A DNA stretch of 64,000 nucleotides. Source: Haliotis rubra (taxonomy: Eukaryota). The notes under the pieces are model-generated. The model searched no databases. It had not been told where the DNA came from and saw only the letters and a list, made by a program, of their open reading frames with translations. The stretch spans positions 806,001 to 870,000 of the forward strand of contig NW_025766973.1 in assembly GCF_003918875.1 (NCBI RefSeq), read 5' to 3'. Below are positions 1 through 64,000 of this stretch, piece by piece. The position numbers and the translations under genes are program-made. Position 1 is the stretch's first letter; every line of letters begins with the position of its first letter.

Positions 1-413
1 ATGCTCGCGCAAGCGTAATCCGCCATCTCAGACACTAAAAGAACTGCACACATCACTTCAGCAAGAGTATCAAAACATTCCTCAAGACAGCATTCGGCAT
101 CCCTTTTCATCCATGGGCCGCCGCTACCAGGCTGTTATCGATACTCATGGTCGTCACACCAGATACTGGCAATTTACTCTGACCATAGTGACCAAGTGGT
201 TTTAAAAGCCCTCTGTGGTTTTACCAAATACTTTCTGGATAAAGATGTTTTGGAAATTTGCAAAGTGATGATTTTAATGTAATTGAGCAATGATGTCATG
301 TTTGAATCAGTTATATCAGGGAGACTCTATAAGTGTTGTAGAGTATCCCTGGTTATATGCACTCAGTAAATAAATTCCAAAACTGCATGCCAAGTTTCTT
401 TTATTGAAGAGTA
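1..413 (+). mobile_element. Tc1/mariner transposon relic (transposase C-terminus and right TIR)
   Basis: Frame from nt 8 reads RKRNPPSQTLKELHTSLQQEYQNIPQDSIRHPFSSMGRRYQAVIDTHGRHTRY, a typical Tc1 C-terminus (GGHTRY). The element ends in GTTTCTTTTATTGAAGAGTA followed by TA. Confidence 0.8.
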
Positions 414-899
414 TATATCAAACCGATATCTTGAAAGTAACGTTAATCAGGCGGTATAATGACCGATAAAGAAACAAACAGTAAATCGGTATGTCTAATG
501 TTCGACCGTTTCAGAAATCGTTACTCAGATACTCAACGCATTATCTTTTTTGATAAAATAACGACAAATTTAAAGTAATGACGGACGTAGAAATCAAATA
601 TATCGTTGTGATAGCTTCCTTAAGAATCATAAGGATATAATTAGCGTTCATATTCTACAGCAACAAACAGCCTAAATACAACTTTCGGATTTGTTTTTTA
701 CTTGGATCGATGAGCATGCTGTTGATCTCTGGATTGTCTGGTCCAGTCTCCAGCATCACGAGCAATATGTGGATTTAGGATGCTTCCCTATCCGAGATTT
801 TATAATCAATATCACTACAACGCCAACGTAATCATTTAACCGTAACGACATCATCAACTACGTTTATCGAATATATTCTTTAGCGACCAGACGGTCATT

Positions 900-1097
900 A
901 CACGTTAGAGTTATACCCCTTTGTTTACGTCACCGGTTTACGTGCACATGTTCGGTTGTCAAGATCAACAATACAAAGCTTGGCTTGTAAATCGGATTTG
1001 TTTTACTGTGTTCTCTTCTCTGAAACTTCAATAACACGGATACAATTCAGATGTAAGCTGTCTGCAACGCATTTACACAATCGTGAACATTGCAAAG
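900..1097 (+). promoter_or_regulatory. Putative promoter and non-coding first exon of PPP1R32
   Basis: CpG-richer stretch, forkhead motif TGTTTAC 922-928, imperfect X-box-like GTTGTCAAGATCAAC 955-969, donor AAG|GTAAAT at 1097/1098. The next exon has an acceptor (1889/1890) upstream of its ATG, so an upstream exon is needed. Confidence 0.4.
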
Positions 1098-1913
1098 GTA
1101 AATAGATACAAGCGTAGTCGTCGGAACATTAAATTGATTGATTCACCGCCCGTAAATGAGTGTATGTCAATAGAAATTGTTCATAATGGAAAAAGAAAAA
1201 GTCCTGTTTCTGTCAGATTGTTAAAACGCTCTTTGCGCTTTCTTTAATATGCATATACACATCATATCACATCTCAGATCAATGTTGTAATATGTTACTT
1301 TGTTTGAGTGAGGCTTCGTTCATTTACAATTAAGCTTGACGAACTTCATGCACGATGATTTTTGATATTTTCTTATGATTTCAATTTTTCATTCATTTGT
1401 GTGAATGTAGATGAAATATTTTGTATGAAGTGTAATTCTATTTATTTTGAGGCGCATTGTTATATTTCTAAGCAGGATATAATTTCTTGGAGAGGCCATA
1501 TAATATTATATTGTCATGAGTATATGGATCCATTTGATACATTGAAATGCTGCAGTGACACTTAAAACATGATAAAAAGTTGCAGTCATGAATATTATTT
1601 TGTGGTATTAAATAGCAAGACTGAGAAAAATAAAATGTTTTTTTGTACACAACATATGTTACTCTCACAATTGTATTGACAGATTATCATATACAGCATT
1701 TTACCAAACACCTCACTTCCTTTTGACATTCCAGTGTTTCTATAGCAACAGAAGGTGTTTTGATTCTGGTAATATTTTGCCATATACTTCTGGTTTCCAA
1801 ATGAATTCAAAAACAATTGTCAGTTTTACTTTCTGTGAAGTACTTTAATTGTTTGTTGAGCATTAATTGACAACTGATCCTTTTTTCAGTGAAAAAACCT
1901 GATAATATTCAAA

Positions 1914-2143
1914 ATGGGTCCACTGCCAAAAGGTAGCAGGAACGTCCACATCAACAAGAGTCATGGTCCTGACACCAACATGATGAAGTTCTACGTTACC
2001 CAGAATTCCACCACATACGGCAGATTCTGGGACAACTACAAGCCAAGGCAAGGTCGCCACACTGGGACTGGCTACAAATCCAACTTCCGCCCCTCCGTGT
2101 ACTACAGCCAAAGATTAGATGAAGTTGATAATCCTGTCATGGG
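1914..2143 (+). CDS. PPP1R32: PPP1R32 coding exon 1
   Basis: ATG 1914; acceptor TTTTTTCAG ending 1889; donor GG|GTGAGC. Confidence 0.9.
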
Positions 2144-5100
2144 GTGAGCTTCTTTAAGTGTTTGTTGTTTAACACCGCACTCTGAGTGAATCTTTGTTCC
2201 AGCTATATGGCAGAGGTCTGTAAATATTCGAGTCTGGACCAGACAATCCAGTGATCAACATCATGAGCATCGATCTACGCAATAGGGATGCAGGGGGTCA
2301 AACGAGTCTGTGAGTCTGACCACCCAATCCCATTAGTTGTCTCTTACGACAAGCATGGGCTGCTGAAGATCTGTTCTAGCAAAGATCTTCATGGGTCTCT
2401 TTAAGTGGATATCAGAGGATGTAGTTACAAAAATGTACTGTTTACTTCATGACAAACATTTGAAATAAAACCTTACATGTACTTTTTTATTTTCATATAT
2501 GTAGACAAACAGTCAAGTACTTTTTATAAGTGTTGTAATATTTTGCTGTACTGGACATTTGTCTACCAACGAGATATTAACTTTTAAACCACAAGAATTA
2601 TAGTTTGTCGTCTCCAACACCACTTAGTTTGTTAATCCCATATATATCAGATTATCTGTTGTTCCTTTTTGTGAGTAGATCATAATGTTATCAGTTATTC
2701 CCATTTGTAGGGAGGTAAATATTTTACAAATTACCCTTAGTCTTTTCTATAACATTATTGTAGTAATTTTTGAGAGCATATGCATATGTCTGGTTAGTCA
2801 TGTATCAAACTAAAAAGTGTGAATAAGCCAAGAAACTTAAACAAAAATCAGTAAGACTTTATGCAAATACTTTCTGTACCCCAAACCTATATGTGATGAT
2901 TCATTTTGAAACTTTCCATTTTCAGTCGCATCTGTGGAGACAATTATATAACTATGACAACAAAAGACTTCCAGCCCTACAAGGAGAACACTGGCATGGA
3001 GCCACTGCCTCAATCAACACATCACACAGGCTCAGGATTCGTCAGACAAAAAACCAATCACGAATCCTACTAATAGAGAGGTAAGTCAGGTGATACCTAG
3101 TTTCCTGTTGCTTTTTGATGAATTATGAGATTAGAATAAAATCAATTGTGATGTAAATGATGAAACTAGAGTAGTGTATGCCCTCTGTGAGTTCTTACTG
3201 TGCTCTGTTCGGATGTGCCTACCTGTACAATTTTGGATTTAAATATCTCACGTGCGATTTGGTGTATAAGTCTTGAGCAAAGCATTTATTGATTTATAAT
3301 TTTGTCATGACTTTTTTTAATATTCATTAAACTCACTTAAATAAACTTTTGCTGCTTTTGCAAATCATTATACAGTAAGATTTACTGTAAAGTCAGGTGG
3401 CAAATCTGAAATGTTTAGCCTTGAAACTATGGCTTCTTGTTGATCTGACAGGCTTGTCTGTTTAGTCATCTTCATAGAGATTATAGTACATTGCTAAATA
3501 GAATAGTTCATTCTTAAATTGCATAACTTTTAAAGTGAATTTATTTAAGAAGACTCCAAATGTTATCTAGTATATCTATTCACTAAAAGAGATTAGTTTC
3601 ATGAACTAACCATAGTCTCTTAGCAAAGAGAAATCTTCAAAATAGATTAGCATCAAATCAGGATGAACATTGATTACAGTAGAATAGATTTTCCAAGATT
3701 ATTTTTCGTCTCCTTTAGATAGTTAAAACAGTATATAGAATCTTTTATTGAAGTTTCTTTTAAGCAAAGGTCGTTCCTGTTTTTTCTGAGTGATTGTTCA
3801 AATTGTAAGTGAAACATTTGTGCATATTTTAAACAAAATGTTTCCAGTTCCTCATACTTGACATGAGTTGGGACTGGAATGGTGATTGGGTTGTGAGCGT
3901 GGCCAGTACTTCAGTGGCTGATCGTCACTCACTCACTTTCATTTTAATGAGTCAGGAACCTGTTTGATTGTTTGAAGCCATCAAACAAACTCACTCAGTA
4001 ACTCATCATGGTTTTCAATACCACTTCTCTTGATGACTACGTTTGATGAGTATCTTTGGAAATGTCGTTACAGTATCAACCACTGGTTTGTCTAGTTCAG
4101 GATCAAACACATCTTTAGCTGTGCAGACAATGACTCATTAGTCAATGCATTATCCATTATGGCATGTAATCAGTCACCGGATTATAGAAAAAGAATGAAA
4201 TAGTTTATTTAAATGGGAATGTACCTTTGTTTCTGTCTTAATACTGCCCTCTGCTGCTCTATAATGCTTTGTCTGTCTCTCCACCTGCTCTGTAGGTGCA
4301 AGGTGTTTTTGTAGACACTCGTGCGGCAAGTGCGCCAGCAGACATCTTGCCACGAGGCAAACCTCTTCTTCACAAACTCAAGCCTAAGGACCCTGTTGAG
4401 CTTGAAAACAATGGCTATGTAAGTAGTGAGGTGCTTCCTCAGGCTTAGAAATAATTGTGAACATTTTTTCATTGAACACAGGGCTCCAGAAATATTTTTT
4501 CGAACCATTTTACTCACAAATTTTCATTCACAGTGCAAGAAACCATATGCAGATAAACATGCAATATTATAGTACAGTACATTGAAATGGCATGTGTGAT
4601 GCCTGTATGTAAAAATCTTTAAAGAATCACAGTCACTCAAGCTGAAAAAGATATAGCAGTAAGTACATAGAGTGCAGTTATGTTATTAGTTTGAAACAAG
4701 AAATTAATGAGTATTTGTATGCAAACGATTCAAAATGAATTATTTGTTGTATATACACAACTTCAGGGTGCCATTGTACCAAGGGATCTTAATGCTATGG
4801 TGATCATAACTCCCACACCTTATCATAGCCTAACGACAGGTAGATAACAGTAATAGTAGTTGCTGAGTCTATACAGAATAATCTTAATCCTAGTCTGTCA
4901 CTTGGTCGGATTACAAGACTTTGTTGAAATAACTCTCTTTGGATGAGAAAAGCCACCATTTCACACACGGATAAGATTTAGATTCCTGTCTGAAGTTGTG
5001 TCACATCCACCTTTTCCAACTTCAGACTTTGGCAGAAACGAAATCCAACATTTATAGACATGATGACCAAATTAAAATGCTGGTAAAGTTGACTTTTGTT

Positions 5101-8100
5101 GCTGTGGTTCCTTGAATTGCCACAGGAGGCAACAAAACATGATCGGGTGGTCTGAAGTTTGCTCCCAATTACTTAGATCGATGCTCATGCTGTTGATCAC
5201 TGGATTTTCTGGTCCAGACTCACTCTACCACAATTTAGTTGGAATATTGCTGAGTGCGGCATTAAACAACTAACAAACAAGCAATAGAAAAGTAGAACTG
5301 GCAAGTCATTTAAGATTTTATAAAAACAATATGAAATTGCATCCCTGCATAAATCTTCACTAGGGATGTCTATTTGCATTATTCATAAAGGACAGACAAC
5401 CTGATTTTTGCAAAAAAAACATCAATAAGCCATAAATAAATCCAGTTTGTTTGATCATTCAGGGTCCCAAATCCATGGTGTCGGAAACACATGAGCGGTT
5501 CAAAGGTCAACAAGGCAATCACTGTAAGTTATACATCATTGTATTCCAGGGCTCCTAGACAGATAGCATGTTCCTTTCTCTTTTGACTGAGTATAATTTA
5601 GTTTGAATTTATCATCAGCGATTTTTCAGCCATGTAGCAATGAGACCAAGTTCGTATTTTTGATTTGAGTGAGTCTGTCTGTCATAAAGTTGCAAACTTT
5701 AAATGTGAACGTATGTTACACATGATGTCTGTGTTTAAATCTGGATTAAAGACGTACCTCTTCTGACGCTACCACTAATTGCAACACTGTCTTTACTGTT
5801 GTCTGCCTTGTGTATGTATGTATATGTATACGGTATATGCTATGATGTGCTTTGAGCATGTCCCTCGGTGATGTGAACTAGCGCTATACAAATATCCTTA
5901 TTGTTATTATAATCCTGGGCAGTGGGGTAGCCTAGTGGTTAAAGCGTTCGCTCGTCACGCCGAAGACCGGGGTTCAATTCCCCACATGGGTACAATGTGT
6001 GAAGCCCATTTCTGTTGTCCCCTGCCGTGATATTGCTGGAATATTGCTAAAAGCGGCGTAAAACCAAACTCACTCACTCACTATTATAATCCTGATACTG
6101 ATGGGTCCCTGCCCCTTCCTTACATGTTAACTGTGCCCTTGGTCAAGTAACTTCCAACCTCGGGTATGTGTGCCACCTCTGACTTTTCCAAGTGGATCAA
6201 GATCGGGATCTGCCTCTGGACAGCAGATGTGTTCTGTCATAAATATGGCAGTTTTTGGCACAAACAAGTTTTTGCAGTGAAATCTTGTCTCTCCTTGATT
6301 GCTATTGAAAGTGTCTGTATCAGTCACATAAATATCAGATCTTACACATTAATCAGATGTCTTATTTCTAAAACCATAGACTATATTCTGATATATAGTA
6401 TTCTATGGTGCCATAACCGACAGTGCAGTGACTTCCTGTGGACACTCTAGTAACCTTATGGACAAGGTTGAAATCCTGGGGTTGCCCCAATTATGTCTTT
6501 TGCTTTGTCAGTACTAAACACATTATCATGGATTTCACCAATTTATAGGTTGAAGACCCCAGAGGTTCTTGGCTGAAATGCTGTGGATACTCAACTACTG
6601 TTAATGGTGGTGGATGCAGTAACCGTCAAAATACATCTGATTGCCTGTATTCCTTCTGATTTGTCTTTGCATTTCAGCATATTGTAAAGTTGCAGTCAGT
6701 TGAATCTGTGGATGAGGTAATAACCTGAAGATGGGAATATCCTTGTGTGTTTCAGTGGACCCGAATCAGCTGACCGTGGGGCCACAGCAGGACACTGGAT
6801 TCACCCACAGCTACAGTGTGGAGCCTGTCACATACCAGCCAATGTCAGCCTTCAAGAATGAGCAGCCTGTATGTGGAGTTTTGTTCCTATTACCCAGAAG
6901 GGTTGCCTCAGTGATTGTATATCTTTCCTGTTCTTTAGATATTGACTTGTCCCCAAATAGAGCTGTCCGACAGTAATCATAGTAGATACAGGCTCCTAAA
7001 GTAGAGTTATTTGACTTAAGCTTGAGACTGGTAGCTAAGATCCACAAACTGATGTTAGAAAATATTAATAGAACTCAGATTGACTTCAGTGAAGTTCCTT
7101 AAAATGAATTATTTTCATCTCTGGTAAAAATTCTTCCTTAGAGTGGGTAATTTGCATAAGGAAATACAGTGTTCAAAATTATACAACAGTTGAGGGGCTC
7201 TGGTGATAACCCTGAAGGGAAAAGTTTAAAATCATATGGGTACTTGATTCATTTACCATAAGATCAAGTCTCAGATACCACAAGGGGCTTCTTATATTGG
7301 AACAATAGCATTACAAAGATTGTATTGGTGAAAACTTATATTGCCAGATCATCTATCCCTTGTAAATAATTGATATAAGTCCAACCACGACAGTTCATGA
7401 CACCCAGAATGATTCAAGTGTAACAGATGATTTATCATTCCCCCCAGTTTGTTAGGTTTCTCTATGCCACCTTGGAACAGCATACCTCTGCTTGTTGGCA
7501 GTACCAGTGGTAACCATAGCAGACTTGATTTCCTTTGGGCAGACATGTCAGAATATTATTTAATTACCATTCAAAGCGACGTAAAACCCAACCCAGTCAC
7601 TCACACAATGTCATGGGGATATTTCAGGGCAGTTGAAATATGACATTGCTCAAGGTAGTGTGTTTTATAAAAAGTATGTAATATCCTAACAAAGTTTAAT
7701 TTTTAACAAGTTTCTATGTTACTTACAGGGTTATTTCACAAATCGTCCTACTGGCATCAGCGTCATGAAGACCAGCTTCCTCCCCACAGAATACCCCAGG
7801 GTAAGCATCCTTCGTATTACACTTGTCAGAATCCTATATGTCTGTTATGGTTTTGTGATATGATGTGTGCATCAAGGGGAGTAACTCTTCATTACAAGTG
7901 TTTTCATATCCCATTTACATTTATGTATGTTAGTATGTCATAATGTTTGGAGTTGAAACTATTTCTAAAAAAACTGTTCCATATGTCAATAATGGTGAGG
8001 TTTAACGTCTTGCTTGAGAATATTTCGCTCATATATGACGACGTGCATGCGTGTGTACCGTATATGACCGTCTATAAGACGATCCCATGGATAAGACGAC

Positions 8101-11100
8101 CCCCAAACTTGACCCTTAAAATCAGTGTCAAAATGGTATGTTTCGTGCATAAGTCGATCCCCCGCGATGGGGTCCTAATCGCGGCAAACACAGACAACTG
8201 GCAGTTACCAATAATTATAACTTTGGTCCACATTATTCAAAGAATTCACTGTCATATATATTGTGTCTACTCACGGATCGAAACGAAGTGTAGTTGACAG
8301 AAAATGCATAATATAGATTCTCTAAATATCATATTTATTGTAGCAACAAATTGGCTTGCTTATTTTACCCCATTCAACAATCATGAACTGATAACCGCCT
8401 CATTTTCCATTGACTGCTAGTTTACAATAACATCGGTAAAAATGTGTGAATTTAAATGGCTTCCGTATTTTACCCCATTCCATGTCATGTGCTTACCACG
8501 TTCATGAGGGTCCGTATAACCTTAGTGTTGATTATATATATTTTACATGAAAACTATTACACAATGCTAGGATATATTTCTTTGGGTTAAATAATAGTAT
8601 TCAATCAATAGAATTCATCCCGTTATATCATTGTGCATGTTTGAACTTGTTCGCGGGGAAACGTGTGCACAGCTGATTGCTATTTCCGGCTTTGTGTACG
8701 AGACAAATACGCACGGTAATCTTAATTAATTTATAGAGCAAAACTGTAACTAAAATTACACAATGCTAGGATATATTTCTTTGGGTTAAATAACGGTATT
8801 CTGTATTATATTTTACTGATGACTGCGCCAGAATTCGCCCCGTATATATTATTGTGCACGCTTTGAACTTGTTCGCCGGAAACGTGTGCACAGCTGATTG
8901 CTATTTCCGGCTTTGTGTAATGGAGACAAACACGCGACGGTAATCTTAATCCCTGCAAATAATACAATGCCCAGCAAAACAACTTATAACTTAAAAGGTA
9001 AATAATCTTGTCTAGTGATGTTTAATTGCAAATTTGATGTCTCTACTGACAAAGTCGTCTTCTGTTGTTTGTTCACGCGAAGTGATACGATGTTGTTTTC
9101 TTACCCCTGGAAAAAAGTTTGACGAAAGCGTAACCCATGGATAAGACGACCCCCTTCTACAGACTGCTTTTTTTGGTCCTCAAAATTCGGCTTATAGACG
9201 GTCATATACGGTATGTGTATGTGCGGCTGCTTGTACTAGCCCAGACTGAAGCTGGTTTTATAGTGCTAGCCCACTGAGATACCATGCCGCATTGAAGAAT
9301 GAATACCCCACTCAGACACATTATACTGACTCCGAGCCGACCAGTCCTTGTTGTACCCATTAATCCCGAGCGCCAGGCAGGGACCAACAAGTACCATATT
9401 TTAACGTCTTTTGGTATGACGCAGTCGGGGGACGAACCCGCGACCTTCTGCTCTCCGGGCGGACGATCTTAACCACTACACCACGGAGGCGGTCTTACAT
9501 CTTAAAAGATGTAATACCAGTAAGTCATGATGCTGACCAACACTGACATAAAAGTCGTTTGTTTACAGTTCACAGAGACAAACTGATCTTTAACTCTTTG
9601 AAATGTATACAAGTATACTGTTGTTTATGTATATCTGTACATTTTCAGGGTAAGGAACCACTGCCAAACTTAGCAGCACCATCAGACCATGACTCTGGGT
9701 TCACCCGGGAGAGAGCCAAGCCCTTGTATGTCCACAGACGGATGGGAGATGTGAGTACTGGCTCTAAAACACTGTGGAAATGGGAGATATTGAGGATATT
9801 ATATGAGTGCCCATGTCATACTATGTTAACGACACGAGTGCCTACATGTTGGTATTCCCCGAGCGAGATCGAGAGATATACCAATATTTAGGCACGGGTG
9901 TCATAATCATAGTATGATATGGGCATGATTATAATGATCTATTTATTACTGGAGTCGTCAAATTGAGGAAAATAAACCCAAATCTACTTTCAAACATAGG
10001 CTGGCTACCCGCCATTGCCGCATGTAGAAAGCAACATCATAGAGGACTGGGCCTAGATTTTCGAAGCTCTCTTCGCTAAGATAGTCGTAAGTTGATGTTA
10101 ATGTACGGCACTTACAACTATCTTAGCGCTAAGATAGCTTAAAAAATCTAGGCCCTGGTGATGATTTTAAGAGGGCGTCACCCGTTTTGTTCTTATGGGG
10201 GGTGAGGTGGGGGGGTGGAGGTTCAGACATTTGTGAGATCACAAAATATCTCATGTTCACTGAATGAAGGTTCCGCCTGTTACAGGAAGAACTACTTATG
10301 GAAAGTGCCCCTTTAATTAGTTACTGTAAGGTAAAGTTGGAAGTCCATTATTTATATAGATGTCACATATGTTTGTTACAGGCGTATGACAAGGCTGGCG
10401 ATATCCCCAACATGAAGCTGGACAAAACATTGAAGAGGGACCCCACAGAGTTCATCAACATGCATCACCCAGACAACCACTCCAGGTCAGTACATGACAG
10501 TATTTTACGGTATTTGACTGTTCATTCCAGTACATGTCAGTACATGCCAGTTACATGTCAGTACATGCCAGTACAAGCTAGTACAAGCCTGTACATGTCA
10601 GTACATGCCAGTACAAGCCGGTACATGTCGGTACATGTCAGTACATGCCAGTACAAGCCAGTACATGTCAGTACAAGCCAGTTCATTGTCAGTACAAGCC
10701 AGTACATGTCAGTACAAGCCAGTAGATGTCAGTACAAGCCAGTACATGCCAGTACAAGCCAGTACATGTCAGTACATGACAGTACATGCCATTATTAACA
10801 AAATATTCTGTTCATGTCCCCAGTGTGTCGATGAACGTGTACCGCGGTCTACAGAACCCTCCACCAAGTGAGGCTGGACGTCTCGGCCGGACAGCTACAG
10901 GGCAACAGGAAGCATCTGGCTACAGCAACAACAGTGACCGGTTCATCCAGACATCGGATGACCCACGGAGGTTCCTCACACATTACATGACCAGGTAGAG
11001 CAGTCTGTGGCTTGACGCACCAGCCCATAATCAAATGGTTTTCAGTCACGTAGGCTACACATCCCATCTGAAAATGGTCAGGGAAGACAGTTTCAGACTG

Positions 11101-12882
11101 AAAGAACATCACTCACAGCTACAAACATTTAACTTTCTTTGTTTTTATAAACAAGCAGTGGAGCATGATGTGATATTGCAAATCTTGTGTACAGATATCT
11201 TGTCCCTGCCCCACAACTGCCTCCGTGGTGTAGTGGTTAGAGCATCTGACCGGGAGTGAAAGGTCGTGGCTTTGATCCCCGGCAGCGTCATACCAAAAGA
11301 TGTTAAAATATGGTACTTGTTGTTCCCTACCTAGCGCTCGGCATCAATGGGTACAACAAGGACTGGTCGGCTCGGAGTCAGTATAATGTGTCTGAGTGGG
11401 GTATTCATACTTAACTGCAGCATGGTATCTCAGTGAGCTAGCACTATAACACCAGCTAGTCTGGGCTAGTACAAGCAGCCACACATACACACGCATGCAC
11501 GTCATATGAGTGAAATGTGTATGACATTAAACCCCTTTTCACCTCACCTCACCTTTCCCCACAGGTTCACTGACATCACTCCCATGGGTATGGAGCGCGA
11601 AGGTCACTGTCGGGGTGGAGTGCAGCAGCAGAAACCAGACGGCTTCACCAAGAGCACCTCTGTCCACGTGAACGGTGCTGACATCAACACCACAGATACG
11701 CTGCGGCGTCTTGAGCCATATGTTTCCAGGTGAGTACCCTGAGATCACAGTCATCATACAAGCATCATCATGTATATAGAAAGTAAAAACAATTATCACA
11801 CATTACTATGAAGACTGCTTTAGTCACTGGTCTAGAGCTAATGTAGGCATAGAGACTGCTAGAGTACTTTTGTGAGTTCAACATTAACCACTTGTCTGGC
11901 ACCTGCTTAAATACTCTTGTAAGGTCAACATTAACACTACTCTGAAACCTACTTATGGTACTTCAGTAACTACGTAGTTTGGACTGACTGACTGAGTTTG
12001 GTTTTACGCCGCTTTTAGCAATATTCCAGCAATATCACGGCGGGGGACACCAGAAATGGGCTTGGGCGTGAGGGGCGAACGCTTTAACCACTAGGCTACC
12101 CCACCGCCCCCGTAGTTTGGAGCTTACATACCTTACACTAGCTTGACATTCACTGAAATTATCCGTAGAGAGATGATTATAGCCTCAGCATGTAAACTGA
12201 AACTTGCCTGTATGTTCAGATATTCTTAAAATGATGCTGAATTTCGTGAATATGAAACTAGCAGTTCATGGAAAACGAGGCGGGTAATCAGTTCATGATT
12301 GTTGAATGGGGTAAAATAAGCAAGCCAGTTTGTTGACATGTGATTGTCTAGCTACATTAGCGAAACAAAATATATTTTCCATTTTCTGTCAACTACACTC
12401 GATGCGTGAGTAGACGCAATATGGTTGTGAATTCTTTGAATAAGGTGGACCAAGGTTATAATTTTTGGTAACTGCCAGTTGTCTGTGGTCTGTGTTTGCC
12501 GCGATTCGCATCGCAGGGGATCGGCTTATGTACGAAACATACCATTTTGACACTGATTTTAAGGGTCAAGTTTGAGGGTCGGCTTATCTATGGTAATATA
12601 CGGTAAGTGTGAATAAGGAATATTTTAAAGAGGTTATTCATACTTGTGTATAATATTTACATTTCACGAACATTTTTTTAATATTTTGTTACGTGTGATA
12701 TTCAGCCATGTTTGAATGCATGACATGTTAAAGAGAGGTAAGAAGAAATTAACACTTGATGAATATAATGAAATTTGTTCCTGTCATTTTTCAGGAGTAT
12801 CAAGGCAAGGGATGTGTTTTATGATGATCATCTCCACGATGCTAAATCTCAAAGGCTCACAAGGTCAGCCCTGGTGCACTGA
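1914..12882 (+). CDS. PPP1R32: Protein phosphatase 1 regulatory subunit 32 / SAXO4 (ciliary microtubule-associated protein), 11 coding exons, ~460 aa, one frameshift in assembly
   Basis: N-terminus MGPLPKG...KFYVTQNSTTYG...GRHTGTGYKSNFRP...LDEVDNP matches recalled human PPP1R32 (MGKLPLG...KFYATSYCTAYG...GSHVGTGYKSNFQP...LDNP). GT-AG exons: 1914-2143, 2926-3080, 4296-4418, 5463-5523, 6756-6868, 7729-7800, 9649-9750, 10382-10485, 10824-10994, 11565-11729, 12795-12882. Phases are consistent except one extra A at 3048-3053. Confidence 0.88.
2161..2397 (-). mobile_element. Family B short retroposon (no tRNA head seen)
   Basis: GACCCATGAAG...GCTTGTCGTAAGAG(A/G)C..CTAA...GCTGGAA..GTGCGGTGTTAAACAAC; TSD TCTTTAAGTG; recurs throughout the window. 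Confidence 0.75.
2926..3080 (+). CDS. PPP1R32: PPP1R32 coding exon 2 (contains +1 frameshift)
   Basis: TTTTCAG|T RICGDNYITMTTKDFQPYKENTGMEPLPQSTHHTGSGFVRQK; donor GAG|GTAAGT. Confidence 0.85.
4296..4418 (+). CDS. PPP1R32: PPP1R32 coding exon 3
   Basis: VQGVFVDTRAASAPADILPRGKPLLHKLKPKDPVELENNGY; TGTAG| ... |GTAAGT. Confidence 0.85.
5110..5280 (+). mobile_element. Family B retroposon, degenerate
   Basis: GATCGATGCTCATGCTGTTGATCACTGGATT..CTGGTCCAGACTC core and tail. Confidence 0.65.
5463..5523 (+). CDS. PPP1R32: PPP1R32 coding exon 4
   Basis: GPKSMVSETHERFKGQQGNH; ATTCAG| ... |GTAAGT; phase 0 to 1. Confidence 0.8.
5735..5910 (+). mobile_element. L2-type LINE 3' end
   Basis: GLKTYLF* followed by GCTTTGAG...GCGCTATACAAAT..TTATTGTTATTAT tail. 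Confidence 0.6.
5916..6080 (+). mobile_element. Family A tRNA-derived SINE
   Basis: A box TAGCCTAGTGG, B box GGTTCAATTCC, (ACTC)n tail, TSD TATTATAATCCTG. Confidence 0.9.
6756..6868 (+). CDS. PPP1R32: PPP1R32 coding exon 5
   Basis: DPNQLTVGPQQDTGFTHSYSVEPVTYQPMSAFKNEQP; TTTCAG| ... |GTATGT. Confidence 0.85.
7729..7800 (+). CDS. PPP1R32: PPP1R32 coding exon 6
   Basis: GYFTNRPTGISVMKTSFLPTEYPR; TTACAG| ... |GTAAGC. Confidence 0.85.
7995..9495 (-). mobile_element. V-domain-type tRNA SINE split by a DNA transposon (head 9213-9495, tail 7995-8057)
   Basis: tRNA head, then GTCATACCAAAAGACGTTAAAATATGGTAC (V-domain-like). The halves rejoin at TA when compared with the copy at 11217-11516. Confidence 0.75.
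8058..9211. mobile_element. Non-autonomous Tc1/mariner-pogo-type DNA transposon
   Basis: 21-bp perfect TIRs CCGTATATGACCGTCTATAAG, TA TSD, internal ~190-bp duplication (8545-8950). Confidence 0.85.
9649..9750 (+). CDS. PPP1R32: PPP1R32 coding exon 7
   Basis: GKEPLPNLAAPSDHDSGFTRERAKPLYVHRRMGD; TTTTCAG| ... |GTGAGT. Confidence 0.85.
10050..10154. mobile_element. ~105-125 bp Harbinger-like MITE (similar copies ~24007-24131, 38125-38225, 53589-53696, 58889-58997)
   Basis: GGCC-starting TIRs, CWG flanks, conserved GTCGTAAG/TTAGCGCTA palindromic core. Confidence 0.65.
10382..10485 (+). CDS. PPP1R32: PPP1R32 coding exon 8
   Basis: AYDKAGDIPNMKLDKTLKRDPTEFINMHHPDNHS; TTACAG| ... AG|GTCAGT. Confidence 0.85.
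10486..10790. repeat. 10-bp tandem repeat (AGTACATGTC/AGTACAAGCC)
   Basis: Directly visible; fills most of the 338-bp intron. Confidence 0.95.
10824..10994 (+). CDS. PPP1R32: PPP1R32 coding exon 9
   Basis: VSMNVYRGLQNPPPSEAGRLGRTATGQQEASGYSNNSDRFIQTSDDPRRFLTHYMT; CCCCAG| ... AG|GTAGAG. Confidence 0.85.
11217..11516 (+). mobile_element. V-domain-type tRNA SINE
   Basis: Reverse complement of 9213-9495 plus 8030-8057. Confidence 0.8.
11565..11729 (+). CDS. PPP1R32: PPP1R32 coding exon 10
   Basis: FTDITPMGMEREGHCRGGVQQQKPDGFTKST...LRRLEPYVS; CCACAG| ... AG|GTGAGT. Confidence 0.85.
11982..12110 (-). mobile_element. Family A SINE, internally deleted
   Basis: Head and tail present, middle missing; TSD CGTAGTTTGGA. 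Confidence 0.85.
12277..12603 (-). mobile_element. Fragment of the same DNA transposon as 8058-9211, inverted
   Basis: Reverse complement of ~8058-8400, ending ATATACGG-TA. Confidence 0.8.
12795..12882 (+). CDS. PPP1R32: PPP1R32 last coding exon
   Basis: SIKARDVFYDDHLHDAKSQRLTRSALVH*; TTTTTCAG|; TGA 12880-12882. Confidence 0.8.
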
Positions 12883-14195
12883 TTACTTCCTGGATGTCAA
12901 GAACACTGTCCGTCCAAACTGTGATATTGTCTTTATTGTGAATGTGCACACTGTTGAGTTTTTATAGAAATATAGGTCATCATTGTTTTGTTAACTTGTA
13001 TATTTTGAAGTCTACACCATTTGTTATGCAAAACCCTTCAGTTGAGGATTTTGCTTTATAAGTAAAAGTAATCGGATTACTTTGATATATTTCATTATAA
13101 TATATAATAGAAATGGAAAGGTTTTAAGGAATGCAAATCATTTAGGAATGTGTTTTGGCAATATAAAGTTCTATAGTTAAAAACAATATCTACAATTTGA
13201 TACTATACATATATTTTGCATTATGAAACCTTTTACACTTTCGTGCCAAACAACTTTTCGAAAGTTTGGCTTCTTAAATTTGTTTGTTAAGTGTTGGAAT
13301 TAGTAAAACCTGCACATCCTGACAATGCAATAGAGAAGAGCACAGCATTTGAAAGTATTGAACTGTTAACAGTGAAACTGCTGTCTTTGCAAAACCATCA
13401 CTTTCACAGTTCACTATGTACATAGATCTCAAGGTCATATCTTGTATTTGTAATTATTGTATACAGTGTGAAAGTGTGAAACATATAGTGGTAATTACAC
13501 AAATAATTTCTTTTTGCTCAATATTCTGATAATGATGTAGTTTTACATGGCCATTTTAGAGAAACTGTATATAAAACTGTGATAAAACTTTCTAAAACAG
13601 TTTCTCTCAAAGTGCAGTTTATCTAGAGAACTGTAATGTGTCAATTTAATCCAACTCTTTGCTCATTCATGCCATACAGCTGGAACCTTTACAGGGTGAT
13701 TTATTGTATTTTTAATGATTTATGTTTTAATTCTAACATTTTAACTCAGTGATATAAGATCTGTTTGGAAGATTTCCTCATGGATGTTGAAATATTTCCT
13801 GATTTAGCTCAATTTTATACATTATTGTCTACCTTTTCAACCTTATTTACAGATGTATTTTAATTGTCATCAGTATTAGAGGAATTTGATTTACAAGTGG
13901 TTTGTATCTAAGGCTGTCACATGCACACACAGAGCATTTTTTCTTTTATGAAATTAATTATGTTCTCAAATGTAGACTGAGGTCTAATGCCCAGCTTCTG
14001 ACTTGTGATGTTGAAATTGTACCTGGGCAAAAGTCTGTGTACTTTCTGTAATCAATAACTGCTGAATTGATATACATAGTCAGAGCAGCTAGCAATTAAA
14101 TTTGATGGGGCTGCCATTTTGCAAGAGCATAGTCCCCCTTTAAGATAGCTATGTGAAGATTACTAGATGAAGTCATGAATGTTTGTCTTTTCTGG

Positions 14196-14232
14196 AATAA
14201 AGTGGGTCTTTGTATGTCTGTATGGCAATAAA
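14196..14232 (+). terminator. Candidate polyadenylation signals of PPP1R32
   Basis: AATAAA at 14196-14201 and 14227-14232 after a ~1.3 kb AT-rich 3' UTR-like tract. Confidence 0.4.
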
Positions 14233-14234
14233 TC

Positions 14235-14386
14235 ACGGAACACACATAGATTGAATTGTTCATTTAAAACAGCTTCCACAGGAGAGTGAAATCAAGCACT
14301 AGAAGATATTACGGAACACACATAGATTGAATTGTTCATTTAAAACAGCTTCCACATGAGAGTGAAATCAAGCACTAGAAGATATC
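14235..14386. repeat. 76-bp direct duplication
   Basis: ACGGAACACACATAGATTG...CTAGAAGATAT occurs twice, nearly identical. Confidence 0.9.
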
Positions 14387-14902
14387 ACTGGTATGTAAGT
14401 GCACCACTATGTATTGCAGACCACTGTGACATCATCGGTTACCATGAATTCTGTTCTGGAAAACAAATGTGAAGTTCTGGTGGACTAAGGCCATTTCTTC
14501 TTCAGCCAAAGTTCATCAACTGGTGATAAGGATTACTGGTTGCTTAATCAGAACTAGCTGTTATATTTTCTACACAAATGGGCACAGTCGGTACCATTGT
14601 CCAAGGTGCTGTCATTTGCTGTGTAGGGCTGCATTCCTTAGCCATACTAGTGGGTTTGAATCTGAGATTTGACCTGATTATGATTCTTGGTTTGCCTGCA
14701 CCATACCCATGTTGGTTTCACCAAAGTGGTAAATGTCTCTACCAGGCCTTCTCACCACATTACACTGACGCAGACATAAACCAGGCAAATCACCAGTATA
14801 ACTTCACCCACCCTGATGATCATGACTTGTGGAGCACACTGCCTGTTATGACTGCAGTCCATAAACTTAATCCCTTCACAGTTTCTAGGTTTGTGATGCA
14901 CC

Positions 14903-15240
14903 ATAATAATAATGAGAATATTTATAACGCGCCCTTTTCAAGTGCACAATCTGATCATGATTACCCCAGATAACGCAAGCTGCCTGTGAGGTGCTAGCAG
15001 GTTAATGATCACATGACTAATCCCACCAGGTACCCATTTCCTGCTGGGTGAACAAAGGCAATTTTGAACAAACTTATTTGCCTAAGGTGAGAACACGTGT
15101 TTCGTTGTGAGGCAGGACTGAAGTCCGAGAAACTCTCAGGAGTCAAGCTGTCAAACATGGTCACCCATCCAAGGACTCTCTGCGCCCAACGTTGCTTAAC
15201 TTCAACTGATTGTGAACGGAGTTCTTTGCACAGGACCACA
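14903..15240 (-). mobile_element. 5S rRNA-derived SINE with Deu/Nin-like core and L2-like tail
   Basis: GAAGTTAAGCAACGTTGGGCG..AGTCCTTGGATGGGTGACC (5S box A to box C), TTCACCCAGCAGGAAATGGGTACCTGG (Deu/Nin-like), GCGCGTTATAAAT..(ATT)n tail. Confidence 0.75.
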
Positions 15241-16143
15241 CACTCCCACCACCCATGCTCCACACGTCCCCACCACGCATGCTCCACACACCCCCACCAC
15301 GCATGCTCCACACACCCCCACCACCCATGCTCCACACTACCCCACCACCCATGCTCCACACACACCCACCACCCATGCTCCACACACACCCACCACCCAT
15401 GCTCCACACACACCCACCACCCATGCTCCACACACACCCACCACCCATGCTCCACACACACCCACCACCCATGCTCCACACTACCCCACCACCCATGCTC
15501 CACACTACCCCACCACCCATGCTCCACACACACCCACCACCCATGCTCCACACACCCCCACCACCCATGCTCACACACACACCCACCACCCATGCTCACA
15601 CACACCCCCACCACCCATGCTCCACACTACCCCACCACCCATGCTCCCACACACACCCACCACCCATGCTCCACACACCCCCACCCATGCTCCACACACA
15701 CCCCCACCCATGCTCCACCCCCCATATGCTACCCACCCCCTCCACACCCCCACCCATGCCCCCCACCCCCACTCCACACACCCCACCACCCATGCTCCAC
15801 ACACCCCCACCATCCATGCTCCACACACACACACACACACCACCCATGCTCCACACACCCCCACCACCCATGCTCCACACACCCCCACCATCCATGCTCC
15901 ACACACCCACCATCCATGCTCCACACACCCACCACCCATGCTCCCACACACCCCCACCATCCATGCTCCACACCCCCACCACCCATGCTCCACACACCCA
16001 CCATCCATGCTCCACACCCCCACCATCCATGCTCCACACACCCCCACCACCCATGCTCCACACACCCCCACCATCCATGCTCCACAGACACACACACACA
16101 CCACCCATGCCCCACACACACCCACCACCCATGCTCCACACCC
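15240..16143. repeat. ~24-bp C/A-rich minisatellite (CACCCATGCTCCACACACCCCCAC)
   Basis: Directly visible. Confidence 0.95.
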
Positions 16144-16207
16144 ATACTCATGGTTGTCACTTTGGGCTTTTCTCCAACATTAAGCTGACATGTTGTGATA
16201 TAAATGG

Positions 16208-16318
16208 ACTGACTGACTGACTGAGTTTAGTTTTACGCCGCTTTTAGCAATATTCCAGCAATATCATGGCGGGGGACACCAGAAATGGGCTTCACACATT
16301 GTGCCCATGTGGGGAATC
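16208..16318 (-). mobile_element. Family A SINE, 5'-truncated
   Basis: (AGTC)n tail; TSD GATATAAATGGA. Confidence 0.85.
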
Positions 16319-16434
16319 GATATAAATGGAACACTGTTACATGTGACGTTAAACTCAACTCACTCACACACTATCCCAAACTGACAACTCCATAAACAAG
16401 ACAAGAGCAGCACAGCTGTCAATCACATTAAAAC

Positions 16435-16440
16435 TTTATT
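16435..16440 (-). terminator. Candidate distal poly(A) signal of DAGLA
   Basis: AATAAA on the - strand at the end of an ~8.8 kb U-rich, SINE-poor tract. Other AATAAA hexamers exist nearer the stop. Confidence 0.3.
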
Positions 16441-17946
16441 TCATATAAACCAAATATTGAGGACAAACTGATGGCTGCATTCCTATACACAGACTCCAAA
16501 TCCTACCGAGAACAGGCAAACTTTTAACAAAATCAGAAAAGCTGGTAAACGAGGACATGACAACTCTCTGAGTTAATACATATAAACTCTTTCTTCATAA
16601 ACAAGGATGTATCAGACTCATTGACTTAGATGTTACATTGGTATTATCAAATTTTGTAATAAATAATACAGTTTTTTATGTAATACATAGAAATAAATGA
16701 ACGTAGATATATCGCAAAAAAGGACAATCAAAGTTCGCATAGTAATTTTCATAATACAGTTTTTTAACTACATATGGCTAAAAACAAATTCTGTGTATGA
16801 ACTCTGTTGTGATGACTTTGATAACAGATATATTTCTGCATACAATCAATCTGTAGGCGACATCATCCTCTGAATGCACCTTGTATCTATCTAAAGTTGA
16901 CACTACCATATTTGATGATAGACGATTGAAGAAGCATAATTTTGTTATCCATACAATGAATGCAATTCGGTTTTATCAGATTGAAACCTAATTGTAAAGG
17001 AATGATTGTGACTATCAGTCTATACAGACCATGTAGAACACTTTTCTAGGGCATATCTGAAGCATTCATCACAGATTTCTTCAAGATCTAACTCAATAAA
17101 TTAAGTTAAACACTTTAACCAGGTACACATCTTCACTTCAAGATTTACAAATTAAAAAAAAAAGAAAATTGTAAAAATGATTAACTTTAGCTTCATATGT
17201 AAAGCACGGGAATACTTCTCTAAAATCTGCTAAAGGGCTTTCACATATTTACATCAGTGATCATAAAACTTGTTTTTGTAAACTCTGATCTCGTAATAAT
17301 AATTCATATAAAATAATATATGTTATTAAATCTCTACATATTTCATCTCATTAACCCGCCTGTCCTCTTAAAATCCATTCAAGCATGTCAAAATAAAACA
17401 TGTAAAATACAGCAAGCCATATAAATGTCAATAAAACAAAATAACAAGTTCTGCACGTAACAATGGCAAAAATAGGTTTAACAGATTTCGATGCTTTGTC
17501 CTTAGATCTGCATATACATAGAAAACAAAGGTTGATCGTTGACTGGCAATGGCACACATGAATGAAACATATAGGAAAACTGACTGTTTCTTGTTAAATA
17601 GTTGACCAAGGAGGATCATATTCATTACATATTTATTCCATGCTTGTCCAAATAATCTTGAGACTTAAGTAGTGTGGTGCATGCCAATTTTCAAATGCCT
17701 GATCAAAATCTGCTTGTTGATTTTTACAGTATTCTACGCATGTAGCGGCCCCTCCTTAATAATCACCCCCTACTAAAAATACATGGCTATGCACCCCCAA
17801 CCCCACCTCCAATTAATAAAGGTTCTTGTTATCAGGACTGGTGTACATGTACCGGTATATACCATGCATGAGCCCAGAAGTAAGCCGGTATGTGCAATCG
17901 ACAATACCTGTTGATTGACTGTTTTGTGTGATTTTAAACCCCTTCC

Positions 17947-18460
17947 TATATTCTGTTTGCAGTGAAAATGTACTGATGGATTTCACTTTAAACAAAAATG
18001 TAAATCAAATAAAGTGAAATTAAGATTGCGAATCCTTATAATTTTACCTTGCCAATTGAACATTTAAATCTCAAAATTTTATTCAACTTAGGATAAAAGT
18101 TGTTTAACAAACGATCATAGATTCAAATCGCTATTACTGGTTTGTATTACAATGGGGTAAGCGCAGTAGTTGGAACAGTGAAACAAATGCAAGTGCGGTA
18201 CGTGAAGAGCGTTAACTTATAACACATCAGTGTTTCATTTGATGTGCATACCCCCTTGTAATACAAACCAATAATAGTGATGTGAAACTATGATCGTTTG
18301 TTAAACAACTTTTTTCTTAAGTTGAATAAATTCTGAGATTTAAATGTTCAATTGGCAAGGTAAAATCATGAGGATTCGCAATCTTTAATTTCACTTTATT
18401 TGTTTTAATTTCGGTTTAAAGTGACATTCATCGGTACGTTTCCACTGCAAACAGATTATA
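17947..18460. mobile_element. Foldback/MITE-like palindrome with ~220-bp arms
   Basis: 17947-18165 is an imperfect reverse complement of 18246-18460; TA-flanked. Confidence 0.85.
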
Positions 18461-19544
18461 ATAAGAGCCCCACTTGCCTGGGATATGTTAGGTGCCCCTT
18501 TTGGATTTTAATTAACTAAGCATCTGGGCTGCAAAATACATCGAATAGTTATTTCAACATGTAGTTGCCATATTATTGAACATCAGCAACATGTTCATCA
18601 TCACCAGTATCATCATGCCTGTTAGCAGTAAGACTTTGATGATGATTTTAGAAAGTTAATTTGCAATTTCTTATTTTTTCCCATTTTCACACAATGCCAT
18701 TACATCATGATATATTTCATTCATATGTGTGACCAACTGCTATAGTTTATATTGCACCAGGCTAACACTTGAAACCAATCAGTGTTAACATTATGCAACA
18801 ACGTAATCATATGCTCAGAAAACAATTATACAAAAAGAAAACTGGCATAAATTATGACTGAAATCGATTTGAAATGTACACGTTCATCTCCATTACATGG
18901 AAATAATTTCAGGATATGAATGTTTGAAATGCATTCTGTATTTACACACTACTGTAACAGTCAATATCAACAATACCTTTTACGGAAATATATACCATCT
19001 ATTGAGTGTAAAATATTTGTAGAATGATATAAATCCACAGGCTACATCAAATTTGGAAAATTTTAAAAGCAGAGAAATCTAATATACAATTATTATTGAA
19101 TAAAAGTGTTATAATAAATCAATATTTGATAATTTACAGTTATCAAATTTGCGGACATACACATTCAGGTATAAAACATGACACATCATTGGGGAGCAAG
19201 GTTAAATAGATGCTAAATGAAGACAAAGATGTATAAATTTCTTTCTATGAAATAAAAGCTTGATACTACATTAAACACTGTATAAAGGTCTTATATTGTT
19301 AAAAGGGACAATGAATTATTCATAGTGATAGTATAACCCATGTGTCATGATCACATCTGAAACAGAATATCTACTGAAAATGCTGATCACATTTCAATGG
19401 TAATGTCTACGAGTTTGGAAGTAATTGGGTATAAGATGAAATACATTATTGTCTGTTCATAAATGACTTGTTCTAAAAGGTGTTGAGATTCCAACGAGGA
19501 TAAATGAGCTAATTCAGGTTTTAGTATGCCATTTTGCATAAATG

Positions 19545-19918
19545 ATTATTACTCGCCCGTGGAAGATACTGCAGTGTAATATTTTTCCGGCAAAATTACA
19601 CCAGTGTAATACCGCTAGACGCATGACGTCATAATGGTTACAGGTATGACATCACAATGCTAATGCCTCTGTCGCAATGGTATTAGACCTGGCTTGACTC
19701 GCGGAAATATTGATATGAGAGTCATCACATTGTAGGCAGTTTCTATCAATTTATGTTTCTAGAGTAATAAACAGAATACTAAACTCGCTTCCGTGAAATA
19801 CCATTTTTATCAAACTAATGAAAGATTTAGTATCAAACTTGCTTTCGCTCGTTTGATACCAAATCATTAACTCGTTTAATAAGATTGGTATTACACAGGT
19901 CGTTTAGTATCCTCTATA
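19545..19918. mobile_element. Non-autonomous DNA element with ~150-bp terminal hairpin (class uncertain)
   Basis: 19765-19915 folds back around GCTTTCGCTC. Confidence 0.45.
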
Positions 19919-21139
19919 TATCCTGTTGATGACATTTCACTCTTAGATCAGTGAGTAGACTGTCGAGAACTAGCCTTGTTTAATGCCCACCACATGCAGT
20001 GTTGAGACTAAACCACACTGAACTTCCTGAGGAGAGTTGCCAAATACTTCTACAGTACCCAATGTAAGATCAGCAGACTTGAAGTTGATACATCTTTATC
20101 TGCAGCTGGATCAACACAGAAGTTCAGTGATAGGAATCTGAGCACAGAGTCTATAGACGGTGTTATACAATAAAGCAAACACCAGCTACTGACCTTTCTT
20201 AGTAAAGGTACACCTTCTACCATGCTCATGTTTCTTACCATATTCCGCTGGATTTCATATCTACGTGGAATATGGAGACAAAGACCTTATTTCTAATATT
20301 TTTTGTAAATAGCTCATTTCTGTTACCAAGTTATCAACAATATTAACAAAAATACATATTTCAAAATTATGTTAAAGATGCAACCTCCCATATCTACTGA
20401 ATTCAACTTGAGTACCCAATCACATATGTACATATATCAATACTTTGTGAAACAGTGTTTACTTGAAAATCTGCCAACAAGATATGTATACTATATTTAA
20501 AGCTAATTCTTTTTCCATAATCTGGAAAACATATCTTTGATCAACACCAGTAGATATAACGCCTGCATTTGACACATAAACACATGGTTGTGTAAACAAT
20601 TTGCATCTGGTATACAAAATGTCATGTGTTCTCTATAATTCAATACTGTATGCATCTTGTATGAATTTTTTATGCCAGACCAATAAAATGATCATAAGGA
20701 GGCAAAGAATACAATTTAAGTAACCTTTTAGCATATAAAAAAGCAAGAAATTATTTGCTGCTAGGTACCTATTAGCATTTTTCTTGTACTAATCAGAGAC
20801 AAAAGACTTGGAGATATGTGTTTTGAAGAAAAAATGCTAACAGGTGAAATTACTCCTGAGAGTTGAACAACAAAAGTATTTTACCTGACACAGCCTCACA
20901 CTAAATTACTCCGATGCTCTACCAAGTTAAGACAACCCTAGTTTATGTATATGGACGTCTAATGTTTTTAATGTGTCGAATACAGCATGTATTGGATTAT
21001 AGTGCACACGAGACGAAGCAAAGAAAACATTACGATGGCACTGAAACTGCAACGTACATAAACATTGAGCAATCAAGAATATAAGGCTTGGGGAAGAGTG
21101 GGGTAACTAAGAGAATTGCAAAACACAACTGTTAAGACG

Positions 21140-22700
21140 TTCCTTCCCATGATCCTTATACCTTCCTAAGATCCATATTGCATACCATGATCCAATTACC
21201 TTCCTAGGATCCACACACCTTCCCATGATCCATTACCTTCCCCTGATCCAATTATCTTCCCACGATCCACACACCTTCCCATGATCCATTACCTTCCCAT
21301 GATCCAATTACCTTCATATGATCCATACACACTCCCACGATCCAATTACCTTACTAGGATCCACACACCTTCCCATGATCCAATTATCTTATGATCCTTA
21401 CACACTTCCATGATCCAATTACCTTCCTAGGATCCACACACCTTCCCATGATCCAATTATCTTCAAATGATCCATACACACTCCCATGATCCAATTACCT
21501 TCCTAGGATCCATACACCTTCCCATGATCCAATTACCTCCCCATGATCCAATTATCTTCTTATGATCAATACACCTTCCTATGATCCAATTACCTTCAAA
21601 TGATCCATACACACTCCCATGATCCAATTACCTTTCTAGGATCCACACACCTTCCCATGATCCAATTATCTTCAAATGATCCATACACACTCCCATGATC
21701 CAATTACCTTCCTAGGATCCATACACCTTCCCATGATCCAATTACCTCCCCATGATCCAATTATCTTCTTATGATCAATACACCTTCCTATGATCCAATT
21801 ACCTTCAAATGATCCATACACCTTCCTATCATCCAATTACCTTCCTAGGATCCATACACCTTCCTATGATCCAATTACCTTCAAATGATCCATACACACT
21901 CCTATGATCCAATTACCTTCCCATGATCCAATTATCTTCTTATGATCAATACACATTCCTATGATCCAATTACCTTCCCATGATCCAATTACCTTCAAAT
22001 GACCCATACACCTTCCTATGATCCAATTACCTTCAAATGATCCATACACACTCCCATGATCCAATTACCTTCCTAGGATCCATACACCTTCCCATGATCC
22101 AATTACCTTCAAATGATCCATACACACTCCTATGATCCAATTACCTTCCTATGATCCATACACCTTACCTTCAAATGATCCATGATCCATACACACTCCT
22201 ATGATCCAATTATCTTCAAATGATCCATACACAATCCCATGATCCAATTACCTTCCTAGGATCCACACACCTTCCCATGATCCAATTATCTTCAAATGAT
22301 CCTAGGATCCACACACCTTCCCATGATCCAATTACCTTCCTATATGATCCTTCCCATGATCCAATTATCTTCCCATGATCCAATTACCTTCCTAGGGCCC
22401 TTACACCTTCCCATGATCCAATTATCTCTCATGATCCATACACACTCCCATGAGCTAATTACCTTCCTAGGATCCACACATCTTCCCATGATCCATAACC
22501 TTCCCATGATCCATTACCTTCCCATGATCCAATTACCTTCCTAGGATCCATACACCTCCCCATGATCCAATTATCTCTCATGATCCATACACACTCCCAT
22601 GATCAATTACCTTCCTAGGATCCATACACCTTCCCATGATCCATTACCTTCCTACGATGTACATGCCTTTTTTATGAGTCAAATGCTCTCCCACGATCCA
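21140..22700. repeat. ~19-20-bp minisatellite (CCATGATCCAATTACCTTC / GATCCATACACCTTC)
   Basis: Directly visible. Confidence 0.95.
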
Positions 22701-24185
22701 TGTTCTTACCCTTCTTTCTGTATATAACACATAGTTCTTTTCATGAGACAAATAGGCTCAAGTTTCAGTTAGATCATATGACATGGTGGTGGACAGCACA
22801 CCTCTGTGTACAATACATCCATATTTCACCATTCTAGGGATTATATGTAGAATATACATGAGGGTTAGATATCACAAATGATAAATCAAACATCAGGTAC
22901 TACAATGAGATCACATGATGGATTTGTAAAGGTAGTTATTTCTTCTTTGGTGAATAAGCTAAAACAGTCCTGATACGATTCAATATTTAATAACATATAT
23001 ATCGGTATGCTACTTCCTATAGGGAGCAGAGTAGTTACAACAGTAGTAGCTCGATCAAGGTCAAGGTCAAGGTCAGGGTTCTTTCCAGATAAAATGACTT
23101 GTAAAAGCACAGTGAATATATCACAGGACTTCACAACTAACTAGTTCTCATCAGAAATTAAAACCTACATACCAGTATGCCATTATCGCTATATTTCTGG
23201 AATTTCTCGCAACTGATACACATCACAGATGAGTTGGATACACAGCGATGTTTCTTTGTGAGTTAATGTACACGTAACTGTCCACAGGTACACATTCAAA
23301 CATCACAAAGTTCAATCCATTAACTGAAAGCTTGCAAAATGGCAAACAGAAGCCAACAGATTTAGTGAAATAACTCACTGTATTGAAGCTAGGATTATTC
23401 CACACCAGCACCTGAAAACACGGGTATGTACAAAAACAAGCACACACAAACACAAACAAATTAAACACATACAACGTCTTATTGCATCTCCTGGCTGTGC
23501 ATCGTTGACTGACGTCATGCTCCCATCCTCACCATTTGTACAGCAAATCATATTTTGTCATGTCAGCAGATTTTATTCAATTTTTTTAAAGTGCTTCAAA
23601 TTAAATAAAATAAAATAAAACAGTTGCTGACAATGATTAGTTTTGTCTCATCATAATAGCTGTACAGGACATTACAGAAAATAGTTAAAGGAAAATAGTA
23701 TATGTATGACCACTATTTTTACAGTAAATAGTCCCTGGACACCTCTGATGTGGCTCGTTAAGATCAGATGTAGATATTGTCTTCAGTCACTGTACAAGCC
23801 ATTCAGCACTTGTGTGCATTCAACATCAACATATATATATATATCTAAACTACTCAACTTGTAATAGGGATACTCATATAAAGTCATTTTATTTAAATAT
23901 ACACTTGACATATCATGAGAATAAGTTCTGTGCATCATAATAAACACGCCCCTATAAAAAAATGCAGTAGTATACATCTATACAATGAGCAACGTCGTCT
24001 TCACCTGGGCCCACTCGCACAGAGCAACTTAACACTAAGATGACCATAACCCTACGATGATCGTAACTCCCTTTCTCTAACATGGGCTTAAAATAGTTGT
24101 AGCGCTAATATCCCTTTGTGCACGTGGGCCCTGGTACAGTTGGTATAATAGTGATGGAATCCTCAGACAAAGGGCATTGTCTTTA

Positions 24186-24340
24186 AAGGGTGTGGTGGGG
24201 CAGCCAAGAGGTTAAAACATTCGCAAGACCCTGGTTCGATTCCCCACATGGGTGCAATGTGTGAAGCCCATTTCTGGAGTACCCTGCCGTGATATTGCTA
24301 GAATATTGCTAAAAGTGGCATAAAACCATACTCACTCACT
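24186..24340 (+). mobile_element. Family A SINE, diverged
   Basis: B box GGTTCGATTCC, body and tail. Confidence 0.8.
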
Positions 24341-25254
24341 TTATAGGACTACTGTTAATCAATAGCTGGCTTCCTTTAGAGGTCAAATCACCTTTACCAT
24401 TAACTTATAGTGTGCGACTCGCACAGAGATTCTGTCAATAAATACATCCCTGATGACAGAGGATGAGCCTTCTATAGTTGACCTTTTACCCAACGTTTTC
24501 AAGGGAATGTCATGGACTGTGTCAGAGTATGTCCGATTTGTCATGGCAAATCTCCATTCTTCAACGAAAAACTGCTGTCAAACTGTTCTCATAATCATAG
24601 TATTTTATAATATGTACAAAAACATCAACAATACTCTTAAAAAATGAAACTGAAGTTGATCTGTCTATATGGATTGCATTTATTTAAAAAATTCGCTTTC
24701 AGGATATAGGCCGTAGTGAACATTCTTGGTCTAGTCTTGGTGAAGCTTACATTTTTTTATATGCTCTTTCTATACTTCTGTTAAAAAAACATCTGTAACA
24801 TACCGTAAACAAAAGGTTATGTTGTGACACAATTGCTCAGTTTTATAAGGAGGCCATTATGAATATTATTTACCAGTTGGCCTAAAACTTGGTAACGGGA
24901 GAAGGATGTTTATTACGGTGAATACAGGACATCTGATGAAATAAACATGACCTTTATGACATGAAATGGTAAAATTGTAATCAATATTTTCTGATATTAT
25001 TTCAGAGAGCTTATATCTAAAAACATCAGCATTCATGACATCATCTAATGTATATGTAATACATGTATAAACCAGTAAACTGTTGTGGTTTCTAAAGTCA
25101 AATAATTGTAAGTTTGTTTATAATAGAATATTCTAAATAATCAAAACTTGCTTGTTAACCTTAAAATATAGTACACTGTTAGTATCAGCTCAGATTCATA
25201 TACACAGATCACCTACATCTACATACTGTTCACACATCAAAGACCAAAATCTTG

Positions 25255-26724
25255 CTATGCTTCTGAATCTTGGGCTGCAAACACTTCATCTGAATGTGTG
25301 GACGAGAGCCGACTTTCAGGAACATTATCCAGCGCCATACTTGCCGTTGACGCTTGAGGGGTACCATGCAGTCCTGGGAGACGTGCTCGTGGTTGCTTGG
25401 CACCAGTCGCAATATTTTCTACAAATACTTCAGTATCGTCCTGAATATGAGCTAAGTCCATCATTTCAGTTGACCTTCTCATTTTGGATAGAGAGGGTTG
25501 TAAGAACAAACTCTCAGATTCGCAGTGTCTTAACGTCGGTGGGTATTCACGTTGCGTGACTGTTTTCTCATGTGGGGCAACATTTTGCACACATGGTGTG
25601 GTGTTTTGGTCACGTGGTGTGGCGTTTTGCTCACATGGTGTGTTCGTCTGCTCATGTGCTGTGACGGTCTGGTCACGTGGTGTGGGATTTTGTTCACATG
25701 GTGTGTTGGTTTGCTCGTGTTTTGTTGCGGTGTGCTCACGTGGCGTGATGGTATGCTCACGTGGTGTGCGAGTAGGGAACCTGATTGGTGGATGATAAGC
25801 TCCATGAGGGTAGCCTGTTCCAGCAGCAGAGTAGTGTAGATTAGGGTGCCCATATTCATGCTGGTTGGACTCGTCAGGTGAATGTCGGTTGTACACAGCA
25901 CTGTGACCATTAGCGTTTTTATACGACACCATCACAGACTTCCCTGAAGGATCTGTTACAGTCACTGACTTAGAATCTAACACAGGATTATCACTTTCTT
26001 CAACATTTTTTACCCCTTTAGGTCCATTTTGAGTTACCTGTTCCTCCTGATCAGCATGTACCCTATCAGAACCCTCCTTATCCACACTCTGCTTGTTAGC
26101 AGTCTCCTTAGCGACTTTTTCATCCTCAAACTCAACCTTTTTCCTCTTGGCGTTATTTTCTACAATGACCATGACCTCTTCATCGTTGTCCTCTGGCACT
26201 TCGATCTTCACACTCTCGGATCTGACTTTCCGTAATGGGGATTGTTCTATTGTCTTCAGCTGGGGAGACGATTGCACAGGTTTACGACTTCCATCCCTCT
26301 CGACAAGACTCCCTGTATGACTGAGCCCTCCAAGACTTGAGACGTCAGACAAAGCCTCTGGACTTGCCAAAGGAGCAGCCACCCACTGCTTCTCAGACAG
26401 CTCTAGAGTGAAGTCTGGACGTGTGCCTGAATCAGGGTTCCTACCTACAGCGTTCAGTTGCTGTATATGTTCTACAGTTAGAATCTTGTCTGGGACGTTT
26501 TCCCAGCTGCCAGACACCGATCGTGGACCGGTGACATTCATGGAACCATTCCCTGCATCAGGCGGTGTGTAGCAGGCATTGGTGAAGCTGGTTTCTACCA
26601 TGACTGTTCCTCGGGTTGGTGACGGGTTGTTGGCAGAGGACAAAGACTCATGGGATAGAAGAGCTTTGCGTTCTGCTTCTGTCAGAGTCCGCACTGGCTT
26701 GGCTGGACCGACCTTCAGCAGAAC
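25255..26724 (-). CDS. DAGLA: DAGLA terminal exon (489 aa, probably largely disordered C-tail)
   Basis: TTTCAG|VLLKVGPAKPVRTLTEAE...APLASPEALSDVSS...VFAAQDSEA*; long non-repetitive ORF in phase with the upstream exon. Confidence 0.9.
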   Translation of the reverse strand, partial: VLLKVGPAKPVRTLTEAERKALLSHESLSSANNPSPTRGTVMVETSFTNACYTPPDAGNGSMNVTGPRSVSGSWENVPDKILTVEHIQQLNAVGRNPDSGTRPDFTLELSEKQWVAAPLASPEALSDVSSLGGLSHTGSLVERDGSRKPVQSSPQLKTIEQSPLRKVRSESVKIEVPEDNDEEVMVIVENNAKRKKVEFEDEKVAKETANKQSVDKEGSDRVHADQEEQVTQNGPKGVKNVEESDNPVLDSKSVTVTDPSGKSVMVSYKNANGHSAVYNRHSPDESNQHEYGHPNLHYSAAGTGYPHGAYHPPIRFPTRTPREHTITPREHTATKHEQTNTPCEQNPTPRDQTVTAHEQTNTPCEQNATPRDQNTTPCVQNVAPHEKTVTQREYPPTLRHCESESLFLQPSLSKMRRSTEMMDLAHIQDDTEVFVENIATGAKQPRARLPGLHGTPQASTASMALDNVPESRLSSTHSDEVFAAQDSEA

Positions 26725-29700
26725 CTGAAACAGCAGTACAGAAATGCAAATGGTGTCATGATCTTTGTCTGAGTGGGGGTTTTGGTTGAAACAGAACTAT
26801 AGAAATCATTCAGGAACCAGCCATTTATAACAAGTGGGATGAGTCGGACAGTATATATATCTCAAAGCTTAATCCAAAAGATTGTTTCTTTTTGTAAGAA
26901 CCTTTTGAAGAAATTTAGATGTCAACTTGATGCATTTGTGCATCATTCAATAAAGTAACATAAATAACTGTCATTGTGACCCTCACTGTATGAGACACTG
27001 CTTGGACAAAGTTACAAGATGGACAAGATTCTGTTAGGGTTCTAGAAGAAATATGGCCCTTGATCATGGTGGGGGATATAGAGATAGTTAGCTGTTTATC
27101 AGACAGATAAGACCATGTCCTAACAGATACCTTCTCCAGAGCTTCTAGGACATTGGCTGGCACATGGTCGTTGATCATGGTGGGGGATATAGAGATAGTT
27201 AGTTGTTTATCAGACAGATAAGACCATGTCCTAACAGATACCTTCTCCAGAGCTTCTAGGACATTGGCTGGCACATGGTCGTTGATCATGGTTGTTTATC
27301 AGGGGATATAACAGATATCCAGAGTTAGTTGTTTATCATGGTGGGGACAGATAGTTAGTTGTTTATGTCCTAACAGATACCATTCTCCAGAGCCTCTAGG
27401 ACATTGTCCGGCATATGGTCGTTGATCATGGTGGGGGATATAGAGATAGTTAGCTGTTTAACAGACAGATAAGACCATGTCCTAACAGATACCTTCTCCA
27501 GAGCCTCTAGGACATTGTCTGGCATATGGTCGTTGATCATGGTGGGGGATATATAGATAGTTAGCTGTTTAACTGACAGATAAGACCATGTCCTAACAGA
27601 TACCTTCTCCAGAGCCTCTAGGACATTGTCTGGCATATGGTCGTTGATCATGGTGGGGGAGATGAGAACTTCATCAAAGTCTCCATTGCCGGCCCACACG
27701 GCCTGGTAAACAGGTTCTGAACTCTGACAGACAGGCCTGAAACATAGAGGGATATGTACAGTTCCACTGTTTCCCATCACAACCTGTCCTACTGGACTAG
27801 ATCCGGGCAGGACACAATACTTCTAGTGTTGTGTGGTGTTCACTGAATTTCAGAAATTGACAAAACCTAAATTCAGATGAATGTAAACTCACAAATAAAG
27901 GGTTTCCTCAAGAATAAAAGCAATGTATCATCTGGCCAAACTGATACATGTTACAGCTGACAGAAGTTGATACTTATATATTTAGAAGTATGAGGTTTTG
28001 TTTTGAAATTACCAGAGTGAGTGAGTGAGTTTAGTTTTACGCCGCTTTTAGCAATATTCCATCAATATCACAGTGGGGGACACCAGAAATAGGCTTCACA
28101 CATTGTGCCCATGTGGGGAATCAAACCTGGGTCCTCGGAGTGACGAGCGAACGCTTTAACCACTAGGCAAGCCCACCGACCCTTAAATTACCAGAAATGG
28201 AATAATATATATTGTGATTTTGTGAAAAATATCTCCAAATCCCAAAATGAAAATGTTATAAAGAAACAGATTGTTTGGTTAGTTATAGGGGTAAATATTC
28301 CAAACCACTGTCAATACATGGTTTCTAGATTATCCACACGTTTCATTCATGCACTGATATAAAGATAAAATACACATGGTAAACAAATAGTATTTTGTAA
28401 AAAGTGTAATAACTTTGATCTGTGAACCTGAAAGAACTTTGATCTGTGAATCTGAAAGAACTTTGATCTGTGAGTGAGTGAGTGAGTTTAGTTTTACGCC
28501 GCACTCCAGCAATATTCCAGCTATATGGCAGCGGTCTGTAAATAATCGAGTCTGGACCAGACAATCCAGTGATCAACAGCATGAGCATCGATCTGCGCAA
28601 TTGGGAACTGATGACATGTGTCAACCAAGTCAGCGAGCCTGACCACCCGATCCCGTTAGTCGCCTCTTACGACAAGCATAGTCGCCTTTTACGACAAGCA
28701 TGGGTTACTGAAGGCTAATTTTAACCCGGGACCTTCACGGGTCAACTTTGATCTGTGAATCTGAAAGAGAGACTGTTGCCAGTGTATGAAATAAGGCCCG
28801 TCTGACCACCCGAGACAGGCTGGCGGATTTTTGGCGGACGGTCTAAATTTACAGCTAGCCAGCCCAATGGTCTGGTACAAATTTTAGATGTTCCATAGAC
28901 CTGAGTAAATTCACCATATTTGGTCTGGTTAAATCCATTTTGGGCTGGTAACATTTTGAAGTAGCCAGCCCTGATGTCTGGCTGGATTTGGGGCTTATTT
29001 CATACACTACTGTTGCACCCTTGGAGTGCAAACTCACAAACACCAAGGACACAAACCTGTGAATGAATGGGTTTTAGAACAGAGATATATGAGATATTAA
29101 TGCACCACCACTCTGTCACTTGTTGTATATATCATTATAACAGACTGGTTATTATCCATTGTTAAAATCTTTTCATCCCCGATATACATTAAAGATGCAT
29201 GTTATATCATGTCCCGCAAATATTTAACTGCCATACAGGAAATTGAAGACTTAGAGATAAAAAGAAAACAAAAATACATTTTGGGTTTAAGGATACAACT
29301 GCAAAACCTTTAAAACATTAATATCCTTTTTAATCCAACACCCAATAATTCAACCATCATAATGTCATCAAATTTTCAAAACAAACACCTGAACAAACTT
29401 ACATACAAATTACAAGGGGCACAATGTCAAGCCATTTTCCTGAAAAACAAACTGACAAAAGCAGTGTATGATGATATAACATGCATATATATATCACATA
29501 GCTGAAAATACTGCAGCCACATGTTCGGCATCAACAAGCTGCCTGCATGACCGTGCTCACATGCTGTCTGATGTCTTAGAGTACTGCCTTCCACTGTAAA
29601 CATGCAATACCACATTCCTGGCTGGTGCACTTCATGCTTTAGTGTGTGGAGATCTGGGGAGTGGGCGTGTCAGTGGACTTGATTTAGTTAGTGAGGGTTA

Positions 29701-32700
29701 ATGTGAGTATTATTTAACCTGGTCAAGGAAGCCATTGATTGACTGACCTTTGATATATGATGACATGCTAAACAGATGTTTGTGTTTGTTTGTGTGAGAG
29801 ACAGTGAATGTTGGAGGCATAGTGTGTGTGTGTTTTTTATGTGCATGTGTGTTTGGAAATGAGGTGTGTGTCGTGTTTGTGTGTGAAAGTGAGAGAGAGT
29901 GTATGTTGGAATTGAGATGTGTGTGATTTTTTATGTGTATGTGTGTTTGTGTGTCAATGTGTGTGCAAAAGTATATGTTGGAGTTAATGTGCCAGTGTGT
30001 GTGACAGTGTATGATGTAGACGAAACATGTGTGATTCTTTATGTGTAAGTGTGAGTGAGAGTGTTTGCTGGAGGTGTAATGTGTGTGATGTTTATATGTA
30101 TGTGTGTCAGTGTGTGTATGTGTGTGTGTGTGTGTCAGTGTGTGTTGGAGATGAAGTATGTGTGATTCTTTATGTGTAAGTGTGTTTGTGTGAGTGCAAG
30201 ACATTGTTTGCTGGAGGTGTAATGTGTGTGATTCTTTCTGTGTCCGTGTGTGTGTGTCTATCTATGTGTGTGTGTTGGAGGTGAAGTGTGTGTGTGTATG
30301 AAAGAGAGTGAGAGGCTTGTGTGCATATTGTATGTGTTTGTGTGAGTGAGAGACAGTGTTTGCTGGAGGTGTAATGCGTGTGATTCTCTCTGTGTATGTG
30401 TCCGTGTGTGTGTTTATCTGTGTGTGTGTGTGAGGTGAAGTTTGTGTGTGTATGAAAGACAGTGAGAGGCTTGTGTGCATATTGTATGTGTTTGTGTGAG
30501 TGAGAGACAGTGTTTGCTGGAGGTGTAATGCGTGTGATTCTCTCTGTGTATGTGTCCGTGTGTGTGTTTATCTGTGTGTGTGTGTGAGGTGAAGTTTGTG
30601 TGTGTATGAAAGACAGTGAGAGGCTTGTGTGCATATTGTATGTGTTTGTGTGAGTGAGAGACAGTGTTTGCTGGAGATGTAATGTGTGTGATTCTTTGTA
30701 TGTCCATCTCTCTCCCTCTCTTTCTGTGTGTGTGAGTGAGAGAGAGAAAGAGTATTAGAGGCTTGTGTGCATATTTTGGAGATGAGGGAGAGAGATTAAG
30801 TGAGTGACTTTGATCATTAAAATGTGTCAAAATGGTTAAACAAATGAGCAATCCACACAATGCAATTTTGGACTAACAGTATTGTGTAACTCAACAATTG
30901 TGAGTGAAAAAAAAATAGTTCAGAAAATGCAATCAGTTTAAACTCAAAACAAAACAAAATAATTGCAACTTCTAGATGAATTATTGTGCAGGAGTGTTCA
31001 TAATGACTTGACATGGCTACAACCTGTCTATACACATCTTCATTTCCTTTAAAAAAATCAGTAGAATCTATGCCTTTCCAAAAACAAATCTTATTTGATA
31101 ATTATGCTTAAAGATCCTGACATGGAAAACAGAAACATTACAAGTCTATGTATGAAATACATGATTGAAAAAAGCTACCAAAGTCTTTTAAACATTTCAG
31201 AACAAAATCAGTATGTTTTTCATTTTTGCAATAATGTCTGATAGAGGTCAACAAAACCAACAGGAAGATAGTATTAATTTACCTGTACTTGCTATTGAGT
31301 CTACAAACTTGAACATGGCTCTAAGCATCGGTTTAGTAGATTTCGGTGTTATTATAAAGACTGTTACTAATTAACAAAGCTTTAACAAGACTGAACTTCG
31401 TGTTACGACTTTTTAGCTTCGGAAAGCTGGTTAAAAAGTCAGATTATCGGTTGATCATATATAATTTCAGTAAAACTCTTGTTGCAAAGCCCAATAAGAT
31501 TACTCGCTAATATGTAATGTCTGGTAAAAACATCTACTATTGTTTGTGAATATGTGGAAACTGACGGATATTGAGTTTGGTGATGATGATGTAAGATGTA
31601 TCCTGCTCAAACAAAACCAACATAATGATACTGATAATAGTAATGCAAGAATATGGGAAAGGAACATCAAATGGACAGGATGAAACTTACTTCTTGGAAT
31701 AGCGACGGTTATGTACATGCCTGAAATCAACATAGTCACTAGTCATATCATTCAAACACAGAAAGAAAGAACACACAACTCACAGTCATAGAAATAGAAG
31801 GAATGGTATGAATGGGTGATACAGACTAACATTTGACGTGGCTGGGTGATACGGGCTAACATTTGACATGGCTGGGTGATACAGGCTAACATTTGACGCG
31901 GCTGGGTGATACAGACTAACATTTGACGTGGCTGGGTGATACGGGCTAACATTTGACGTGGCTGGGTGATACGGGCTAACATTTGACGTGGCTGGGTGAT
32001 ACAGACTAACATTTGACGTGGCTGGGTGATACAGACTAACATTTGACGTGGCTGGGTGATACGGACTAACATTTGACGTGGCTGGGTGATACGGACTAAC
32101 ATTTGACGTGGCTGGGTGATACGGACTAACATTTGACGTGACATGGCTGGGTGATACGGACTAACATTTGACGTGGCTGGGTGATACAGACTAACATTTG
32201 ACGTGGCTGGGTGATACAGACTAACATTTGACGTGACATGGCTGGGTGATACGGACTAACATTTGACATGGCTGGGTGATACGGACTAACATTTGACGTG
32301 GCTGGGTGATACAGCCTAACATTTGACATGGCTGGGTGATACAGGCTAACATTTGACGTGGCTGGGTGATACAGACTAACATCTGACATGGCTGGGTGAT
32401 ACAGACTAACATTTGACATGGCTGGGTGATACAGGCTAACATTTGACGTGGCTGGGTGATACGGGCTAACATTTGACATGGCTGGGTGATACGGGCTAAC
32501 ATTTGACATGGCTGGGTGATACAGGCTAACATTTGACGTGGCTAGGTGATACAGGCTAACATTTGGCATGGCTGGGTGATACGGACTAACATCTGACGTG
32601 GCTGGGTGATACGGACTAACATCTGACGTGGCTGGGTGATACAGGCTAACATCTGACGTGACTGGGTGATACAGGCTAACATCTGACGTGGCGTGGTGAT

Positions 32701-35700
32701 ACGAACTAACATTTGACGTGGCTGGGTGATACAGGCTAACATTTGGCATGGCTGGGTGATACGGGCTAACATTTGACGTGGCTGGGTGATACAGGCTAAC
32801 ATTTGACATGGCTGGGTGATACAGACTAACATTTGACGTGGCTGGGTGATACAGGCTAACATTTGGCATGGCTGGGTGATACGGACTAACATCTGACGTG
32901 GCTGGGTGATACAGGCTAACATTTGACGTGGCTGGGCGATACAGGCTAACATTTGGCATGGCTGGGTGATACGGGCTAACATTTGACGTGGCTGGGTGAT
33001 ACAGGCTAACATTTGACGTGGCTGGGTGATACAGGCTAACATTTGGCATGGCTGGGCGATACAGACTAACATTTGACATGGCTGGGTGATACAGGCTAAC
33101 ATTTGACGTGGCTGGGTGATACAGGCTAACATTTGGCATGGCTGGGTGATACAGGCTAACATTTGACATGGCTGGGTGATACAGGCTAACATTTGACGTG
33201 GCTGGGTGATACAGGCTAACATTTGGCATGGCTGGGTGATACGGGCTAACATTTGACGTGGCTGGGTGATACAGGCTAACATTTGACATGACTGGGTGAT
33301 ACAGGCTAACATTTGACATGGCTGGGTGATACAGGCTAACATTTGACGTGGCTGGGTGATACAGGCTAACATTTGGCATGGCTGGGTGATACGGACTAAC
33401 ATCTGACGTGGCTGGGTGATACGGACTAACATCTGACGTGGCTGGGTGATACAGGCTAACATCTGACGTGACTGGGTGATACAGGCTAACATCTGACGTG
33501 GCGTGGTGATACGAACTAACATTTGACGTGGCTGGGTGATACGGGCTAACATTTGACGTGGCTGGGTGATACGGACTAACATTTGGCATGGGTGGGTGAT
33601 ACAGGCTAACATTTGACGTGGCTGGGTGATACGGACTAATATTTGACATGGCTGGGTGATACGGACTAACATTTGACGTGGCTGGGTGATACGAACTAAC
33701 ATTTGATGTCGGTGGGTGATACAGGCTAACATTTGACAAGGCTGGGTGATACGGGCTAACATTTGACATTGCCGGGTGATACGGGCTAACCTTTGATATG
33801 GTCAAGCTAACTGGGCTAACCTTCTAATGGTTGGTTGATACAGGCTAACCTTTGATGTGGTCGAGCTAACTGGGCATACGTTTGACATGGGTGGTTGATA
33901 CGGGCTAACCTTTGACATGGTTGGGCTAACTGGGTGCAGTTTGACATGGGTGGTTGATACGGGCTAACCTTTGACATGGTTGGGCTAACTGGGTGTACGT
34001 TTGACATGGGTGGTTGATACGGGCTAACCTTTGATATGGTCAAGCTAACTGGGCATACGTTTGACATGGGTGGTTGATACGGGCTAACCTTTGATATGGT
34101 CGAGCTAACTGGGCATACGTTTGACATGGGTGGTTGATACGGGCTAACCTTTGATATGGTCGAGCTAACTGGGCATACGTTTGACATGGGTGGCTGATAC
34201 GGGCTAACCTTTGACATGGGTGGGCGAACTGGTTATACATTTGACATGGCTGTGTTAAGTGGGGTTATGCTCAATGTGTCAAACACAGAAAGAAAAAACA
34301 CACAACTCACAGTCATAGAAGTAGAAGGAATGGTATGGATGAGTTAAAAGGGCATACATTTGACATGGGTGGGCTAACTGGTCATATGTTTTGACATGGC
34401 TGGGTGATACAGGCTAATATTTGACATTGCTGGGTTACTTGGGCATATGTTTGACATGACAGGGTTAACTGGGGTTCTATTTAAAATGGCAGGGCTAACT
34501 GGGTTCAGGCTGACATGACAGGGTCAACTGGGCTTATATTCAATGTTATCTGGGGTTCTGTTTGACATGGCAGGGTTAATTGGGTTTTGTTTGATATGGC
34601 AGCGTTAACTGGGGTTACAATCAACAGGGATGGGTTAACTCTGGTTCTGTTTAACATGGCATGGTTAACTGGGAAAATGTTTGACACGGCAGAGTTAACT
34701 GGGGTTATGATTAAAAGGGCAGGAATAGCAGGGGTTATGTCTAAAAGGTCAGGGAAACTGGGGTTATGTTTAAGAGGGCACGGCTAACTGGGGTTATGTT
34801 TAACCATACAGGACATAGCTGCAGTTTGAAACTGACTTTAATTCATTTGTTTGGGTGTATTTATCACCAACTGTAACTCCATTGACCCTCCTATGTTGAG
34901 GCATCTCAGACCATGACTGACTGACTAACTGAGTTTGGTTTTACGCCGCTTTTAGCAATATTCCAGCAACATCACGGCGGGGGACACCAGAAATGGGCTT
35001 CACACATTGTACCCATGTGGGGATTCGAACCCGGGTCTTCAGCGTGACGAGCCAACGCTTTAACCACTAGGCTACCCCACCGCCCCCTCAGACCATGAAG
35101 CTGTCCAGCCACAGTAAGAAAACAGTTGCTATTGAACAAGGATGGTTTAACACTGAGGTTAACTTCTCTCACTGTATTCATTAAGACATTCTACTTAATA
35201 AAAGGGAGAGAAAGGGAGAGACTTTCAATCACCCTTAAGATACTTATCAGGCAGAAAACTGAAGGAAAAACATTGAAGTCAATCCAGTTCTGATAATGAG
35301 AAAAGCATGCTTTGTTTCACAGCAATCAAATCAGAGTCATATGCACTTCACAAAAAATTATATTTCCAACATTTGAAAATTCCAAGAACTTGACACAGAA
35401 CGACTCAAATTTAAATAATAGTTGTTTTACAGAGATGCTAACAGTCAAGAAGTCCAACTGTGCCACAGTATATATTTCAAAATGCACCATGCTATGTAGA
35501 AAGGAAAGTATGTGGTTCTACAACACTGTGGTCAGAATAATATCATTCCCAAACTAGTAAGACCAGAATGAAGAGTCATGCCAACAATAGATAAGTGGAC
35601 ATCATGGTGAGAAAAATACCCCCCACCCCACCCCCCATCCCAAAAAAAATAAAATAAAAAAATAAAAAAATCCACTTGAACTGATTATTTAAATACTAAA

Positions 35701-38700
35701 ACTTTACTATTCATGACGAATTATGACGAACCAGTCAAAAACCCTAAAACCTCAAAAGTATGAAAATAGAAATAGACTGAAGATCTACAGACCAAAACCT
35801 TTTAAAAATGTAAACTATTACAATAATTTAATATCCAAAATGTACGCTATGAAGAAAATGTGTCACCTGGTACCCCATGATAAACAGTTTAACCAATAAC
35901 TCATTTGTCAAAGGGAGACAATCTAAAGTTCTGAAATTAGATGTCAAATAATCTCCCTTTACCCATCACAGTAATACACTTTGACGCTAACAATGACAAA
36001 TCTAGTGCATTCTTACACTTGCCACACAAGGAATGAAGTGTTTGACAATCTATGAAAACAAACTGAACTCATTTATCGCTAACAGTTACTTCAGCTATTT
36101 ATTCATGATATCAAATGGTAATAACGTTGTACAGATCCAATGGTTAATGGTGTAACTTCAAGTGTTTGTGTTACTACTACAACGGCTGTTATCATGAATC
36201 ACCTTTATTTAAAACTGTACTCATTTAATACCTATGGAGCTAACCTGCATTCAAATGCATAGTCATGACCTAATTCTTAAAAAAAAATTAACTGACGACT
36301 ATTTAAAATTAAGTATACAATAAAAAAAAACCACACAAATTATTTAATACTAAACTGTCATGACATAAATTTTAACTGACTAGTATTTAAAATTAAGCAT
36401 ATAATTATAAAACAACACAGCAATATTTTATTTATACAAAACTGTCATGACTATAGTAATAGTAAACAAATGTGTTGCTCCTTAACTTCTTTTGAGCAGT
36501 ATATGTCCTAGCCCTACCACTATCAACAGATGCCTTGAATACATTCTAACCACAATCACAGACACACATGATGATGGTAAACACTCTCATGGTACTGACC
36601 CTGACTCTTGGGGTGACTGCGGACAATGTGGATGATCTTCCCCGGGGGGAACAGGGGGACATGGGCGGACAAGCCGATCTGCGAGTCACTGGGGTGAGCG
36701 GTCACGTTGCGGTCCAAGTCGACCTGCGACCCCTTCTTGCCTGTGTAGTCTCCACAACAACAGAACACTCCCTTTGAGATTATCTTCCACTGAAACAGTC
36801 AAAACCATGTCAGTACGTATACCTGTCTTCAGTAACTCATGTTTGTCGTAAGAGGCGACTAACGGGATTGGGTGGTCAGGCTTCCTGACTTGTTTGACAC
36901 AAGTCATCTTATCCCGATTGCGTAGATCGATGCTCATGCTGTTGACCACTGGATTGTCCTATCCAGACTTGATTATTTACAGACCGCCGCCATATAGCTT
37001 GAATATTGCTGAGTGTGGCATTAAACAACAAACCTAAATGTAGTTATCTTCCTGCATCAATCACAATTAATCACTACCACCTCGCTCAATCAGCAACAGT
37101 GTATATACAGTCCAACACTGACTCTTGACTATAGCAGGACCGTATTGTAACTTCAACATTATAATTACATTTGCTTTCAGAACATAACTTGTTGAACAAT
37201 TGCTTCAGCTAAACTTTGCTTTTACAGTGATGTTATTGATTTAATATGTATATGTATCCATGACAACAGATGTGCGATATGCATTTTTCCACTGTTATGT
37301 ATAAATGCCAACTTTGCCATAAGGATACATAATTTTACAGATAAGTAAATGTTTAGACCAAGACAAAAGTTCGAGATAGTGCTACATATTCTTATCTCAA
37401 ATTTGAGATAAGCGGGTAAATATAAATGTGAGACGGTGGGGAATGGAGAAACAGTCTGCAATGTCGGCAAATTCGAGATATCAGGGTTTGAATGTATCAG
37501 TCTCACCATCTTCAGTGACTTCAAACTTGCTAACTCAGCAAGAGTTTACACAACAAACGAGTGTTTTAAATCACTTAAATCCATGGGATGTCTACCGTAT
37601 TTTACCTTAGGGTCGATGCTCTTCTTGATCATGTTGATGATATCTGTCCTCAGCAGCTCCATTTGAGGTAGACCAATTCTGAAAAACATCATGGCCACTG
37701 TGAAAGGAATGCTGTTTTAGGCCACAGTCATCAATTTTCCGGGGGGTGGGGTAGCCTAGTGGTTAAAGCGTTCGCTCGTCACGCCGAAGACCTGGGTTCG
37801 ATTCCCCACATGGGTACAATGTGTGAAGCCCATTTCAGGTGTCCCCTGCTGTGATATTGCTGGAATATTGCTAAAAGCAGCTTAAAACTAAATTCACTCA
37901 CTCATCAGTTTTTCATTTACGGATTGCGCTTTCTTTAATCATCATCCATGCTGTTGTGTTATAATGAAATACTATAAGCAAAGTTAGACATTATAACCAC
38001 CCAATATTAATCAGACGGCTTGGCTCATCTGACAAGTGACAAAGTATTGTGGACTACTGTGGCCCTGATGAACATGGAGAAGTGTGAATTTCCAAGGAAA
38101 CTATTCGACTAACGGTACATACCCAGTGACAAAGTGATCTTAGCGTTACGATGACCAGAACTCTCATAGTATAACATGGTCTTACGCAGTTGTACAGCTA
38201 AAATCACTTTGTGCAAGTGGTCCCAGGCCTTCACTTCAGTAATCAATACAAGATGATCGCAGCATAGTAAACACGGTTACAACAAACTCAAAGGGACCAC
38301 TTATTTTAGCTGTAGTTCGTAATACGCATTTCGACTAAAAATATACAGGAAGTCGCCAGTACCCCTTAACAAATCATTATATCCACCAGTTATATCCTCT
38401 ACTGTATGTTATTCCATGGCCGCAATGCCAACATGGTCTGTTTGTACACATTTTCTAGAATGTCTATGGGACTTATAGTGTATTGAACCGAAAGAAAACT
38501 CCTATCCATGTTCTTCTAAAAATAACAATTGTTTTCAACATATCATGTCTGAACTACTTGTTCAAGATCCGTATCTATTGTTACCTAATCATTTACATTT
38601 TTATGTAACTCCTAAGCGCATGACATTTTTTTAGAAACTTTATGGCAATATTAGGGAGGAGATAGTGCTCGTCTGCACATCCTTAAACAAATATACCTAA

Positions 38701-41700
38701 TTTAGCCCATGCAAGTCTAGAATATGTGACAAGTCAATATTTCTACAGTTTCAGGAAATGTAGAAAGTCTCTGGGTTCATTTTTATTATACATTTTTTAA
38801 CATAATTTAGAAACCATGTTTTCTGTGACACACATTCACTTCAGAGACTATGTGTTAGTCTACAGTACTGATTTCCTTGCCCTACCTAGTTCAAGCTCAT
38901 AAGCTCTTGCACTCATTAACAGAGGCAAAATCATGTGAATGATATTCAGTAGGTATTCAGGAATGAAAATGCAGAGTAGTCAAAACAAGAAACCAATATC
39001 ATTGATATTGTTTAAAACTTGCCTGTTAAAAATAATTTTATAGTAAATATAATTCAAAGAACATTATCTTGAAATCATGTTGATGCCTTGCATCTGAGTA
39101 AACTGGCCCCTGCTATATACACACAAATGCACAACACCAAGATACTCAAAATCCTTCCCAGTTACATTTATCTGGAAAAATCAAATGAAATATTGTAAAT
39201 ATGAATATACATGAACGCTGATCAGAAGTGGATGTGATTTTAAACTCACCTGGGCACGACATCTTTCCCCACGACAACAGATGTGATGTATGACTTAGTC
39301 TCCTCTACACAGGATATACTGAAACACAACCGAGGAGGACAATTTTATTAATAGTATCTACTGGTCTGTTCTAGAGTACTTAACTGTTTCTAAGATATCT
39401 GAAAATGAAAATGGAAGGGCCACTGCTCAACATACTTTTCAATTTTTAATTATCACAAAGACATATTTAATGGCAACACACAGAAAAAACACATAGTGCG
39501 TTTATAATTTTATATAAATGTACACTATATAATACTTTACTTTATTTGTTTTCGTTTTTTTCAGAATAAAGGTTAGTCTATCTGAAAATATCAAACCTAT
39601 AAATTGTTTGTGTTTAGTGGATAAAACCTGCGCATTTACGATATGTTCGACCATTCCGAACAACAACATTGACTTGAGTGAGTGATGGAGTTTGGTTTTA
39701 CGCGGCACTCAGCAATATTCCAGCTATATGGTGTCAGTCTGTAATTAATCGAGTCTGGACCAGACAATCCAGTGATCAACAGAATGAGTATCGACCGGCG
39801 CAATGGGGAACCAATGACATGTGCCAACCAAGACTTGAGAGCTGAGAGTGAGTGAGTGAGCTATGTAATAATTGATAAGCATTAATGAGCACAGTTAGTG
39901 CCCTTAAACCACCATCATCCAAGACAAGCACCTTTTCGGTTTTGTGCATGTATGATGGTATGAACTGTAGAAGTCTGTACCCTACTGTTATATTTGTCTG
40001 TATCTGACTGTAAAGGCCTGCAGCAGAGACAGGACAACAGGCTATTGACCAAAGTTTCCCTTTGAATGTCAAGTCCCTTAAAACATGACATGCTTGTGAA
40101 TTTAAAATACCTGCTTCCAGAATTGAATCTCTCGAACAATCTGACAATGTCAGTTAAGCATGGAACCGACCACTTGGCCTGGATCAGTTCAATATCATGC
40201 CAGTCATTATAGATTATTCCCTCACTTAATCAATACCCTGTAACAGAGATCAGTACCAATAACCACTTTAGGCTTCCATAATTACTCCTGGAGTCCAATA
40301 ATCCCATCACAGAAAAACTATTCCAAGTGTCCTGGCACAGCCGTAGCAGATAATGTGTCTCAGAAATAGACAGAAATGTCGCCTTTGAATGCAGCTTGGT
40401 GAAACTGATTGTTACAACCTGTCTCGGTATGCAGTCTTGTAGGCCCTGTGACCAGGACAGATGGAGGTGTTATTGGCTGTGGCTAGCGAACATGATATTT
40501 CTGTGCATGTGGCTAGCCAACATTATATATTGCAATGGCTGTGGTTAGGCAACATGATATTGCTGTTGCAAACAGATTTCATATTACTGTGGCTAGTCAA
40601 CCTGATATTGCTGTGGCTAGTCAACCTGATATTGCTGTGGCTAGTCAACCTGATATTGCTGTGGCTGTGGCTAGTCAACCTGATATTGCTGTGGCTGTGG
40701 CTAGTCAACCTGATATTGCTGTGGCTAGTCAACCTGATACTGTTGTGACTGTGGCTAGTCAACCTGATATTGCTGTGGCTAGTCAACCAGATATTGCTGT
40801 GGCTGTGGCTAGTCAACCTGATATTGCTGTGGCTGTGGCTAGTCAACCTGATATTGCTGTGGCTGTGGCTAGTCAACCTGATATTGCTGTGGCTGTGGCT
40901 AGCCAACCTGATATTGCTGTGGTTAGTCAACCCAATATTGCTGTGGCTGTGGCTAGCCAACATGATGTTGCTGTGGCTGTGGCTAGTCAACCTGATTTTG
41001 CTGTGGCTGTGGCTAGTCAACCTGATATTGCTGTGGCTGTGGCTAGTCAACCAGATATTGCTGTGGTTAGTCAACCCAATATTGCTGTGGCTGTGGCTAG
41101 CCAACATGATGTTGCTGTGGCTGTGGCTAGTCAACCTGATATTGCTGTGGCTGTGGCTAGTCAACCTGATATTGCTGTGACTGTGGCTAGTCAACCAGAT
41201 ATTGCTGTGGCTGTGGCTAGTCAACCTGATATTGCTGTGGCTGTGGCTGTGGCAAGTCATCCTGATATTGCTGTGGCTGTGGCTAGCCAACATGATGTTG
41301 CTGTGGTTGTCAACTGGATGTTGCTGTGGCTACCCAACCTGATATTGCTTAAGCTGTGGAAAGCCAACATGAAGTTGCTGTGGCTGTGGTAAGCCAACCC
41401 AATATTGCTGTAGCTGTGACAAGCCAACATGATGTTGCTGTGGTCAGTCAAAATGATGGTATGGGTGCCGATCAACTGTACTGATTTATAGAAATATTGG
41501 AATGAGAGGGCAGTTATGCTATCACCTAGTTGACGACAAATGATTATGGTCAATGTGAATCTTTGAACCTACTACCATGGCATGATGATGGTGAACCTGT
41601 TTGTGTACAGAAACATGCCCTGCAGAAAAATAGGAATGCACAAAACTACACAAGCAATGTATGTGTGTGTGGGATATGATGTATGTTGACTCACCTGATG

Positions 41701-44700
41701 AGTCCCCCTGGGGGAGAGAAGGCGTAGCAGTGCAGGGTGGGGAACTCTGGCTGAAGAAGAATGGCCAGGATGGCCGCAGTGCCTGCACCCAGAGAGTGAC
41801 CTACCAGGGTCAGATCATACTTCTTAGAGCTCAACTCCTGAAAACACAAAATATATGAAAATGACACTGAATGAACCAACATGGGTCTGTAGCTCACCTG
41901 GCTTAATGGAAAATATATTTATTGAGTAATGTGGGTGTAACAATGGAAAAGGCCTGCATCTCACCTCAGCAAGATTCATGGCCTTGATGATGATGCCCTC
42001 TTCGTCCAGCCTCTTTTTGATGTAGACGGCGGCCTGCACCATCCCCTTGTGACCTTGCCAGTCCTCCCTGGGAGGGGTCAGGGGGAGAGTCTCCGCCTCT
42101 GCCTTCAGATCTGTCAGCACATCCTGCAACATGTGAGTTGCTGGATAAACACTGCCATATCGAGACTATGTGCCCCCACACAGACAACCTCCCGACTGTA
42201 ATGACATTATGCCCCAAACACAAACAATTACCAAGCTCTAATGACATTACAAGCGAGTCCGGTAATTCTGCGCATCCGGTAATTATGCGCAGCTGCAATA
42301 GCGTACTTCCGTATCAAAGGTAAACATTGTCTGTACCACATTTACGCTTGAAATGGGGACATTTCTACAAGGGACTGGCTTTTAATCACTAAAGGTAAGT
42401 AAATAATAGTAATTGACAGATAAATTGACAGTTTTGTGAAAATTCATTTTCTTCAGACTTTTAAACCTTTTTCTTCAGTTTTCAAAATTGGATTTAATAT
42501 GAAACACTCTTACTTACATTGATGAAGTGATTTTTGAAAATAATCTGGCCCTAATACGCTTCCATACTTCGGATCTCCAGCTGGATGTTATGCGCATCAG
42601 TTGCTGCGCAGAATTACCAGAAAGCAAGCGATGTCGTCAGAACGCCGGTAAGGTCAACCGTATGGCATAATGCAAAGTTAGAATCTAATAGTCGTCAATA
42701 AAACTTATATTTCTAGGTAAATATGATGCATACCAGCATGTTTAGTCACATAAACCACAAAAAATAAGAGACGTCAGTTGCCGTGTTGTGGTGCGCGGAA
42801 TTACCGGACAGCATTGTATGCCCTTCACACAGACAACAACGACAGCGTGCCCTAATGACAGCGTGCCCTTCACAGGCCACCACCTGCCTGTAATGACATT
42901 GTGCCCCTCAAACGACATGCTACCTGTAATGACAGCGTGCCCCTCACAGGCCACCACCTGCCTGTAATGACATTGTGCCCCTCAAACAAACGACATCCTA
43001 CCTGTAATGACAGTGTGCCCCTCACAGGCCACCACCTGCATGTAATGACAATGTGTCCCTCACACAGACAGCCTACCTGTAATGACATGCCCCTAACATG
43101 ACATCCTACCTGTAATGACAATGTGCCTCTCACACGACAACCTACCTGTAATGACAGCGTGCTCCTCACACGACAACCTACCTGTAATAACAACTTGGCC
43201 CTCACACGACAACCTACCTGTAATGACAATGTGCCCCATCACAGGGACAACAACCTACCTGTAATGACAATGTGCCCCTCACACAGACAACGTACCTGTA
43301 ATGACAATGTGCCCCTCACAGACAACCTACCTGTAATGACAATGTGCCCCTCATACAGACAACCTACCTGTAATGACAATGTGCCCCTCACACAGACAAC
43401 CTACCTGTAATGAAAATGTGCCCCTCACACGACAACCTACCTGTAATGACAATGTGCCCCTCACACAGACAACCTACCTGTAATGAAAATGTGCCCCTCA
43501 CACGACAACCTACCTGTAATGACAATGTGCCCTCACACGACAACCTACCTGTAATGACAATGTGCCCCTCACACAGACAACAACAGTCTTCTCCGCATGA
43601 TCGAGGGCCACATAGAATGGAGTCTCACCAATCTGGAGAAAAATATAACAAACATGACCATCAGTTTCTAAGTTCCAACCCAGAATATTATGACCATTTG
43701 CCAAAGTTTAAAAGCAAATTTTCGAATGACAAGAGGTTGTCAAATACAGAGGTCTATTCCATGTGTTTCAAATACTGAATATTCACAAAGCAACACAAAT
43801 ATTCTAAGTTCCTATACACAGTCCTCATGACCAGAGTGCCTGCATTTCCACATGTTCCCCAAATACACCACTGTGTTTATTTCGGTGTCCTCCCATTTGT
43901 GAGATCTCCCAGTTGTGAGACACATTAATTAATGGTTCAGTGCACATAGGTGGTGTTTCCACATCCCTACAATGAAAGTGGGATCAGCCCAGTTGTTGAA
44001 GAGTACTCACAGGAGGCATAGTTCATTGATGAGTTGATTAATGAAATAGATTATCAAAGATTATGTTTACAGAAGAAATATTTCATTGAATATTTTATTT
44101 ATTCAGAAGAATATGTAATTATGATAACACATTTTTATTGACTATTATGAAGTTTGAAAGTCATTTTGGTTTAAACATATTTTATTATTATTTATGAAAA
44201 TGAATTGGGATTGGTGAAGTATTACTGCTTATGTTAACACCGCTCCCATGCAACATAAAATATAAAATGAAATGGAGGATGTGACGTCATCGATATGGAC
44301 TATTGCATAAATAGATTTTTAAGTACATATAAATATATACAGATTACATCAAATACAACTATTTATAAGTAGTCATAATTAGAGACTTACAGTTGTGTGT
44401 GTCTAACAAGCTATTGTAGGAATATAAATCAATCACGAGAAGGTTGTTGAGTTAATTTCTGTACTTCCCTGTGAAAATTTGAAGGTTGTGTCTTGATGAT
44501 ATCATCGTGGACGGATTCAACTATTTTCTGGTTTACACTCGGAGACGGAGTAAATCTGAGTAGGTAAATTAATTTCTCTTTGATCACGAAGTTACTTTGT
44601 TTAGGTAACAAAGTGTTTAATTTTTAAAGACATTTACCTGAGTATGTTAATCAATTTATCTTATAAAGTTTCATTAAGTTACCTCCACAAGATTCAGTTA

Positions 44701-47700
44701 CACAGCAAATCAGTAATTAGCTAGGGTGAATACATTCTATCAGACAGGGGAGTATGGTGTGTTTTCGTTGTTAATTACCTACTCTACTGTCTCATACCTG
44801 GGAGTCTCACAACTGGGAGTAGACCTTTATTTCAGAGCAGCTCAATTTGCTTTAGTGGTAATTTTGCCAAGTATTACAAAGAATCCAAAATGAGTTTTAG
44901 AGTGTTTAAGAGTAGTAAGTGACTTCTTATGACAAGAACTGGTTGCTGTGGACCTTTTCTTCCCGTGGGATACAGTCAGGACACGAATAATGGTGACTCA
45001 CATCAACGTGGTAGGTGGCGTAAACTACATCCACCTCCTGGAGACCGCTGATACGACGCAGGGCAGAGAAGTTGCACAGGCAGCAGTTGTCGTCAATCAC
45101 GATGGCGTTTCGTTGCTTGTTGCAGCAGCAACAACTGACGGAGACATACAGTTATATACGAGACATTTTTTCAACACATAACAAATTATGTCAATATTAA
45201 AGACGTGTTTGATGTTCAAACACAGGAGTGGATAATGTTAAGATGGGAAACTGCTGTGGTCTGGTGAGTGGAAGGATGCTACTTCCGATCCCCAGCAACA
45301 TCAAAGCAAAGGACAATAAAAGATGGTAATTTGTTGTTCCTCTGCCTTGTGCTTTCCACAACAGAACTGGTCGGTTTAAAGCCACATTATGTGTGAGTGG
45401 TGTATCAATGTTAACCTTGGGTAGGGTATCTCCTTGGGTCAGCTCTACAAAACTGACATTAGTCCAAGTACAAGCAGCCGCTAAGCTAATGCTTAGTCTC
45501 TGAATAGATATAATTTTGATAGAAACAAACAATTCTTCTTATATTGGAAAGGAGCCCCAGTGAGAAGTGAGATTCAGAACCTGAGGAAATCTAGACTTGC
45601 TTCATTTAGGGCTTTAGCATTGCAGGGAGGGCTAGGCAGTAGGGAAAATAATGTGGTTCAGGGACTGTGAGACAAAATACAGCAGTCACATGAACACAGG
45701 TTTGTTGCTATATACCTGCAATAATTTTGACACACAATGTTAAACCCCAAGTCACCATCCCACCTAACACACAGGTTGAAACTTGTCCACCTGAACAACT
45801 TTGACATATTCCATCCAGCAGCAGTTTCAGTAGGAACACATGGTACCTCAGTGACTAATTCTAAGCATCAGAGGTGGTGGGGTAGCCCAGTGGTCAAAGC
45901 ATTCGCTCGTCCCTGGGTTCGATTCCCCACATGGGTACAATGTGTGAAGCCCATTTCTGGTGTCACCTGCCGTGATATTGCTGGAATATTGCTAAGAGTG
46001 GTGTAAAACAATACTCACTCACTTACCATGTTAAACCATATGTCGCAAAAGACACTCTCACCTTTCTGTCAATGTAACGGTTACAGTGCAATAAATCCTT
46101 TTTTTTTGTTACAATTTTCCTTACCTGAGAAAAGGCATGAGTCGACAGAGCCATGTCCCTGGGTTTATCATCATGGTGGCAGGCCAGCCGTACGCCGCCA
46201 GGGCGTGTCTCATGTAGTGGATGACCCGGCGGTAGTCCTCCATCACGGATGGCACACTCAGCTGGAGGAACTGGGTGTGGGGGGTGATGGGCACCCCTGA
46301 CAGGTACTGGTAGACATCATTGTTACCCTGGGGACAGACAGAGACATGAGTGTGGGTGGGGCAGTCTAGGGTGGTTGGTGGGGTGTGGGGGGTGATGGGC
46401 ACCCCTGACAGGTACTGGTAGATGTCATTGTTACCCTGGGGACAGAGAGATGTAAGTGTGAATGGGTCAGTTTAGGGTGTGGGGAGTAAGCACACCCGAC
46501 AGGTACTGGTAGACGTCATTGTTATCACGGGGACAGAGAGATGTAAGTGTGGGTGGGGCATTTTAGGGTGTGGGGGGTGATGGGCACCCCAGACAGGTAC
46601 TGGTATACATAATTGTTATCATGGGGACAGAGAGATGTAAGTGTGGGTGGGTCAGTTTAAGGCGTCGGGGCCGATGGGCACCCCATACAGGTACTGGTAG
46701 ACATCATTGTTACCCTGGGGACAGACAGAGACATGAGTGTCTGTTGGGCAGTTTAGAGTGTGGGGGTCATGGGCACCTCTGAGGTGAGTAAAAACAGATT
46801 CACACTAGAATGCTGCAGATTCACAAGTAGATAAACGACACTGTCTCACACAGGTGCAAATGGCCAGGTAAGCTAGTAACAGATTCACTCAAGCATGTAA
46901 TCTGACCACCATTTCCTGCCCCATGTGTTGCACTGGTACAATCTGTTACACAACACGCAGAGGTGTCAACTGCGAGCAACACAAAGCTGATACAGATACT
47001 GGCTGTGTAACATTATATGTAGAGAAGTGGAACATGAGGCAATCGGATGATAGGAAAACAACAGAACATTGAAAAAGGTATTTACAAAATTGTGAGAAAA
47101 AATAAAACATATTTCAAAGGCTGTTGCTATATGTTATACTGATAATTATTAAGATATATAATTTGTTAGCCTAGTGATTAAAGTGTCCGCTCGTCATGCT
47201 GAAGACTAGGGTTTGATTCCCCACATGGGCAATGTGTGAAGCCCTTTCTGGTGTTCCCCACTGTGATATTGCTGGAATATTGCTAAAAGCGGCATAAAAC
47301 AAAACTCACTCACTCATTCATTTGTCAAAACAATATACCTCCGCCTTCATACCGATAAGTGAATCTGATACAAGCAGTGGAACAACATACCTGCAATCTA
47401 AATATAATCTAGAAACCAGACACAAAATAAAAACTATAAAACAAAAACAGTACTATGTTAAAACATGAGACAAAGACTAAATATTCACATGGAATATTTT
47501 TCAAACAAAAAAACTTGAAAGGGTCATTTGGAAATAACATGAGCCAAAGTAATCTGATGACATTTCTCAAACAAAAAACTTTAAAGGCACATTTAGGAAA
47601 ACAAGCAAGTCAATAACATCAAAAGAATCTAAATGCACAGAGACAATGTATATAAATAAATAACATGAACACAGCTTGAATCTGAAGCTGATAGGGTTAC

Positions 47701-50700
47701 ATGAGTACCTGCCAGACGATGTTAGCCATGCGCTGCTTCTGGAACTGCCGAAGTAGAACCAGGCCGGCGATCACATCTGATGGCACCACATCTAAGTCCC
47801 GGAAGAATTCCGTAAAGAGCTGAGCGATCTCAGCGATGGAGTTCTGAAAAGATATGTAATGAATATGTAATTATCTTGCTGTTGATCAAAGTTAGCTGTA
47901 AGCATTTTTTGGTTATTGCTTTCAAATAAATGAAGTGGAGGTACGCGGATGTGTGGAATGTCATCTCCCGTGTGGAGGAGAAGATTGGTGAAAACAGGAA
48001 CTGATTGCATTGTTTTCAGACTGACCATAAACCACTTGNNNNNNNNNNNNNNNNNNNNNNNNNNNNNNNNNNNNNNNNNNNNNNNNNNNNNNNNNNNNNN
48101 NNNNNNNNNNNNNNNNNNNNNNNNNNNNNNNNNNNNNNNNNNNNNNNNNNNNNNNNNNNNNNNNNNNNNNNNNNTGGTTTTATGCTGCTTTTAGCATTAT
48201 TCCAGCAATATCACGGTGGGGAACACCAGAAATGGGTACTGGATATGAACATAAGGATACTGTTGCACATGTCCCTTGAGTGTGTTGAAGCCACTGACCA
48301 CTGTACCCTACACTATGGTTGCAACATCTGTACTGAACATTAAGTGAGTGAGTATGGTCTTGCGCCATATTTATCAATATTTAAGCTGCATTGTGATTGG
48401 GTATACCAGAAACGGCCTTCACACTAAGTGGGGAATCAAACATAGTTTGTTAAATAGAGAGTGAATGAGTATGGTTCTGCGCCATTTTGAGCAATATTCC
48501 GGCAAATCATGACAGGACACGAGAATGGGCTTCACACATTGTATCCATGTGGGGATTTGATCCCGGGTATTTGGCGTAACGTGCGGCGAACACTGTAACC
48601 ACTTGGCTACCCCACCACCCCCAGCTTGGTAAATATACAGGAGACCTTGCTGTACAATATCAACCGTNNNNNNNNNNNNNNNNNNNNNNNNNNNNNNNNN
48701 NNNNNNNNNNNNNNNNNNNNNNNNNNNNNNNNNNNNNNNNNNNNNNNNNNNNNNNNNNNNNNNNNNNNNNNNNNNNNNNNNNNNNNNNNNNNNNNNNNNN
48801 NNNNNNNNNNNNNNNNNNNNNNNNNNNNNNNNNNNNGGCACAGTGGTTAAAACATTAACACTCATCACGCTGAAGACACAGGTTTGATTCCCCACATGGT
48901 GTCCCCTGCCATGATATTGCTGGAATATTGCTAACATGTGTCAGTGAGTATGGTTTTACACCGCTTTTAGCAATATTCCAGCAATATTACAGCGGGGGAC
49001 ACCAGAAATGGCTTCACACATTGTACCCATGTTGGGAATCGAATCCGGTCTACAGCGTGACGAGTGGATGCTTTAAATATTAGGCTACCCCTCTGCCCCT
49101 CGCTCGTGTCAACTTAGACATTCAAGTAATAAGTTGCAAAACAGCATGGTGGCACGTGTGGAGAAAACAGGTGTCCACTTTCATTCCTGTCATGTGAATG
49201 TCAGCCTATCTTCCACAGATTAATATCTGACATCAACATATATCACACACAGGAACCTCACATGTCAGACTATCACAGCTCACATAACACAGATAGGCGG
49301 AATATTTCCCTTCTCTTATAATCAACAAACATGTAACTAGCTGAAATGGAATCCAAGGACATATACAGCCATGGTATGGGCTGGTTAGAAAACAAGTACA
49401 AGTCTGAAACCGCATTCTAAACAGATTCTCATATTTGGTTCTCTGGTTACACTGCTCCAGGGGCTTGTGGTATCTACATCTAAATGACAAAATCCCTAAA
49501 GACAATTTTGGCATACCTGTGTTTGTGGCATACCTGTGTTTGTGGCATACCTGTGTTTGTGAGTCATTCATGCAGAACATTCAGAGAGTCAAACATATAG
49601 CATCCATGGGTGTGTGTTGACAGAGATGGAATTCAACCTAAAACTGCCAAAGCCTGCTAGGCCAGTGGGATTATTGTTTGCTACTAGTAGAAGGTTACTA
49701 ATCCTAAAGTACAATGTGTGAAGCTCATTTCTGGTGCCCCCTGCCGTGATATTGCTGGAATATTGCTAAAATCAGTGTAAAACTAAACTCACTCACTACT
49801 TGTCCTAAAAGATTATGTGAACCCAGACATGTTAATATTGTACATTATGCAAATGGAACATTTTGCTGACGTCAGTTTATATTCAAATACAATCATTGTA
49901 GATATGATTAATTCTAAAATTGAAAAACATTATTCACAAAAAGTGCAGCAATATAATTGAGGGAATTGAGGACAATAGATAATTTACAGCAAGTGTAACA
50001 AAATGTCCAATCCTTTTGTGCTGGCAGAATCAAATTCTAATAGCCTGAGGTAATTTCAGCTAGCCTCGGACCTACAGGTAAGCATTATTTTCCATCCAGT
50101 GCTGAAGTACCTACTTAACCTTAGACTTAAGGACATTTTAACTTTTACATGATTTGATGTCACATAGAGTTGGCACCATTAAACTCTGCTGCAGTGCAAT
50201 CTGGTGTGAATGTAGAAATTAGACAGAGAAAGGACACATGTTGACTCCCGCATGCAAGGCAACCATCACAGCTTTGTCATTTCACTTACAGCATCAAAAA
50301 GTTATGTTAACAATTTGACAAAAAATTCACCAAAGTCATTAGAGAGTGTTGCCATTGTTCTGCTGTTAACGTTCCAATGAAAACTCTGTCCTCTGTTTTA
50401 ATTTGAACGAACTGCATAAAATCTCTCAAGGGAAATCAAAATGATATGAAGAAAGTGCGCCTGATTTTAGTGCACGTGTATGTTGTGAACCTCAGCAGGG
50501 GAACTAATGACGTAGATGTTAGAGGACTCAGTGGCACTGACAAGTCAGTTCAATGCTGCTGCAAGGTGCGCTGTCTCAAACTATAACACTCTTGTTACAA
50601 TTCTTGGCAAAATAGCACAAATTCCAGATTCCTAACATGCATTGTGTATGGGAAGGTCTTTCGCCAATACATGAGACAAAGCATTTCATGCTTATACAGA

Positions 50701-53700
50701 ATCTGAGATTTATCCAGGATTCAAAACCATGTGCCCTTGGCATGTGGGGAAAAACAGTTCATCGGCTAAGTCTTGTCAGTGAAATACACGTCACGAGTCC
50801 AAAGCATGGTAGTTGTATTTCTTAGTTCACTGACATTTGTCTGGGGTCGAATATCAGCCTCGGAGACGATCCAGATAATTCCTGATGATACATCTTATGG
50901 TAGAAGAAACCTTTTTGTTCAGGTAGAAAAATAAAGAAATAAACTCTTGTTGGGCAATATCTGTTTTTAAATCACATTTGCCATATATTTTTTTCCATGG
51001 GATTTTATCAGTATAACATCCAGAATTGTGATTATTTTCAGTGTTACATAAATATAATGAACCATTCTGTTCTGTCATGATAGACGGATAAACATGTTCA
51101 CTGATTCAGTAAACAAGATGAACATGTTCACTGATTCAGTGAAAAAGCTGAACATGTTCACTGATTCAGTCAGCAAGCTGAACATGGTCCCTGATTCATA
51201 TAAACGAGATGCACAAGTTCACTGATTCAGTAAACAAGACTGAAATATTCACTGAATCAGTAAATGAGACTGAAATATTTATTGATTCAATAAAATAAAT
51301 TGAAATATTCTCTGATTCAGTGAACAAGATGGACATTTCCATCTTGTCAATGGTTCTCTAATTGGATTCTGGTGAGAACAATTATTCTGCCAAGTATTGA
51401 AAAGACAAACTTAATTCAGTCTTTTGATTTACCACCTAAAGAAACCAAAGCTGTCATTCCAAAATCCAACGTTAAATCAAATGCTTGCTTCCAAAAACTT
51501 GAACTTTCTCATTTGAAAAAGTGAATGTTCTCTTTGCCTTTTGGCTTCTCTGCATAGCAGGACTTGGTTACTGATTGAGCTTCCTTGGCTGCAGAGATCA
51601 TGCACAAAACCTCAATACCCACTGACTGAAGAACTACAATTCAGTCACTGATAAGTCTTGCCTATTAAGCAAAGGCACAGTATTATTGATCTTTGTTGAA
51701 GAAATATTACAGAGTATTTTGAAACCGTGGGTCTGTGTTTTATCGAGAATCGAAGCTTTTTAGTGTCTCAAAAGTGGTGAATAAATCACTGGAGAAGCTC
51801 ATCAGGCTGTTAGCTACTCAAGGAAGGGAGCCCTGCATCTCCTGCATCTTCAGGAAAAACTCCAGATGCAGTGGTTGCTGTAGGCACGGGATCGATGGTC
51901 ATGATGTTAATCACTGGATTGTCTGTCTAGACTAGATTATTAACATACCCCCATTATATAGCTGGAAAATTGCGGAGTGCAGTGTCAATCAACAAACAGG
52001 ATTGTTATTTTATCACTTGAAAAATAAAAACATTGATTCTTTTCCAATATGGACAAATATAGTTCGCTGTAAGTTTACAATAAAGTGAATTGCATAATTG
52101 AGCTGACTTATCTGGATTCAATTTAAAACAAATGGTCATATATCAGGTATGATATAGCTTAATGCAGAAATTCATCTTTGTCAACGATGCACAAGAAGTT
52201 GGTGATAAATATGGACATAAACAAAGGCAAACACGGACATATTTGTGATGATACTACTGCTGCTGCTGCTGCTATTACTAGAGTACTACAGGGAGCGGTG
52301 AGGTAGCCTAGTGGTTAAAGCGTTCGCCCAGCACACCAAAGATCAGGGTTCGATTCCCCACATGGGTACAATGTGTAAAGCCCATTTCTGGTGTCCCCTG
52401 CCGCGATATTGCTGAAATATTGGTAAAAGGGGCGTAAAACTAGACTCACTCACTAGTACTACAACTACAACTAATACTACTACTACAACAGACCCATGAA
52501 GGGGTTAGAATTGATCTTCAGTAATGGGATCGAGTGATCAGGCTCGCTGACATGTCATCGTATCCCATTTGCGTAGATCGATGTTCATGCTGTTGATCAC
52601 TGCATTGTCTTGTCCAGACTCGATTACTTACAGACCGCCACCATATAGCTGGAATATTGCTGAGTGCAGCGTAAAACTAAACTCACTCACTACTACTACT
52701 GCCACTACCACCACCACCATCGCCACTACTACTGTCACTACCACTACTACTACACAGAGATGATCAGTACAGCCCCCTAGAGGTCCACTATCTGGGGCCT
52801 CTACACAAATGACCACCACCAGTCAGGCTGTGCCACAAGCCAGGCAATTATACAGGGAGAACAGTAGACAATGGCATGATCAAAGTGTGTCACTCTCAGA
52901 AGATGACCACTTCAAGGGAAGAAAAACACCCGGCCTTAAAGGAGCAAGGACCAGTTTCTAAGTATTTTTCATGATCTTATCCAAGTGTTCTAGGAAAAAG
53001 AAACTTCAAAATATGACACTGATTTTACACATGTGTCCTGTGCAAAGATCTGATCTGATTTGACTGACAGATACAATATCAACATTGTTTGAAAAAGTCA
53101 AAGAGTCACTGTCAGAGTCATAAAGTTAAAATCAATCTACAAATTGTTTATTCAGAAGTAATATCACACATATGTACAGGTTACACATGGAGAATTTTAA
53201 TGGTCTTTCTTTGNNNNNNNNNNNNNNNNNNNNNNNNNNNNNNNNNNNNNNNNNNNNNNNNNNNNNNNNNNNNNNNNNNNNNNNNNNNNNNNNNNNNNNN
53301 NNNNNNNNNNNNNNNNNNNNNNNNNNNNNNNNNNNNNNNNNNGTATAATTTGTAGAGCGTCTGTCTCCAGATAGCAATACATGCTCACAGGTGCACTGGA
53401 AAGAAGGTCTCTGTGATGTGGTTCAACCACAGTCTTAGCTGAAGAAGTGTGTCTTTAGCTAAGTTATTCTTAAATACATCAGAGACAATCTGGAAGATCG
53501 TTCCACAGTACGGCTTGATTCCCCAAAGGTGTTAGTGCATGATTTTTGTATGGAAGACAGATGCTGTTGACCTAATCTTAGAGATCATGGCCACGTTTCA
53601 CAAAGGGATTGAAGCGCTAAGGTGATCGTAACTCCCATACTTCAACATAGACTTACGACTGTCGTAGCGCTATGATCGCTTTGTGGAATGGGGCCCTGGA

Positions 53701-56700
53701 TGGAATGTGTTCATATAGGGCTAACTGAGTGCTAGTCAAGTCTTTTCCTTGAATAAAAGAGTCAAAATCTTGAACTGGATTCTGTATTTGAGTGGCAGCC
53801 AGCAAGGCAGAGAGGTGAAGTAGTCAGGTTTCCTTGTACGACTGATTATACTGGCAGCCATGTTCTGGACTCTTTCAAGTCTGGTGATCAGAGAATGATG
53901 AAGTCCATGTAAGAGGGCATGACAGTGACTAGTCTGAGACAGTCTCTTGACCGGACAAGTGTGACTGTCCATTAGTCCTTGTCCGCGACTGCCTCCATAT
54001 TTGACAAATGTACAGAGGCACGACAGCTTAACATGATCTAAACAACATGAGCAGTGGTGTAGCCTGGTGGTCCAAGTCCCACATGGATACAATTGTGTCC
54101 TCCACTGTGATATTGCTGAAATGTTACTGAAGTGGCGTAAAACCATACTCACTCACTCTTAAGTACACTAACATATGGTCTGCTCTTTAAGTCATTACCA
54201 CGGGACTTACAACCTCGAAGCTGTTGGTTATTGCAGATGGAACTTGACTCTTGCTAATAAAACTTTAGAATATATGGAACACGCCAGCTTCAACCTGATC
54301 TGTTGACTAGGTGAATACTGACTGACTGACTGACTGACTGAGTTTAGTTTTACGCCGCTTTTAGCAATATTCCAGCAATATCAAGGCGGGGGACACCAGA
54401 AATGAGCTTCACACATTGTGCCCATGTGGGGAATCGAACCCGGGTCTTCAGCGTGACGAGCCAACGCTTTAACCACTAGGCTACCCCGCCGTCTCGACTA
54501 GGTGAATAAATAACACTAATAATAGATCTTATACTTCTTATGGAGTGTCAACTTTCATCTTGAGCAATCAATATTCTAAATCTATTGTTGAATGGCAACA
54601 GGTGCCTAATATCTGAAAGTTTCAGAATACGTTCCATGCAATCCGCTGTTTGCTATAAGAGGCGAACACAGTGAACAAGGTGGCCAGGTTACTCGGTTGA
54701 ATGTCACCGATGGTGTTGATCACTGCTTGTGTTTGTCTACAAGCTGCCATGACACAACAGGAATACTGTATGATGTGTTAACTTGCTCATTTGATTGCCT
54801 GGTCCAACTTTGAATAAATACAGTCCAAATATGAAACAGCTGAATTTGGTTGATCACAATATTAAAAACATTCGCGCAAGGGAAACATCACTGGTTTGAT
54901 GGCCCACCTTTCATCATGTTCAGGCCACAGATGATACAGCTGCAAGATTACTGACCAAGACATAAATAACATTCACACACTCATGCTTTCAATCACTGGT
55001 TTGATGGTCCACCTTTCATCATGTTCAGGCCACAGATGATACAGCTGCAAGATTATCGACCGAGACATAAATAACATTCACACACTCATGCTTTCAATCA
55101 CTGGTTTGATGGCTCACCTTTCATCATGTTCAGGCCACAGATGATACAGCTGCAAGATTATCGACCGAGACATAAATAACATTCACACACTCATGCTTTC
55201 AATCACTGGTTTGATGGTCCACCTTTCATCATGTTTAGGCCACAGATGATACAGCTGCAAGATTATCGACCGAGACATAAATAACATTCACACACTCATG
55301 CTTTCAATCACTGGTTTGATGGTCCACCTTTCACCATGTTCAGGCCACAGATGATACAGCTGCCAGCATTGACCGAGACATAAATAACATTTACACACTC
55401 ATGCTTTCAATCACTGGTTTGATGGTCCATCTTTCATCATATTCAGGCCACAGATGATACAGCTGCAAGATTATCGACCGAGACATAAATAACATTCACA
55501 CACTCATGCTTTCAATCATTGGTTTGATGGTCCACCTTTCATCATATTCAGGCCACAGATGATACAGCTGCAAGATTATCGACCGAGACATAAATAACAT
55601 TCACACACTCATGCTTTCAATCACTGGTTTGATGGTCCACCTTTCATCATGTTCAGGCCACAGATGATACAGCTGCAAGATTATCGACCGAGACATAAAT
55701 AACATTCACACACTCATGCTTTCAATCACTGGTTTGATGGCTCACCTTTCATCATGTTCAGGCCACAGATGATACAGCTGCAAGATTATCAACCGAGACA
55801 TAAATAACATTCACACACTCATGCTTTCAATCACTGGTTTGATGGTCCACCTTTCATCATGTTCAGGCCACAGATGATACAGCTGCAAGATTACTGACCG
55901 AGACATAAATAACATTCACACACTCATGCTTTCAATCGCTGGTTTGATGGTCCACCTTTCATCATGTTCAGGCCACAGATGATACAGCTGCAAGATTACT
56001 GACCGAGACATAAATAACATTCACACACTCATGCTTTCAATCACTGGTTTGATGGTCCACCTTTCATCATGTTCAGGCCACAGATGATACAGCTGCAAGA
56101 TTATCGACCGAGACATAAATAACATTCACACACTCATGCTTTCAATCACTGGTTTGATGGTCCACCTTTCATCATGTTCAGGCCACAGATGATACAGCTG
56201 CAAGATTACTGACCGAGACATAAATAACATTCACACACTTATGCTTTCAATCACGGGTTTGCCTGGTCCAGATTGATGGAGTCATCATGGAGTTCAGCAT
56301 CAGTCACACACCCATCAGAAGGGTTACATTTCAACTTGTGAATAACAACACAATTCCATTGTTGCCCCTTTAACAACAGCCACCAATCCCAGACCCGGAT
56401 AGGTATTCAAGCAAACATGTCTCGGACAAATCAGACCTCCCTAATGTAACAGTCGAAGCAGTCGTTTCAGACAATATCTACAAAATCAATGCATCCGTGG
56501 CAGATTCTGTTAAATCTTTAATTGCTTTTTCCTGAAGGCTTGGTGTGGATCAAAGGAAACTTCCTGTTCAGAGAGTTCAGTTCCAAATCTTATTTAGACG
56601 GAATATTAAAGCATGCTAATGTCAATCAATCAAAAAGTTCTAATTGTGACTTCTAATTAGTCACACCAGAAGAAGGTACTTCCATCACATGCAGAACCAG

Positions 56701-58332
56701 AAACGTCCTTCTCTCTCCCTTTAATCTCAATGATGGCTCTCTAATAACACATGATCTTCAAAGTTTATCACTTAAAATCTCAACCTTAAAGAAACGTATC
56801 ATAATCTCAATGCCATGGCTCTCAAATAACATGTGATCTTCAAAGTTTATCACTTAAACTCTTAACCTTAAAGGTATGTATCATCTACCCAAAGTCCCCA
56901 CTTTATTCCAAATTTGCCAGGGAGTTGAACTCACAGTGCAACCTTGACCTTTCACATACTGTCACAAAATGTCATACCATGTCACATGACACTGACTCAA
57001 GTAACCTCGAACCAAATGTAAGCCAAAGATTTATAACCAGATTTGATTTTCACACAAAATGGACAGGGAGTAGAACAAACAATTTAATAAAGTCACCTCA
57101 AGATGACCTTCATTGGATTCCACTTGCAGCAAGCTGTCAGATATCAGACAAACACATTTATACATAAACATGACTTGTTTTAATGTGTGTTCATGATGTG
57201 TTCTTAAGTATTTTGCGGGGCGGTGGGGTAGCCTAGTGGTTAAAGCGTTGGCTCGTCACGCCGAAGACCCGGGTTCGAATCCCCACATGGGCACAATGTG
57301 TGAAGCCCATTTCTGGTGTCCCCTGCCGTGATGTTGCTGGAATATTGCTAAAAGCGGCGTAAAACCAAACTCAGTCAGTCTTAAGTATTTTGAGTCTGAA
57401 ATGCTAATTAATAATTTTGTGCATAAAAAAATTATATACCCATGGAAATAAATAAGGGAACATATGAAAGTACAAGTGTTCCTTTATTGTTTTGAAGGTT
57501 TCTTCACAAGGTATGTATTGCACAGTGGGTGAAATTCTGGAAATGAAAAAAGGAACATAGGTATGCTCATGTGTTCCCTTATTTGTTTCCATGAGTATAT
57601 AATAATTTTCAATCATTGTCCTTTGCATCCTCTTTCTCATGTGCTCAAACAGCTGGGTCACTGAAGACATGACATGATAAATCAATAACTTCATTTAAGA
57701 CAAGGGGCGGTGGGGTAGCCTAGTGGTTAAAGCGTTGGCTCGTCACACTGAAGACCCGGGTTCGAATCCCCACATGGGTACAATGTGTGAAGCCCATTTC
57801 TGGTGTCCCCCGCCGTGATGTTGCTGGAATATTACTAAAAGCGGTGTAAAACCAAACTCAGTCAGTCAGTCATTTAAGACAACCACTCTCATGACAATCT
57901 GTGGAATGCGGAAATACAAATGAAGTTTTTCTGATACAACTAAAACACAGTGAAAGGTTTTGTCAAATGGACGTCAAAGGCCTTTTGGAATCTACAGTCA
58001 AACAAACCATTTTGTCAAGGTTGAAGGGACCTATAAAAATACTTTGAGCTATCTGAAGTTTGCTACAAATCTGATGATAAAGAACATATACAATAGGACC
58101 AAACATAAGTCTGACACAAGGTAGTGTGACGCTTCAAAGTAAAAAAACAAACCACAGATTTGTCATCAGGAGCTAATATTTTGAAGGAAGCCATACTATT
58201 TGGTCAAGTTACTCTTACGACATGACTTTCCTCCTTGGAACACCTACCCTGTTTCTGCCCTTGCGTTCCACACAGCAGCACAGCAGCTGCAGCCGACGGT
58301 CCCAACTCTCCTCATAAGCTCGGAACGCCTTC
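25255..58332 (-). CDS. DAGLA: Diacylglycerol lipase alpha (sn1-specific, 2-AG synthesis), 5'-incomplete in window
   Basis: Spliced peptides match the DAGL-alpha family: SWDRRL..CC, FRDLDVVPSDVIAGLVLLR, ALAAYGWP, DNCC.CN, ETPFYVALDH..VRGTLS, GHKGM, GHSLGAG (Ser), GKDVVPR (Asp), HPSD..PLFPPGKIIH, EVLISPTMINDH (His), plus the long alpha-type C-tail. Exons: 58248-58332, 47709-47843, 46125-46327, 45002-45134, 43549-43632, 41965-42123, 41695-41837, 39250-39318, 37606-37678, 36600-36789, (29403-29439 candidate), 27604-27736, 25255-26724. Confidence 0.93.
27030..27660 (-). repeat. 111-bp tandem repeat of DAGLA exon end plus donor
   Basis: Unit encodes ISPTMINDH.P.NVLEALEK|VSVRTWSYLS.KQLTI.; ~5.5 copies. 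Confidence 0.95.
27604..27736 (-). CDS. DAGLA: DAGLA exon with catalytic His
   Basis: PVCQSSEPVYQAVWAGNGDFDEVLISPTMINDHMPDNVLEALEK|GTATCT. Confidence 0.9.
28015..28184 (-). mobile_element. Family A SINE
   Basis: Full length; TSD AAATTACCAGA. Confidence 0.9.
28473..28743 (-). mobile_element. Family B retroposon, apparently full length
   Basis: GACCCGTGAAGGTCCCGGG start, (ACTC)n tail, TSD AACTTTGATCTGTGA. Confidence 0.85.
28780..29008. mobile_element. hAT-like MITE
   Basis: TIR AGTGTATGAAATAAG(G)CCC; 8-bp TSD ACTGTTGC. Confidence 0.65.
29403..29439 (-). CDS. DAGLA: Candidate 37-nt DAGLA microexon
   Basis: TTTGTTTTTCAG|...|GTAAGT; 3n+1 length reconciles the phase-1 donor at 36600 with the phase-2 acceptor at 27736; reads (G)KWLDIVPLVIC(M). 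Confidence 0.5.
29775..30780. repeat. TG-rich degenerate repeat with ~175-bp higher-order duplication
   Basis: Directly visible. Confidence 0.9.
31810..34800. repeat. 30-bp minisatellite (GCTGGGTGATACAGGCTAACATTTGACGTG) grading into a 60-bp dimer and degenerate copies
   Basis: Homogeneous 31810-33790, dimeric 33800-34240, degenerate to ~34800. Confidence 0.95.
34917..35086 (-). mobile_element. Family A SINE, young
   Basis: Full length; TSD CTCAGACCATGA. Confidence 0.92.
36600..36789 (-). CDS. DAGLA: DAGLA exon (regulatory loop, PLFPPG signature)
   Basis: WKIISKGVFCCCG...AHPSDSQIGLSAHVPLFPPGKIIHIVRSHPKSQ; ends in phase 1. Confidence 0.92.
36822..37035 (+). mobile_element. Family B retroposon
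   Basis: GTCGTAAGAGGCGACTAACGGG core and tail. Confidence 0.85.
37606..37678 (-). CDS. DAGLA: DAGLA exon
   Basis: IGLPQMELLRTDIINMIKKSIDPK. Confidence 0.9.
37740..37905 (+). mobile_element. Family A SINE
   Basis: A/B boxes, body, tail. Confidence 0.9.
39250..39318 (-). CDS. DAGLA: DAGLA exon with catalytic Asp
   Basis: ISCVEETKSYITSVVVGKDVVP(R). Confidence 0.92.
39677..39830 (-). mobile_element. Family B retroposon, 5'-truncated
   Basis: Matches 28473-28630. Confidence 0.8.
40470..41440. repeat. 24/30-bp minisatellite (GCTGTG[GCTGTG]GCTAGTCAACCTGATATT)
   Basis: Directly visible. Confidence 0.95.
41695..41837 (-). CDS. DAGLA: DAGLA exon with GxSxG nucleophile
   Basis: ELSSKKYDLTLVGHSLGAGTAAILAILLQPEFPTLHCYAFSPPGGLI. 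Confidence 0.95.
41965..42123 (-). CDS. DAGLA: DAGLA exon
   Basis: DVLTDLKAEAETLPLTPPREDWQGHKGMVQAAVYIKKRLDEEGIIIKAMNLAE. Confidence 0.92.
42250..42816. mobile_element. TA-flanked MITE
   Basis: TIR core GTCCGGTAATTC(T/C)GCGCA at both ends; TA at 42248-49 and 42817-18. Confidence 0.75.
42820..43580 (-). repeat. ~36-bp tandem repeat of DAGLA exon end plus donor
   Basis: GTGTGAGGGGCACATTGTCATTACAG|GTAGGTTGTC, ~20 copies. Confidence 0.95.
43549..43632 (-). CDS. DAGLA: DAGLA exon
   Basis: IGETPFYVALDHAEKTVVVCVRGTLSLQ. Confidence 0.92.
45002..45134 (-). CDS. DAGLA: DAGLA exon (Cys-rich)
   Basis: CCCCNKQRNAIVIDDNCCLCNFSALRRISGLQEVDVVYATYHVD. Confidence 0.92.
45872..46025 (+). mobile_element. Family A SINE
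   Basis: A/B boxes, body, tail. Confidence 0.85.
46125..46327 (-). CDS. DAGLA: DAGLA exon
   Basis: GNNDVYQYLSGVPITPHTQFL...YMRHALAAYGWPATMMINPGTWLCRLMPFL. Confidence 0.92.
46273..46780 (-). repeat. ~90-108-bp tandem repeat of DAGLA acceptor plus exon start
   Basis: TCTGTCCCCAG|GGTAACAATGA..TACCAGTACCTG, five copies including the real one. Confidence 0.92.
47165..47320 (+). mobile_element. Family A SINE
   Basis: A/B boxes, body, tail. Confidence 0.85.
47709..47843 (-). CDS. DAGLA: DAGLA exon
   Basis: NSIAEIAQLFTEFFRDLDVVPSDVIAGLVLLRQFQKQRMANIVWQ. Confidence 0.92.
48175..49100. mobile_element. Cluster of 4-5 family A SINE copies/fragments around assembly gaps
   Basis: Copies at ~48175-48240, 48345-48440, 48460-48622 (-), 48838-48935 (+), 48943-49100 (-); N runs 48039-48174 and 48668-48836. 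Confidence 0.8.
51090..51335. repeat. 30-bp tandem repeat (AACATGTTCACTGATTCAGTAAACAAGATG), ~8 copies
   Basis: Directly visible. Confidence 0.9.
52291..52752 (+). mobile_element. Family A SINE (52291-52452), family B element (52490-52690) and CTA/CCA microsatellite
   Basis: Match to other copies in the window. Confidence 0.85.
53214..53342. other. Assembly gap (N run)
   Basis: Ns. Confidence 1.
53745..53940 (-). mobile_element. L2/CR1-group LINE ORF2 fragment
   Basis: CHALLHGLHHSLITRLERVQNMAASIISRTRKPDYFT..CWLPLKYRIQFKILTLLFK matches the post-RT motif YCNSLLYGLP..LQRVQNAAAR..HWLPV..RI.FKI. Confidence 0.8.
54318..54495 (-). mobile_element. Family A SINE, young
   Basis: Full length; TSD GACTAGGTGAATA. 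Confidence 0.92.
54886..56272 (+). repeat. 105-bp tandem repeat, ~13 copies
   Basis: Period 105 (e.g. 54991 to 55096); near-identical units. Confidence 0.95.
57215..57378 (+). mobile_element. Family A SINE, young
   Basis: TSD TCTTAAGTATTTTG. Confidence 0.92.
57704..57869 (+). mobile_element. Family A SINE, young
   Basis: TSD TCATTTAAGACAA. Confidence 0.92.
58248..58332 (-). CDS. DAGLA: DAGLA exon (most 5' found in window)
   Basis: KAFRAYEESWDRRLQLLCCCVERKGRNR; TTTACAG| ... |GTAGGT. Confidence 0.85.
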
Positions 58333-59574
58333 CTGTAAACACCCACAACACATATCAACACTCGCATATCATAGCAGTGCATTAGTGGCATCCAAATGAC
58401 AATTTAAATGTCAATATATATGACATATCATCATTAAAAATCTTTGTGCAATGTCTTCATTCAATTAAAAGCAGCACTTAATAAAACTTATCATTTTTGG
58501 TTTAATTTAAAGTAATTCAAAAATAGATCCAATTATTTTGATGTATATCTACATTACTATTCATGGTTGTTCCTTATGACATGAAACTAAAATTACTGGT
58601 TTAACTATCATCTGGGATAATGTGTCTCCTTCAATTTCAAAATACCATCATAAATGGCTACCATTATATATTTCATAATATTACATTCTATATTTGGTAG
58701 CAAAATTTCAGGTTAAATTTAATCCTGCAGAGAACACACATGGACATATAAACTTCAGTACATATCCGAACTTGTTAGCGCTCATTATTATACTCCTTTT
58801 CTTAGAGAATGATTGTACAAATTGATTTCCAAGCCAAATCGATGACTCAATAACTAAAGCCAAATATTTACATTGAATTTCATGATCAGGACCCCGTTCC
58901 TCAAAGCGATCGTAGAGCTACGACAGTCGTAAGTCTGTGTTAAAGTATGGGAGTTACGATCATAATAGCGCTACGATCGCTTTCAGGAACAGGGCCCAGA
59001 ACTGTAACAACAGGAATATGAGGGAATATCCAAATATGACTCAAATACCATGCTGCAAAATGAGTGTTTCCAAAAGAACTAAATGGTACGGAAGTTACAC
59101 AGCACGACAGTAATTTATCACTTGCTGACAGGATGTATTGAACAGTGTTACAATAATAAGGTCATGATGGTACTTAATTACACAGAATAAACATTACAGT
59201 GTTTATATGTTAAAAAAGTGCAGAAAATGTTAAACATGTAACATATACCATAGATTTTTTCTAATATTCATTAGATGCATGTTATCTTCATCACACATCT
59301 TTAACTGTCTTCCAGACTCTGAGTACATGATCTTAGCACTTAGATCTGTCGGATGCCAATATTAAGCTCAAGCAGTTACAACTGTCTTAGCATTAAGATG
59401 GCTTGAGTGAATTAGGATCAGGATATGGCATTTCTGAACCAAGCTTCAGGTCATGATGGCCATGAAGAAAGGAGAATTGAGTTCAGCTCCAGAGCCAAAG
59501 ATTAGGAGAAAGAACTAAGTGGAAGAGGTGGAAGTCTCAGGTGTCCAAATATTATCAGATATCTTTTAGGTGGT

Positions 59575-62140
59575 TCATCTTTAAGGTGGTCCATCCATCA
59601 ATGAGCTATCTGGATGTTCTATATTGGTCAACCATGCAAGTACTATCTGGATGTTCTTTAGTGGTCAACAATCCAAGTACTATGTGGATGTCCTCAGGTG
59701 GTCATGCATCCAAGTACTATCTGGATGTCCTCAGGAGGTCATGCATCCAAGTACTATCTGGATGTTCTTTGGTGGTCAACAATCCAAGTACTATGTGGAT
59801 GTCCTCAGGTGGTCATGCATCCAAGTACTATCTGGATGTTCTTTGGTGGTCAACAATCCAAGTACTATCTGGATGTCCTCAGGTGGTCATGCATCCAAGT
59901 ACTATCTGGATGTCCTCAGGAGGTCACCCATCCAAGTACTATCTGGATGTCCTCAGGTGGTCACCCATCCAAGTACTATCTGGATGTTCTTTGGTGGTCA
60001 ACAATCCAAGTACTATCTGGATGTCCTCAGGTGGTCACCCATCCAAGTACTATCTGGATGTTCTCAGGTGGTCACCCATCCAAGTACTATCTGGATGTTC
60101 TTTGGTGGTCAACAATCCAAGTACTATCAGGATGTCCTCAGGTGGTCATGCATCCAAGTACTATCTGGATGTTCTTTGGTGGTCAACAATCCAAGTACTA
60201 TCTGGATGTCCTCAGGTGGTCATGCATCCAAGTACTATCTGGATGTTCTATATTGGTCAACCATGCAAGTACTATCTGGATGGTCTTTAGTGGTCAACAA
60301 TCCAAGTACTATGTGGATTTCCTCAGGTGGTCATGCATCCAAGTACTATGTGGATGTCCTCAGGTGGTCAACAATCCAAGTACTATCTGGATGTCCTCAG
60401 GTGGTCAACAATCCAAGTACTATCTGGATGTCCTCAGGTGGTCATGCATCCAAGTACTATCTGGATGTCCTCAGGTGGTCACCCATCCAAGTACTATCTG
60501 GATGTTCTTTGGTGGTCAACAATCCAAGTACTATCAGGATGTCCTCAGGTGGTCATGCATCCAAGTACTATCTGGATGTTCTTTGGTGGTCAACAATCCA
60601 AGTACCATCTGGATGTCCTCAGGTGGTCATGCATCCAAGTACTATCTGGATGTTCTTTGGTGGTCATGCATCCAAGTACTATCTGGATGTTCTTTGGTGG
60701 TCAACAATCCAAGTACTATCTGGATGTCCTCAGGTGGTCACCCATCCAAGTACTATCTGGATGTCCTCAGGTGGTCACCCATCCAAGAACTATCTGGATG
60801 TTCTTTGGTGGTCAACAATCCAAGTACTATCAGGATGTCCTCTGGTGGTCATGCATCCAAGTTCTATCTGGATGTTCTTTGGTGGTCAACAATCCAAGTA
60901 CTATCTGGATGTCCTCAGGTGGTCATGCATCCAAATACTATCTGGATGTCCTCAGGTGGTCATGCATCCAAGTACTATCTGGATGTTCTTTGGTGGTCAA
61001 CAATCCAAGTACTATCTGGATGTCCTCAGGTGGTCACCCATCCAAGTACTATCTGGGTGTCCTCAGGTGGTCACCCATCCAAGTACTATCTGGATGTTCT
61101 TTGGTGGTCAACAATCCAAGTACTATCTGGATGTCCTCAGGTGGTCACCCATCCAAGTACTATCTGGGTGTCCTCAGGTGGTCACCCATCCAAGTACTAT
61201 CTGGATGTTCTTTGGTGGTCAACAATCCAAGTACTATCTGGATGTCCTCAGGTGGTCATGCATCCAAGTACTATCTGGATGTTCTTTGGTGGTCAACAAT
61301 CCAAGTACTATGTGGATGTCCTCAGGTGGTCAACAATCCAAGTACTATCTGGATGTCCTCAGGTGGTCATGCATCCAAGTACTATCTGGATGTCCTCAGG
61401 TGGTCACCCATCCAAGTACTATCTGGATGTCCTCAGGTGGTCATGCATCCAAGTACTATCTGGGTGTTCTATATTGGTCAACCATGCAAGTACTATCTGG
61501 ATGTTCTTTAGTGGTCAACAATCCAAGTACTATGTGGATGTCCTCAGGTGGTCATGCATCCAAGTACTATCTGGATGTTCTTTGGTGGTCAACAATCCAA
61601 GTACTATCTGGATGTCCTCAGGTGGTCATGCATCCAAGTACTATCTGGATGTTCTATATTGGTCAACCATGCAAGTACTATCTGGATGTTCTTTAGTGGT
61701 CAACAATCCAAGTACTATGTGGATTTCCTCAGGTGGTCATGCATCCAAGTACTATGTGGATGTCCTCAGGTGGTCAACAATCCAAGTACTATGTGGATGT
61801 CCTCAGGTGGTCATGCATCCAAGTACTATCTGGCAGTCCTCAGGTGGTCATGCATCCAAGTACTATCTGGATGTTCTTTGGTGGTCAACAATCCAAGTAC
61901 TATGTGGATGTCCTCAGGTGGTCACCCATCCAAGTACTATCTGGATGTTCTTTGGTGGTCAACAATCCAAGTACTATGTGGATGTCCTCAGGTGGTCACA
62001 TATCCAAGTACTATCTGGATGTTCTTTGGTGGTCAACAATCCAAGTACTATCTGGATGTCCTCAGGTGGTCATGCATCCAAGTACTATCTGGATGTTCTT
62101 TGGTGGTCAACAATCCAATACAAGTCCTATCTGGATGTTC
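59575..62140 (-). repeat. 37-bp minisatellite, ~69 copies, related to 5S rRNA box C
   Basis: + strand unit CCAAGTACTATCTGGATGTCCTCAGGTGGTCACCCAT and variants. Confidence 0.95.
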
Positions 62141-63883
62141 CGACCACCTGCACACTGTTTACACATCCACTTTGAGCCCTCACTTTCTAAGTACAGAATA
62201 CTGGAACAAAGTTTTCTATTTATTTTATATTCTAGATTTTAAACTTTTGGATATAGATTAGATTTTTGGGTCAACCTATTACCGATGCTGTTAACAGTGC
62301 TTCAGGACAAACAGAGACATGTCAGGCAGTGCAAATGGCTGTGAGTTGGTATCACTTAGAATGAAGACAATGGAATATAAAACATAGTTTCCACTGATCT
62401 TTAACTTCCTTCTGTACCAGTGCTTCATAACAGCACAACACGAACATACCATAGCAAATGTGAAAAAATATCAATCACATCTCACATATATTAAGGTGAA
62501 GCAAGTCATCACATTTTGCAATACGATTATAAGTTTCATTAAAAGTTTAACATTGATAAAGTGATGCAAAGAAAGCAGAGCCATCTCATCCCAAGATTCC
62601 AATGTACTCTATCAGATAGGGAGCAATATGTGGGTTAGGTTAGTAGACGATACAACAGCGTTAGCTGTGAGCACTGACAGGAATGTCACCCACACAGTAC
62701 ACAATACAATACAAGATGTTAACGAGGGTGAAACTGTTGCACAAAGTACATCTACAATATCAATTACATCAAAAAGAACAAATTTAAATGAGTAACTGAC
62801 TGATGAACATTGAGGACAATTGTATGCATATAAAACTTCTTTATTCTGTACAGGCAACGTTTCAACATAGATTCTAATGTTGTTGTCAAGCAAGTGGTGA
62901 CGACGACATATACGTCAAAACGTCGCCTGTACAGAAAATCGAAGTTGTATATCCATAAAATTGTCCTCATTCTTCATTTCCTCAACTTCTAGAATGCTAA
63001 TCAAAGAGGTGACTGATGAAGGTTGAAATATGCAGGTCATCTTGGGAGAATATATAACATAGAATGTATATATTTGTAAATAATGTACCAGTTATGCTCA
63101 TAGAACTTTCATGATAGTTTAGCAGTATTACTCATCCTCAGATACCACCAGGCATATATACAGTGATTTTTAACTGAGTTTGTATGAAATTGATTTTGTG
63201 AAACAAGGAGTAGAATGTCAAAACTAATTCCAAGTGTAAATCTTTAAGGATATAGATGTGAATGTATTAATCTCCCTCACATGTTTTGAGAGGTTGTAGT
63301 TGTATAAAACTAGGCTATAAAGTTTACACTATTATTGTGATATACTAGCAATACAACCATTGTGATGTCATTACAATTGTGACACTAGCCTCAACAATGG
63401 AGACTGTATTCCATCAACAATATTTACTGCATGAAAGTTTTGTTACATGTGCATTGTATGCTTGTTTATTAATCAAGGTTCAAGGATCATCGTAAATAAA
63501 TCACATGTAATGTAAATGTTCTGTTTGTTTTGACATTGATGTAACTACATCCATCACTTGGGTGTTTGATAAATGTTGGTGGTGTGACCCCAACTTTAAT
63601 ACTACCAGCTAGTTCAGTGGAACACATCTACAGTTTTAAACTGAAACCATTATGAACACTTCATGTTACTGTTGTTTTAGTTGATTTTGGCCAAAATTTC
63701 ACGAACAATTCCAACATGCATTTTAAAGAAGCAAAACTGATGTAACTATAGCTTTTTAAATATAATTATAGGGAAAATGTGTATCATGGTTTAAGTCCTG
63801 GAAATTAGTCAAATCTTTGGATTCCAGAAGTAGGGTTGGGTTGTTGATTCACTTCTGAGATCAACAGATTCTCACAATTTATC

Positions 63884-64000
63884 CATTATGGACATACCTG
63901 TAGGAATCTGAGGACATTGTGGACATACCTGTCTGAGGAATCTGAGGACATTGTGGACATACCTAGAGGAATCTGAGGACATTGTGGACATACCTGTAGG
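63884..64000. repeat. ~31-bp tandem repeat running off the window end
   Basis: TGGACATACCTGTAGGAATCTGAGGACATTG, about 4 copies. Confidence 0.9.

What the first reader, a model, noticed from the sequence alone, without database searches (positions are those of the whole stretch)
59575..62140. 2.5-kb minisatellite made from the 5S rRNA internal control region (box C)
Seen: on the - strand the unit reads GATAGTACTTGGATGGGTGACCACCTGAGGACATCCA. Established: invertebrate 5S rRNA has TTAGTACTTGGATGGGTGACCGCCTGGGAATACC, which includes the box C site bound by TFIIIA; the match is 20 nt exact with further similarity. About 13 of ~69 units keep GGATGGGTGACC; the others are two recurrent variants (GGATGCATGACC, GGATTGTTGACC) in higher-order patterns. 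Box A is absent, so this is not a 5S gene cluster. Inference: a satellite derived from 5S or a 5S-SINE that could act as a multimeric TFIIIA site inside a DAGLA intron. 5S-derived satellites are known in other taxa, but I cannot say whether this one is described.
Basis: partly seen in the sequence, partly recalled or inferred. Interest (0 to 1): 0.7.

Follow-up and report, generated by a model that had tools for sequence, protein, structure and literature searches.

The report
Intronic minisatellite born from 5S rRNA
A 2.5-kb run of 68 copies of a 37-base piece of this abalone's own 5S ribosomal RNA gene sits in an intron of a diacylglycerol lipase gene; it is a real but most likely functionless single-locus repeat, and a small-scale relative of the 5S-derived satellites known in fish, frogs and plants.

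Summary
Window 59611-62131 (- strand) has 68 head-to-tail 37-bp units with no indels after the first. Degenerate units lie at both edges.

The unit is colinear with positions 71-107 of this genome's own 5S rRNA gene: 22 nt exact and 31-32 of 37 ungapped. The local score is 51 against 13.2 +/- 2.1 for 5000 shuffles. It covers all of box C (80-97), none of box A, and has no terminator.

A genome-wide 31-mer search (up to 3 mismatches) hits only this array and the true 5S genes. The abundant 5S-headed SINE matches worse (23/37), so I favour a 5S gene or pseudogene fragment as the source. A unit-junction 23-mer occurs only here in 1.38 Gb, so this is a single-locus minisatellite, not a dispersed satellite.

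It lies in a ~10.8-kb intron of a DAGL-alpha-like gene, in sense orientation. Contigs from two other labelled organisms, probably related species, reach its edge, so it probably predates their split.

The TFIIIA-sink idea has no support:
- Only 13 units keep the GGG core.
- Variation concentrates on that core.
- Both CpGs are lost.
- The genome holds 1919 exact copies of the box-C 15-mer.

An unexpected extra: at least four other minisatellites elsewhere are built on the SINE's box-C segment. The scan had not noted this array on other DNA.

The parts
59611..62131 (-). Core array: 68 units of 37 bp (the first, at 62090-62131, is 42 bp), 5S-sense on the - strand
62132..62140 (-). Partial unit (last 9 nt of a unit) at the upstream edge of the array
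   Evidence: read directly
59529..59610 (-). Probable degenerate units at the downstream edge. The first aligns to the unit with score 22 against 13.8 +/- 2.1 for shuffles. It includes TRF's 16-bp row at 59561-59595.
61905..61941 (-). Example of the GGG-core unit (13 copies), 31/37 identical to own 5S positions 71-107. Its box C part is 17/18 identical to the gene's.
60055..60091 (-). The single unit closest to 5S (32/37). It combines the GGG core with the GAAC tail also seen in the TGT class. It is a candidate ancestral form, or a recombinant.
62053..62089 (-). Example of the GCA-core unit (23 copies)
62016..62052 (-). Example of the TGT-core unit (22 copies with the CAAAGAAC tail, 4 with the GGG-type tail)
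61646..61682 (-). Example of the fourth variant (4 copies), always the last member of a three-unit GCA/TGT/variant pattern
58239..58334 (-). DAGL-alpha-like exon (aa 195-226 of P0001) that closes the host intron on its 3' side. The exon on the 5' side (aa 136-196) is outside the window at G000:C2083:875119-875301.
14903..15245 (-). Copy of the abundant 5S-headed SINE, used as the rival source and found to be the poorer match

Best explanation
This is a single-locus, intronic minisatellite that grew from a 37-bp fragment of a 5S rRNA gene or pseudogene (gene positions 71-107).

Inferred history:
1. A piece of 5S-type DNA came to lie in this DAGL intron.
2. A 37-bp segment bounded by GG dinucleotides (70-71 and 107-108) was duplicated in tandem.
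3. Unequal exchange or replication slippage expanded it to about 68 copies. This spread a few variant units and produced loose 2-, 3- and 5-unit patterns and one 7-unit internal duplication.
4. The sequence decayed as neutral DNA.

It is transcribed only passively, as part of the DAGL pre-mRNA, because its 5S-sense strand is the gene's sense strand. It is not a 5S gene and most likely has no function.

Shown: the array, its 5S homology, its uniqueness in the assembly, its intronic position and its decay pattern. Inferred: the way it arose and its neutrality.
For: - Homology: 22 nt exact and 31-32/37 ungapped to the species' own 5S; 0 of 5000 shuffles reach the score.
- The unit shares the gene's GATAG start. 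The Rfam consensus and the SINE differ there.
- A whole-genome 31-mer search at up to 3 mismatches finds only this array and full-length 5S genes; the reversed control finds 0.
- The junction 23-mer at up to 2 mismatches gives 65 hits, all in this array.
- The flanks between the array and two unrelated MITEs are single-copy.
- The intron and strand are set by the DAGL exons.
- Neutral decay: there are 0 CpG in 2479 bp and both CpGs of 5S 71-108 are mutated. Variation is concentrated at unit positions 15-17 (the GGG of box C) and at 24-27 and 30.
- Degenerate units lie at the edges.
- Age: contigs of organisms B and C cover the flank at about 93% and 89% identity, end at or in the array edge, and show excess summed depth over the array bins.
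Against: - No remnant of 5S positions 1-70 or 108-119 is detectable in either flank (scores 16-17 against 15.3 +/- 2 for shuffles). The original insert is therefore not preserved, and its nature (gene fragment, pseudogene or filler DNA) is inferred.
- The GG microhomology is only 2 nt.
- Retention in three taxa could also reflect constraint.
- Array length in the assembly is unverified, because reads could be laid only on the edge.
- No RNA runs were on record.
Confidence: 0.72

Rival explanations
1. The array grew from a copy of a 5S-headed SINE that had inserted in the intron, not from 5S gene DNA.
For: - Such a SINE is abundant (at least 4209 first-look candidates), and one copy lies in the same gene.
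- At least four other loci carry minisatellites of 20-43 bp built on the SINE's box-C segment. This shows that SINE copies do seed such arrays.
Against: - The SINE consensus matches the unit at 23/37, against 31-32/37 for the gene. It diverges both before box C and right after it, where the unit still follows the gene.
- No SINE copy appears within 3 mismatches of the 31-mer.
- No SINE body or tail flanks the array.
Confidence: 0.15
2. The array is a selected multimeric TFIIIA (box C) binding platform, acting as a factor sink, boundary or Pol III-related regulator within DAGL.
For: - Thirteen units carry a box C that is 17/18 identical to the gene's.
- This local density is unique in the assembly.
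- The array appears to be retained in two related taxa.
Against: - 55 of 68 units have lost the GGG core, and the variable positions are concentrated on it.
- There is no box A, only 2 of the 6 intermediate-element positions, and no T-run terminator (element coordinates from PMC6204057).
- The genome has 1919 exact box-C 15-mers, so the array adds under 1%.
- Both CpGs have been lost.
Confidence: 0.05
3. The likeness to 5S is chance, or the array is an assembly artefact.
For: The Rfam hit is below the gathering score.
Against: - The shuffle z-score is about 18.
- The reversed-pattern genome controls give 0 hits.
- Independent runs of the same organism reproduce the flank-to-array junction with 1 difference in 714 nt.
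Confidence: 0.02

Closest known systems
5SHindIII-DNA satellite of the fish Hoplias malabaricus (Martins et al. 2006, as described in PMC2713275)
   Same: It is a tandem repeat derived from the species' 5S rDNA, it is no longer a gene, and it is lineage-restricted.
   Different: Its unit is 360 bp (95 bp gene-like plus 265 bp spacer-like), found at 18-22 centromeric sites. Here the unit is a 37-bp sub-genic piece with no spacer, at one euchromatic intronic locus of 2.5 kb.
PcP190 satellite of hyloid frogs (PMC11675491; Vittorazzi et al. 2011)
   Same: It is 5S-derived, tandem, and shared by related species.
   Different: Its unit is about 190 bp, with a 120-bp region about 70% similar to the whole transcribed 5S. 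It is high-copy, heterochromatic, sex-chromosome-enriched and transcribed. Here only positions 71-107 are used, at about 85% identity, in low copy.
5S rDNA-derived satellite on the Plantago lagopus B chromosome (Kumke et al. 2016, cited in PMC12692304)
   Same: A 5S-derived sequence was amplified outside the rDNA arrays.
   Different: That case is a chromosome-scale amplification. I did not read the details, so this comparison rests on the title only.
Classical single-locus minisatellites (10-100-bp units, kb-scale arrays, variant-repeat interspersion)
   Same: Unit size, array size, a single locus, interspersed variant units, degenerate edges and an intronic position all match.
   Different: The source of most minisatellites cannot be traced. 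Here the seed is identifiable as a defined segment of a Pol III gene.
SINE-internal minisatellites of this same genome (G000:C303:161511-161775, C2398:624695-624921, C2203:291693-291956, C2158:748949-749040)
   Same: They contain the same GGATGGGTGACC core and are short tandem arrays.
   Different: Their units (about 20, 28 and 42-43 bp) follow the SINE sequence on both sides of the core, not the 5S gene. I could not fetch them.

Membership tests
5S rRNA gene (Rfam RF00001) | Full-length match to the covariance model at or above the gathering score (38 bits) | tested here: not met
   The best hit is 25.5 bits (E 0.029). Only the box-C part aligns, and the rest is forced across neighbouring units. 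There were no hits at gathering level in the window. True genes score 113.5 bits.
5S rRNA gene (Rfam RF00001) | Complete internal control region (box A 50-64, intermediate element 67-72, box C 80-97) and a T-run terminator | tested here: not met
   The unit spans 71-107 only. Box C is present, box A is absent, 2 of the 6 intermediate-element positions are present, and there is no run of four T in any unit. Coordinates are from PMC6204057, citing Pieler et al. 1987.
5S rDNA-derived satellite DNA | Tandem array whose unit is significantly similar to the species' own 5S transcribed region | tested here: met
   31-32/37 identity, and 0 of 5000 shuffles reach the score.
5S rDNA-derived satellite DNA | Unit made of most of the gene, with or without spacer; high copy number at many, usually heterochromatic, sites | tested here: not met
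   The unit is 37 of 119 nt. All 65 junction matches in 1.38 Gb are at this locus. Caveat: assemblies can under-represent satellites.
Single-locus minisatellite | 10-100-bp unit, kb-scale array, unique flanks, interspersed variant repeats | tested here: met
SINE-derived tandem repeat | Unit colinear with a SINE consensus; SINE parts flank the array | tested here: not met
   The match to the consensus built from 30 copies is 23/37, against 31/37 to the gene. The flanks carry no SINE parts.
TFIIIA binding site (box C) | Box C sequence intact | tested here: inconclusive
   Identity to the gene's own box C is 17/18 in the 13 GGG units, 15/18 in the GCA units and 13/18 in the TGT units.
TFIIIA binding site (box C) | Binding of TFIIIA in vitro or in vivo | not testable with these tools
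   This needs EMSA or ChIP.

The most novel reading that the evidence does not exclude
The box-C segment of 5S-type sequences may be a recurrent seed of minisatellites in this abalone genome. Besides this gene-derived 37-bp array, at least four other loci carry arrays of about 20, 28 and 42-43 bp built on the same core from SINE copies. A box-A 12-mer pair control gives none, although its 15-mer has 1128 copies against 1919 for box C. That would point to a sequence-specific cause of tandem duplication, such as a bound protein (for example TFIIIA) or a structure that stalls replication. With one control and a handful of loci, the excess is only suggestive: about 3 were expected and 0 seen.
Probability: 0.15. 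Interest if true: 0.55.

Novelty: new variant of a known kind. Interest (0 to 1): 0.3.

Why it matters
This is a clean, datable example of how a tandem repeat is born, because the seed can be named to the base: 5S positions 71-107. The variants that later spread can be ordered against that ancestor, and the locus is single-copy and shared by related abalones. Minisatellite origins can rarely be traced like this. The known 5S-derived satellites use whole genes in large heterochromatic arrays, so a sub-genic, euchromatic, intronic version widens that picture slightly. It also offers a natural series of box-C variants (GGG, GCA, TGT) for anyone testing TFIIIA binding in a mollusc. As a regulatory element it is unsupported.

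Tried and rejected
- **5S remnants in the flanks:** the local alignment of 300 bp on each side to the full gene is no better than shuffles.
- **Array carried by a transposon:** the only repeated flank pieces are two unrelated hairpin MITEs, 580 and 700 bp away.
- **Hairpin-driven slippage:** the units folded as single-stranded DNA are no more stable than shuffles (z -0.18 to +1.1).
- **Strict higher-order repeat:** identity at lags of 1 to 44 units is flat (0.86-0.91). The only long internal duplicate is 7 units at a lag of 38.
- **Coding repeat:** the 837-aa open frame on the + strand is a by-product of a stop-free unit. The Pfam hits have no stretch that passes on its own.
- **RNA-structure covariation between the variable core and tail positions:** the GCA class changes the core with no partner change, so this was rejected by inspection.
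- **Fetching the upstream exons and the other box-C arrays:** Exon places came from a search without loci.
- **Expression:** no RNA run holds the stretch.
- **Literature:** searches found no description of this array, or of a 5S-derived repeat in abalone, in the held library.
- **N runs:** the N runs of the window were left untouched.

Full report
**What is there.** On the - strand, window 59611-62131 is a head-to-tail array of 68 units of 37 bp.
- Tandem Repeats Finder lists it at 59584-62118 under periods 74, 111 and 185, with 88-89% matches and no indels.
- Anchoring on the unit start gives 66 spacings of exactly 37 and one of 42.
- The units fall into a few classes, defined by three core bases and a linked tail. 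There are 23 GCA units, 22 TGT units with a CAAAGAAC tail and 13 GGG units. A further 4 are TGT units with the GGG-type tail, 4 are a fourth variant and 2 are odd.
- Variation is almost confined to unit positions 15-17, 24-27 and 30. The other positions are invariant or nearly so.
- There is no strict higher-order repeat. There are loose 2-, 3- and 5-unit patterns and one 7-unit block repeated 38 units away.
- A 9-nt partial unit (62132-62140) lies at one edge and probable degenerate units (59529-59610) at the other, as expected where homogenisation is weakest.

**Is the 5S likeness real?** Yes.
- The genome holds full-length 5S genes scoring 113.5 bits, in tandem repeats of about 3.4 kb. One is at L001:1501-1619.
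- The GGG-type unit is colinear, without gaps, with gene positions 71-107. It has 22 consecutive identical bases and 31 of 37 overall. One unit (60055-60091) reaches 32 of 37.
- The local alignment score is 51 against 13.2 +/- 2.1 for 5000 shuffles of the unit, and none reaches it. All four classes beat all their shuffles.
- Rfam's 5S model finds the array only below threshold (25.5 bits, gathering 38), and only through the box-C part.
- By the Xenopus coordinates quoted in PMC6204057 (box A 50-64, intermediate element 67-72, box C 80-97), the unit holds all of box C, two positions of the intermediate element and no box A. No unit has a run of four T. It is not a gene cluster.

- The element at 14903-15245 is indeed a member of an abundant 5S-headed SINE (at least 4209 first-look candidates). 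I built a consensus from 30 copies.
- That consensus shares the 12-nt core but departs from the unit on both sides, and matches 23 of 37.
- A 31-mer of the GGG unit, searched in the whole 1.38-Gb assembly with up to 3 mismatches, hits only the array and the true 5S genes. All of those are on the contigs where full-length genes were found. The reversed-pattern control gives none.
- The unit also begins with the gene's own GATAG, where the Rfam consensus and the SINE differ.
- I therefore favour a fragment of a 5S gene or pseudogene, at about 5 to 1 over a SINE.
- Neither flank keeps any trace of gene positions 1-70 or 108-119, so the original insert itself is not preserved.

**One locus, in an intron, in sense.**
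- A 23-mer that spans the unit junction, and so cannot occur in a 5S gene, has 65 matches at up to 2 mismatches. All lie in this array. A 371-bp query found no other place.
- The flanks are single-copy out to two unrelated hairpin MITEs.
- An exon ORF found a 1184-aa protein, P0001, annotated as diacylglycerol lipase-alpha-like of Haliotis rufescens.
- P0001's exons map to the - strand of the window at 82-100% identity for most. The window therefore comes from an abalone; I did not resolve the species.
- The exon for residues 195-226 is at 58239-58334. The next one upstream (136-196) is at G000:C2083:875119-875301, beyond the window.
- The array therefore sits in an intron of about 10.8 kb. 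Its 5S-sense strand is the gene's sense strand, so it is copied into the pre-mRNA. This last step is an inference.

**Age.**
- Contigs of public runs were laid on the edge region, 58700-59850.
- Two runs of organism A reproduce the flank and the entry into the array almost exactly.
- A contig of organism B covers the flank at about 93% identity, and one of organism C at about 89%. Both end in or at the first units, as short-read contigs do at repeats.
- Both runs show summed depth over the array bins several-fold above the flank. The tool warns that this is not a copy number.
- The array thus probably predates the split of these taxa. I could not see their units.

**Function.** Nothing supports a selected TFIIIA platform.
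- Only 13 of 68 units keep the GGG triplet, and the variable positions concentrate on it. From memory of the Xenopus TFIIIA structures (not tested here), that triplet lies at the centre of the finger 1-3 contact.
- Both CpGs of gene positions 71-108 are mutated, and the 2479-bp array has no CpG at all. This is what decay of neutral DNA in a methylated gene body would give.
- The genome carries 1919 exact copies of the 15-nt box-C core, mostly in SINE copies, so the array adds under 1%.
- Binding could still occur on the 13 intact units, and that needs an experiment.
- My best account is a neutral minisatellite. A 37-bp segment bounded by GG at 70-71 and 107-108 was duplicated. It then expanded by unequal exchange or slippage, and a few variants spread.
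- Hairpin-driven slippage is not supported, because the units fold no better than shuffles.

**An unexpected side result.**
- A search for two box-C cores 10-45 bp apart found this array. It also found tandem arrays at four other loci with periods of about 20, 28 and 42-43 bp. Their units follow the SINE, not the gene.
- The same search with a box-A 12-mer found none, although its 15-mer has 1128 genomic copies against 1919.
- This hints that the box-C segment is prone to tandem duplication. With one control and a handful of loci it is only a lead.

**Comparison with what is known.**
- 5S-derived tandem DNA is established. Examples are 5SHindIII in Hoplias (360-bp unit of gene plus spacer, 18-22 centromeric sites; PMC2713275), PcP190 in frogs (about 190 bp, with a 120-bp region about 70% like the transcribed 5S; PMC11675491), and a Plantago B-chromosome satellite (cited in PMC12692304).
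- This array shares their origin but not their scale. It has a sub-genic 37-bp unit, one euchromatic intronic locus and 2.5 kb in all.
- In form it is a classical minisatellite whose seed happens to be traceable. I rate it a new variant of a known kind, of modest interest.
- I found no description of it, or of a 5S-derived repeat in abalone, in the held library. That library is incomplete.

**Limits.**
- The interior of the array could not be checked with reads.
- Further genome letters could not be fetched.
- No RNA run was available.
- No other abalone assembly could be searched.
- The N runs in the window were left alone.

Noticed in passing
G000:C303:161511-161775; C2398:624695-624921; C2203:291693-291956; C2158:748949-749040: Other short tandem arrays (periods about 42-43, 43, 28 and 20-40 bp) are built around the same GGATGGGTGACC core, but with the flanking sequence of the 5S-headed SINE. 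A box-A control pattern gave none.
   Followed up: partly
window 58886-59000: A hairpin MITE of about 110 bp belongs to a very abundant family (1118 first-look candidates). It is absent from the orthologous contigs of organisms B and C (a clean skip of 58887-58996), so it inserted after those lineages split.
   Followed up: partly
window 62803-62977: A second, unrelated inverted-repeat element (70-nt arms, 81% complementary) belongs to another abundant family (993 first-look candidates).
   Followed up: partly
window 15236-16141: A 24-bp minisatellite (38 copies, 83% matches) directly abuts the 5' end of the 5S-headed SINE copy at 14903-15245. The SINE consensus begins with a similar GT-rich motif, so the array may have grown from the SINE's own 5' end.
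   Followed up: no
G000:C1330:14523-50035; C2174:1024313-1041444; C1494:5754-38996: The true 5S rRNA genes stand in tandem repeats with about 3.37-3.39 kb spacing on at least three contigs. A few weaker copies (58-98 bits) elsewhere look like variants or pseudogenes.
   Followed up: no
G000:C2083:998043-998141 and G000:C1285:50695-50793: The first coding exon of the DAGL-alpha-like gene (aa 1-33) lies about 130 kb upstream of the array. It has an equally good second copy on another contig, which may be a haplotig or a duplication. The gene spans more than 170 kb.
   Followed up: no
window 63884-64000: A 31-bp tandem repeat (3.7 copies) runs off the end of the window, in the same intron.
   Followed up: no
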